Assembly: GCA_964016885.1 (NCBI GenBank)
Contig: OZ024741.1
Coordinates: 88,474,001 to 88,538,000, forward strand
DNA length: 64,000 bases
Source: Eledone cirrhosa
Lineage: Eukaryota
Reading direction: 5' to 3'
Shown piece by piece: positions 1-64,000 of the stretch. The position numbers and the translations under genes are program-made. Under the pieces are notes generated by a model. The model saw nothing but the letters and a program-made list of their open reading frames with translations, was not told the origin of the DNA and made no database searches. The stretch's first letter is position 1. Each line of letters starts with the position of its first letter.

Positions 1-252
1 CGACCTCCCTCTCATATCTGTCATTGTACATAAAAGGAGAGTAAGATTTGCTGGCCATCATGAGGCTGTGTCCCCATTAGTGTTTTGGAAACCACAAGCA
101 GTCACTAATAACAGGGTGCGCAAGCTCTCCTATCCTGGTGGCATGTCCAGAGATTCTGGTATTGAAATCCAGGATTTGGCAGCGGCAATGAACGTCAGAC
201 CCACGTGGAGATCAATTGTTGAGTCAATTTCGGCTGAGGCCGCTAGATGATG
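1..252 (+). mobile_element. 3' end of a non-LTR retrotransposon (RTE-like), cut by the window edge
   Basis: Translates to ..RRVRFAGH..LVFWKP..TWRSIV..* and is followed by a short (TGA)n tail, typical of a LINE ORF2 C-terminus. Confidence 0.55.
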
Positions 253-352
253 ATTTGTATGTATGTGGGTGGTATGAATTTTTGTAGTGTTGTGTAGTTT
301 TTCTCTATGATGCTGATGAGCTGGATGTAGTGCAATAATTGTTTGTTCGTGA

Positions 353-480
353 TTAACCCTTTAAACGGCCAGCATTCTTTCACCTCTTTCTGTTCAAACC
401 GGCTGCTCATACTTATTTTAAGGTATTGTTCTCAAAATAAATAATATATAATAATCTCGTAGATTCGATATTATGTGAAA
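353..480 (+). mobile_element. Partial TTAA-type MITE, same family as 61546-61765 and 62160-62379
   Basis: Starts ttaa-cccttt and shares cctctttctgttcaaacc..gttctcaaaataaata..aatctcgtagattcgatattatgtga with the 62160 copy. Confidence 0.6.
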
Positions 481-879
481 CACTTATGTCCTGTGTCTTC
501 TACTCATTATTATAGGGGACATTGTTTAAATTTATGGTAACGAAAGGATTTAAAACCGCCAGAAAATAGCAGGCAATATCTTCGTATTAACACAAGAGAC
601 TGAATAATTTTTTTTCTTAAATACAATATCATTTCTGATAAAGAGTGAAAGAATTATAGTCGATTTACTTATCCATAAATGAACAAAAGTGTGTCTTGTT
701 AGACGGTAATAAATTGTATTTATGTACTTTTTAAGTTCCAGTCAACAAGCTATTTTGTAAAAATAAAGGGAGGTTACTAAATATATGGTTATCCCCCTTA
801 TATATATTTAACAGAAATGTTTGTCAATATTGCCGTGTAATCAAGGCGATGGAAAGCACCGGGCGAAACCTTTAGTGTT

Positions 880-1437
880 TAGTCATGAACAGTTATAGTA
901 AATTAATGGCGAAATTATCCAACAACGCATTCAGTCATCAAAAGAAGGGAGGTAGGCGTAAAATCCAAACTTGCTATCTTAAATTCGGTATTCATGCCAG
1001 CCCTTGCCTATGGTCATGAATCTTGGGTAATGACCGAAAGAATACGATCGCGAATACAAGCGGCCGAAATGGGGTTCCTCCAAAGGGTCTTTAATTAACG
1101 TTACTCGATAAAGTGCGTAATTCTGAGATCAGAGAGGCACTTCAATTAGAGCCTCTGCTTCTCGGAATTGGGAGATCGCAGCACAGATACTATGGGGATG
1201 TAGTGATAATCTCTTAGGAAAGAATCGCTGGACAGCTTTTACGGGCAAAAACCAACCGGAAAGAGACCTAGCGGTAGATACCGAGCATGATGGATGGATA
1301 ACATTCATGAACTTAGCTGGTCACGCTTGGGGATCCAGTTGGATCCGTTGAAGACGGTTGCTTCTGACAGGACCTGCTGGGGGGAGTGTTTGAAGACTCT
1401 GCCCTCCCGACCTGCTCAGGAATAAGTGGGCGAAGAA
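880..1437 (+). mobile_element. Degenerate RTE-clade (Expander/Rex3-like) LINE 3' fragment
   Basis: Peptide remnants PALAYGHESWVMTERIRSRIQAAEMGFLQRV and LLLGIGRSQHRYYG; related copies at 25860, 50064 and 53213. Confidence 0.7.
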
Positions 1438-1527
1438 ATTTCTTTTTCAGTTCACTACATACTTAAGAGAAGTAGTGATATATTATGATTATATTTATTT
1501 TCATGTAACAAATTAAGAATAAATAGA

Positions 1528-1720
1528 AGTCGAGACTTCGGCGGTCTCGGATCCCATACAGCCGAGCTCCTCCGTAACATCAGCCCGGCTAAGGAATGAG
1601 CCCTGGGCGGTGGGGTGGTTGTTACAGCGTGTGTCGCTGGCCATTGTCCGCAAAAATGTCTTTGCAATTTTGTCCATGGGACGCAGCCGAAACACCTAGG
1701 CGTTGAGCCTGTCACCCTGC
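1528..1720. other. GC/CpG-rich island upstream of RPS21; possible first exon of a divergent gene or a structured RNA
   Basis: Markedly GC-rich against the AT background; several hairpins; minus-strand ORFs and a minus-strand GTATGT donor near 1460; no recognisable homology. Confidence 0.3.
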
Positions 1721-2389
1721 CCCTCTCTTTCTTCTGTGGTCTTAATAGTCCTCGTTCTTTCCCTCATTTTCTTCTCATTTATTGCATTTAATTCCTTTCC
1801 TATACAACCAGATCTGCGCTTCTGTACCCCTTCACCCTTTTTTTCATTATTTACAAATCAATAAAATTTTAAAACTAGTACATACATACACTCACTTTGT
1901 CAGATTTTTAGTTGCCACCCACAAAAAATAATTCTTAAACAAGGCAGGTACAACTTAAAAATTCTTCGCTGGCGGCCAAACGTGATACGAGTTGCAAATT
2001 GACAAATGCGAAATGAAGTGTTAAACTTCAATATTGCCGTTCGCATCAGTCGTTGGTTTAGAATAGTAGCAATTAATTACCCGAAGAGGATTCCTTTAAC
2101 TACGATTAGACCCCCATAAGGATCAAAATAGACCGCGTTTTTTTTTTACCAATTTTGAAATTAACAAGAGGAATATGCGTGCGCAATTACAGAGAGGTAT
2201 GCGTTTCCGGTGAATTTTTTTTTTATAATTATCAAGCTGATTTATCTTGAAAAATAAAATTTATTTCAATAACTAAAATGAAAGTTACTAAAGTAACTGA
2301 TGTTTTATAAATTTATAATTTTTAAATACATACACTGAACGAGAAGACAGCGTGGTTCTCGTTTAATTTAGCCGAAATCTCGTGTAACA

Positions 2390-2417
2390 CTTCCTTTTAC
2401 CATCGTCCATTTTTATT
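2390..2417 (+). promoter_or_regulatory. RPS21: RPS21 TCT-type initiator / 5'TOP non-coding exon 1
   Basis: CTTCCTTTT pyrimidine tract at 2390-2398, GTAAGT donor at 2418 and CTGCAG acceptor ending 2520, 30 nt before the ATG; standard architecture of ribosomal protein genes. Confidence 0.75.
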
Positions 2418-2550
2418 GTAAGTTGTGTCTTAATTCGTCTGAAATATTTTTGTTTAATTACTGAGTTTTTAATATATCTATTGCTTTTAAATTGCATATT
2501 TTGTTTCTTTACGACTGCAGAAGGTTATCTTAAAATATTGTGAGGGAATC

Positions 2551-2600
2551 ATGCAGAACGAAGCCGGTGAATTCGTGGATATGTATATCCCAAGAAAATG
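2551..2600 (+). CDS. RPS21: RPS21 coding exon 1
   Basis: [16 protein letters not shown]+TG, donor GTATG at 2601. Confidence 0.95.
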
Positions 2601-5600
2601 GTATGCTATATATACACGTGGTTTACACGAATTTCTTTTCTTCAATTATAGTTTTAGAATATTTTTATCTATTTACTATTATATTAGCTGTATAACCTTT
2701 TAGGTTTTAGTTGGGTTGTGTTATAAATACGTTCTCTTACCGAAAAGTTTATCTTCGAATGTTTTTCAATGTTTTAATACTTGACTGGCGTCATGTATTA
2801 GAGGGAGAGATTCGTGTAGAAAAAGGCTTGTCAAAGGATCTTTTTTTTCTCTGTGAATTCTAAACGTTAATCCGTATAAAAACGAAAGTGCTCTATTTTT
2901 ACCAATTTCATTTTTATTATCCTGTATTTCACCATAAGTTATTTTATTTTGAATAAATGCGATCGAACGAGCACCCAAATATTTTGCATCTGAGTCTCGG
3001 CTCTTTTGTAATAATTTCCATTCAAATATCTCACGTTTCCGGTTTGATTCCATACGCAATTTGGTCTCGATTTGCAGTTATCACTTGATATTTACTATCT
3101 TAAAAACATACGGGAGCCCAAGATTGGTCTCAAATAGTTTAACTCGCTAAAAGTAGCAGGTAAATTACGCTACGCAGCGTAATCGAAGACACAGAGGGGG
3201 GGGGTTATTATTATAAAAGGATCACGAATTTTATGCTATAACCATAGTTTAGTGCCACAAATTTGTTTAACCATAACGTTCTTGTATGTTTAAATGAAAT
3301 TTATTTTGCAGATACATTTTCGAAGGTGTGTGTAAATTATAATGTTGAAATTTTTTTTAATAGTTTTGTCTTCTATCAATTCATAGTAATTGAAAGAAAA
3401 CATTTATATGCGCCTTATATCTTTAGACATATAATCCAGTTTGAGAAAATTTTAAGAACAGTTGGTGTGAAATTTGTTTTACCTATGATTTTACACAAAA
3501 TAAAACTATTTTTAATTTCATTAAAAGATATGCAATATTAAGAAACGCGGAAGCGAAGTCGTATGGGGTGAACGTATTGTAATTACGTTTTCCAAAGGGT
3601 GTTGCGACTCACGGTAAAAACCTGTGAGTGGAGTCAAAACTTTGGTACATAAAATATTGTATTGTTGAAAATATATCTTTCAGGATTTAGATATTCTGAA
3701 TATTCGACTAATTCATACATACCTACATTTTTGGCAGAATGGTTAGAGCGTCGCGCGAAATGGCTTGCGGAGATCGACTTTGCTAATCCTTTAATCTATC
3801 TCAGTTCATTTTAAGGAAATTTTAGAACTGCTCAAATCTTTGAGGCAGTCTTTGATAATTATCAAAGACTGCCTCAAAGATTTGAGCAGTTCTAAAATTT
3901 CCTTAAAATGAACTGAGATAGATTAAAGGATAATTATCAAAGACTGCCTCAAAGATTTGAACAGTTCTAAAATGATTCAGATTATAATCTGAATCATTTG
4001 TAGTGACTATTTTAAACATTTTATGTATGTTTACAATGGAAAGCATATGTAGTATGTCATGCAAGATATAAACTTAATTCACAAAATTGAATTTATAACA
4101 TAAGCAAGAGTAAACTAAATGTTAAGATAACCGCTCAACGATTTAATCGACAGGTGCCCTTTTTCTCCCTTTTCTTTCAACTTTTTGCGATAACTAATTC
4201 GTGTTCAGCAATTGGTTTCGTCCCCCTGCATTCACACCCTGTTGTTTGTGATTGTAAGAGTTGTGGCCCGTTCTTATTAATGCAAGTTCAATGGAGTGAT
4301 TAGTAGGCGGCGGTATTTTAACCTTTTCGTCGACCACATTTCTTATTTGAATTTTTGAATATGAAATTACTAAAATTATTTCATTAAGATAGTATTTGTA
4401 ACATAATTTAAACGACTTTGTACTATAAAACCAAGGGCAGTTGGGTATCAAATAGCAATAGCTCTGTTAAAAAAAGTTGAACATTGGATGCTGGTAAAAG
4501 CACAAATAAGTATGTTTTGATGTTACAAGTCGGGTGGCTTGCTTTTCCAAAGGGTGTTGCGACTCACAATGAAAACCTGTGAGTGGAGTCAAAACTTTGG
4601 TACATAAAATGTTGAATTGTTGAAACTATACGTCAGATCTTCAATGGTTTGATTGTTCGACTGGTTCACACATTAGTATGTATGAAATACTGATTTTCTT
4701 GAACGGAAATTAAATTTATTTATAGATAGCTATAAAATTTGGTGATTTCTTAGATATTAATTTCATTCAAATTGCCTGCGGTAGAGGGTCAGACACCATA
4801 CTTTGCAGCAAAGTGTTACGGCCCTTTATGGTCTGTATTCAAATCACGCCGAGGTTAACTTTGCCTTTCATCCTTACGGGGTCGATAAAATAAAGTACCA
4901 CTGGGATAATTGCTGGCCTTGTGTCAGAAATAGAAACAATTATTAATATCCATATGGGGGTTAAATATTTTAGGTCACAAAACAAGTGAAAGTAACTTAA
5001 CGAAGTTGCTGAACAGCTCTGTATATACTTGTGAATGTGCAAGCATAAAAATTGGCCATAAAATTGTGGTGATACATATGTTTATATATTTCTATATGTA
5101 CTTTTCTTTTTCTAAGAGACACAATTTTAGCCTCACTGTATAAAGTAAACTAGGTTTGTGTGTCTCTCTAGCACGATGCTTGTTTTACGATCTAAATAAG
5201 ATTTAATCTGCTTGAGATTATAAACATTGATTTATTTTTTATTTTCTCCCCTTTCTCTTCCTTGTATCTCTAGCTCAGCCAGTAATAGCATCATTGCTGC
5301 CAAGGATCATGCTTCCGTACAAATTAACATTGCTGAAGTAAGTACTAGAAATTGATTGTTCTAAAAACATGGGGTGTGGAAATGTTTGTCTATTGCAACA
5401 ACTTGAATTTAGACGATATCACTTGTTAGAAATAACAACCATATCTCATCACACCACCATCTTTAATATGTAAATTGAATAATGTCCTAAATACTGTATC
5501 TAAATGAGACAATGGCTTTGAAGAATGGATCTACTTGAGCAAAAATCAATTGTGTGTGGCATAGTGAAATGGGGAGATTTGGTATCAAAAGGAGCAGTTA

Positions 5601-8600
5601 ACTAGAAACCAAATTCTAGTATTTCAAAGTTTATTGGACCGATTATAAACTGACACCTTTATTTTAAAAAAAACGAATTTATTCAGACTAATGACCTTAC
5701 TTTGGTTATAATCTATAGTTCATTTTACCTTCAAGTGCCTATTAGATTTGGTAGTGTGGGAAACTCAACTTGGCTAAACAGGCAAATCCATGTTATTGAC
5801 TACTGTATTAAGAGCAAACTAATGTAAACTAGAAACTATTTACAATTTTCACGTTTTGAAAATAATCAAGAATTTGGAAGGATTTTGAGAAATGTTCTCA
5901 TTTAGCTGGTGTTTGGATCATAATTGAACAAAAGTTCTTACATAAAATTAGGATAGAATGTTTTTAGGCAAATATAAAGACTTTAAAATAAATGGTTTGG
6001 TATCAAAAAGGTTAAGCAACTGAAAACATTTCACCCTGGTCCTGCAAATATTAATTCTGAAATGAAACAAAACTCTAGCGTAGGTTGGGCAAGTTGTCAT
6101 TGTCTGAGACTAGACTAATCAGGGAGACCTATCTTGTAAACGCATTCCATATTTAGCATGGTTTCTACTGCTATATGTCCTTCCTAACACCAACTATTGG
6201 GTACCATTTTATTGTGACACTAGTACTACTGTATTTTAAAATTAATGAATTTGTGAGGGATTTACCAAAATTATAATAGAATATTTAAGTAGGAACCCTT
6301 TTTCATAGGAGCAGACAGTTGTGTTTAAAATTCTGTTGTTGGTAGAAGAAAAATGGCTAAACAAAGTGAGTGTTCAGTAAAGATACTGTTAACGTTTGAA
6401 TTATCAAATTTTTTTTTATTTTCTGCTGAATTCCAGGATCTTAAGTATAATGTTATTTGTGTGACTTTTATATAAAATGTATCACCAAAGTTGTCAAATT
6501 TCTGTTCACAGTATCCTTGTGAATGGAGCCTAGTCTTTGGGATATAAATAGAGGAATACTTTCAGATATCTTTTTCTTTGTAAAGTTATCTGGACAAGCA
6601 CCTCTGACATTAAACATAATAGTAGCATGTTGGAAACCTAATCTGTCAAATAGCATATGGTTAATAATTCATGTTTGCTTCTTTAATTAATTTTTCAAAT
6701 TTCACTTAATGTATGTTTAAATAGACTCTGGTGCTTCTATCTGAGTAGTTGATAGGTACATGATCTGTCTGAAAGTTAAACCCCAATTCTAAGCTGAAAA
6801 GATTAAGATTAGTGTTTGTGTCTGTTTAAAATGTTTTACTGCTGTATTAAAGATTTTCGTTGCCTTTTGGTTAGGGTGGGTGGGACACTAAAATTGACGT
6901 GCTTATTATAATCCTTTTATCATCAAACAGCCCCCAATTCTTTGGTTTAAAAGGGGGCCATTATTTCATGTGCTTATATTTAAATTAAAGCCTTCTGTCA
7001 TTTTTTATGTGAGAAAATTTTATTAATATGCATTTCAAACACTAGCTTTGTTTTAGTAAATCCCTTTAAATTCTTCATTATTTTAAAAATTAATTGAATA
7101 TTATAGGAAGTGGTTGTTTAAGCTTTGGGGAGGACATCTGGTTGCAGAAAACCAAGCCAAAAATAGCGTATGCGTAAGACATGCTCACCTGCCTGGTCCC
7201 ATGGTGTAACAGCTCGTCTAATCCATGGGAACTGGCAGTAGACTGTGATGAGTGTATTTCAGTAGAAAAGTGGTAACAAAAGGGTTATGGTTAATCTGTT
7301 GTGATTTTTTTATATAAAAATGTACTGCCAAAGTTGTCAAATTTCTGTTCACATAGCATCCTTATGAATGGAGCCAAGTCTTTGGGATATAAATAGAGGA
7401 ACACTTTCAGATAATTTATTTTATAAAGTTGTTTGGACAAGCACCTCTGACATTACTTTTTTTTCCTCCGTTCCAATTTAGGCAAGAATTTAAACATTTT
7501 TTGTAAATCAACTATGGTTTTTTTTGTTTGATATGAGGGCCATTTTTTTTTTTAGGAGTAAATCTATTATATAAATTTTGTTTCAAAACTTCTCCAGTTA
7601 TAGGTAAATTATTTAAATGAATTATCAACCAATATTCAACTGTATATAACAAAATTGTGCACATTATAAACAGGTGATGAAAGATGTAACTCTTATCAAA
7701 TAATCTATTAAAGTTGTGTTGCAGCAAATGTAGTGACAAGATTTGTGTTGATATTCTCATTTAAATATGTTATGTCGGGCAACTTGGAATCGAAAGAAAT
7801 ATAAAACTCCAAAAAGAACGAAAATGAATACATTTTTTACCTTTTCAGGTAGATGTTACCACAGGCAGAATGACAGGCTCCAACAAAACATATGCAATTT
7901 GTGGGAAGATCCGACAGATGGTAATATTTTAGCTTGCTTGTTTGTGTGTGTGTGTTTTTATATATATATCTCAATTTTGTCATTCACATGTGTGTTTACA
8001 ATTTTGATACTTGTTGAATCCCACTACATTTATAATGTATACACTATAAAGTTTTTTAACATGGTGCATTGAAAATATGTCCAATGCATTACATTATAAA
8101 AAAAAACGCATTAAAGAAATTAATGTATCAAATTTTGTTAATTCTATGGCTCATTAAGTCATGCCGTTTATGTTGAACATAAGCATTGACTTAACGTTTT
8201 TGTAAATTGAATGTACTTTCAACATTGTATTTTTGATTCCAGTTTATTCATAAGTTGGGATGTTGTCTATGTACTGAAGTCATTTAATTTAAACAATCAG
8301 TGCAGTTTAGTGATCTAGTGACTGAAGTACCATACTTACAGATGAAGGTTGACATTAATGGGGACAGCTTCTTGTCCCCACCTATTTATTTATCAAGACA
8401 ATGTTTCATGCTAGTGTTGTAAAAGTATTGTTAAGGTAATGTCATCATTTTATGCACATCTTCCCTGCTATCAGGGGTTAGGCAAATCTTCAGAGATATA
8501 GTCAGTACTCAGGTGGGTTGGGGTTCTGCTTTCTACTAAGTTCTATTTTCCATGGTACCAGCACTACTAAGGAGATAAGACATGTCTTTGAGACAGCTGA

Positions 8601-11600
8601 AGGGGGCTTTCGACCCATTGTTTAACATTAGCCTCTTTACGGAGTATATTGAGTGCATTTATCGTATGGATCACCAACACAACTGAAGAGTCCTTCTGAC
8701 ACTTTCTTTGGAATATATAAAATTGAAATCTGGTAATTTATTTTTCTATTTTCTAACCAAAGTTGTCAAATTCCTGTTCACAGCTCAATTTTTGTGACTA
8801 GGGCCAAAGCTTTAGGAAATGAAAATATTAATACTTTCAGATAAATTTTCCATATAAAGTTGTCTGAACAAGCACCTCTGACATTTATTTTATAAAATAA
8901 AATGACTTCTTTGGTTCTTAACTCATTGTATCTTGTGGTCGTATATGATTACTTCCCTTAGTATGTGTCACCTTTTGTTTTCATGCTACCTCCTTAAGCC
9001 AAATAGTAACAATTAATAGTTTTTTAATATGGCCATATCAAAATTGCTCTAAGTTTATAAATTAAGATGTGAAAATTCCAAACTGAATTTTCTAAAGGAT
9101 ATTGCAAAAAATAAACAATTTGATATGATATAATGTAAGCAAAAAAGGAAATTATTTTCTATAAGTATCAACATCAAGGGAAATGTTCCAGATGATAGGG
9201 TTTGAAACAGTTAATACAGGGATTTACTTTGCATTGCTCACAGTCTGTTTTTGGTTCCCTTCTAATTTGTTAGGAACACTGCTTACAAGTTCTCTTTTTC
9301 TCTGTGTCTACAAACCAGTACATAGCTTCTTGAACCTGGGGGAGCTTTTGACGTCTTTCCTATCTTTTCTTATTGTGCCGCAAGCATAGGTCCTATTCTT
9401 TAAAAGTTCCTGACAGGGAGGAAAAAATCACAATACACGATTTTTTTCCCCTCTATGTCCCTCGTGAGGTCCTTTACAAATCTTTTTCTAAGTCCTAGTT
9501 CCGTTTAATTTGGGACTTTCCCTGTATAAACTTGGAAGTCGTTTACAAAGCTGTTGTGTGGATCAGTTGGCATATGCTTTGTAGGCTTCAGTGGAAGATA
9601 TTGTTTGAAGTTGTCCAGTGAAAGCAACCATGTCTTCATCAATCAATGTGAACTGTACTGTGACTTCAAGTTTCCACATATCCTTTCAATAAATGGGCAA
9701 TTTTGTGTTTAGAGTGGCCAAGTTCTGGATTCTGGGTGATAGCTGAAATATTGAAATACTGGTTCAGTTTGTCCAGTCATGTCCTGATTGGGGATAAAAA
9801 CAACTCCCACCACTATCTGAAACGCAATCTTGGCCCTCATTTCTGATCAGGGCTTTTTGTTTCAATTGCCTGTTAGTCAGACAAATTCTTATTAAATATC
9901 TGAAAGAACTACATTTTTTTCCTTTTAAATTTGATGATTTGTTCTATTTGCTAGTGATTGAAACAAATACGCAGGAACAATTATTTTTTAGCATCCATAA
10001 TATTTACTGGTCCAAGATTTTCTCTGAATGTATCATCAATTTCAGAAAATCGATTGTTCCATTCCGACGTGGGTTTGCTAACATCATCATCATCATCATC
10101 ATCAATGTCTTATAAATTGTCGTTATTAAAATGTGTTGCTCGCTCTTTCTCTCAAAAAGGGAGTGATTAATTGCAACATACCTTTATATTCGAATAAAAT
10201 GTATAGCTTCCTAATTCATCCAATCACTGTATTTTACATTAGAAATGAGTACGCCTCATGCCATGGCTGTAGTCTTGGTTTGACTATGGATTTGATCACA
10301 GCAAGTTTTCTCATGCATTGACTTTCACTGATATTTTAATGTCTCAGTTGCAGTTGTAATAAGTGTCTGCAGATAGTTTTCCAGATCTATGGCAGCATAG
10401 CTTTAGTCTCTAATCATACCATTTTGCGGAAAATATATACAAACTGGTTTCTTAATTCAAATGTATATATCTTTATTAGTGGATAGATTGTTGTGAAAAT
10501 TTGCAATATTACAATCATGGTACTTATCAAGAATGTCTTGCTAATGAAGTTATGTTAATTAATTTTTCTATTATTCAATCTACAGGGTGAATCTGATGAC
10601 AGCATTTGCCGCTTAGCAAAACAAGATGGAATTATTGCAAAGTAAGTTGTAAAATGTTGGTTGTTTTTTTTTTGTACTTCATAATTGTAGAAAAAATGTA
10701 TTTTGGGAACATTGTTGGCTATAGGTTTTCATCAGGCAAATCATTGATTTCTGTGTTTTATGGCAAAAAAGATAAGGGGATGAATGTATGTAAGAGCATA
10801 AGTTGAATAATTGCTATTGAGTTGTTTGTTTTTTTAATGTGAATAGCATCAGTTTATCTGCAATTTTCTTGCTGATATATGCTTGGCATGCTTCTGCAGC
10901 TTTGTTACCAAAATTCAATGATGGTGGGGGCATTGATCAAGTTGAGGATGTGCTAAAACAGCGATTGCCAACCTTTTAGACCTCACAAACCACTAATGTG
11001 ATTTTTTTTTAAAAAGATAAATACATTTGTAAAATAATAATCAGAGAACTACCATTTTATTAATACTGAAGCGTACATCATCATCATTTTACGTCCGCTT
11101 TTCCCTGCTTGCAAATGTGTCATATTGTCGATAGATGATACGAGTGTAAAATTCTTTCATGGATGTTAGTTCTTTACTGAATAGAAAATTTTTTAGGGGT
11201 GTTATAAAATATATTTTAACCAAATATTATTTTTGTTTTATTAGGGCGGTGGATTGGCAGTATCGGTAGAGAGTCAGACACCATGCTTTCCAGCATAGTT
11301 ACGTCCCTTTACGATCTGAGTTCAAATCCCGCCGAGGTTGACTTTGCCTTTCATCCTTACGGGGTCGATAAAATAAAGTACCAGCAATGCACTGGGATAA
11401 TTGATGGCCTTGTGCCAAAAGTAGAAACAATTATTTTTGTTTTATTATTAATAAAACATAAAAATTGCAAATGTCCAAATTTTTCCATGGACCATCACAA
11501 TTTTCTCTCAGACCACCAGTTGGTGACTGCTGTGTTAGAAGACACTTGCTCAAACTACTGTATAGTGTAATTGTAGCCTGAGCCAGCTGGTTGCAAATTT

Positions 11601-11804
11601 TTGTATCAAACATCCATGTCCACAATGTTCTAAACACCAGATAAATAAGTTACTTCTATTGATTCAAATAGGGTGGTTTTCTCTAAATGTTTTTTTGTTT
11701 TTTTTTCTGTAATATTAATTTCTCAAAATGTTTATTTTTAATACATGTTGCAGTTTTCTGTGAATTAAAATGTTTATTTTTCTTTTACTTTCAGGAATTA
11801 TTAA
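2551..11804 (+). CDS. RPS21: 40S ribosomal protein S21 (eS21), join(2551-2600,5274-5337,7849-7920,10586-10641,11795-11804), 83 aa
   Basis: Spliced translation [83 protein letters not shown]; all introns GT-AG with consistent phases; AATAAA at 11818-11823. Confidence 0.97.
3591..3722 (+). ncRNA. SNORA13: Box H/ACA snoRNA family A copy 1 (SNORA13/snR35-like, predicted guide for 18S U1248)
   Basis: Hairpin CCAAAG..CUUUGG, H box ACAUAA 3647-3652, second hairpin, ACA 3717-3719; pocket GUGUU/GUCAAA is complementary to 18S UUUGAC-U-C-AACAC and lies 14 nt from the H box; duplicated at 4546. Confidence 0.85.
3786..3931. repeat. Perfect 146-bp palindrome, followed by a partial direct copy (3929-3973) and a 30-bp palindrome (3970-3999)
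   Basis: Arms are exact reverse complements around tttgataa|ttatcaaa (centre 3858/3859). Confidence 0.95.
4546..4675 (+). ncRNA. SNORA13: Box H/ACA snoRNA family A copy 2 (SNORA13/snR35-like)
   Basis: 5' hairpin nearly identical to copy 1, differing only at the apical stem/loop; H box ACAUAA 4602-4607; 3' hairpin UGAAUUGUUGAA..UUCGACUGGUUCA; ACA 4670-4672. Confidence 0.85.
4776..4945 (+). mobile_element. tRNA-derived SINE
   Basis: B-box-like ttcaaatc followed by cgccgaggttaactttgcctttcatccttacggggtcgataaaataaagtacc; many copies in the window. Confidence 0.8.
5274..5337 (+). CDS. RPS21: RPS21 coding exon 2
   Basis: C+[21 protein letters not shown]; polypyrimidine tract with TAG acceptor; GTAAGT donor. 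Confidence 0.95.
6484..6612 (+). ncRNA. Box H/ACA snoRNA family B copy 1 (predicted guides for 18S U1238 and U36)
   Basis: CCAAAG..CUUUGG hairpin, H box AUAUAA 6542-6547, AGAGG..CCUCU hairpin, ACA 6607-6609; pockets GUCAAAUU/GCC and CUUU/GACAAGCA each lie 14 nt from their box. Confidence 0.85.
7327..7455 (+). ncRNA. Box H/ACA snoRNA family B copy 2
   Basis: Near-identical to 6484-6612 with both pockets kept; H box 7387-7392; ACA 7450-7452. Confidence 0.85.
7849..7920 (+). CDS. RPS21: RPS21 coding exon 3
   Basis: [31 protein letters not shown] acceptor; GTAAT donor. Confidence 0.95.
8756..8886 (+). ncRNA. Box H/ACA snoRNA family B copy 3 (diverged; basal stem of the 3' hairpin broken)
   Basis: 5' pocket GUCAAAUU/GCC kept with a compensatory stem change; H box AAAUGA 8817-8822; ACA 8881-8883; AGAGG strand replaced by AUAUU. 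Confidence 0.65.
9185..10110 (-). pseudogene. Decayed piggyBac-type transposase inside an RPS21 intron
   Basis: Minus-strand remnants in correct order: acidic N-terminus DIDDDDDDDV..FRENLGP, IDEDMVAFTG, QYLPLKPTK, FVNDFQVYTGK, LLKNRTYACGTIRKDRK and C-terminal Cys-rich CEQCKVNPCINCFKPYH; frameshifts and stops. Confidence 0.8.
10586..10641 (+). CDS. RPS21: RPS21 coding exon 4
   Basis: [18 protein letters not shown]+AA; TACAG acceptor; GTAAGT donor. Confidence 0.95.
10959..11532. mobile_element. hAT-like MITE with a nested RTE tail and SINE
   Basis: Termini cagcgattgccaac / gttggtgactgctg; degenerate 8-bp flanks tgctaaaa / tgttagaa. Confidence 0.5.
11244..11435 (+). mobile_element. Full-length tRNA-derived SINE
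   Basis: A box tggcagtatcgg, B box gagttcaaatcc and the conserved body; other copies near 26797, 29028, 30191, 30917, 44800 and 46388. Confidence 0.85.
11795..11804 (+). CDS. RPS21: RPS21 terminal coding exon
   Basis: G AAT TAT TAA completes K-N-Y-stop; TTTCAG acceptor; AATAAA 14 nt downstream. Confidence 0.9.
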
Positions 11805-12144
11805 ATATGACCTGTCAAATAAAAAATTAAAACTGTAAAATTAGTCTTGCTTGTTTTTCTTTTCCATCTTTGCCAGTAAAATACTCTGGTTGTCAAACCT
11901 TTTCAAACAATAAATTGAATCTTGACTGTTGAATTGGTTTGCAAAACAATCTAGAAAGGTGTTTTAACTAACTCACTTATAATATGGCCCATCATCATAT
12001 TCGTTTTTGCATGATTCTTTGATTTGGTATATGGTCTAGTTGCTTGAGGTTAGTGTTACAGATAGTTGTCATTTGCATCGATTCTCTAAAAGCTTTGGTT
12101 CCACATACCTTATCTATGGCTATCATGGTGCTAGCTAACATCCA

Positions 12145-12310
12145 TTAACCCTCTTGATATCAAACAAGCTCTGGTTCTATAAACTGTTTTTAAAGTGATT
12201 ATAGTTATGTAAAAATGTTCCATCGTAGTTTTATTGTTAATACTCCAAACAGTTTAATAATGTGAAAGTTTATTTTATTAAATCTCTCCATATGGTTAGA
12301 AAAGGATTAA
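12145..12310. mobile_element. TTAA-type MITE, second family (ttaaccc..gata(c/t)caaa)
   Basis: Termini ttaaccctctt / aaaggattaa; related copies near 5780-6014, 22717-22940, 31845-32051 and 37724-37900. Confidence 0.55.
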
Positions 12311-12745
12311 GTTGTGATAAATGGTGTCGTTTGTTAACAGTAATCTGTAAAATGACCACATAGAAGCAATTGTTTTGCCATCTAGTAGTCCTGAGTGTGG
12401 TGCAGACAGCTGTTGATATGTTGTCCATGGCTTATCTAATCTTTATTCTGTCCTGTACTCACCTCAATTCATTTCTTTGGCTACTGCACTCACTCATAAG
12501 GTAGCTCATTGCCCATAAGACTCTTTTGTACACAGCACACATCTCTTCAAACCTACCCTTTTTTTTTATGGTGGCCTGAAGTTTGTACATTTATATTGAT
12601 AGTTATGGTGTTCTTGCACATGGCTAGAAGTTAAAATGGCTTTCTATGTTGTCAGTTTTTACAGTGTTTTAGCTCTCTCATAGTCAGGTTACCTGCGTTA
12701 TGGTTTGTGTTTCTCCATATCTCAAATTTTCTAATATACACTGTT

Positions 12746-13100
12746 CATCATCATCATCATCATTTTACGTCCGCTTTTCCCTGCTTGCAAGGGTGGGACG
12801 GGAACTGATTTTGGGTTGATTTCTACAGCTGGATGCCCTTCCTAACACCAACCTCATTTACAGTGAGTGCTGGGTGCTTTTTTTTCCGTGGCGCCTACAC
12901 GTCCACTTTACAGTGTGGGCTGGGTGCTTTTTTGCAGTGGAATAATAGGGACCCCAGTCCTTATCATCTCATTTCTACAGCTGAGTAAACTGGAGCAATG
13001 TGAAATAAAGTGTCTTGCTCAAGGAAACCACATCACCCGGTCTGAGAATTGAACTCGCAGCCTTTCGATTGCAAGGCCAATGCTCTAACCCCTAAGCCAT
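12746..13100 (-). mobile_element. tRNA-derived SINE (second family) with an RTE-type 3' tail
   Basis: Minus strand: A box tggcttaggggtt, B box gagttcaattc, central ccttgagcaagacactt domain and (GAT)n RTE tail. Confidence 0.7.
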
Positions 13101-14048
13101 TTTTATTGTATATGTCTGAATGAACACCACCATCCAACTCTTCTGTGTTTTTAATGAAGAGGACTGAGTATTCAGAGTTAGGTCTCTGATTTGAGGATAC
13201 TTCCCCCACCAGTTTTGGCTAAGCAGTAAAAAAGACAATCCATCGTCCTGTTCAGTACTAGCATCTGGCTATAAGTGCCTTCAGCAGACTTCACTCTGAT
13301 TTAAGATTACCTTCCCTCTATAACATAATAAAATTAATGGTCTGGATGTGGGGGGGAATATATAATGTTTTTAATTTTTGTTAACATTGTAGTTTGCAGA
13401 GCACAGAATGTTTGGGTTTGCAAATAAAGATATATAGCAGCAGCTCAAAAGAAAATTTTCTATCAAGGAACATGTTTTATTTTGTTCATGTGCTTCAAAA
13501 TGATGTACAATTTGGAAACAAAAACAGCAGAAGTAACTTGGAGAGCAATAAATATTACTTAAAATTCTTGTAGACACAGCACTGCCAAATGGTTAAGAGA
13601 TTCGCTTCCCGATCTTGAAGTCCTGGTTTCATTCTCATGTGGCATCTTGGACAAGTGTTTGTGCCATGATAAAATGCATGCAGTACATTTTCTAAAGTGT
13701 TAGTGCTGGTTCCACAAAACATGCACCCACTATATGCTGTAAACTGGTAATGCTAGTTCCATGAAAAAATGCATCCAGTATGTGTACCCTCTAAAGTGGT
13801 TTGCATTAGGAAGGGTATCCAGTTGCAGGAACCATGACTGAGATGGGTTGCTCTGACTTGTCTGGTCTCAAACCGTAATGCATACCACTATGGAAAGAGG
13901 CAAAATGATGTCCTCTAGCATATTTTGTGAGTGGTAAACAAAACAAGCTGAAGTACATTGTATGCCTAGGAGTACACCATTGCTCATCAAAATTCTGTGC
14001 GATAAACTAGGTGATATAAAAAAAAAAAAAAAAAAATGTATGTGTGAA

Positions 14049-14099
<51 letters not shown>

Positions 14100-14418
14100 A
14101 CTGTAGCTCACTCATGAAAATAACTGCTGAAAAAGTAAAATTGCCAACAAACAAGTAAAAGTTTATTCCTGGCATACCAGAGCAGCAAGCATTAAAGTAA
14201 ACAATGGATGAATGGGGAGGATGGGTGCAAGCAACCAGTAGTAAACGTTTGGATTAGTTTAACTAGAGTATTGATATATTGTCCATCATTGAGAGTATAA
14301 ATATAAAGAGTTTTTGTATTGGAGAACTTGGGGTGGTTTGGTATCAATGGGGGTAGGAATCTATATATTACTAAACATCTGTGCTTGCTGTGTTTTTAAT
14401 GAAGAGGACTGTGCTTGC

Positions 14419-15240
14419 CAAAAGGGGCGCATAATGGGAAAATACTTTGAAAGGAAGTTGCCCCCGAAATGGGAATAAAACAAGTTTCGCATAAATCAAA
14501 GCACAGGTTCGCAAGCTACGAGGGTTTTCTGGGTACCTTCATAAACAGAAGGAGAATGGAGCTGGTGGTGGTGTATATATATGTGAGTGTGTGTGTCTAT
14601 GACCAGTGTATATAGATCATTTATGTATATGTATGGGCCTTCCAGTTTAATTTCACATTATATGTCTATATTTTAATTATTTTTTATGTGAACATGATTT
14701 TTTAAAGCTGTTTTGAAATGAATGTGACCCAATGGGTCGCAGTGGTCTAGTGTACTACTAAGATTCTGTGATTGCTTGCTTGTCCGTAATGTAATACAGC
14801 CAAAAGGGCACATAATGGAAAAATACTTTGAAAGAAAGTTGCCCCTGAAATGGGAATACAAATGGAATAAAACAAGTTTTGCGTAAATCGGACCACGAGT
14901 TCCTGAGATACAGGGTTTTTCTGAGTACCTTCATAAATAAAGAGAACGAGATGGTGGTTGTGAGAGAGGAGATTGAAAGAGAGACGTAGGGAGATAGAGA
15001 AGAGAGGTGGTTGTGTTGTTGAATTAAATTATAACCAGTGACTTCAAAGAAACGAATACAGCGTTACTGTATCCTGCTAAATAGAAAGGGGTTCTAAGTG
15101 TGTCTGACCTGTGCATATAGGTCACAGACACTCATACATATGTATGTATACACACACACCTACATATATATATATATATGGGACTTCCAATTTTATTTTA
15201 CATTATATACATGTCTGTGTATATTTTAATTATTTAAAAA
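14419..15240. repeat. Diverged tandem duplicate of a Helitron/DINE-like non-autonomous element (units about 14419-14690 and 14800-15240)
   Basis: Shared ccaaaaggg..aaaatactttgaaag..aacaagttt..gtaccttcataaa core with microsatellite-containing tails. Confidence 0.5.
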
Positions 15241-16713
15241 CTATTTTTAAGTGAATCAATTTAAATCAGGCTTTTGTTTACAATAAGTTCCACTATACAG
15301 GTAACAGTATTTATAGCAAATAGTAATTGTATAATATTATGAAGCTTCAATAACTATTTCTATTATCATTTTATAATATAGCATTATTTACATATAATTA
15401 TTACTAGTTGTTTGCTGAGTTAGCTTGATTGTTGAGCTACAATAACACACACCACTGCTTAACATCCAGCAGCTAATAACATCCTTGAACACTTTCGTCA
15501 GCACTAACGGCTCAGGCAGACTACAGTCAGTGGTATGAGAGGCTTCCTTTCATGCTACTACTAAGTAAATGTTTCACTGGAGAATGCATACCCGCCAAAC
15601 TTCTTTATGCTACCAACCATTCAATTCCCAGGAGAGGTGGATGCATCTCATCCTACTTTAGTACCAGATCCATCTGTGTTCAACAGCATGAACACAATAC
15701 ATGTCCAGCAGAACATCAATTTTCATTTGACCACTACAATACAAGACCATGGGATCTTCACAATTATTCATGTATTTGTGTTGTTATGCACTCTTTGATT
15801 GTGTCAAAGACATGACAGCCTCCCATACACTGTAAAGTGTGAGATGCAGCCAGTAGCTCTAAGTATTGACTTAGTCTGTTACTTGCAGGGAAAACAGACA
15901 TTAAATGATGATGTAGTTACAAAACACTTTATACAAGGCCTTTCAATGTTATAGATAATTTCCAAGTATTTCCTCATTTATATACACTAACATGGTTTTC
16001 GGGTGGTTTTCTGCTAGCATGTGTAGTGTGCATATTGATATTATACGCAAGTATATATGCATGTAGATATAATACATCAAATAAAATCGTAATTGACAAT
16101 ATACACAAAAATTGAACGAAGTCTGTTATGCTCTCTGATGTAATCAGTAACATAATCCATGATACATTAAAACGACAATATTATATATAAACTGCATTAG
16201 GAGAAAATTAATGACAGAAATATATGAATGTTTATTTAAGTGATCGCTAACCGGAAGTGTTGACATTTGAAAATTTTAAAGTGAATCTTAAAATAAGCAA
16301 CAAAGTTATTTATATTTAATCAAGAATAACGAAATTTAGTAGATAAATTATGTAATATTCATTCATTATTTATTCAAAGTAATCCAACTTATTTTACAAA
16401 CGGGATAAAAAAATATATTCTGGATGCAGTCCCGCACTCCTTACTTTATTATAGTTTAGATAGTATTTTGTTAGCCTTGACTGTCTGAAGCAAGCACATT
16501 TGGAGAGTGATATGCCACTAAACTCAGTATTACAGTAGATCATCAATATATCGGTGCCTCAACCAACTATATGTGTTGCTATTATACCATACCATGAGTG
16601 CCTCAATAATTCCACCAGGATTGGGAATATTAAGTTGAAACATCACATTCACTGGCCAGCTCCAAATGTGCAGATAATATATTTTGGTTGAGATGTGTGT
16701 GTATATATATATA

Positions 16714-17650
16714 TCATCATCATCATCATCATCATTTTATGTCCGCTTTTCCCTGCTTGCAAGGGTGGGACGGGTCTTATTCAGCACAGCATCTCTCCAC
16801 TCGTCACAGTCCTTCGTCATCTTCACCGTGAGCTTCAATGATCTGAAGTCTGTTCTCACCACCTCCACCCATGTTTTTCATGGTCTACCTCTACCACGTC
16901 TTCCTTCAACTGGCATTTCCTGGCACTTCTTCACCCATCGGTACCCCTCCATGCGCATCACATGTCCATACCACCTCAGTCTCCTCTCCTGTACACTACA
17001 TTCTATCCCTCTCAGACACAGTTTCTCTCTCAACACATTTATGCTGGGTCGTTCACGCACATTTACACTGCACATCCAACGGAGCATGCTTGCCTCATTT
17101 CTCTCCAGCCGTCGCATATCCTCTGCAGTTGCTGCTCATGTCTCACTACCATGCAGCATCGCGCTCCTCACAGAGGCATCATACAACTGGCCTTTCGTAC
17201 GCAGGGAGAAACCCTTCTTCGTCAGCAGAGGAAGCAGCTCCCTAAACTTCTTCCAACCTGTCCTTATTCTAGATACTATGGCCTAGGAACACCCTCCTCC
17301 CATGCTAATCTGATCTCCTAGGTACCGGAAGCTATCCACCACTTCTATAGCGCCCTCCTGCATTTGAAAAATGTGTCTATCAATGCGACTTCTACTGTCT
17401 AATTTCCCTGTACATCTACTGCATACATATTTCTCCCTACCTGTTAGTTTGCCTGCTATCCCACTACATCTCTTGTGTACCCAGGATCTGCATTGTGTGC
17501 ATTTTATAGAATTTATGCCAGTTCCTTTTCTGCATATCGAACATGGCCATTTCCCTGACGGAATCAGAGTTTTGTCCTCTTTTCTACTCATCAACACTTT
17601 TGTCTTAGCTAGGTTCACTCTCAGTCCTCTTGCTTCCAACTGCTCCATCA
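16714..17650 (-). mobile_element. 5'-truncated RTE LINE (subfamily A), inserted in (TA)n
   Basis: RT C-terminus GLRVNLAKTK-PHD-FRYLG..RLRWYGHV..RGRP; (GAT)n tail; in-frame stop at 17283; TA repeats on both sides. Confidence 0.92.
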
Positions 17651-17667
17651 ATATATATATATATATA

Positions 17668-18439
17668 ATCAAGGGAAAGCAAATAAAGCAAAAATTTCAA
17701 AATACATTTTTAAAAATTCACTATACTTACTATATGTGCCTTTACCACCACGGTTTCAAATCCCAAACGAATAGAGAATCCAGGTGGATTTCCATTGAGA
17801 AAGAGATTATCGTCAGAATATAAAATTCCCGAGTTAAAAATTTCAAACTGGCGCCATCCCAGACTGCCTCAGAATGAGAGCAAATGAATGATAAAGCAGT
17901 TTTGGCATGGTACCGTGTGCAAAAGGCGAGAGCACAGTGGACAAGTCAATCCTGTACTGCTAAAAATAGCAGCCATTCAGACGACTAAAGGTTTCTTTAC
18001 CATTGGGGAGAATAATAATAAAAGTATGTGTTCCTACATGTAATTAATAAACACAGGGATATAAGTATAGTCCGACCATATGCCAGTGTGGTTCAATGGC
18101 AAGTTAATAAATTAACAAGCCAGAACATGTAAAATCAAAGGAAAGCAAATAAAGCAAAAGTTTCAAAATACATTTTTAAAAATTCACTGTACTTACTATA
18201 TGTGCCTTTACCGCAGTTTCAAATTCCAAACGAATAGATAATCCAGGCAGATTTTCATTGAGAAAGAGATTATCGTCAGAAGGCATTTCTCTCGGAGAAT
18301 ATAAAATTCCAGAGTTGAATATTTCAAACTAGCGCCATCCCAGGCTGCCTCAGAATGAGAGCAAATGAATGATAAAGCAGTTTTGGCATGGTACCATGTG
18401 CAAAAGGCGAGAGCACGGTGGACAAGTCAATCCTGTACT
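17668..18439. repeat. About 290-bp direct duplication (17668-17958 and 18134-18439)
   Basis: Near-identical units from atcaa(g/a)ggaaagcaaataaagc to gacaagtcaatcctgtact. Confidence 0.85.
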
Positions 18440-18440
18440 A

Positions 18441-19132
18441 TCACTGTTTTACGCCTGTTCTTCCACGCTAGCATGGGTCAGACGGGTTGTCCTGTTGTGG
18501 GCAGTAGCTGGTCAGCTGACCATACCTTGCTCATACAGGAACTGATTCTGGCTTGATTTCTACAGCTGGATGCCCTTCCTAACAGCAACCACTGGGTGCT
18601 TTTTTTCCGTGGCGCCTACACGTCCACTTTACAGTGTGGGCGGGGTGCTTTTTTTGCCGTGGCACCTCCACAACCACTTTGCAGTGGGAGGGTGTGGGGG
18701 CATATTGTCTATATGCTTCAGCTTTGGCTTGTACCCGTGGGGGGGTCAGGTCTTCTGTATTACTGCGTGACGCCAGAGGTCACGGTCGTACGTCATCGCC
18801 TTTGAGAGGTGTAATTAGGTAAGGTCGGCTTTTATCACCTCATCCCAGGTCTTCTTGGGTCTCCCCACTCTGCAGTTTCCATCGACTTCTAGTGCTCTGC
18901 GCCTTTTTATGCAGCTGTCATCCTTCATACGCATCACATGTCCATACCAATGCAACCGCCTCTCCTGCACACAGCATTTGATTCCTCTTATGCTGAGTCT
19001 CTCTCTCAATTCGTTTATGCTTTGCCATTCATGTATATTACTATTACACATCCATTGGAACATGCAGGCTTCGTTTCTTTCTAATCTATGCAAGTCTTCT
19101 ACAGACAGCGCCCAAGCCTCACTACCATGTAA
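18441..19132 (-). mobile_element. 5'-truncated RTE LINE (subfamily B)
   Basis: LHGSEAWALSVEDLHRLERNEACM..RLHWYGHV..GRPKKTW plus an RTE 3' UTR. Confidence 0.88.
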
Positions 19133-19170
19133 TATATACATTAATATATATTTATATATATATATATATA

Positions 19171-19939
19171 TCATCATCATCATCATCATCATCATTTTAC
19201 GTCCGCTTTTCCCTGCTTGCAAGGGTGGGACGGGTCTTATTCAGCACAGCATCTCTCCACTCGTCACGGTCCCTTGTCATCTCCACCGTGAGCTTCAATG
19301 ATCTGAGGTCTGTTCTCACCACCTCCGCCCATGTTTTTCGTGGTCTACCTCTACCACGTCTTCCTTCAACTGGCATTTCCTGGCACTTCTTCACCCATCG
19401 GTCATCCTCCATGCGCATCACATGTCCATACCACCTCAGTCTCCTCTCCCGTACACTACATTCTATCCCTCTCAGACACAGTTTCTCTCTCAACACATTT
19501 ATGCTGGGTCGTTCACGCACATTTACACTGCACATCCAACGGAGCATGCTTGCCTCATTTCTCTCCAGCCGTCGCATATCTTCTGCGGTAGCTGCCCATG
19601 TCTCACTACCATGCAGCATCGCGCTCCTCACACAGGCATCATACAACCGGCCTTTCGTACGCAGGGAGAAACCCTTCTTCGTCAACAGAGGAAGCAGCTC
19701 CCTAAACTTCTTCCAACCCGTCCTTATTCTAGATACTATGGCCTCGGAACACCCTCCTCCCATGCTAATCTGATCTCCTAGGTACCGGAAGCTATCCACC
19801 ACTTCTATAGCGCCCTCTCGCATTTGAAAAATGTGTCTATCAGTGCGACTTCTACTGTCTAATTTCCCTGTACATCTACTGCATACATATTTCTCCCTAC
19901 CTGTTAGTTTGCCTGCTATCCCGCTACATCTCTTGTGTA
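19171..19939 (-). mobile_element. 5'-truncated RTE LINE (subfamily A, near-identical to 16714-17650)
   Basis: ORF 19197-19973 encodes the RT C-terminus; (GAT)n tail; flanked by TA repeats. Confidence 0.92.
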
Positions 19940-19949
19940 TATATATATA

Positions 19950-22193
19950 GGAGAATAAATGGGAGAAAGACACATCGATCCAATAGAGGGACCAGCAGTG
20001 CTAGTTGAAGGTAGTATAATAAGTAAGGTAATCAAAGATATGAAGACGGGTAAGGTGGCTGGGCCTTCAGAAATAGTTGCTTAAATGCTGAAAGCATCTT
20101 GAACGGTGAGACACACTATGGTCACCCGGATAGTAAACCAAGTCATACAGAATGGGGCCGTTCCGAAGGACTGGCATAGCAGCATCATCATTAACTGCTA
20201 CAAGGGTAAAGGAGATGCCCTAGATAGGGGTAACTATAGAGGCATTAAATTAATCGACCAGGTCATGAAGGTCACAGAAAAAGTAATAGCGCAACTAATC
20301 ACAGAACGAATTGATCTAGATGAAATGCAGTTCAGGTTTGTGTCAGGTAAAAGTACCACAGACGCTCTTTTCATTGTACGACAACTACAGGAGAAGTACC
20401 TAGCTAAAAGTAAACCCCTATACTTAGCTTTTGTTGACTTGGAGAAAGCCTTTGACAGAGTCCCCCCCCCCCCCCCCCGGTCCATTATCTGGTGGGCTCT
20501 TAGAAAACTAGGAGTTGATGAATGGCTTGTGAGAGCTATACAAGCCATGTATAAAGAAACAGTCAACAAGGTTAGAATTAACAACGAATATAGTGAAGAG
20601 TTTAGCGTAAAAGTTGGTGTTCATCAGGGCTCCATTCTTAGCCCCCTACTATTTATTATTGCCCTTCAGGCTATAACAGAGGAGTTCAAGACCGGCTACC
20701 CATGGGAACTCCTATAATCAGATGATTTAACGCTCATAGCTGAATCAATGGCTGAACTAGAGAAGAAATTCCAAACAAGGAAGCATGGCCTAGAATCAAA
20801 AGGCCTTAAAGTTAACTTGTCTAAGACTAAAGTTCTAGTTTGTAGGAAGGAAAATAGGGCACCGGTCCCATCTGGGAAATGGCCATGCTCAGTGTGTAGG
20901 AAAGGAGTAGGCAGAAACTCCATTTTATGTCCCAAATGCAAAGTATGGGTGCATAAAAGATGTAGTGGGATCACAGGTAAGCTAATTAAAAATATAGATT
21001 TTATATGTGGCCGGTGCTCTGGTGCAATAAGTAGCAGCAAGTGCCCACAGAATACTAGTTCATTCCATTGCACAGATGGTTCTATAGAAATAGTGGACAC
21101 CTTCCGTTACCTGGGTGACAAAATCAGCAGTGGGGGAGGGTGCTCTGAAAGTACAGTAGCTAGAGTCAGAACGGGATGGAAAAAGTTCAGAGAGCTTATA
21201 CCACTATTGGCCGCTAAAGGGTTTCTCTCTAAAAATGAAAGGCAGGCTGTATGATGCCTGCCTACGAACAGCAATGTTACATGGCAGTGAGACCTGAGCA
21301 TTGTGTGCAGAGGATATATGCAGACTGGAGAGAAATGAAGCTTGCATGCTCCGCTGGATGTGTAATAGTAATATACGTGAACGGCAAAGCATAAACGAAC
21401 TAAGGGATAAATTAGGAATAAGAGGGATCAGATGTTGTTTACTCGAGAGAAGACTACATTGGTACGGTCACGTGATGCGCATGAAAAACGACAGCGGTAT
21501 AAAAAAGTGCAGGGCGATAAAAATAGATGGTAGCCACGGAGTAGGCAGACCCAGAAAAACGTGGGATGACTTGATAAATTCCGACCTCACACACTTACAC
21601 CTCTCCAAGACAATGTCACTGGACCGAGATCTTTGGCGCTACACAGTTATACAGAAGACCCGCCTTGCCTACGTACAAAGCGAAACCTACAGTCAGTAGG
21701 CACCTCTAACAAAATACACCCCCATCCCACTACCCCCACCCCATCCGCACCACCCCTTTAAATGTGAAGTTATGTTGGTACCACAACATCCAGTTCGAAA
21801 CAAATGAGGTCGTGTAGGTGTCACGACAAAAAAACACAGTCCACGCTGTAATGTGGCCATGTAGGTAACACGGTAAAAACCTCCCAGTCCACACTGTAAA
21901 CGTGGTTGGTGTTGGGAAGGGCATCCAGCCGTAGAAAACCCGCCAGACGTGTAGGTGTCACAACAAAAAGACACACAGTCCACGCTGTAATGTGGCCGTG
22001 TAGGTAACACGGTAAAAACCTCCCAGTCCACACTGTAAACATGGTTGGTGTTAGGAAGGGCATCCAGCCATAGAAAACCCGCCAGACAGCCCTATACGAG
22101 CAGGACAACCAATCTTGCCTCAAGTGGGAAAACTCCCGTCCAAACCCATGCAAGCATGGAAGATGGACGTTAAACGATGATGATGATGATGAT
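19950..22193 (+). mobile_element. 5'-truncated RTE LINE (subfamily C), ORF2 with stops and frameshifts
   Basis: RT motifs YKGKGD..NYRGIKL, FVDLEKAFDRV, GVHQGSILSPLLF, (Y)SDDL, PHD insert, FRYLG and RLHWYGHV; 3' UTR with a ~137-bp internal tandem duplication; (GAT)n tail. Confidence 0.93.
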
Positions 22194-22416
22194 ATATCTA
22201 TATATACATTATAAGAAAGTGAATGAAATATATTCATACACACATAAGTGTGCATTAAGATATATCAAAGCTTAAAACTAGAGACAATCTGTACTGGAAG
22301 TAAGATTACATAATTCGTTGAGTATCTTATTAAATTTAATAAAAAATTTAAAACAAAATACCTGATAACGATCAATATATTTCCCTCATATGTATTCTCC
22401 ATAAAATCAGAATACA

Positions 22417-22619
22417 TTTCACCAAATAATGGCAAAGTTAGCTGTTTTGAAACGGATCATCAGTGAGGGAATTTCAAAATCTTCTAATCTAACTCAATAC
22501 AGGGTTGAAAGTGACTAAATGCACATGGTATCAATACATGAATTTTAGCTAGATGATTTTGAAATTCCCTCATTGATGGTCTGTTTCAAAATATCTAATT
22601 TCGTTGTTAATTGGTGAAA
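22417..22619. mobile_element. Foldback/MITE-like element with ~75-bp imperfect inverted arms
   Basis: tttcaccaa..tttgaaac..tgagggaatttcaaaatc is mirrored by gattttgaaattccctca..gtttcaaaa..ttggtgaaa. Confidence 0.7.
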
Positions 22620-23089
22620 GCATCTTCATTCCCCATCTGACAATTTCTAGCTTTAGAAAGCCAATCTATATTATAATTCTACAGTATTTTTGTCTGTCAC
22701 ACTAACACTATGATCTGTCAAAAACTACCTGAAACCACCATTAGTTCTACAATACAAAGTGTTTATATTTATCTAAAATCTTTCATCATATTCTATGAAA
22801 GAACCGTTGTTAAACTCTGTTCCAAACACCAACTAAATAACAACAAAGTTATATTACTAAATCTCTCCAAATTCTAAATTATTTTCAAAATGATTTGAAA
22901 ATTATAGGCAGTGCTTTTTAGGTAATGAAAGAATTAATTAACTAAAAGCTGCAATCTCTGGGATGGAACATGGACTACTACCTGGAAAATTTTATGTTGT
23001 ACTGATAGCTCCTGAGACACCACACCTTTAAACATTGGCTGTCTTTACATAGTATATAGCTACAGTCAAAGGAATTAGTGATTCTTATT

Positions 23090-23450
23090 TGTGACTTTTA
23101 GCGAATCCCATTTCTGAAGAAAATTTCAAAATTATTTGAGTGCTCTGTCTACATAAATATATGGAAACAAAACAAAATTTCACTTTGCTGCTAAATTAAA
23201 TTATAGCACAACACAAGTTCACCACTCACAAACAATTTACTATTGAGACTGTTGATGAATATGTAAAATCTCTTCAGAAACTCAGCTTACCCTGTAACTT
23301 TGAAACATCATAGCCGATATATATCATCATTTTTGTCTTCACATTTCATTCATAGCATGAATCCTTCCTGCCCATATTATGAATCAGACTAAAAGACAAA
23401 ACTTATAGATCAGGCTCCTGCTTTGGAAATAGCCATAAAAAATGTTTAAG
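23090..23450 (+). mobile_element. Gypsy-type gag relic
   Basis: ETVDEYVKSLQKLSLPCNF matches the Gypsy gag motif E(S/T)xxEYxxxLxxLAxxCxF; otherwise decayed. Confidence 0.45.
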
Positions 23451-25859
23451 CCTATGACTGAGCTCATCAAGTATCCACCATCAAAGTGGTTAAAAAAGAA
23501 TTTTTGAATTCATCATCATTTAACGTTTTTTTTCCTTACTAGTTAATTTTGGATGGGTCGTCACAGGCCAAGTCAGTACTTAATCAGGGCTACTGACCTC
23601 TTAGATGTGCTGGGGGCTGCATCTCACTTAGATATGTTCCCATACTCTACATGGAGCACCAGCAATAGGGAGGTTGTCATGTCTTAGACACAACTGAAGA
23701 ATCCTCTCGACCCTTTCACAAGTTTTCCACAGTTGGATACCCTTGACACAACCAAAGAGACCCCTAAAAAGGCATCCTCTTGAGTAGTTGTACCTCATTA
23801 AGGTCAAGGCTGCTATTTCTGCAAGAATTTCCCATGGCATGATCTCATGCAATGTAACTTGTTTTAATATCCAGCTTGCGATATTACTTGTCTTAAATGT
23901 GAGAACAAGTGAGAATCTTCAAAAGTCTGTAGATCCTTGAAAGAACTAGTGAGCATTTCTATTTTCACTGTAACACAAAATACTCTATCATTAATTTAGT
24001 CTTCTGTGGAACTTCTCTAAAAGGGCTTGTTGACTTGTTATCTCTGAATCAGTCCTATTGCCTGGCTTTGGTGTTGGGAGGCGGGGAACCTTCAGAACAT
24101 TCTGTGTGAGTACTTTAATACCTCTGGGAATTTTTTGATCAGTTTTTTTGGTTAAACTATTTTTTGTAGGTTTTTAAATTTATTTTTGTTCTTGTTTTGA
24201 GAAAAAAGTTAGTAAAGCCCAGATTTCAAGGAACATCTTTTTTATAACCTTTATTTTCTAAATCCTCCTGTGAATCAGTTGTATCAGCTAATTTGACAGC
24301 ACAAATGAAGAAATCTTGTGAACTAAAGTTAAAGGTAAAAGACCATTGTACAGTCAAATGTTTTCTCATAGTATATGACTGTTGCACTGGTGTTAATTTT
24401 GGTATTCCTGTTCACAGCAAGACTATTTACACCTTTGCATATGGTAAATAAGATTATAGTATATATTTTTTGTATGTTTTAGCATATAGTAATTGATTTT
24501 GCATTAGTTTTTCAGTGAGGTAGTGCTGGTGCCACCCACTCCCAGCCAGTCCACTCTGTAAGTCAGTCATACTAGTACCATGACAAAAAAGCACCCAGCT
24601 CACCCTGTCTGGTGGTAGTGCTGGTGCCATGAAAACAGTTTCCAGTACACACTATACAGTGGTAAGCATTAGGAAAGACATCCAGCCATCGAAAACCAAC
24701 CTAAAACATTGAATGAGCAAGATGTGATCATTTGATTTGTCTAACCTCATGACAACTCTTCAAACCCATGCAAGCATGAAAAATAGACATTAAACAATGA
24801 TGATGTTGAAACATAACAAGAATATATTTTAATTCTTAAAATTTGCTCGTAAATCTAATATGACACTTGATAGCAATACAGTAAATGTAAATTTTCTACT
24901 CTGCATTTATGTTATCAAATTAGTCATAACAAATGGCATCCTGACTTTTCATGTTTAACTCAATGTAAAGAAATGGTGTGGCAACAAATGAAACACCCCT
25001 TGTTTCATATGTTGGGTCTTTTCACTAATTATTTCCAAGGATATGACTTCTAGTGAATCTTCAGTTTTTTCACTCAGAAACTGCAACAGCAATGAATAAC
25101 TGAAAAACAGCTATTACAATGACTGAACATCCATTTACTGTGAAACACATATTTCTGAGACCCATCATTGGAGCTACTCTTAATCAAAATTATAAACTTA
25201 TAGCACTCTTTTCTCTGCCTCTAAATGTTGCAGAGAAAGATTGTTGTACAATAATAAATATAGGCTTACTTGTTATTTGAGGTCAAAAAGTAGTGCTAGT
25301 TTCTTTGAGATAAACAATTTACCCTGCTGAATGAGTAAAAACCTGTAGCTTATTATCATCATTGCTTAATACCAGTTTTTCCTGCTAGCAAGGGCTGGAT
25401 GGGTCATCATAGATGTAGTCAGTATTTATTCAGAGCCACTGTTCTGATATTCTACAGTGCACTGGGTGTATTTTATTACAGGACTACTACTAGGAAAGTC
25501 CTCTCAACCCTTTGTTTAGCAAGTTTACTACAGCTGGTTCTCTTCCTATCACGAACCACTTTACTGGGTGTACTGGGTTCATTCATTTTATGACACTGGC
25601 ACTAGGAGGTTGTCGATCATTGAATCATTGATATAAACCACAGAAGTAAGATTAAAAATTAGGTGTTGCACTGAAATATTATATCAAAAAGGATCTCTCA
25701 ATGCAGTTGCAGATGCACTATTACATGCATTTTTGGTGCTTCTGTGAGGAGATAAACTGCTCAGAACACTACTGGCTTTATAAGGCTGATGCATTTTGTT
25801 CAAGTACAAAAACCTACATTTACATTTTATCATAAGTTAAAGCCACAATAATATCACCC

Positions 25860-26290
25860 AGAGTTACATCAGCTCATTAGATTTATGTATCCCTTTGGCT
25901 GCCAAATATTGACTTTAATGGCCCATTGTATTCTTTCAGTCATTACCAAAGATGACCATAGGTAAGGGTTGGCACGAAAACCAAATTGAAGATAGTGAAT
26001 TTGGCTTTTTCGCCTACCTCCCTTCATCTGATTACTGAATGAAGGTGGCACATTACTGCACCAGCTTTTGAAATTCTTGCACTTAATTCAGCCTCCTGCC
26101 TTCCATCACTCGTGAATACGGATACTTGAACTTCTCTACCTGCTTCAGTGGAACTCCATTCACATGTAGCGAACACTGCGCAGGTTTCCTTTCCAGCCAT
26201 GAAGCTCTTGGCATCAAACCTAAAAATTACCTTGATTTAGCTACCATAACTTCTACTGAAGCACACATCAACCCAATCAAACACTATAAA
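25860..26290 (-). mobile_element. Degenerate Expander/Rex3-like RTE fragment
   Basis: Homologous to 880-1437 and 53213-53622 (GVPLKQVEKFKY.., LWSSLVMTERI). Confidence 0.65.
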
Positions 26291-26544
26291 CTAAAGAAGT
26301 CTGCATCTACTTTTTTATGACCTCCGCCTTTAAAAAAAAAAAAGATTGTGGTGCTTTATCAAAAGCCTTCTCCAAATGAATGTTAGGTATAGTAGCTTGC
26401 TAAGAACTTCTATAACTGTCTCACAAGGAAGATTCAACAAGTACATGTAGCGACTCCTTTGCTCCTTCTCATATACATCTGTAGTCGAACGGAATAAAAT
26501 TCTAAAATACGAATTATCGGAAAAACTATTTTTTCTAGTCTGTG

Positions 26545-26710
26545 AGTTTCGAGAGAACTGGGCTGCTGACAAGCCCTTGCAGGCTGGCCTTGCCATTTTT
26601 GGAGGTATCAGATGATGTTCGCGAGGGTGCTTGGTTATTCCAGAGCCTTAACCTCGCTATCACCAGCGGTTATGCTACAGGCGTGTTGGCTTGCCTTAAA
26701 AACTTTAGAG
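26545..26710 (+). mobile_element. CRE-like (RLE) non-LTR retrotransposon 3' relic
   Basis: EGAWLFQSLNLAITSGYA resembles the CRE C-terminal motif FLFQRLSxAIxRGNA; related to 29960-30125. Confidence 0.5.
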
Positions 26711-27790
26711 GGAAACCGCACATTGAGTGCGTAAGTCTTCCCTCTACAGCTTTTTCTTCTTCATTAAACGTGTACAGAAACCATTATTAAAACAAGATTA
26801 ACTTTACCTTTCATCCTTACGGGGTCGATAAAATAAAGTACCAGTCACGCACTGGTGTCGATTTAATCTACTTTCCCCTCCCCAAAAATTGCTGGCCTGG
26901 TGCCTATATAAGAAACCATTATTAAAACAGTTTTAGTTGAACAGTACTATAAATATACCAAACTCTTGCGTCTCAAGTCGTTTGTAAAATACTCGCTCAA
27001 CCAACGCTCAGCAATTCTTTCTAGGTAGATTTAAGCAAAGCAACAGCATTTCGTGTGAAACAGAAATCGAACTTAGCATCCGTGAGCTTGGAAACTGATT
27101 TTATCTACAAAGCAGTGTAATTAGTGATGTCAAGGATAACAAGTTTGTTTACTCTTACCACAAGAAATTATCTACTCATAACTTATGGAAGATCACGTCT
27201 TTGTTTTGTTTAAACAAAAAGCATGTTGATTACTATAATAGATTGTGAAGGAGAAAACGAGGTGAACTCAGTAAGACGATAGTGAGAAGGTGGAAATGAG
27301 GTGACGATTTACAGCGAAAAACAAAACAAATATGCATATGTCTTGATATGTAAATGTTCTGGAGGCCAGCAAAGAAACAATAAGTGGTGGTTTAGTTTTT
27401 CGGCGGTGAAAGAATTTTCTATTAGGTTTTATTATCTATTTTCTTTTTCTTTCTGGTACGTGATATTCCAAGGTCTTTCTCTCATTCGGTTTAGCAATCT
27501 TCTGCTGTGAATATCTTGTGCAGCATCTTACTGTATTCAACATTCAACTCGTGACATAGTTAAAACAAATCTGAAGATAAGCAGAATTCGCCTTTTCCTT
27601 TCTGCTGTAAATCAAAACAAAGGCAAACGCGATTTACTACTTGCAACCATTTCCTCTTGTATTTATTATTTGACTTTCACTGTTTGACTTCCAAGGGAGC
27701 TAATTATAGATATTTTCATTTAAAAGAAGGAACTCTTCAGGTCTTCGTGTGATTCTATTGACTGTATGGTGGCTCCAACGTGCTTCCAAA

Positions 27791-27871
27791 ATGCACGTGG
27801 TTGCCAACAAACTTCAACTGACATTGGCAATTTTAAAGCCTGATTGTATGGCTTGCCCGCACATTATATCA
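27791..27871 (+). CDS. NME6: NME6 coding exon 1
   Basis: MHVVANKLQLTLAILKPDCMACPHIIS; GTAAG donor; possible acceptor ending 27740 upstream. Confidence 0.88.
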
Positions 27872-30800
27872 GTAAGAATTAATAACGTTATTTCTTTCCT
27901 TGTTTTTTATTTTAAAATATATCGAACACACTTTCGACATTGCTTCAATTCACCTTTGTTTACTTTTTTTCTTATTCTTTTTTCTTTATTTCGTGATGTA
28001 AACAGCAGTAAGTGGTAGTCCGTTACGTTACGATGTCTTTGCCTCCTCTCTTTTCCCAGCCATCCTCTTTCTTTTTCTACTCTACTGTTCGACTGTCTGA
28101 TATTTTTCGCCTCCTTCACTCCCTCTCCATGTTTACGGCAAGTTCTTCGCTCGCATAAACATATAGTCACACAGATATATATGCACAAAAGTACACTTTA
28201 GTATCCCAGCACCTTCGTTTTTGTTTACTCGTAACTTTCTTAATAGTGCATATCTTTGAATGAAAATTTGCATAGAAAAATTCTTGAATGTGTAGATTAC
28301 GAATCTGTTGATAAAATTTAAAAGAATTATTTTTTCTACTCAATTTATATTTGTAGAAATGTCATTACCTTCCCATGGTAAATCTGACATTATCTTGATT
28401 GATATTATTCATTATCTACATGAAATTGGAAGGCATGTTAGAAAACATTTCCAAGATTATGTTTAGCTTAATCCAAATACAAATCGAACGTATTTCAGTG
28501 AACGAAAGCATTAACAAACAGAGCTATACAATAATGAAAGTAATTTTAAAAAAAATAATTGATTGTTTTTAATTCTTATCAACACAGTCGAATCTACACC
28601 TTCGAAAATATATCTCTGCAAAATTACATGAAAATAAACATACTTTGTTAAGAAAAGTATTGGGAAACAAAGTCTGGAGGTGAGGGTGCAATAGTGTAGT
28701 ATACACATATATATATAGTTTTTGTAATGACATTTTTTGTAATTATTTACATTCTAAACTATTATATATCGCTTAAAATTACAATAAATAAAATTCCAAA
28801 TAATATGTAATAGACCACATTCATAATGAAAGAGGATAACTAACAATAAAAAGAAACAGTGTCGAACAAATATATTTCACGTTTTATTTAAATTGATAGT
28901 AATTATATATATATATATATATATATATACATACACACACATATAATATAAACAACAAAGGCATAGCCAACATTTAACCTTACTTTGGCGAAAATTCCTG
29001 ATTTATCTTATTTAAACCATTTAACAAGGCGGCGATTTGGCAGTGTAGTTAGAGCGTCAGATAAGATGTTTTGCTGCATTCATTCCGGCTCTCTGCTCCT
29101 TGAGTTCAAATCCCGCCGAGGTCAACTTTATGTTTCATTCATTCGAGGTTGATAAAAGTACCCATTTAGTACTAGGGTCGATTCTTCCTCTATATCTCTT
29201 TCTCACTCTCTATCTTTTTGTGGAAGAATTTACACCTGGAAAAGGAGATTAGCTCCGTCTGGCTTAAAATGCCCAAGAAACATCATAAGTCATTGCAGGA
29301 GTTACGGGTATAAAAGAAGAGAGAAACCTTTTAACACTTTGTCATTACCAGATGTTCTTGAATTTTATTCGATACTAGGATTGCGGTTTGTAAAGAAAAA
29401 AAAACCCCAGAAAACAAACAAAATATTCCGTTGACTCTTGTGATGTGCGGCCGATTGTCGCACTTGGTCGTGAATTGATTGTCGTTTTTGTTTTTAGCCC
29501 CCCCCCCCCCCCACACACACACACTTATTTTTCTTTCTCTCGCTCTGGTCATATATTTTGGTGCGTTATATTTGTGAGGTTCCTAGCAATAGTTAATTGT
29601 ATTTGTTATATGTGTTTATATTTTCATTCTAAAAGAATTGTAAGCAATTTGTAATGTTATTTATGTAGATGTTTAAAACTTCATAAAAATGTTTATCAAA
29701 GGGACATTCAACAAAAAATCTTTTTAGAGATTACAGTTTTTGAAAAATTGTTAAAAGAAATATCCACTAAATTGTTTTTGTCCGAACGGCACACCGTAAC
29801 ATCGAATTGGTCGTTTCATTGAATAGTCCCGATATGTGCAAACATGCAAATTAAAGCATTAAAATGATAATCATATGACAGACAGGTTTGATAAATAGTA
29901 TGGAGATGTTGACGATAAGTGTCGTTGGAACTTCGTCATTTCCGACGACGAATGTTCTAGACTGTGACATACGAGACGATTGGGGGAGCCGGGCCGCTGA
30001 CAACAAAGTTATTAGCGTCTTTGGCGGTTCGCCTTACCGAGATTTCAGGTTATATCTGCAAGAGTGCTTGGTTATTCCAAGGCCTTAGCCTCATTATTGC
30101 CTGTGACAATGCTGTGTGTTGGCTTAATGCACTGGGTAATTGCTGGCCTTGTGCCTAAAGTAGAAACAATTATTACAGGGAGGCTTTTAAAGGCGGTGGA
30201 TTGGCAGTATCGGTAGAGGGTCGGACACTTGCCATTCTGAGTTCAAATCGCGCCGAGGTTAACTTTGCCTTTCATCCTTACGGGGTCGATAAAATAAAGT
30301 ACCAGTAATGTACTGAGTAATTGCTGGCCTTGTGCCAAAAGTAGAAACAATTATTACAGGGAGGCTTCAACGCCCCCCTGTGGTGTGTGATTGAGTGTGC
30401 GGCTCTCCTCACGACTCCTTTTTTTAATCTTTATTATCCAGCCCGCCAGATTTAAAATGCCCAAACCACTTTGTGTGTCAGAACGATGCCCCTACGACTC
30501 CATCGGGAGTTATGGGTCAATACATACTAGTCATGAGAAATTGGTTCTATCACTGTATAAGTAATCATTTCTTGTAAATGCTACAACTTTGATAACAAAG
30601 TTTCTTTTATCGTCTCTAAAAATTAATGTTGAAATTGCAGGAAATCCGAAAAATAATGCTTGAGAATGAATTTTGGCTTGTTCGTACTAAAGTTGTAAAA
30701 TTAAGCAGAGAAGAAGCTGAACAGTTTTATGATATACATCGAGGTTAGTAGTAAAATATATTCATTACTGATTTATTTTCATTCTGTAATGTCAACTTAC

Positions 30801-33800
30801 TTTACAGGACTCAATATACATCAAAATTTGTTTACCAAATCTTGCTGAAGACATGAAGGTAGTTACTACTTTCATGTCTTCAGCAAGATTTGGTAAACAA
30901 ATTTTGATGTGTATTGGTGGATTGGCAAAATTGGTAGAGGGTCAGATAAAATGCCATTACAATATTTGTTCTGGCTCTTTATATTCTGAGTTCAAATCCC
31001 GCCAAAGTCAATTTAGTGTTGGAGATGTGTGTTTCTAAACTTGTCTTCTACATCGTCTATCTTTTTTTCCTTCTTCCAGTCAATTCTGTACACCAGCGAA
31101 CTTCTTGTCCTCCTCTTTCGATCTTTTCTATATTTTATTTGGCTGTCACCCACCCTGTGGATTGTCTCTCTGTTGACCACTGGCTGCTGGTCTCTGTCCT
31201 CTGAGGCATTTTTGCCCACCACTGTCTTTGACAGCATTTAGCTGTTTTAACGGCTGTTCTAGCAATGAGTTTTCTCATTTCTATATATATTCAAATACAC
31301 TCTCGCTTTATCTCGATCAGAGACAAAATTGTTTTACTAAATCAACCTTGCTGAAGATATCAGACTACCTTGATGTCTCCAGCTAATTTCAATAAAAGTA
31401 TATTAAAAAATGTAAGTATGTATGTATGTATACGTACATACATATATGTATACAGACGTACAGTAGTATACGTACATATATATATGTGTGCATATATATA
31501 CATACTACTGTACGTCTGTATACATATATGTATGTACGTATACATACATACATACATTAAGTAAGTGCCGTACTAAGAGTGAGAAATGAAATTTCGTTTC
31601 ATTCTATTCCATTTATATTAAAAAATATATGTATATTATTTGCTCATCTGTGAAAGTTTCCATTCTATTTTCTTTAAATTTTTCATTTCAGAAAAATTCT
31701 TTTATAACCGATTGGTAACTTTCATGTGCAGGTAAGACAAACCCTTATTTTACTACAATATTGTATCTCAATCAATTCTGTAGTTGTTTTGCTTTATTGG
31801 GGTTTTGATAAATATTTCCTTTTCAGTTCTTTCATTACTATATTTCTAATGAAAAACACTGCCTGTTATTTTGAAAATAATGAAAAATTTGTATAAATTT
31901 AGTAATATAACTAGCTTTATCATTATTAAGCTGGTATTTGGAACATAAGTTTCTAATATAAAATTATGATGGAAGGTTTTTAAATAAATGTAAATACTTT
32001 GTATTGTAGAACTAATAGTGATTTCAGGCAGTTTGGTATCAAATGGATTAAACAACATATATTTATATTCAATTATCCTTGACATAGACACTCCAAACAT
32101 TTTTGCTTGTATTTTCTTCAGCTACAATATATTTAGGGTTATATCATTTAACATGTCATTACCTTTATGATAGTAGAGTATGATTTGTAGGAGATTTTGT
32201 TGCTGTTTTTACCTATTCAATCAACTCCCTGATTGACTTGCTGGTTTGCACCAATGTTCTTATAGAAGTTGACATACAGGTAATCAAACTGAATATTACC
32301 TGTATCAATCTCATTTGTCTCAGGGCTCCTGTGAAAGTAGCTCCTCTTCTCACTAAACCAGTGGTTCGCAACCTTTTTTTGCCAACGGCACACCTTGGAA
32401 CACATGAAAAAATAGCACCACACCTGGCTAAATATATTTTACAAAATAAAAACATGGCAAGTCATAGATGGCATACAACCGTGGACACAGACTAGTCATA
32501 GATGGCATACAACCGTGGACACAGACAAGTCATAGATGGCATACAACCGTGGACACAGACTAGTCATAGACACATAGAATGACTCAAACTAAATAAAGAA
32601 AAACACAGCTCTGAACTTACTTTATTGCAGTGTTTCGAATTTCATCAGTCAAATAGCTGGCTTCTTTAGTGAGAAATTTGTGTCTGGCTTTTAATCATAA
32701 TTTCCTCAATGTTCGGTCGAATATGAGATAGACACAACCTCATTTCTTCTTCCGTTGTACATAATCTCATTTACTTAGTGTGCCGTTCAAAATTTTGTGG
32801 CACACTTAGGAAGATCTCGCGGCACACTGGTTTAGAATCACTGCACTAAACTGTTAAAACTGTAAAAGGGAAAAAAGATAGCGTCTACTTATCAGTTCCA
32901 ATCCTAAGAACTCCATTGGGTTGACTACTTGATGACTAAGTAGCCTTTGTTACCACAATTACCCAATATGTCACCCGACTAAATCTTCAGTTCTACCCAA
33001 ATCACTCAATGTGTCACTGAACAAGGTCTTCAGCATTTACCTCAAACATCCAGTAAGTCATCAAACTCCCCAGACTATGACAACCCATGAAAAGCAGATG
33101 TAAAATGTTGATAATGATAATGTATGTTTGTGTGTTTTTATTTTTATTATAGTATTTATATTTTAAAGAATGAAACATATTTTTTCGTTCAGTGGCCCAA
33201 TTGGTGTCCATGTTCTTGCTCGTGATGATGCTATCAATGTCTGGCGAAAACTTCTGGGTCCTACAAAGGTACTCAGGTACGTTTTATACATTGTTATCTA
33301 AGTATGTTTCTGAATCACCTATACACAATATTTCAAGTATTTATCTGTTGTAATCAAAGATTGAATCAGTATTAAACTAGTAAGATGTATTCAACAGAGT
33401 ACTCGATACTTGGACTAGTAGAGTGTGACTATATTAAAAAGAATTGGGGCCCAATGGCTGAACATTTTATAACACTATACAATTTGTATGATGTAATTCT
33501 TGGGTACACAAAAGATGTAGTGGGATAGCAGACAAACATACAGGAAAGGTAGACTTTGTATGTAGTAGATGTACAGGGATAGTTGGTTGTAAGAGCATAT
33601 GTAAAATATAAGTCTTTCCAGTTCCAGGAAAGTTGTTGATAGCTTCTGCTACTTAGGGGATCTAATTAGCATTGGTGGAAGGTGCTCCAAGAGCATAGTA
33701 ACTAAAATAAGAACAGGATGGAAAAAAGTTCAGAGAGTTACTACCTTTGTTGACAAAAGAAGGCTTCTCTCTACGAATGAAAGGCCAGATATGTGATGCC

Positions 33801-36800
33801 TGTGTGTGACATGCAATGCTTCATGGCAGTAAGACAAGAGCAGTGAATGCAGAGGATATAGAAAGGCTGGAGAGAAAGGAAGCAAACTTGCTTTGATGGA
33901 TGTGCAATGTTAATATGTGTGAACAACAAAGCATGGATGAACTGAGAGATAAACTGAGTATAAGAGGAATAAGCAAGAAAGAAAACTGTGTTGGTATGGA
34001 CAAGTGATGTATATGGATAGTGATGACTGAGTGAAGAAGAGCCAAGGAGTGAGCTGATCTCAAATCATTGAAGCTTACAAAAGATGTCAAAGGAATGAAA
34101 CAAATGGAGGGATGCTGGGCAGAAAAAGACCTGACCAACCCATGCAAACATGGAAAAGTAGATGTAAAATGATGATGATGATATATTTAATGTCCATTTC
34201 TCCATGCTGGCATGGGTTATATATATAGAGAGAGAAATAGATACCTGGTGGGCTTCTTTACAGTTCCCATCTACCAAATTTACTCATAGCCTAGGCTATA
34301 ATAAAAGACACCTTTATTCCATACAGTAGGATGGAACCCAAAACCACATGGTTGTGATGTAAAATGTTTACAAAGGGTAAAAAGCAATCTCAGTGATTTT
34401 AGTAGTTATTATATTATTAGGATGATAGTGCTCAGAATTAGTAAAAAGTCAGCCAAAATACCTTGCAGTATTTATTTAGGTTTCCTTTTAAGTCTGGGTT
34501 TGTATCTCACCAAAATCAACTTTGCCTTTTATCAATAAGTATCAGCTAAGTACTGTATGTTTAGCTAGCCTCTTACAAGGTTGCATCTCATAGCAGGTTT
34601 CTTGGATGTTTTATTCATAGGGGCCCCAGTCATATCATGAAAAGCAATGTGAAATGAAGCATCTTGCTCAAAACAATAATATGCTGCCTGGTCCAGGAAT
34701 TAAGCCCATAACCTTATAATCATGAGTCCAACACCCTAACCACTAGGTCACATGCCAATTACTGAAGTTTCATGCACTCCCCAACTTTCCATTAGTGGTC
34801 TTGTGCCAGTATTAGAAACTATTATCGATTTAATTTTGTGTGTCGTTGATGTGAATTTCAGTTCATTCTGTTTTTTAGGACAGTTTTTGAAGAACCCACT
34901 TCCATACGAGGACGCTTTGGACTGACAGATACAAGGAATTGTGCTCATGGCTCAGGTATATCTTCTTTGCTTTTTAGGAACTTTTCTCTACCTTTATCTA
35001 ACTATTTGTATAACTTTGGAAAGCCTTGCTCTAATAACTTCATAGTTCTAAATTCAAACCCTGGTAGGTTTATATTGTCTTTAATCTCTTCAAAGATTAA
35101 TAAAATAAGTACCATATACTGTACTGGAATAGATTCAGTGCTGAGCGTTGTTTTCAAAGATAGGTGGTGAATGTGAACCAATGTGAAGACAATGAGAAAA
35201 TCTGTAAAGTAGTTAGTGATAGAAGGGTATCCAGCCATAGAAAACCTGCCAAACAAAAAGTAGGGAGGACTCTTCACTTGTGTTAAAAACATAACAACTT
35301 TCCTAATGCTGGTGTCACAATTAAATGTACTCAGTAAGTAATGTGTTGGGAAAATTCTATGAGATGTGGGCCCCCTTTTAACCCTTGCTAACAGGGAAAA
35401 CAGACGTTGAATGATGATGATGATAAACACTTTAAAACAGTTTCATAGCATAAAAGCAGAGGCAGTTTCAGTCAGTTTGACATCAAAAGGGTTAATGGAG
35501 GTCAATTATTCAGGGATTCACTGAACTTTAAGTCAGGCAGTAGATCAACAGAGTCATTAGAGTATTAAATTAATTGACCTGCCCTGCAAAGTTTGTTCTC
35601 TGATTCTCTGTGTTTAAATCCTCTGTAAGTAAACTTTGCCTTTCACCCTTTGATGGGCGAGCAGGTGTTGATAAATGAAGTACCTGTTCAGGACATAGAT
35701 TGGAGGAATTTTTAGAACATTGGATAGGATGACTTACAGTATCTATTCTGGGTCTGTGTGTTCTGAGTTCAAATCTTGCCTCCTGTTATTGGTAAAACTA
35801 GTGATATGTTAGGAATGGGGCCCCTATCATCAAAGCTGCCTATGAGATGCAACCACATTGTAGGCCAGCTGTGAGCCATAACAACTACAAATAAGATATT
35901 AAATACAGTAAGGTAATTATCATCATCACCATTACTATTTAATATCTATTTTCCATGTTTGCATAAGTTAGACAGGCTGTCATCTTATGAGGCTAGAAAA
36001 GGTCAGGTGACCATGTCTTGCTCATTATGATGTTTTTTGGCTTGGTTTTCTACAGTTGAATACCCTTCCTAATGCCAACCACATTACAATGTGTACTGGG
36101 AGCTTTTTTTGTGGCACCACCACCTTACAAGGTGGATGAGGTGCTTCTTTTTGTGACATCAGTACAACCACTTGACAGGGTTGACTGAGTCCATTTTGTT
36201 GTGGCACCAGTAGTTACACTGTACAGAGTGGACTGGGTGCTTTTTATCATGGCACCAGTACTGTGGGAGAGCAAACGATGTGTCATGAAGGTGGTCTTGA
36301 AGAGCGTGAACTGTATATTGCCAGGATATTGTAGAATGTGTCCAACTTCCTATGCATGTGTGGGTTTATTGGGAAATGTGTATCAAGCATGTGTATGCAA
36401 CAGGAAGTAGGAGGCAGGGCACATCAGTAATATAATTTTACTAAAAGATGACTAATCTATGCGTTCACACTTATGAAAGTCTCTCTCTATATATATATAA
36501 TGTGATACATACTGTGTGTATCTAATTTAGAATAGGTACACAATATCCTTGCATGTCGTAAGAAGTGACAAAAGGTTTTTGCAGCAGGAAGGGCATCTGA
36601 CTAAAAGATATTGCCTCAAAAAGGACCCACAATGAATATGGAGTCAATAAGGGTAGCTTCTGGTTTAGTAGGGAAATGGACTTTTATTACTAAACAACGA
36701 ACAACAGAGGAGACGTATCGCTCCTATCCAACAGATAGCCCCCAGATTTTGATGGAATTTAATAAAATAATTAATAACTAGCATTTTCATTATCAAACTA

Positions 36801-37473
36801 ATGCTTAAAACATAACTGGTAGTAAATCTCTTACATAAAATGATGTTGGAAGAAAAGTCAGGAGGACTCTTTAGTTGTGTCATAGACATGACAACCTCCC
36901 TAGTGGTGACTTACATGATAAACAATTACCCAGTTTACTCTGTAAAGTGGTTGGTGATAGGAAAAACTGCCAATCAAATGATCAGGAAGACTCTTCAGTT
37001 TTTTCAAAGACATAACTTCCCTAGTGTTAGTGCCATGATAACATGCACTTGATAGAGGGTGGGATTATAAGCTGGGCTTCCGGGGCCCACCAGAAGGTTA
37101 GAAGCTTTGCTGTGTACTGACCAGTCTGTAGTGGCTAACCCTTGCTAGCAGAGAAAATGATGATGATGAGCACTTTAAAATAGCAGCTATCTATCATAGA
37201 ACAAAGGGCAGCCACAGGTAAGTTGTTATCAAAAGGGTTAAAATGCCTATTGGTGTATATTTCTGTGATGCCTATATCATTTCAAAAGTTAAAGAATTGT
37301 TTTTGTTTTATTTCTCTTTCTCAGATTCCGAAGAAACAGCAAGTAAGGAAATCCAGTTCTTCTTCCCGGAAATTGATATTAACAAATTTCGGGAAGAGAT
37401 CAGAAAGTTTTTAGAAGAAAAGGGTACGATGCTTTTTAATGAGAAATCGTGTGAACATGAATGCCATGTTTAA
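27791..37473 (+). CDS. NME6: Nucleoside diphosphate kinase 6, join(27791-27871,30641-30743,31692-31731,33193-33276,34879-34955,37325-37473), 177 aa
   Basis: Spliced translation MHVVANKLQLTLAILKPDCMACPHIISEIRKIMLENEFWLVRTKVVKLSREEAEQFYDIHREKFFYNRLVTFMCSGPIGVHVLARDDAINVWRKLLGPTKVLRTVFEEPTSIRGRFGLTDTRNCAHGSDSEETASKEIQFFFPEID..CHV*; NME6-type LQLTLAxxKPD and FGLTDTRNxxHGSD motifs; GT-AG introns in phase. Confidence 0.95.
29960..30125 (+). mobile_element. CRE-like non-LTR retrotransposon 3' relic
   Basis: YETIGGAGPLTTKLLASLAVRLTEISG..SAWLFQGLSLII matches the CRE C-terminus ETxGxxGP..FLFQRLS. Confidence 0.55.
30191..30367 (+). mobile_element. tRNA-derived SINE with a duplicated 3' segment (also at 30137-30186)
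   Basis: A and B boxes plus the conserved body. Confidence 0.8.
30641..30743 (+). CDS. NME6: NME6 coding exon 2
   Basis: EIRKIMLENEFWLVRTKVVKLSREEAEQFYDIHR; TTGCAG acceptor; GTTAGT donor. Confidence 0.92.
30812..30916. repeat. 105-bp near-perfect palindrome in NME6 intron 2
   Basis: 52-bp arms around position 30864 with only two mismatches, both G-U compatible on the sense strand. Confidence 0.92.
31020..31240 (-). mobile_element. CR1-type ORF1 esterase-like relic
   Basis: ..IHRVGDSQIKY..DRKRRTR..KIDDV resembles the GDS (SGNH) motif of CR1/L2 ORF1. Confidence 0.4.
31692..31731 (+). CDS. NME6: NME6 coding exon 3
   Basis: (E)KFFYNRLVTFMC(S); TTTCAG acceptor; GTAAG donor. Confidence 0.92.
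32359..32843. mobile_element. hAT (Charlie-like) MITE with an exact 8-bp TSD and an internal 34-bp tandem repeat
   Basis: TIRs cagtggttc / gaatcactg; TSD cactaaac at 32351-32358 and 32844-32851; 34-bp unit x~3.3 at 32460-32570. Confidence 0.85.
33193..33276 (+). CDS. NME6: NME6 coding exon 4
   Basis: (S)GPIGVHVLARDDAINVWRKLLGPTKVL(R). Confidence 0.92.
33600..34180 (+). mobile_element. Degenerate RTE LINE 3' fragment
   Basis: IRTGWKK..ELLPLLTKEGFSLRMKG..MLHGS remnants and a (GAT)n tail. Confidence 0.8.
34879..34955 (+). CDS. NME6: NME6 coding exon 5 (catalytic His)
   Basis: TVFEEPTSIRGRFGLTDTRNCAHGS. Confidence 0.94.
37325..37473 (+). CDS. NME6: NME6 terminal coding exon
   Basis: (D)SEETASKEIQFFFPEIDINKF..HECHV*; polypyrimidine tract with CAG acceptor. 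Confidence 0.92.
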
Positions 37474-38281
37474 TTTGATTCAATATATATTGTATAAATC
37501 TCATTTTTTAAAACCTTTCTAACTCCCAAGTTCTAGAACAACTAGTTTAGTTAAAATCCCTCTTTGATAGTTTGGTATAAAAATGCCATATTTAATTTGG
37601 TTCAATATATTTTGATGAATCTTTTTTTTTTTTTTTACCCCTTCTAACTCTTAATCTTCTAGAACAGTGGTTTCTCGAATAGTTTAGCCTAAACCCCTCT
37701 TTGGTAGGATGGTATCAAAAGGGTTAACCCTTTCACTGCCATCGAAACTCATCCAAAACTGCCTCTGCTTCTAAGGAACAAATCCACCCATTTTAAATGG
37801 TTCTGATTTAAATTTAAATCTTCCAACATAATTTTATATTAATAATTGAAATAATTTTAGTAAATCCCTCCAATTTCTTCAGTAATTAATTCAAATACAT
37901 TGTATATTTTTCGAAGTGTTCCTTGTCTCTTTTATTCCCCTCTATTAAACAGAAAAGTAGACTGCACGGCACTGTGGGAGATAATACTCTCTCTTACTTT
38001 TTTACTGGTTCCAGACAATTGCCTGTGGCCATGCTGTAGCATCATAAAATTCAATTTCACAATTAATTCATAAATTCATGCAGAAATCTTTAGTGGGTCA
38101 TATGACAATAGAAATACACAAAACATGCCACTATGTAATATCTCTTGTTTAACAGCAGATACATCGAAAATTCATCAATTTCTGAAATTTTCCTGGTATG
38201 GTAATTTTCTTATTTATCACTGACTTATTTCTAAAGAATGGTATTACTTTTGGGAGTGTGGGCTGCTTCTTATACATTAAC

Positions 38282-38750
38282 TTTTAACATCCTGCACCAC
38301 ATGAAACCACATTAGCAAGATATTTTTGAAAAGTACAAAACCTCACTATGACTGCATCACATTAACAATTAAAGTCTTTACTTTAATACTGCCAAATTTC
38401 ACAATCTTTCCACTAGTAAAGGTACTATAAACATTTGAATTAACAAACCATGTGAAATTGCATTAGTACAAAACAGCACTCTGGCTATATCACATTAAAA
38501 ATTAAAGTCTTTACTTTCATTTACTCCAAATTTTCACAACAATCTGTGCACTAGTAAAGATACTATAATCATTTCAATTACCAAGCCTGTTTATAGATAT
38601 TTTATGTTAAATCATTACAAGAAGGTATGAATTAATACTGCTTATTTTCACAATGGTCTGACCACTAGTAAAGACACTATAATCATTTGAATTAACAAAT
38701 TCGGTATTAGATGTTTTCTACTAAATTATTGCAGGATATTAAGATTTAAG
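38282..38750 (+). repeat. Dispersed AT-rich repeat with internal tandem units; other copies near 45155-45360, 52335-52505 and 59100-59270 (-)
   Basis: Recurrent ttcacaat..cactagtaaag..ctataa.catttgaattaacaaa unit. Confidence 0.65.
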
Positions 38751-40195
38751 TGTACTGTGTTGTTTTATTGAAGTCTATCTCAAACCTAGAGGTTCATGAA
38801 GTTGAAGTTTATTGAAATTGCATGAGACATAAAGCAACTAAGAGTAGAAGACTCTCTTTTAGCTGATTAAGCTATGTAAAATGAAGTACCTTGCTCAAGG
38901 ACACAATGAACTCTTTGGTATAGAGATTGAACCCACAACCTTATAATTGTAACTGTACTGTTACCTCAACATAATCCAGTACCTTTTGTCATAATGAAAT
39001 ACATTACTCATGATCCCATCTTTATGGGGCAGTGTGTACTGCTTTTGAAATCACTTTTCTAGACTACCTCATCTCACAAAACTTTGGAATCTTCTTTGTT
39101 AAAATGTTGCACATTTTTAACAGCCAACAGGATTATAGGTTCAGTAGATTTCACCTTCTTTTCATTCTGAGAATCCTGATAATAGAAATAATAATATTAG
39201 TTTCAATTTTGGAAAATACTCAATGATATTTACCATTAAGTTTTCATCATTGATATAGTCATATCATTATTATTTTATATTTAGTAGTGTTTGTTGAAGA
39301 ATTTTGAAGAATACTTTGAAAAGTGTTTCTCTAGTAAACTTTAATTGGGCAAATTGAAATCTCCTGCAAATGGAAGACTAAAGACTAGTGGGTTTTGAAT
39401 TTATCAAAATATACTCAATAGATGTAAACATTATCTTATCCAAATTGTCATTTTTAATTATATGTGTGTATGTGTGTATTTATTTCATATGGAAACAAAT
39501 GAAACAGTTCTAGTCCTGTAGTACTCATTTTTATATGAGGTAAATATGTAACTTCTCTACTAATGTATTGGGTACTTTATTTAACTGTGGTTCTCTTCTG
39601 TTCCTCTTCAGAAAACCATTCTTAATTATATGTATGTGTGTGTGTTTTCTATTTATGTTATTTAATAGAGTATTTATTAATCCAAGAAAGAATGACATTG
39701 TTCATAGCCTTCCAAAACTGAGATGTTTTTTGTCACATGACAGATGATGTTTAGTAGATGCCTGGTACAATTTCTGCTATTTGATTAAACTTAACTGATA
39801 TCATCAGAAAGTTATGTTGTTGTTTGAAAGAGAGGAAATATTTGATTTATTTAGTACTATTCACTTCAGTATGAAAATCCTGTGGTAATTTTTATATATC
39901 TATTTTGCCACTTATGATTTGTATTACAGTATTACTTGTAACTATTTACATATTATGTAGTACAAAGCAAAGTTTAGTTAAAGGAAATTTCCAAACTACT
40001 CAAATCTTTGAAGAAGGTGCATGACCCAGTATTCAATTGATAATCCCTGAGTCTGAGAAGCATTTGTAATAGCTATTTTTAGTATTTTATAAGTATTTTA
40101 AGTTGAGAAGTACATCTGTTGATGATATACCATTCTACTTTCCTATGACATGTATCTTATCATTACATCTAGAAATTCTGGTGTATCTGGTTTGG

Positions 40196-40340
40196 AATAG
40201 GTACACCAAATCCCTGCATGTCATAAGAAGTTTCTAAAAGGGTTAGTGTCAGGAAGGGCATCTGGCTGTAAAACATTGCCTCAAACAGTTCTGTCCAACC
40301 AATGCCAGCATGGAAAAGTCAATGTAAAAATGATGATGAT
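40196..40340 (+). mobile_element. Short bipartite RTE-derived retroposon (related copies at 36531 and 44020)
   Basis: gaataggtacac..cctgcatgtc(g/a)taagaag..aaaagg head fused directly to the RTE 3' tail (aggaagggcatc..gcatggaaaa..gatgatgat). Confidence 0.55.
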
Positions 40341-41540
40341 GTTGTTTCATTTTAAAGATATGTACATCAAATTGAATGTGAGATGGTTTTAATCAATTTT
40401 ATTTATGACTAATTCGATTCCTATTTAATAATCTGGCTCTTATTTTTCATTATTTTGTAAGAGGAAGGGCAATACCCATAACCCTTTTTGTGGTCAGTGA
40501 GACTGGCAAGAGGAAAGGAGTGAGAAAAGTATCATCAAACTGGAAATCAGGATTAAATTTTTGTTACATCATAAATTCCACTAAAGACACCCATGGGCCA
40601 AATGGTGATGTTAAGCCAGGCAATGAATTAAGTCTACCAACCATGTAAATAAGTAACCATCTACATACAGCAAAAATGCATGTCTTGTTTATATATAACC
40701 AATGTTATTTATCCTGTTATTCAGTGGATTGATAGAAATAGAAGAACATCATACAAAATATCATCATTTTAAGTTCACTTTTCCATGCTGCATGTGTTGG
40801 ATGGGTTTTTACCAGTACAGCATCCCTTCACTTATTGGGGTCTTCCATCAACTCATTTGTGAGCTTCAGCAATTTGAGATTAGCTCTCACAACCTCTGCC
40901 GAAGTCTTTCTTGGTCTTCCTCTTTTGCCATTTCCTTCCACTGGGATTTTTTAACTCTTCTTCACCCAATGATTATCATCAATATGCATCAGTTATGCCT
41001 GTTTACATGCTTAGCTCAAATCCTACCAGAAAGAAATTTGCCTTTTATCCTTCTGGGATTGATCTATTTAATCATGCCACTCTCTCAAATATGAGATCTT
41101 TATGTGTTAAAATAGAGAGCCTCTATGTGGCCATTGGACTAGCTAGAAATAATTCCCACAACTCACATCCTACTGTCTTAGGATAATGTGGTCTTGGTTG
41201 CACTGTGCTCGATAAAAATATGAGATGGTTATAGTAGAATTGCTTTTGATAATAGAGCCAACATGGAGTTAAGCAACAACAACAACATTTATTAATATCA
41301 TTGCCATCAGTCAAATTCACCAACATTTCATGGTGAAATAAATATTTGTTTAATTAGCTTTCAATAGCAGTCGTAATTGTTAATCATTATGTGAGTTATG
41401 ACTTATTTTGAGGTGATCATAATAAATACTACACTGTTGACACAACCCCTCACTGCTGTAACAGGCAGTTATCACCAATAGCTACTTATCAGATATAGTT
41501 ATTTATGACTTTCAATGGTTTTTAAGTTTTCCCTAAACAA

Positions 41541-41606
<66 letters not shown>
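41541..41606. repeat. (TG)n(TA)n microsatellite
   Basis: Read directly from the sequence. Confidence 0.95.
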
Positions 41607-41609
<3 letters not shown>

Positions 41610-44600
41610 AGGCATGACTTCACAGCTACATGATTTCAAATTGATATCAATAATTTTAAGTTTTTCCTAATCAATGAACATCTATATATGGGTGCAGACA
41701 TGGTTGTTTGGTTAAGGAGTTCACTTCACATCCACATAGTTTCAGGATCACTCATACTGCATGGCACCTCGAACAAGTGTCTTCTATTATTACATTGAGT
41801 TGACCAATGTCTTGTGAGTGAAATTAGGTAGACAGAGATTGTAGAAGTTTATTGTGTGTGTGTATGTGTGTTAAAAAAATAGTGCCAAACTTTGGCTGAA
41901 GCTCCTTGCATAAAGAATTTTATATAATATTTAGTTTAGAGCCCAGAGAGAAAAATATAGTATAGGTAATTAGAAGTAAAGACATCAAGTAAACAATTGG
42001 TTTGTTAGAAAGTAAGTTTGTTAAAGCAGAGTATATTGTTGCAGAAGTAGTAAATCACGCAGAGTGGAGACATTGCATGACTGGACCAAATATTCTAGAA
42101 TATCTAAATTTTTAAAACCATCCAACCTATATGTACAGAAAATGGAATAGAAAATTGTTAAAACCAATTTTATTTTAAAAATAGTGTTTTATAAGAAAGC
42201 TACAGCAATACAAAGGAGACATTAAATGTTAAACATAATAACAATGATGTTGGAATGTTATCTTGGAGTTTAATAGTTATTACATTTTGGGATAAAATCC
42301 TTTCATCAAAAGAATTGAAGAAACGAATTCAGAGTAAGATATCTTGTGTTATTCTTATGCTGCCATTTTTAACAATCTCGTGGCAATATAATTCTTACCT
42401 ATATGTCATCATTGCATGACAGCAAACAAAAATATGTCACTAAAACAAATAGTTTCCTTTTGTGCAAGGCCTAGAATACAAATGATGTAGAGAAATATTT
42501 GATTTGGTGAGGAACACATTGTTGAAATGTGAATTAGATGGAGCAAAGCCAGACAGAAAGAAGGAAAAATAAAAACAACTAAAGGTATTTTTGAGTTGTT
42601 GAACATCCAGAATGGAATGTCTTTGAATGCTAATGGTCAAAGGAATTGTGCCATCTCAAACAGAAAAATGATATGCAATAATGAGTTGTATGTGAGCCTT
42701 GAAGAGTCCAATGTACAGCTCATTATGTTCAAGGTTAAAATACTTCTGAAACTTGAATGTAAATCTAAGACAATAAATAAAGTGTGCTTTTCTTGTACAA
42801 CTTATGGGATAAGCCATTGTTGACAATTACAGTACGCATCAATATTGGTTGTAACCAGACAAGGCAGTCTTTTGTCTTTCTGATTTCAACATGTTTATCC
42901 AATACTGGAGATAATCTACAATGAGCAATGTTGATCACTCTGGTATATTGATTTTCACCATTGAAAAGGTGAGCAGTGTTTATACTTCTCACACAGGGCA
43001 ATGATGAAAACAGCATTGTATTATGTATATGTATATATATATATATACACACATACATATACATATATATATCATATTCATGCAGCATGGAAAAATGATG
43101 ATAATGGTGATGCTGATATATATATATACATATGTGTGTGTGTTGCCGTTATCCATTGATGTCCAGCTTGGCAGATGATGATATGTATCATCTCTTTGAC
43201 ATTAAGCCATAAGCAGTTTAGTGTAGATCTACTCTGAGTTACTCCAGATATCATAATCCTGATAACCTTCTCTTGGTATTACTAATGTGATCTAAGGAAA
43301 TGTGGGAAGGGTAGTGTAATGTAGTTGGCTCAGATTAAAATGCTACCAGAAGACATTACCATGGAGTGGAACCTTCAGACTATCTTAGGATATTCCATTC
43401 CATTCATTGTTTCATTTGTAAAATACTTCAATCAATAGTTACTTATCAAGTATGGTGTCTCATTAACTTGTCAACAATAAAATTTATATGATGCTATATT
43501 TGGTAAACATGGAGTTTTCAGTGAATCAATAATAGTTGCAGTTTCTTACTAGCAGCTGTTCTCTGTAAGTTAGATTCAAGCAAGTCAGCTAACAAAGATG
43601 TGGCATGTCATAGCTTAGGGCAGCAGTCTCAAACTCAAGGACTCAAAAGGGTCATTATGTCCTGAGGAAGAAGCACAGTGGGCCAAAAGTGAGACTAGGG
43701 CAAAAATAAAATAAATAGCAGCTGATAGGCAGTGTGACTGAACAATGAGTTGCCTACAAGCTTTGATTCTTATGGATCTGAAAACAAAAAAGTTTATATA
43801 AATTGTTTTTGATTTGTAAACTGCCACTTTTATCTGTATATATGTATATATTTCAAAATATACTCCACAAACGTTTTTTTTTGTACTTGTGAGCAGATCA
43901 AATACCTCAAAAACTTATTTTTATACAAATTTACATCATGGTTTTTGTTTTTATCTTCTATGAGTTGAATGAATGTCTTTGTAAATTAATATACATATAT
44001 ATATACCAGTATTTATTTAGAATAGGTATACTGTATCCATGCACGTTATAAGAACTAACTAAAAGGGGTGATGTCCTGCTGTAGAACACTGCCTCAAAAA
44101 GTCCCATCCAACCCATACCAGCAGGGTTTATGGGTTTATACATACAATAAAAACATTGATTGGCAGTGAACCTTATACCACACATGTGACAATGATGTAT
44201 GTATTTATATTAGTTATTTTTGAAAAGTTAGGCTTCATAATTAATTGCACCTAGTTGAAATAAATGCCTCCGGAACTGTGTTGATTGAGATCCTACTTCA
44301 GTTGTTCACCTTCATGAAACTAATGGATAATGTAGTAATGTGTGAATGTGGGGTCTCACAACTATGATGCTAAATCTGGTTATTTTAACTTACAGTTGAC
44401 CCTTGTGTGATTCTAAATCTAATTAAAACACTCATAAAATGTTTAAAATAGTCATTACAAGTGCTTCTCAGACTCAGAAAATACCAAACACTGGGTTATA
44501 GTAGCTGTATCACTAAAATTCCTTTAAAATGAACCCTATGCTAAATGGATGAATGAAAATATAAGATCAAGTTTTCAAATCCTGACCTAGTAGTAGAGTA

Positions 44601-47360
44601 GTTTTTTTCTTCTCCTCCACCACCCTGCAACAATCTCTGACATCATGTTGAGTTTAGATTTAATCTAATCTGTTGCCTGGTTTATCACCACCATCTGCCC
44701 CTTTACTGATTGTTTTTTTTTTTTTATTATGTAGTAAGGGAGAAGAGAACAGCAGCCATCATCTTCTAGTTATAGTGGGAGAAAAAGATGATGGTTGGCT
44801 AACCATTAGGGCATCTGACAAAACGCTTTGTGGCATTTGTTCCAGCTCTTTACATTCTGAGTTCAATATTAAGCTGGCCTTGTGCCTAAATTAGAAAGCA
44901 TTTATCGCTGGAGCATAAGAGGAAGTAGTTCTCAAATCAGAGACATGACACAAATACTTGTAACAGTGAACCTCACTGAAGTCATCCAAAGAGAATAGAA
45001 TATAGTAGAGTACATTCTGCTTTAAGAATTTGGGCCAAGTCTTGGTCTGGAGGTGACTTCCATCCTTACTACCACCAATTTCAGAGGCCTTGAGAAGAGT
45101 TTTCAGTGTTGCCTTCCTTCTTTGACAAATTCACATAAAAAAGAAACATTTTAACATTTAACATCCTGTATCACATGAAACTACATTTTCAAGATATTCT
45201 TGAAAAGTATAAAGCAACACTATTAAAATTTAAAGTCTTTATTCTAATACTGTAAATTTTCACAATGATCAGCCCACTAGTAAAGTTACTATAAACATTT
45301 GAATTAACAAAGCTGATTTCAAATATTTCTCCTTATTTATCTCAGGATGTTAAGAGTTTAAAACTCCTGAAAGAGCTCTAGCCCCAATGTTTGTCTGACT
45401 TATTAAACTATTAACTGTTTGGACTCACTGTAGCAATAATTAATTGTTAACTATTCACAGTGATCAGTTTCCACAACAAACTAAGTTATAAACTGTTATT
45501 TTATATGTATTTTTTACTGTGAATCATATTTGGAGCGTTTTTTCTTTTTTCTTCTGAATAGCAGTGATGGTTATTGAGGTCAGTATTAAAGTTATCTCTG
45601 TCTTTTGTAATATTTAACATTAAATGGAGACATGGCTGTGTAATTAAGAAATTTGCTTTACAATCATGGCTCCAGGTTCAATCCCAGTGTGTGATATATT
45701 GTGTAAATATCTTCTACTAGGCAGTCGATTTGGCAGAATTGTTTGAGCATTGGATATTTGTTCTGGCTTTTTGCATCTTGCGTTCAAATCCAGCCAAATT
45801 CTACTTTGTCTCCTCTTTTCGGGGCCAGTAAAGAAAGTGCCACCCTGTAAAATGGTAGTGCAGGTGCCATGATGAAAAGCACCCAGTCCACCCTGTAAGG
45901 TGGTAGTGTTGATGCCACGATAAAATGCAATCAGTACATGCTGTAATGTGGTTGGTGTTAGGAAGAACACTCAGCCATAGAAACCATGTCAAAAATGGAA
46001 CATGAGCAAGATGTGGTCATTTGACCAGTCTAATCTCAAAACATGACAATCCGTCTAACCCATGCAAGCATGGAAAATAGACATTAAACATTAATAATGA
46101 TAATGAAGTAGATAAAGAAATCTGGAGAGGATGTTAGTATGCTGCAAAATAACATACTAGGGGTGGGTGGGGTTATTTTTCTGCTAGAAAAATTTGGAAA
46201 TAAAATAAAATATGTCACCCAAGAATATGCTATAATGTTGCATAGTATAAATGATCTCTGTTTGTGACAAACTTTTCTACTAATGATCTCTTATGTATGA
46301 AACACAATGAAGTAGCAACTTTATTCATGTGTGTAGTTTTAATAATAAAACATTTCAAGACACTATTATTTGTTGTGTAATTTATGTGATTGGCAGAGCC
46401 GTTGGGACATGCTTTGTGGTATTTGTTCTGGATCTCTGTCCTCTGAGTTCAACTTTGCCTTTCATCCTTTCGAGGTTGATTAATAAAGTACCAGTTCAGT
46501 ACTAGGGTTGATTCTTTCTCACTTCCTCTCTATCACCCTTATTCATTCTTTGGAAGAAATTGGCTGTGTTCAGATCTGGAGGAGATGGGCTCTTCCAAGT
46601 TTAAATTCCTGTATGTTACTATGGTGCCCCCTGCAACTCCATCTGGAGTTTCGAGTGAAAGAGAAGGGAGAGAATTTATATAAGCAACAAATTTCACATT
46701 TTATTGTTTTCCTTCAACTGATTCACTCAAATAATACAGGATTTTACTCTTACTGCTATACAAATTTGCTCCCTTGGTGAAATTATTAGTATTTCAAGAA
46801 ACACCTTATGGTATGTATCCCAGTATTTTGTGTTCTGAGTTCAAATTCTGTCTTGTATTTAAATCAGGACTAATCACTCAACCACAACTTACCCCTCACT
46901 CTAAGAGAAAAGCACCTAGTGCCCATACACCATGAACAGAGGTATTAGCTTTCTAAACATCCTTCAGCTTCCACACTATCAGAACCCTCTCCCCCATCAA
47001 CAAAGGAGCTTCCCAGGCAATCTATTTGCAAAGTCTATATTCTCTATCAACCTGCCTATAATTTCACTGTATCTCCTGTGTATTCATCAATTAAACTGTA
47101 TGTACCTTATGAAACTTCTGTCCACCCCTCTTTGACATAAGGGGAATAATTCAAATAAGGCTAATGGCATGAATTTGAATAAATGAGTTAAAGATATACT
47201 GAATGACATACACAAAATGAAAATCTGAAAGATTTTCCTTTGGAGAATAACAACAAAAAAATAACAGTATTTGTTAGCAGCTTTCAGGGAAAGGAGGAAA
47301 ATAATTTCAAAAAATTAAGAATTACTGTTTATACTTGAATATAAGCTAACCTGCTATTTT

Positions 47361-49850
47361 ATAATAATAATAATGATAATAATGAAATTATTGTGTACGG
47401 TGCACTACAACTCATCAAAGGTGCATGTATAGTACATAGAATAATGTACAAATGTCAGGAAAATGAACAGTGTATGAGTCATGATATAATAATAATGAAA
47501 TATTGTGTACAGTGCCCAGGTGCACTACAACTCATCAAAAAGTGCATGTACAGTACATAGGGCAATGCACAAACATCAGGAAAATGAACAGTGCACGAGT
47601 CATGATACACACGTGTGCATGTGTATGGAAGGGGTACATCAGGTGTAGTTTTGGCGTATTTTGGGAAGCATGAGTGTCTTAAAGGATGCAGTGTCTCAGC
47701 AGCTAACAACTGACGCAGGCAGTTTGTTCCATGCTTCAGCAACTCTGAGCGTGAAAAAATGTCTACGAAAGTCATGGGAGCTGTGCTGTTTTCTGATTTT
47801 GTAGGCATGTCCACGTGTGTTAGACACATGGAGATCAAAAAGGTGCTCAGGGTTGCAATTGGCGAGATGGTTAATAACTTTGTGGGTATTTACCAAGTCC
47901 ATTGCCAGACGTCGGAGCTTCAATGAATCCATGCCCAGGGAAGCAAGGCGTTCAGAGTATGGTAGGTGTCTGATGGAGGGTATGCGCTTGGTTGCACGTC
48001 TCTGAACAGTTTCCAGGAGGTCAATGTTCTGAGCAAGATAGGGGTTCCAGACTGATGATGCGAATTCCAAGTGTGGTCGTACCATAGCTGTATACTGTTT
48101 TAAATAGATGGCTGGAGAGCGGCTAACAAAGGTCTTGCTGAGTGATGCCAAGACACCCTCGGCCTTCTTGACAATCTTAGAGACATGCTTTGTCCAACGC
48201 AAATCGCTGCTGACAGTAATGCCCAGGTCACGTTCACAAGAGGACTTCTTGATATCAGTGTTGTGGAGGGAGTATGTGGACGCTGGATTTTTCCTCCCAA
48301 AATGCATGGCGATACACTTGTCCACAGCCAGCTTCAGTTGCCAGTCTGTGATCCATTGCTGCATTGTGTCCAGGTCTGATTGTAGGAAAGAGTTGTAGAT
48401 TTCAGGATCAGTCCTTTTGATTTCAAGGTACAGCTTGATGTCATCTGCATATTTCAGTACCGTGGCATTCTGTAAGTTGGCATCTATGTCATTAATATAT
48501 GCCACAAACAAAAGGGGACCAAGAACAGATCCCTGTGGTACACCAGATGACATCTCATATGGTGAAGAATGCTGTCCTAGAACCGTGACTACTTCTTTTC
48601 GGCTGAGAATGAAGGATTTCAACCAGTCGAAAAGATCATCCCTCACACCCATTGCAGAGAGTTTTGCCATAAGTCTTTTGTGTGGCACAGAATTAAAAGC
48701 CTTAGCAAAGTCAAGGTAAACAACATCCACCCATGAGCCGCTGTCAGTGATCCAGGTGATGTCTTCAAGGAACTCGATAAGCTGATCACAGCAGCTGGAG
48801 TTAGGGATAAATCCAAACTGGATGAGGCTGTGAGAGCTCCAGAAGTTCCAAAGTGTTTCTCTGACACAGGATTTCATCAGTTTGGCCATACAGCTAGTAA
48901 GACTGACTGGACGATAGTTGACAGGTGACATGCGGTTGCCCTTTTTGAACAGGGGAATGACACTGGCAGTTTTCCACTGCTCCGGAGTAGCACCATTGTT
49001 GAGACAGTATTGAAAGAAGAAAGAAAGCTGGCGCAAAAGGAAATACCCGCCACGTTTGAGAAGCAGGTATGTAACACCATCAAGACCAGGGGAGGCATAG
49101 TTGCGCTTATTCTTAAGGTGACGTCGCAACATTGCAGGTGTAAATTCCATAGTTGTTATGGAATTTGATGTTAAAGATGGTGGAGATGATACATTCTGGT
49201 TTTCAACAGTAAAAATACTTGCATAGCACTCAGCAATGAGTTATGCGCATTCTTTGGGATCGTCAGTGATCTGGCTTGTGTGGGGATTGCAAAGAGGACC
49301 AACTGGAGAGTGAGGTCTCTGCTTTGAATGAACATATTTCCAGAACACCTTACTGTCAGGATTGGTTGCTATGCACTGTTCAAATTCAAGCACTGCTTTC
49401 TTTGTCACTTGCTTGAGATGGTTAGAATATTTATTCCACTTTTTTCTGTTGGCATCTGATTTATGCAGTTTATATTCCCGTTCAGCGTTCCAACGTTCTT
49501 TCCTGGCAAGTCGGACCGCTGAAGTTTCCCAAATTGCACTTTTGGGGTGGTTTTTTTCTGCTTACGTGGCACCGATGCTGCACACGCTATCCATATTGAG
49601 TCCAGGATGCTCTGGAGTATAGTGTTCACATCTCCAGAGTTATACATCTCATGCCAGTTTGGGCGCTGTAGCTCAGTGCAGTACAAGTTTCAATCTGCTT
49701 TCTTCCAATCAAAGCAAGCAGATTGGAGATGGCTCTGGTTTTTGTTGCTGCCCTCAAGTGCCAGATTGGCAATGATCATAGCATGATCAGAGTCGCCTAG
49801 AGGTTCCTCAGTAGTACAACTGATAACCACTTCAGGAGTAGTGGTGAGAA
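47361..49850 (-). mobile_element. 5'-truncated CR1-clade LINE; 484-aa RT ORF at 47696-49150
   Basis: PLFKKGNR..NYRPVSLTS, DVVYLDFAKAFNSVPH, GVPQGSVLGPLLF, YADD, ERDLG, VRPHLEFAS..WNP; endonuclease end SDH at ~49790; tandemly duplicated 3' end with (ATT)n tail. Confidence 0.92.
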
Positions 49851-50063
49851 TTTGGAAAAAATCCAAACTCCAAGTAAGGCAGCTAATCAACACATATTTA
49901 GATGGTGCACTTTTGAAATTCTAATGAGTGGAGAATATAAATATGAAGTTTTAATATTTTGATGTTTAAAATGTTTTAAGTATCATTTATAGTTTTTGTT
50001 TCACAACTGCATTATGAATGATTTTTTACCGATTTCCAACTATTTTGAAGGCCATATTCATTC

Positions 50064-51400
50064 TTCCACTTCGCCTACTTATTCCTGGAAGGGTCATGGG
50101 GGAAGTCTTCAAGCAGGTCCTGTCAGAAGCAACCATCTTCAATTGATCTGGTTGGATCCCCAAGCAAAACCAGCTGAGCTCATGGCTGTTATCCAACCAT
50201 CTTGCTCAAGGTCTGCTCATAAAATATGACCAGTAATTCTTTCCTGAAACATTTTAACATATCTGTAGTATCAAAGCTCTGATCTCCGAGCTATGCAAAG
50301 ACAATTGGAAGAACCCCATTTTGTCTGCTTGTATTCACAATTGTATTATTTTGGTCATTATCCAACATTCATAACCATAGGTAAGGGTTGGCATGAATAC
50401 TGAATTGAAGCTAGTGAGTTTGGCTTTTACACCTACCCCACCTCTGAAGCTGGCACATTACTGCACCTGCTCCTGCAATTCTTGCACTTAATTCAAACTC
50501 CTGTCTTCCATCACTCGTGAATATGACCCTGAGATACTTGAACTTCACCTGCTTCAGGGGAATTCAACTCACATGCAGAGGCACTGTGCAGGCTTCCTTG
50601 AGAGGGCAAACGTCTCAGTTTTTGTAGCACTGATTTTCATTTCTGAAATGCAGCACACCCATCAAGTGCATGTCTCTAATGAGTTAAAAAATATAAGTGC
50701 ACCTTCTCTAATGAGTTAAATAATATGTTGTCTGCAAATTCCAGTCAACTGATCCTACACCCGCCAGTTTGGATACCATTTCCAACCCACTTGTCAATCC
50801 AGTTCATGAAAATAATAAACAGGAGAGGTGACAGTATGCACCCTTGACAGAGTCTGACACCGCATCATTTATCCGAACATAAATACTAGAGCATTCATAT
50901 AGACATCAGGGCAACAAGAAGCTAACCCTTGATCCCATACTCCTGCAGAAGCTTCCACAGCAGGTCTTGTGGAATGCAAACATAAGTCTTTACAAGGTCT
51001 ATAAAGCAAGAATACGCCTCTTGGCAGTAATCTCACAATTTCTTGAAGGCTTGCTGCAGGAATATTTGACTGGCAAGCGCTGCGTCTGGAGCAAAAACCA
51101 CACTCTTTGTCAGCTAGCTTGAACTCGACAACATCCCTACATTCTTTGCCAGACAGTTAGCATAGACTTTACTAAGGAAGCTTAACGAGATCCCTCTATA
51201 ATTGGAGGAAACTTTCATCTTTTTTGAAAATTGGGATTACTATTCCCGATTGCCATTGCTTAGGACACCAGAGATCCAGGTCACCAAGCACACACAACTC
51301 AGCCAGAGAATACCATCTCTAATTAAAGCTTTCAACATCTTGGGCCAAATTTTATTCTCCCCAGAGGCCTTGCTTGCCACATTTGAATTCTTTAATTGCT
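50064..51400 (-). mobile_element. Degenerate Expander/Rex3-like RTE LINE
   Basis: RT remnants (YRGISL, GVRLCQGCILSPLLFIIFMNW, KFKYLRV) with many disruptions. Confidence 0.75.
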
Positions 51401-53212
51401 CTTGTGAGAGAGGTGCATCATTACAATGTATATGAACAATGACTAACCATATTTATTCAAAACAAATTTCACCTGCAAAGCAAAAATATTTTAGCACCTC
51501 ATTTATGTAGAATTTGAAGTTGGTGAAAATTGGCAAAATATTGTCCTTTTATGTTTTGTCATATATTTCTTAGCTTATATACAAATATATATTCTCATGG
51601 TTAAAATTGTGTATGTATATAATTAAACATGTGCATGAATTATTGTCTCTCCACGACCCCAGACTCATTTTAAAACACTTCCAGTTGCTGAACTGCTAGC
51701 CAAGATATCCTCACAGTAAATAATATTGAATCAACACAATCAGTTTTATGATACAAAATTGCTCATTTTAAAATGTTTATACTTACATTAAACCCTTCCA
51801 GCATAATTATATTTAAAATAATTTTAAGTAATGTTTTAAAAAAAAAAAGAAGCTATTTCATTAAATGAAAAAATGGTCGTTAAACGGTGATAATAATGAA
51901 GCAGTGTCTTTCATTAAAAAAATCGTCATCATCATCATTTAACATCTATTTTCCATGCTAGCAATTATGTTATGAGGCCAAATGGTTTAGGTGACTATGC
52001 CTTGATCATGTAATCAAATTTTGGCTTAGTTTTCTATGACAGGATCCCCTTCCTTATGCCAACCAGATTAGTGTTGTGTACTAGCTTTTTTTTGTGGCAC
52101 CAGCACAATAACAAAAGGGTTAATGGACATTTTCCCATGCTGGCATGGTTAAGATTGCAATACACCATAATCACATCAGCAAAACTTAACCTTATAATTA
52201 CTTCTGAGACAACTGGCAACCATTTTTACCCAGCATGTATTTGTATCCCACGTTCATGAATATAATTTCTCCTGCATTCATTATTCAATTTTTTATGGCT
52301 ACCAACTTGCAAGTAGGCCACACTCAATTCAGTCTTTAACTCCTGTACTGCATTATTAGCAAAACATTCTTGAAAAGAACAAAATATTACTGATACTGCA
52401 CATTTTCACAATAATCTATCCACCAACAAAGATTCTATAAATATTCAAATTAACAAACACAGTTTTAAATATTTCCTGCTAAATCATTACAGGATGTTTA
52501 GAATTAATCACTAATAATCCATTACACTATCCATGCTAGCATCACACAAGATGTAATCTCATTTTTTAAACAAAAGTAATCATTAGCTGTTTTTTATCCC
52601 AACATCAGTTAGAAGGATCGTTACAGCCTGTTCTTATTTGGAGTTACTGTCCTCCTAGACTGGTTAAAAGATCACATCTCACTTGTACAGTGAAATTTCT
52701 GGCATGTTTTCTACAACCGGATGCCCACTCTAGCACCAACCACAGTTTACTGGGTATGTTTTATAGTGATGCCAGCATTAAAGAGATTACCAAGTCGCCA
52801 ATATAACTAATAGAACCTCTCTACACTTTGTCTCTATTTAACCACTATAGAACAGTATCTTACAACTCATTCACACAGCTCACACTTTAAGGAATATGCT
52901 ATCATAAACATTTTCTAATACTGTTGGAATCCTGAAATTTATAAGTATCAATAACAAATAGCACATCCATCTATTCAATGATTCAATTTTCTTTTGTTCT
53001 CAGCACTGTAAATAGCCACAATACAATTTACAACAACCATACTGAGATAAATTTCTCCTTCCCTTCAACATCAACCTATTTACAAGCCACCATATTGGTT
53101 AATATAGGTTCTGTATAGAAATAGTAATGCTGTTGTGTACATTTTGATACCAAACCACCCCTGGTTCTACGATACTAAACTTTATTTGAAGTATTTATAT
53201 TTATCTAAAACT

Positions 53213-53622
53213 CCTCTTCGCCCACTTATTCCTGAGAGGATAATGGGGAAGAGTCCTCAAACACTCCTTCCAGCAGGTCTTGTCAGTCTCCAACTGGGTC
53301 CCCAAGCTCATGGATGTTATCCAGCCATCTTTCTTTGGGTCTCTTGCCTGTTGGGTTTGCCCATAAAACTACCTCCTTTCTGATTACTGAATGCTGAAGC
53401 TGGTGCATTACCGCACCAGCTTTTGCGATTCTTGCACTTAACTCAGACTCCTGCCTTCCATCACTCATGAACATGGCCCCGAGATACTTGAACTTCTCTA
53501 CCTGCTTTAGTGGAACTCCATTCACATGTTGAGGACACTGCACAAGCTTCCTTGAGAGGATGAATGCCGCAGTTTTCGCAGCACGGATTTTCATTTCAGC
53601 CATGCAGCACTCGGCATCAAAC
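53213..53622 (-). mobile_element. Expander/Rex3-like RTE fragment
   Basis: ORF 53283-53666 contains VNGVPLKQVEKFKYLGAMFMSDGRQESELSARIAKAGAVM. Confidence 0.75.
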
Positions 53623-54477
53623 CTATCATAATTTTTTTTATTGAGACATATTATTGTAAGGAACATTTAATAATTCCATTCAGTTTTGTATGTGTATTTG
53701 AACTGAATTGATTTCCTGTGACGACTATAATTGGTACTTACAATTTGACAGTTGGTAGAGTGAACTTGTTCTTAACTGTAATCAATATGGTCTTGTTCAC
53801 CATTTACAGTATGAACTTACACCTGCATGCCTTAAGTCTTCAACACCTAATTCTTGCAGTTTCAAACAACTATGCTGTTATAGAGAAAGCAACAAATTTG
53901 AAAACTTGAATGTGCTCCAAGGATTCTTTATGTTTGAACATTATGTGCAGCCAAGTATATCTGATGGTTGCTGTAGAATTTGAATAATTTATATATGCAA
54001 GAAAATTTAAATGCTTTACATCATACTCCTTAGCCATAAATAAACTGTAAAGATAAATATTTTTTTTTTCTTTATATTGATAATCTAGACATTATAGGGT
54101 TTAAGCTTCAAAACAAGCATATAACTGGCAGGACCAATTATTTTTGGTATTAAGGGACGGGTTGGTTGCTTTCAAGATGAGCTATGATGATATTAACAGC
54201 AAAATGTATACCTGTTGTAACAACCTTTTAATCAAGTTAGATATTGTTACAGACACAGACAAGTAAATGACTCAACCATCAACAATGAGAACGTATGAAA
54301 TCTTGATTCAATTGTACATCAAAGACCTGCTCAATTAAATACAGTGATACAAATGAAATATACAAAAGTTTGATTTTCCTATGCTAAGAGGGTAATGCAT
54401 TTTGCTGGAAACATTGTGTAAAGTGTAGAGAATAGTGTTTTATTAGCAGGCTACAATAATTGGATGTCGAAAATATG

Positions 54478-54938
54478 ATAACAGAGATATTGCGATTTTA
54501 CCTTGCAGTTGTTTATTGGTCCTTATATTTCAGGATAAAATTCCTTCATCAAAAGAATAATTCATCATTTAATGTCCATTTTCCACATTTGCATGGGTTA
54601 TACAGGTTGTCACGTTGTGACAAAATAGGTCCGGAGACCACATCATGCTCATACTGATCTGTATTTTAGTTTGGTTTCTATGACTGGATGCCCATCCTAA
54701 CACCGACCACATTAGTGTGGACTGGGTGCTTTTTATCAGGGAATCAAAACAACCACCTTACAGAGTGAATTGGGCATTTTTTGTCATCTCACTGAGGAAA
54801 CTAATTCGGAGCAGGCCATTTGTAAGCGATAAAAGATATCTTGCTCAGATTTAGTTATTCTTTTGATGAAGGAATTTTATCCAGAAATATAAGGAATATT
54901 GAACAGCTGCAAGATAGGATCCCAACATCTTAGTTATT
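54478..54938. repeat. About 80-bp inverted arms (54478-54560 and 54855-54938) around an RTE-tail insertion; related sequence at 42100-42350
   Basis: ccttatatttc.ggataaaattccttcatcaaaagaataa is mirrored by ttattcttttgatgaaggaattttatcc.gaaatataagg. Confidence 0.7.
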
Positions 54939-55096
54939 AATTTTTTAACAATTAATGTCCCATTTGTATTGTGGTAGCTTCCTATGATACTTGAACCATG
55001 ACTGAAAAATTAATTACATTTTATACAGGCAAAAAATAAGTGAGATCCAATAAAAACTGAAGAGAAAACAAAATTATTATCTTGAACATTTAATGT

Positions 55097-55102
55097 TTTA
55101 TT
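55097..55102 (-). terminator. Candidate polyadenylation signal of the zinc-finger gene
   Basis: AATAAA on the minus strand about 1.1 kb after the stop, followed by T-rich sequence. Confidence 0.4.
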
Positions 55103-56195
55103 TCAACACCCACCATGGCTGGTTGAGAAATGAAATTATAATGGTTACATATTTACATGTTATTTCCTATATTCTGTTTGTTGAAAATTATAGAAATGAA
55201 TAGTTAAAGTCTTAAAACTGAAGAGTAGTAATGTCATTGGAGCTGAGTAGTAAAATATCAGAGATCATGAGCCAATAGCTTCATGATGTGAAATAGAAAA
55301 CAACTTAAGATTATCAATCTTTTAACACCACTTTCTTAGTACATTATTATGACCAATGTTTAAAATGGCATTAAAGATTAGCTGAGTTTTCACCACAGTT
55401 AGTTTCAAGAAGTAAGCAAAAAAGGAAGATTACTTTCAAAGCATTAAGAAATAGAAGTGACAAATTGAAGTATATCATAATCTACTATATGTAACATTCC
55501 CCCCCTCCTCCTCCTCCTCATCATCATCACTGTTTAACGTCTATTTTCCATGCTTGCATGAGTTAGACGGGGTCGTCCACGTCATGAGACAAGTCTGTCC
55601 AGATTGGCAGTGCTATGCCTTGCTCAGATGGAGCTGTAAATTTGCCCTTCTTAACACCAACCACATTTACAGTGTGAAACTGGATGGCACCAGTCATAAT
55701 GGTAGGATTTGAAAACAAACTAAAAGAATGAACATAATATGTAATGAAAAGAGAATATAACACACAAGTAGATTTGTGAAAATGTGTGTTGTATGACTGT
55801 GACCTTTTAGGAGTTATCATAACGGAATGGATTTGTTAATGTTACATTTTATCCTCCTCACTCACAAAAAAAAAAAACCCCTAAATATTATATACAGCAT
55901 TTCATAAACAAAATATATCGTCAGGTTTTCAAGTGTGTATATATATCGCAAAGGATAAAATAATCTGTAGAAATATTTTGAATAAAACTGTCTGTGGATT
56001 ATAAAAGGACGAATAACAGAGCAAAAATATGGCTTGTTATGATGTGTTAATAATAAATTCAGAATAATGATATGTTCACTACCAATAAATGTGTGATGCT
56101 CTCTATGCAATAATTCACCTCCACATAACAAAACATTACTGTAGTAAATTGAACCACTTCAGATAAAACATGACCACCATAAATGGTAATGTTTA

Positions 56196-58984
56196 TTATG
56201 GCTCTTCAAATTTCACAACAACATCACCTAACCTTCGAGTTATGCTCCCAGAACGATCCATCTCAACTGTTGACTCCATTAAATTATGTTCCAGGTCACC
56301 TAGAGCGGCAACATGAATATCATAATCCTCTTTGTTTTTGCTAACCCAATCATTACAGTGAACACATTCATAAACTATACCTCCCTCATGGGCAACATTG
56401 TGGAACAGAAACTTCTTGTAATCTAAGTCATTAAAAAGGCAATCTCCATAATCACAGAGGTATAATTGGGAAGGTTTCTGCAAATCAAATGCCACACAAT
56501 CTCGTACCATCATACACACATTGGGATGCTGTTCAAAATAATGTACTTTCATATCTTCAAGTGATGTTGCTATGGTATTATTGCAAGAGAGACATTTGTA
56601 GGCTTGTACATAGCACACTTTTTTATTAACAGAGGCATTCATGTCAGGAATGTTGTGGTTAAGAATTTTGTGCCTCTCCATTTCACTGCTAAATGTACTC
56701 ATGAAGTAACAGTCAGCTTGTGGACAAAACTGAATTGTTCGTAAGCTACCACCCTTGCAGGTAAAGGCTGTTAAGTTGCATTTGGGATGAGCTGTAGTTA
56801 AGTGAATTTTGATTGTTTCAACAGATGCTGTATAGAAGTCACATCGGTAGCACCGATAACTGATATCATCTGCATTAACAGGAGCCACAGATTCTTCCAT
56901 TACTGAATCAGTCATGTCCGATTCTTGAATATTTGAATCATTAGCTTTATTCTTCTTCTCTTCAACCATCTTTTTGGCTTCGGCACTATTTGTAGCAATC
57001 ATCAGCTTCTTCTCTGGAATGCGATGTTCTCGGTCCATGTGATTCTTCAGTTTGCTGTAGTCTCTGCTATACCAAGCACAATATTTACACAAATAAAGGA
57101 AAGACATAAGACTGTCAACAGCCTTCAAATCTCGTACAACAAAACTGTTCTTGGCATGAGACATATTTAAATGGTTCTTTACAGAAATTAAAGAATCAGT
57201 TTCAAATTTGCAGTAATGACACCCATAGTCTTCTTCAACTTTGGACTTTTTACCAGATTTCTTAGTATCACCTTTACTGTTTTTCTTGAGACACTTTTTA
57301 GCAAATTGTACAGTCATCTGCAAGCCTGTTGGTTTACTGGTTTTGGTAAGATTAGGTGCAATCACAGGTAGCGGTGTGCAGCGGTCAACGTGCTGTGTAT
57401 ATGTGATAGGATCCGTTGACTGGAATGGACATTTATTTTTGCAGCAGAAAAATATATAACGTTTAGCTTTGTTCTTTCTAATTCTTTTATCAATGCAATA
57501 AAATTTACCTCCAGGGTGAATTCTGAACATGTGTTCTCGAACTTTTTGCATTTCTTTAGATTTAAATTCACAGGAATTACATTCATAAATTTCCATCAAA
57601 TTCTTTGGTGCTTCTCCCTCTGAATCTGAACTTGAAGAATCTGAACTTGATGTAGATTTGGATTGCTTCTTATCAGACTTTTCATTTCTTCGCAGTGATC
57701 GTCTGGAAGAAAGGCTAACATTATCATCATCATCGTCGTCGTCATCATCACTTGAATCAACACTATTCCTCTTTTTCCTTTTTCTTTGACCTCTTGAACT
57801 CTTAGAATTGTCATTGTCAGTTATAGCAGGCTTCTTTTTGGAAGTAGAAGGCTCATCTACAATCAACGATGACCTTTTGGGGCTGGAAGCTGGATGAACA
57901 ACCAGAGCCTGTCCATTTTCCACCTTGTCTCCTGAATTCTTGAGTTTTTTAGTTTTGGAATTTTCCGCATCATATGAAAGAAGATAACTATCATAATCCT
58001 GTCGAGGTTTTTTAATGAGATTTCCTTTTGAGTCATCTAATGAATCATCAGACTGTAAGAGGCAAACTTGGAGGTAATCAGGTAATAAAGCATAATATTT
58101 TAAAGAGACTGAGGTTTCTTGGAATTCTGCATGGACATTAGATGAGTGGTTGATAACATCTGCGCGTGAAAAGGACTGATAACTACAATGTTTACAATGA
58201 AACCTGTGTGAGATAATATGCTGGGAAAGTTCATTTTTGTCATCGGTCTTGAAAGGACAAAAGTTACACCAGTAATAAGTCAAGTCGATATTTGACACAA
58301 ACATTCCACTGTGTGATCGAAATAAAACAGGTGCCCCTAGAGCACAGATAACTTCATGTTTCTGCACCTTCAATACTTTAGTAGCAGCATCTTCTTTCAC
58401 ATCCATTTGCATGAGTGCACTAGGAAAATGAGTTTTATCTTTTTCTGGAATTGAACAGTTTCGTGTGGGTGACTTAGGTCTCAGTATAGTACCAGCAATA
58501 TTGTGACCTTTGTATTTCAGTTGAGCAATACTCTTCTTTGTTGCTTTGGTTACTTGGGCAGTAGAACCAGAATTGACAGGGAAAGAAATGCTATCCTCAG
58601 ATGGAGGGAACATAATCCCATCTTGGTTATCAGAAGAGGTCTTTTTTGTAGGGTTTGTCTGTTGTGCATCAATAGTTTGGTTGGTGTTTGCACCATTATC
58701 TGTAGACTTGGAAGCCTTTTCAGTTTTGGCAATCAGCTGCTCTAATAATCCTTTCATTTTCTTGATTTCCAACAAAGGATCTTTATTTTCACTAGAATCA
58801 TTATTTACATCAAACTGATTCTCCTCAATTGAATCAGCCAACTGAGAAGAATTTGACATTTTAGGAGAGAGATTCTGTTTATCATTTGAAAGGCTATCAA
58901 AACCAGATTGAGAATCAGACTGGTGCAAGTGATCACCCGGGGCCAATGATTCAAGGTTTGTAATCAGCAGATTATCATTATCAC
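56196..58984 (-). CDS. Terminal exon (>925 codons) of a multi-C2H2 zinc-finger protein; upstream exon(s) not identified
   Basis: Open frame extends from the TTG at 58946 to an acceptor ttttcctcttgtag| (exon starts at 58984, phase 1); about 10-11 C2H2/C2HC fingers; basic RKRKKR; acidic and Ser-rich tracts. Confidence 0.9.
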
Positions 58985-59359
58985 CTACAAGAGGAAAAAT
59001 AAAATATAATAATAATTTTTAAATCTATAAATATGAAACTGAAACATTTTAATTGTGAACTTTTAATATCCTATAATGATTTAGTAGAAAATATAAAAAA
59101 ATGGGTTTGTAAATTCAAATATTTATATGTATCTTTACTAATGGGGAGAGAATATTGTGAAAATTTGCAGTAAAGAATAATTTTTAATGTGATGCAGTCA
59201 TAGTGTTGTTTTCAACTTTTCAATAATGCCTTGCTAATGTGGTTTGATGTAGTAAAGGATATTAAATGTTAAACATAAATTTCATGATTGCTCCCGTGTA
59301 AGCAAACAGTACTTGACCCAACTTCTTAAGATATTCATCAAAATTATCAGTTATTTGTA

Positions 59360-61010
59360 ATCATCATCATCATCATCGTTTAACGTCCATCTTCCACGCT
59401 TGCATGGGTTTGGACGAGAGTTTTCCCACTTGAGGCAAGAGTGGTTGTCTTGCTCGCATAGGACTGTCTGGTGGGTTTTCTACGGCGGGATGCCCTTCCT
59501 AACACCAACCACGTTTACAGTGTGGACTGGGAGGTTTTTACTGTGTTACCTACACGGCCACATTACAGCGTGGACTGTGTGTGTTTTTGTCGTGACACCT
59601 ACACGACCTCATTTGTTTCGGACTGGATATTGTGGTACCAACATAACTTTACATTGAAAGGGGTGGGGGTAGTGGGATGGGGGTGTATTTTGTTAGAGAT
59701 GCCTACTGACTGTAGTAGGTTTCACTTTGTACTTAGGTAAGGCGGGTCTTCTGTATTACTGTGTAGCGCCAAAGATCTCGGTCCAGTGACATTGTCTTGG
59801 AGAGGTGTAAGTGTGTGAGGTCGGAATTTATCAAGTCGTTCCAGGTTTTTCTGGGTCTGCCTACTCCGTGGCTACCGTCTATTTTTATTGCCCTGCACTG
59901 TTTTATACAGCTGTCGTCTCTCATGCGCATCACGTGACCATACCAACGTAGTCTTCTCTCGAGTAAACAACATCTAATTTTTCGCTTAGTTCGTTTATGC
60001 TTTGCCGTTCACGTATATTACTATTACACATCCAGCGGAGCATGCAAGCTTCGTTCCTCTCCAGTCTGCGTATATCCTCTGCACACAATGCCCAGGTCTC
60101 ACTGCCATGTAACATTGCTGTTCGTATGCAGGCATCATACAGCCTGCCTTTCATTTTTAGAGAGAACCCTTTAGCGGCTAATAGTGGTATAAGCTCTCTG
60201 AACTTTTTCCATCCAGTTCTGACTCTAGCTACTGTACTTTCAGAGCACCCTCCACCACTGCTGATTTTGTCACCCAAGTAATGGAAGGTGTCCACTATTT
60301 CTATAGAACCATCTGTGCAATGGAATGAGCTAGTATTCTGTGGGCACTTGCTGCTACTTATTGCACCAGAGCACCGGCCACATATAAAATCTATATTCTT
60401 AGTTAGCTTACCTGTGATCCCACTAGATCTTTTATGCACCCATACTTTGCATTTGGGACATAAAATGGAGTTTCTACCTACTCCTTTCCTACACACTGAG
60501 CATGGCCATTTCCCGGATGGGACCGGTGCCCTATTTTCCTTCCTACAAACTAGAACTTTAATCTTAGACAGGTTAATTTTAAGGCCTTTTGATTCTAGGC
60601 CATGCTTCCATGTTTGGAATTTCTTCTCTAGTTCAGCCATTGATTCAGCTATGAGCGTTAGATCATCTGCGTATAGGAGTTCCCATGGGCAGCCGGTCTT
60701 GAACTCCACTGTTATAGCCTGAAGGGCAATAATAAATAGTAGGGGGCTAAGAACGGAGCCGTGATGAACATCAACTTTTACGCTAAACTCTTCACTATAT
60801 TCGTTGTTAATTCTAACCTTGCTGACTGTTTCTTTATACATGGCTTGTATAGCTCTCACAAGCTATTCATCAACACCTAGTTTTCTAAGAGCCCACCAGA
60901 TAATGGAACGGGGGGACTCTGTCAAAGGCTTTCTCCAAGTCGACAAAAGCTAAGTATAGGGGTTTACTTTTAGCTAGGTACTTCTCCTGTAGTTGTCATA
61001 CAATGAAAAG
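59360..61010 (-). mobile_element. 5'-truncated RTE LINE (subfamily C), near-identical to and inverted relative to 19950-22193
   Basis: ORF 59930-60859 has LYADDL, PHD insert and FHYLG; same 3' UTR and (GAT)n tail. Confidence 0.93.
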
Positions 61011-61545
61011 TCCTATCTTTTAATCAGTTAAGATCATTGGTCTCTAGAACTTTCACAACATACTGGTGGTGCCCACTCCCCTAAATAAAATATGTCAGGA
61101 AATAGCACAATGTCAGCGATAAATCAACAACCAACACATCAAGATCATCCATTCTGTCAATGATTGTTCTACTCTTCTTAAATTTTATCCACTTTCTTAC
61201 ATTTATGGAAACTTGAACATTTAATGAAAGATATTTTAAAACAGAATGTGATAGAGAGGTTTGTGTGCTATTTTGACCTAGAGGGCTATACTGGCAGGAA
61301 TCTAATTCTTGGTAAGTCCAATTTTACCAAACAGGCCTAAGGGTAGGAACCAGACTAAATCTTAATCACTAGGAGTAAGCCTCAATGACAAAAAAACAAC
61401 AACAAAAAAAATCTACACCATAGAATGGCAGCATGGTGGGTGTGTGATATCAGCAGAGGAACTAGAATATGCAAACAGCAGTTCATTCTAGAGGTTGAGA
61501 GGAAGATCATCATGGCAACAGTTTGGATAAAACATTTTCCATTAA

Positions 61546-61765
61546 CCCTTTAGCATCACATTACTCTATATTTACTATTGTATTTTCACAGTAAAGGCTT
61601 TATCTCACATAATTATTCACATCGAATCTATGAGATTTTGATATTATTATTATTTACTTTGAAAACAAGACCTTAACATCAGTATGAGTGGCTAGTTACG
61701 GTAGGTTTGAACAGAAAGAGGTGAGAGAATTCTGGCTGGATATGGCCGGTTTAAATGCTAAAGGG
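61546..61765 (-). mobile_element. piggyBac-like MITE, 220 bp, TTAA TSD
   Basis: ttaa-ccctttagcat ... atgctaaaggg-ttaa. Confidence 0.85.
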
Positions 61766-62159
61766 TTAAGTGAAAGACTTGCAATATGCATTGACAAGTA
61801 GTACCGGATACATGTATCAATGTGGAATTGAAAAATGGGTAACCTGGCAGTAGGCATAGATATTAAAAGACAGAATCAATATTTGGAATAACTACTTCAT
61901 TATTTAAAAAAATTGGTTTCCTAAATAAAAGATGAAGCTTGGAATTAGCAAGTACAGAAATGAAGGATGACGTTTTAACTCAGAAAGAAGCCTCAGTGGA
62001 GAAGATCTGGTGAAAACCCTCCAAAAATTACAGATACTTCTATCAACAAAAGCAACAGAAAAAATTGGAACACAAAATATATGATCCAGGTATTCCACCA
62101 GCCATCTCTGATCTAAACAATGAGCCACCTACAAAGGATGAAATTATAAATGCTCTTAA

Positions 62160-62379
62160 CCCTTTAATGTTCAAACCGGCCAAAACTGGCCAGAATTCTC
62201 TACCTCTTTCTGTTGAAACTGGCTGTAACTGGTTGCTCAAATTGATGTTACGGTGTTGTTCTCAAAATAAATACTTTCAAAATCTCATAGATTCGATATT
62301 ATGTGAGATAATTATGCGAGGTAAAACCTTTACCATGAAAATATAATAGTATATATAGCGTAATGTGAATGCTAAAAGG
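62160..62379 (+). mobile_element. piggyBac-like MITE, 220 bp, TTAA TSD, opposite orientation to the 61546 copy
   Basis: ttaa-ccctttaatg ... atgctaaaagg-ttaa; the body is a reverse-complement homolog of 61546-61765. Confidence 0.8.
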
Positions 62380-64000
62380 TTAAGTTAAAAAATGTAGGCC
62401 TGGACAGAATCTCACTCAAAGCCCTTAGAAGTCCTTGATTTGCTAAGTCCCCAACTATAGAAGATATAAAGGGAAGGAGAAGGAAAAGTGCATACAGAGT
62501 GGAAGAAAGGCTGGTGAAACTACCAGTGCACAAACTGATCTGATATCATTCTTCTATCATTAGCCAGCAAGGTACTCACAATAATCATTCTTGAGAAATA
62601 AGATTTGGTCTTACATTGACCAAATCCTTACACTCTGGAACATCACTGAACAGTTGAAGGAATGGCAGGCTGCCCTCATTCTCAACTCCAACTTTGAAAT
62701 CGTTTTTGACTGTGTTGATCAGAGAAGTTATTTGGTGTCTACTCCACTAATACAGAATATCCCAACACACTGTAATGAAGTAGTGCTGGTGCCACAACAA
62801 AACCACTCAGTCCACCTTGTAAGGTAGTAATGTCAGAGTCAAAATTATATGTTCTTAGCACATGCTGTAAAGTTGTTGGCATTAGGAAGGGCATTCAGCC
62901 ATAGAAACTTAGCAAAAAATATAAGACATGATCACCTGACTCAAAATGTGGCAACCTATGTAAATTTGGAAAATAAACATTAAACAGTGATGCTGATGAC
63001 TTTAATATCGTTTCAACAGCTGTACAAAAATGCCTATTGTCAAGTGACAGACAATAGCAGAATGTTGAATTCTTATATAATAAACAGAATTAAAACATGG
63101 ATATTTATAATCATAGATGATTTTGATGGTGATTGAGTTATGCATCAAATTACATAGGCCTAATGAGCTGGCATACAGTCAGCACAAAAACAAACACTAG
63201 AGAATCTAAACTTTGCTGACATCCCAGAATGTTGAAGGCATGCAAAGACAGACAAGCTAAGATAATGAAAACTGAAATGAGGGTTAATTTCCCCTTTCAC
63301 TCAATAGCAACAATTAGTATCATCCATACAAATCTCCCAGGAATCCCTCTATTTCCCCAATTGCAAATGTTCTGCTCACACAATTATTGCTGTATTTATC
63401 ACTTCACTAGCTTCCACAACACATTTTTTTTTACCCTCATTTTCTCTACTATGCTGCCTCTCTACGAAGTCATCTACTCTCCGCCTCTCTCTTACACTAT
63501 TATTAGTGTTGTTTTATTTATCAGTTCGCTTTCTCTTCAAAGTCATCAACTCCTATCCGTCTATTTTGCCATGAGATGCTACAGGCCATGATTTGGCTAC
63601 CTACCTCACAATTTCCCCCCCACTCACCCCCTCACACCACCATAGCCTATTCGACCAATCAAACCTCAGCATGCCCCCCCCCCTCACCCACTACCAACCC
63701 TAACAACCCTGCCATTTCTACTACTACTTACCTCTCTCCTCCCCCGTCCCAGCCCAACACACCCTGCCATTATTACCACCACCACTGTTCTTCTAGCTCT
63801 GAATGTTCCTACCATTATGTATGGATGAGCTGAGAATAAATGGAGCAACCCTGAATTAATAAATGAAAATGAATATGAATCCACGAGCTACCAAGCACCC
63901 ATGTGAAGCTTCAATTCAGAGACAGGAAGCACACGCACACCCCTGCAAAAATCGACCCTTCCCCACGAATGTTGACAAATGCCCCAAACTCTGAGTTGGT

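Follow-up and report, generated by a model that had tools for sequence, protein, structure and literature searches.

Three introns of the RPS21 gene of the octopus Eledone cirrhosa carry five H/ACA-shaped units, which fall into two families. The families are likely products of local duplication, and we hold it very probable that the units act, as their sequence predicts, as 18S rRNA guides. This reading builds on observations of the position of the units in the 64,000-nt stretch of DNA that was analysed (the window), their boxes and folds, the complementarity and spacing of their pockets relative to the animal's own rRNA, and their low copy number. We propose that the units would be cut out of the spliced RPS21 introns, bind dyskerin and direct modification of 18S rRNA.

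The host gene was identified from a PF01249 match, the splice frame, spliced contig joints and the nearest named homologue of the encoded protein, which is Octopus RPS21. The match, at 5275-5346 of the window, is the sole one to PF01249 in the genome, with one of seven candidates scored. The gene lies on the + strand, its introns are of the GT..AG type, and an 83-codon frame runs across five coding exons. Exon 1 (2390..2417, start approximate) is likely non-coding and appears as a 5' pyrimidine (TOP-like) tract followed by a GTAAGT donor at 2418. Exon 2 (2521..2600, with the ATG at 2551) was placed by its GT..AG junctions and coding frame, exon 3 (5274..5337) by the PF01249 match and exon 4 (7849..7920) by the splice frame; the joint between the latter two, 5337>7849, is present in contigs of run X4. 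The same run contains the joint 10641>11795, linking exon 5 (10586..10641, consistent with the splice frame) to the last coding exon (11795..11804), which holds the stop codon and is followed by an AATAAA at about 11818.

The five units occupy introns 2 to 4. Intron 2 contains E1 (3591..3722; H box at 3647, ACA at 3717) and E2 (4546..4675; H box 4602, ACA 4670), which form family A, of the SNORA13/snR35 type. Family B consists of E3 (6484..6612; H box 6542, ACA 6607) and its paralog E4 (7327..7455; H box 7387, ACA 7450) in intron 3, and E5 (8756..8886; H box 8817, ACA 8881) in intron 4; both pockets are intact in E4 and the 3' hairpin is damaged in E5. The initial annotation, made from the sequence alone, had described five units of ~130 nt at these starts, sense to RPS21. 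All five are indeed on the + strand and measure 129-132 nt, their 3' ends having been placed where conservation stops, and each follows the plan hairpin-H-hairpin-ACA with an ANANNA H box and an ACA plus 3 nt. Folding was more stable than in any of 200 shuffles for E1 (z -3.09), E2 (z -2.69) and E3 (z -3.61), and not better than shuffles for E4 (z -0.87, 35/200) and E5 (z -1.30, 16/200). A hairpin-hinge-hairpin-tail fold with both boxes single-stranded was obtained for E1 to E4, and for E5 without the 3' lower stem.

Similarity between paralogs is concentrated in the units, as had been noted: the cores are 77-89% identical within a family, compared with 46-53% for the 130-nt flanks, and between-family flanks are 45-51% identical. 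In E3 and E4 the 40 nt directly upstream are 67% alike. Alignments of the two families showed pairing in 72/78 and 61/62 stem cells, with three two-sided changes; the structures were derived from these same two or three sequences, and covariation was not significant (168/500 and 133/500 shuffles). No C/D box candidate was listed in 2418-11794. A candidate sixth unit at 5685, with 15 bp to 28S, was rejected as an A-run facing a U-rich segment without an H/ACA fold, and Rfam miRNA matches at 3803-3914 were rejected because they come from a perfect palindrome.

The target uridine of an H/ACA pocket is expected 14-16 nt from the H or ACA box. The distance is 14 nt in all eight pockets to which we assigned a target, in line with the earlier prediction. 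Pockets were scored against the 1,825 uridines of the animal's own 18S, 5.8S, 28S and U2. With the geometry fixed by hand, seven of the eight assigned pockets rank their site first of the 1,825. The top-ranked pockets have 11-12 Watson-Crick pairs and no G-U, and were equalled by 0-2 of 200 shuffled target sets, counts that are optimistic because the test was set up with the proposed targets known. Guide pockets have a minimum of 8 bp according to the available text of PMC6049503. Of the ten hairpins, seven hold a complete pocket, the E5 3' hairpin holds one with a single mismatch, and the E1 and E2 3' hairpins have no target. The statement that all units are aimed at 18S thus holds when counted by RNA and not when counted by pocket, as these last two hairpins have no common target.

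The E1/E2 5' pocket forms 6+5 bp on 18S U1939 (human 1248), which lies in the GAxTC (HinfI) context used for assaying 1248. The closing pair of this pocket is G-A, and a free-geometry scan demanding a standard closing pair missed U1939. We suggest that the family A 5' hairpin would serve as the guide for the P-site uridine converted to m1acp3-pseudouridine (human 1248, yeast 1191). No common target in 18S, 5.8S, 28S or U2 emerged for the E1 and E2 3' hairpins, whose best matches differ between the copies. A match of the E1 3' hairpin to 28S 296 (score 30, above 12 shuffles) was set aside, as it needs a different tiny upper stem and five G-U pairs; the E2 3' hairpin gave three sites at score 30, within the shuffle range, none of which was accepted. 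The family A 3' hairpin is likely structural.

In family B, the 5' pocket of E3 to E5 forms 3+8 bp on 18S U1929 (human 1238), 10 nt before U1939, and the 3' pocket of E3 and E4 forms 8+4 bp on 18S U37. By the human 5' sequence, we take U37 to be human U36. In the free-geometry scan U37 was the top site of both E3 and E4 with a score of 29, where the best of 12 shuffles reached 25. The U1929 pocket scored 27, which was less than the best of its 12 shuffles (28-34). In both E3 and E4 the adjacent U1930 register scored as high as U1929, and in E3 a 28S site did so too. The 5' hairpin may therefore be read, by its own pairing, as a candidate guide for the uridine 10 nt upstream of the P-site one (human 1238, yeast 1181), and the 3' hairpin as a candidate guide for the U36-equivalent of 18S. 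The three sites named in the initial annotation, U1248, U1238 and U36, all coincide with listed modification sites: in the available text of PMC6984369, SNORA13 is assigned to 18S-U1248, SNORA5 to U1238 and SNORA55/SNORA69 to U36, and an excerpt of PMC5699541 gives snR85 on yeast 1181 and snR35 on 1191. Both 18S target segments, described earlier as conserved, were found in 5/5 examined copies of the animal's own 18S.

Could the units instead be fragments of transposons, or hairpins whose pairing with rRNA is a coincidence? Single 11-bp pockets do arise by chance: a one-rule scan across the window returned 35 hits, 27 of them outside the units, from a total of 128,000 strand-bases. That rate predicts ~0.14 per 651 nt, and the 651 nt of the units gave eight hits (seven distinct pockets). 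The introns also contain repeats, including a palindrome between E1 and E2, an arm of which is dispersed; two E1-like copies exist elsewhere in the genome, and the Rfam scores fall under cut-off. Against this, the genome does not contain the many dispersed copies that the initial annotation had named as the mark of a transposable element. Family B has at least three matches in 3.0 Gb, 3/3 of them in RPS21, and family A at least four; among the matches listed, none of family B and two broken copies of family A lie outside RPS21. A 12-nt word taken from family B was counted 47 times and its control 43 times. Neither the 5' stem strand nor the ACA survives in the outside family A copies, which have a flank in common. 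The three listed pseudouridine sites are each hit by a separate pocket, always with the same spacing. We regard a transposon or chance origin as largely refuted and extremely improbable.

Within the preferred reading of the units as 18S guides, the chances are about even that not all copies are functional: those that work would most likely be E2, E3 and E4, perhaps also E1, and E5 and possibly others would be decaying recent duplicates; this would refine that reading and does not oppose it. In the E5 3' hairpin, three of five lower-stem pairs are broken, plus one in each 5' stem, and the 3' lower stem fails to form when the boxes are held open. Its pocket has a mismatch, an A at 8867 beside the target U. 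The available text of PMC6049503 states that two stable hairpins are necessary, and also that extensive pairing makes a mismatch beside the target tolerable. Since introns 2 and 3 hold two snoRNAs each, each lariat would need an extra cut or yield one only. On the other side, E5 retains both boxes, a complete 5' pocket and the invariant 3' end, whereas identity in its flanks is no higher than background. The closing pair of the pocket has changed on both sides, from U-A to C-G, and at 8867 a single contig of run X3, with a depth of 5.09, has the pairing letter G, unlike X1 and X4. E5 is likely partly decayed.

The H/ACA identity of the units put forward in the initial annotation was upheld; the units are two duplicated families, E1/E2 and E3/E4/E5, and not five independent guides. 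Because of this, the common aim at 18S amounts to two events. The annotation further proposed that guides for the small subunit are made together with one of its proteins. Taken as selection on the host for subunit matching, this is agreeable with the direction of all eight assigned pockets to 18S and none to 28S, and the available text of PMC13736004 reports ribosomal-protein hosts to be 10.55-fold enriched in human with the highest snoRNA abundance. We nevertheless consider it unlikely. Two families provide two independent placements, and there are counter-examples: the same text places SNORA3A in ribosomal-protein genes of both subunits across vertebrates, a sponge RPS19 intron carries a snoRNA with a putative 28S target (PMC3412847, in excerpt), and human SNORA13 lies within a lncRNA (PMC12975130). 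Hoeppner and Poole, in the part of PMC3511168 available, argue that selection keeps broad expression and not location. Neither the literature searches nor the papers searched by word gave a mention of RPS21 as a host of snoRNAs. Among 80 metagenomic RPS21 loci (the best 80 of 312; 47-80% identity; mostly without long introns), whose taxa are unclassified and which are not informative on molluscs, model R1 gave one match (E 0.9) and model R2 none. A lineage-specific host would be unremarkable if true, because host switching is the documented norm.

If the preferred reading of 18S guides holds, two deeply conserved pseudouridines of 18S gain likely guides in a group in which snoRNAs go unseen at Rfam cut-offs, and orthologous guides could be found via pocket plus target. 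The reading predicts a pseudouridine at the U36-equivalent of octopus 18S, a site with a patchy distribution in vertebrates, and RPS21 knock-down or a splicing change in octopus would likely alter rRNA modification.

The expectation that automatic annotation would overlook the units was borne out, as Rfam at its cut-offs misses all five. E1 and E2 scored 23.5 and 22.8 bits against SNORA13 (ACA13; RF00396; gathering cut-off 53), below formal membership; judged by its sequence, family A appears to work like SNORA13 without being a formal family member. A genome search with Rfam SNORA13 gave no match among the 45 scored of about 328,000 candidates and also missed E1 and E2. The Rfam consensuses of SNORA13, Tetrahymena TtnuHACA21 (RF02328) and snoR03 (RF01584) have guide strands identical to those of E1. 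Like family A, SNORA13 has a long 3' lower stem and, as far as the sources available describe it, a single listed target, and its extra copies 3.5 kb apart in Xenopus are comparable to the E1/E2 duplication. The stems of family A do not match the vertebrate SNORA13 consensus, and the hosts differ, RPS21 for family A and the lncRNA EPB41L4A-AS1 for SNORA13 (PMC12975130).

For family B, snR85 (RF01240) and nematode ceN125 (RF01620) have guide strands identical to those of E3, the snR85 score being 15.6 bits versus a cut-off of 37. SNORA5 (ACA5; RF00392, cut-off 30 bits) was neither among the six Rfam matches to E3 at E<=10 nor among the 25 over 2300-12000; a genome search with its model gave one match, on C5, at 27.3 bits and under the cut-off. 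SNORA5 and snR85 resemble family B in a 5' pocket on U1238 (yeast 1181) with an 8-bp long arm. Yeast snR85 forms 8+4 bp around a UU dinucleotide in the available text of PMC6049503, and family B 8+3 around the same one; human SNORA5 has three clustered copies, like E3-E5 (PMC6984369, in excerpt). Family B differs from SNORA5 in its 3-bp short arm, its host RPS21 and its second target, U36 in place of the U1625 of human and Xenopus SNORA5. Its 3' pocket has its predicted target uridine in common with the vertebrate U36 guides SNORA55 (ACA55) and SNORA69 (U69), whose other pockets point to 18S U681 and 5.8S U69, unlike the U1929 of family B. Neither guide showed Rfam similarity to E3 at E<=10 (six matches) or over 2300-12000, and the U36 pocket, for which the initial annotation had suggested SNORA69 as a search model, was not SNORA69-like in these tests. 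The snoU19 (RF01236) 3' hairpin consensus resembles family B in its lower stem, its tail and most of its right guide strand, at a chance-level 15.6 bits (E 2.6) and with 5' halves that do not align; as read, it would pair around a U two places upstream (human U34), unlike family B.

Family B is likely a guide whose two targets have not been seen together in a vertebrate guide. It is possible, though we hold it doubtful, that it is a cephalopod-built chimera joining an ancient snR85/SNORA5-type 5' hairpin to a U36-targeting 3' hairpin, perhaps shifted two bases from a U34 guide, and convergent with amniotes. Were this so, octopus would carry a pseudouridine at U36 that is absent in fish and amphibians and for which amniotes use the unrelated SNORA55, a convergent gain of one rRNA modification, and the genome would draw its guide for the universal P-site m1acp3-pseudouridine mainly from RPS21. 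In the text of PMC6984369 available, a pseudouridine at U36 was detected neither in zebrafish nor in any of four amphibians.

RPS21 as a host and the pairing of U1238 with U36 in one guide are mildly new points, and the RPS21 units leave knowledge of snoRNA organisation or movement unchanged. The arrangement is an ordinary one in animals. That ribosomal-protein introns host snoRNAs, and that snoRNAs duplicate locally and switch hosts, is well documented: like RPS21, sponge RPL13A and 27 Drosophila and 28 human ribosomal protein genes carry intronic snoRNAs, with cis-duplication into neighbouring introns (PMC3412847, PMC2246290, both in excerpt).

The host gene, at about 2390-11830 of the window on the plus strand, was identified by the initial annotation as RPS21, and its exons, domain, homologue and spliced joints bear this out. 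A frame of 83 codons runs across five coding exons with GT..AG introns. PF01249 gave a single match in the 3.0-Gb assembly (33.3 bits, over the cut-off, with one of seven candidates scored), and this falls on exon 3. Used as a query, a 43-residue open frame around that exon returned two proteins among 11 candidates, one being the Octopus 40S ribosomal protein S21 (96% identity, 53% of the query covered). Two joints, 5337>7849 and 10641>11795, both GT..AG, occur in one contig of sequencing run X4; no such joints are listed for runs X1 and X3, for which counts are incomplete.

All five units described earlier were recovered at the claimed starts and in the sense orientation (+): E1 (3591-3722) and E2 (4546-4675) in intron 2, E3 (6484-6612) and E4 (7327-7455) in intron 3, and E5 (8756-8886) in intron 4, with 393-1,699 nt between each unit and the following 3' splice site. 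Every unit has an ANANNA box after its first hairpin, and an ACA plus three bases that coincides with the end of similarity between copies. The units form two families, A (E1 and E2, 81% core identity) and B (E3, E4 and E5, 77-89%), with 56-59% identity between them. Paralog similarity is indeed concentrated in the units, as the 130-nt flanks are only 45-53% identical.

The predicted folds of E1, E2 and E3 (z of -3.09, -2.69 and -3.61) beat all 200 shuffles, while E4 and E5 were no better than shuffles (35 and 16 of the 200 did equally well). When the boxes were kept unpaired, two full hairpins formed in E1-E4, and E5 lacked the 3' lower stem. Modelled stem cells pair in 72 of 78 cases in family B and 61 of 62 in family A; the stem models were themselves read from these units. 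Pairs changed on both sides number one in family B and two in family A; with very few sequences, covariation was not above the shuffle control (168 and 133 of 500, respectively).

A transposon origin would predict many dispersed copies. E3 as query gave at least three genome matches, all within RPS21, and E2 at least four, two in RPS21 plus L006 and L007, E1-like copies elsewhere; a 12-base family B word was counted 47 times, its control 43 times. Although the match counts are lower bounds, such low copy number in practice rules this origin out. The copies at L006:1492-1621 (-) and L007:1492-1611 (+) score 97.6 and 57.8 bits, in that order, with R2, a model made here from the units. Both are broken, with the 5' strand of the first stem missing, the ACA altered and a common 3' flank, and they probably represent a single captured E1 piece carried by later duplication. 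Neither model R1 nor R2 detected a sixth unit in the window.

The pockets were compared with the animal's own 18S, 5.8S, 28S and U2 RNAs, in which 1,825 uridines were ranked. Cephalopod rRNA is long: the own 18S genes measure 2,860-2,878 nt (about 60% G+C), compared with 1,831 positions in the model, and the 28S about 5,100 nt. Both 18S segments named by the initial annotation are present in all five own copies examined, of 11 listed. In own-18S numbering the proposed sites are U1939 (human 1248), which sits in the HinfI context by which the human position is assayed, U1929 (human 1238), 10 nt upstream, and U37, which by comparison with the human 5' sequence would be U36.

Once pocket shapes had been set manually on the basis of the folds, E1 and E2 form 6+5 pairs around U1939 with their 5' pockets, E3, E4 and E5 form 3+8 pairs around U1929 with theirs, and E3 and E4 form 8+4 pairs around U37 with their 3' pockets. 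All are Watson-Crick, each site ranks first, and every assigned pocket begins exactly 14 nt from its box, as claimed. Only 0-2 of 200 shuffled target sets matched these pockets, an optimistic count because the proposed targets were known when the geometry was set. In a harder free-geometry scan with 12 shuffles, U37 ranked first for E3 and E4, above all 12; U1929 was first or tied, yet 2-5 of 12 shuffles were equally good; and U1939 was missed for E1 and E2 because the scan demanded a standard closing pair where these units have G-A, as does the Tetrahymena TtnuHACA21 consensus. A one-rule scan of the whole window gave 35 rows, of which eight (seven pockets) fall within the units, 651 nt in total, and 27 outside them; single pockets are thus not rare, and the concentration in units is about fifty-fold.

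The claim that all units aim at 18S therefore stands for the five 5' pockets and the 3' pockets of E3 and E4, but not for the 3' hairpins of E1 and E2, which have no common target in the own 18S, 5.8S, 28S or U2. In the E5 3' pocket a mismatch adjoins the target U, leaving 7+4 pairs; U37 loses its rank, and 120 of 200 shuffles are as good as the pocket's best site. The first base of its guide strand (8867) is A in the assembly, X1 and X4, and G, the pairing base, in a single contig (depth 5.09) of X3, a run from the sample that also gave X1; the E5 pocket may thus be polymorphic. Sections of PMC6049503 put the H/ACA guide minimum at eight pairs, tolerate a single mismatch adjoining the target given extensive pairing, and require two stable hairpins.

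Rfam at its cut-offs missed all five units: the 64-kb window gave no snoRNA and only two miRNA matches. Both lie on a perfect 146-nt palindrome (3786-3931; 73-nt arms, no spacer) that separates E1 from E2 in intron 2; they are spurious, drawn by the palindrome itself. A third arm copy lies at 3929-3973, and about 45-55 nt of the arm recurs widely in the genome (82 rows, with 40 of 149 candidates scored); the palindrome probably arose either from a small repeat folded back on itself or as an artefact of assembly. At 4779-4944 and 11264-11435 lie two short interspersed repeat copies, about 90% alike, for which three runs show very high summed contig depth; they are probably a SINE.

Below cut-off, SNORA13 matches E1 and E2 (23.5 and 22.8 bits; cut-off 53). 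Five of seven Rfam matches to a 201-nt E1 stretch are H/ACA families (snoR03, TtnuHACA21, SNORA13, SNORA41 and S. pombe snR46), as are three of six to a 201-nt E3 stretch (ceN125, snR85 and snoU19), with agreement located in the guide strands; the matches include none to SNORA5, SNORA55 or SNORA69. Family A is predicted to act like SNORA13/snR35 and is probably their ortholog, although the formal Rfam score is not reached. The 5' half of family B is predicted to act like snR85/SNORA5, but comparison with SNORA5 fails on the second target and on Rfam score. Elsewhere in the genome, a 77-nt SNORA5-like match (G000:C5:15665942-15666018, -) scores 27.3 bits against a cut-off of 30 (E 1.38). The family B 3' hairpin (6548-6612) resembles that of snoU19 (RF01236) at a chance-level score; as printed, the snoU19 consensus would centre its pairing on the U lying two positions 5' of the U36 equivalent, and derivation by a register shift is possible.

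Most likely, RPS21 pre-mRNA would be spliced, H/ACA core proteins would bind the units and shield them during intron trimming, and the resulting RNPs would isomerise U1939, U1929 and U37 in pre-18S, by analogy with the route established for the class. Introns 2 and 3 carry two units each, which implies a separating cut or one unit per lariat. The palindrome could possibly serve as an RNase III cut site separating E1 from E2; no counterpart lies between E3 and E4. Little flank was copied along, which makes short local duplications the likely origin of the copies. In Drosophila, H/ACA genes reportedly occur in intronic clusters.

In the literature searched, which included few subscription papers, we found neither RPS21 as a snoRNA host nor these guides in any mollusc. 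Eighty distant metagenome RPS21 loci gave only chance-level matches to the units, with no bearing on lineage specificity. The observation is real and of a familiar kind, adding new members to known guide types, in a host for which we found no record. The proposal that a small-subunit gene co-produces small-subunit guides agrees with the assigned pockets, but its subunit logic is weak: SNORA3A is hosted by ribosomal-protein genes of both subunits (PMC13736004), and a sponge RPS19 snoRNA has a putative 28S target (PMC3412847). Ribosomal-protein genes are enriched 10.55-fold among human snoRNA hosts, and 77% of orthologs remain in some such gene, many switching which one (PMC13736004). Twenty-seven are hosts in Drosophila (PMC2246290), sponge snoRNAs have duplicated into neighbouring ribosomal-protein introns (PMC3412847), Hoeppner and Poole regard snoRNA mobility as ongoing (PMC3511168), and human SNORA13 resides in EPB41L4A-AS1 (PMC12975130).

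The target sites themselves have well-described counterparts. Human 1248 is m1acp3-pseudouridine, called absolutely conserved in eukaryotes and made in three steps, SNORA13 first (10.1101/840132). The 10-nt spacing from U1929 to U1939 equals that of human 1238 to 1248 and of yeast 1181 to 1191, the snR85 and snR35 sites (PMC5699541); snR85 pairs 8+4 around U1181U1182 (PMC6049503). Sections of PMC6984369 assign U1248 to SNORA13 (with an additional copy in Xenopus), U1238 and U1625 to SNORA5 (three copies), U36 and 681 to SNORA55, and 5.8S U69 and 18S U36 to SNORA69. There, position 36 is targeted by SNORA55 in birds, mammals and reptiles, and pseudouridine was not detected at U36 in zebrafish and four amphibians. 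The combination of U1238 and U36 is the sole point possibly notable to a specialist, and is directly testable; in the families surveyed in PMC6984369, antisense elements have been shuffled between families and targets switched by point mutation.
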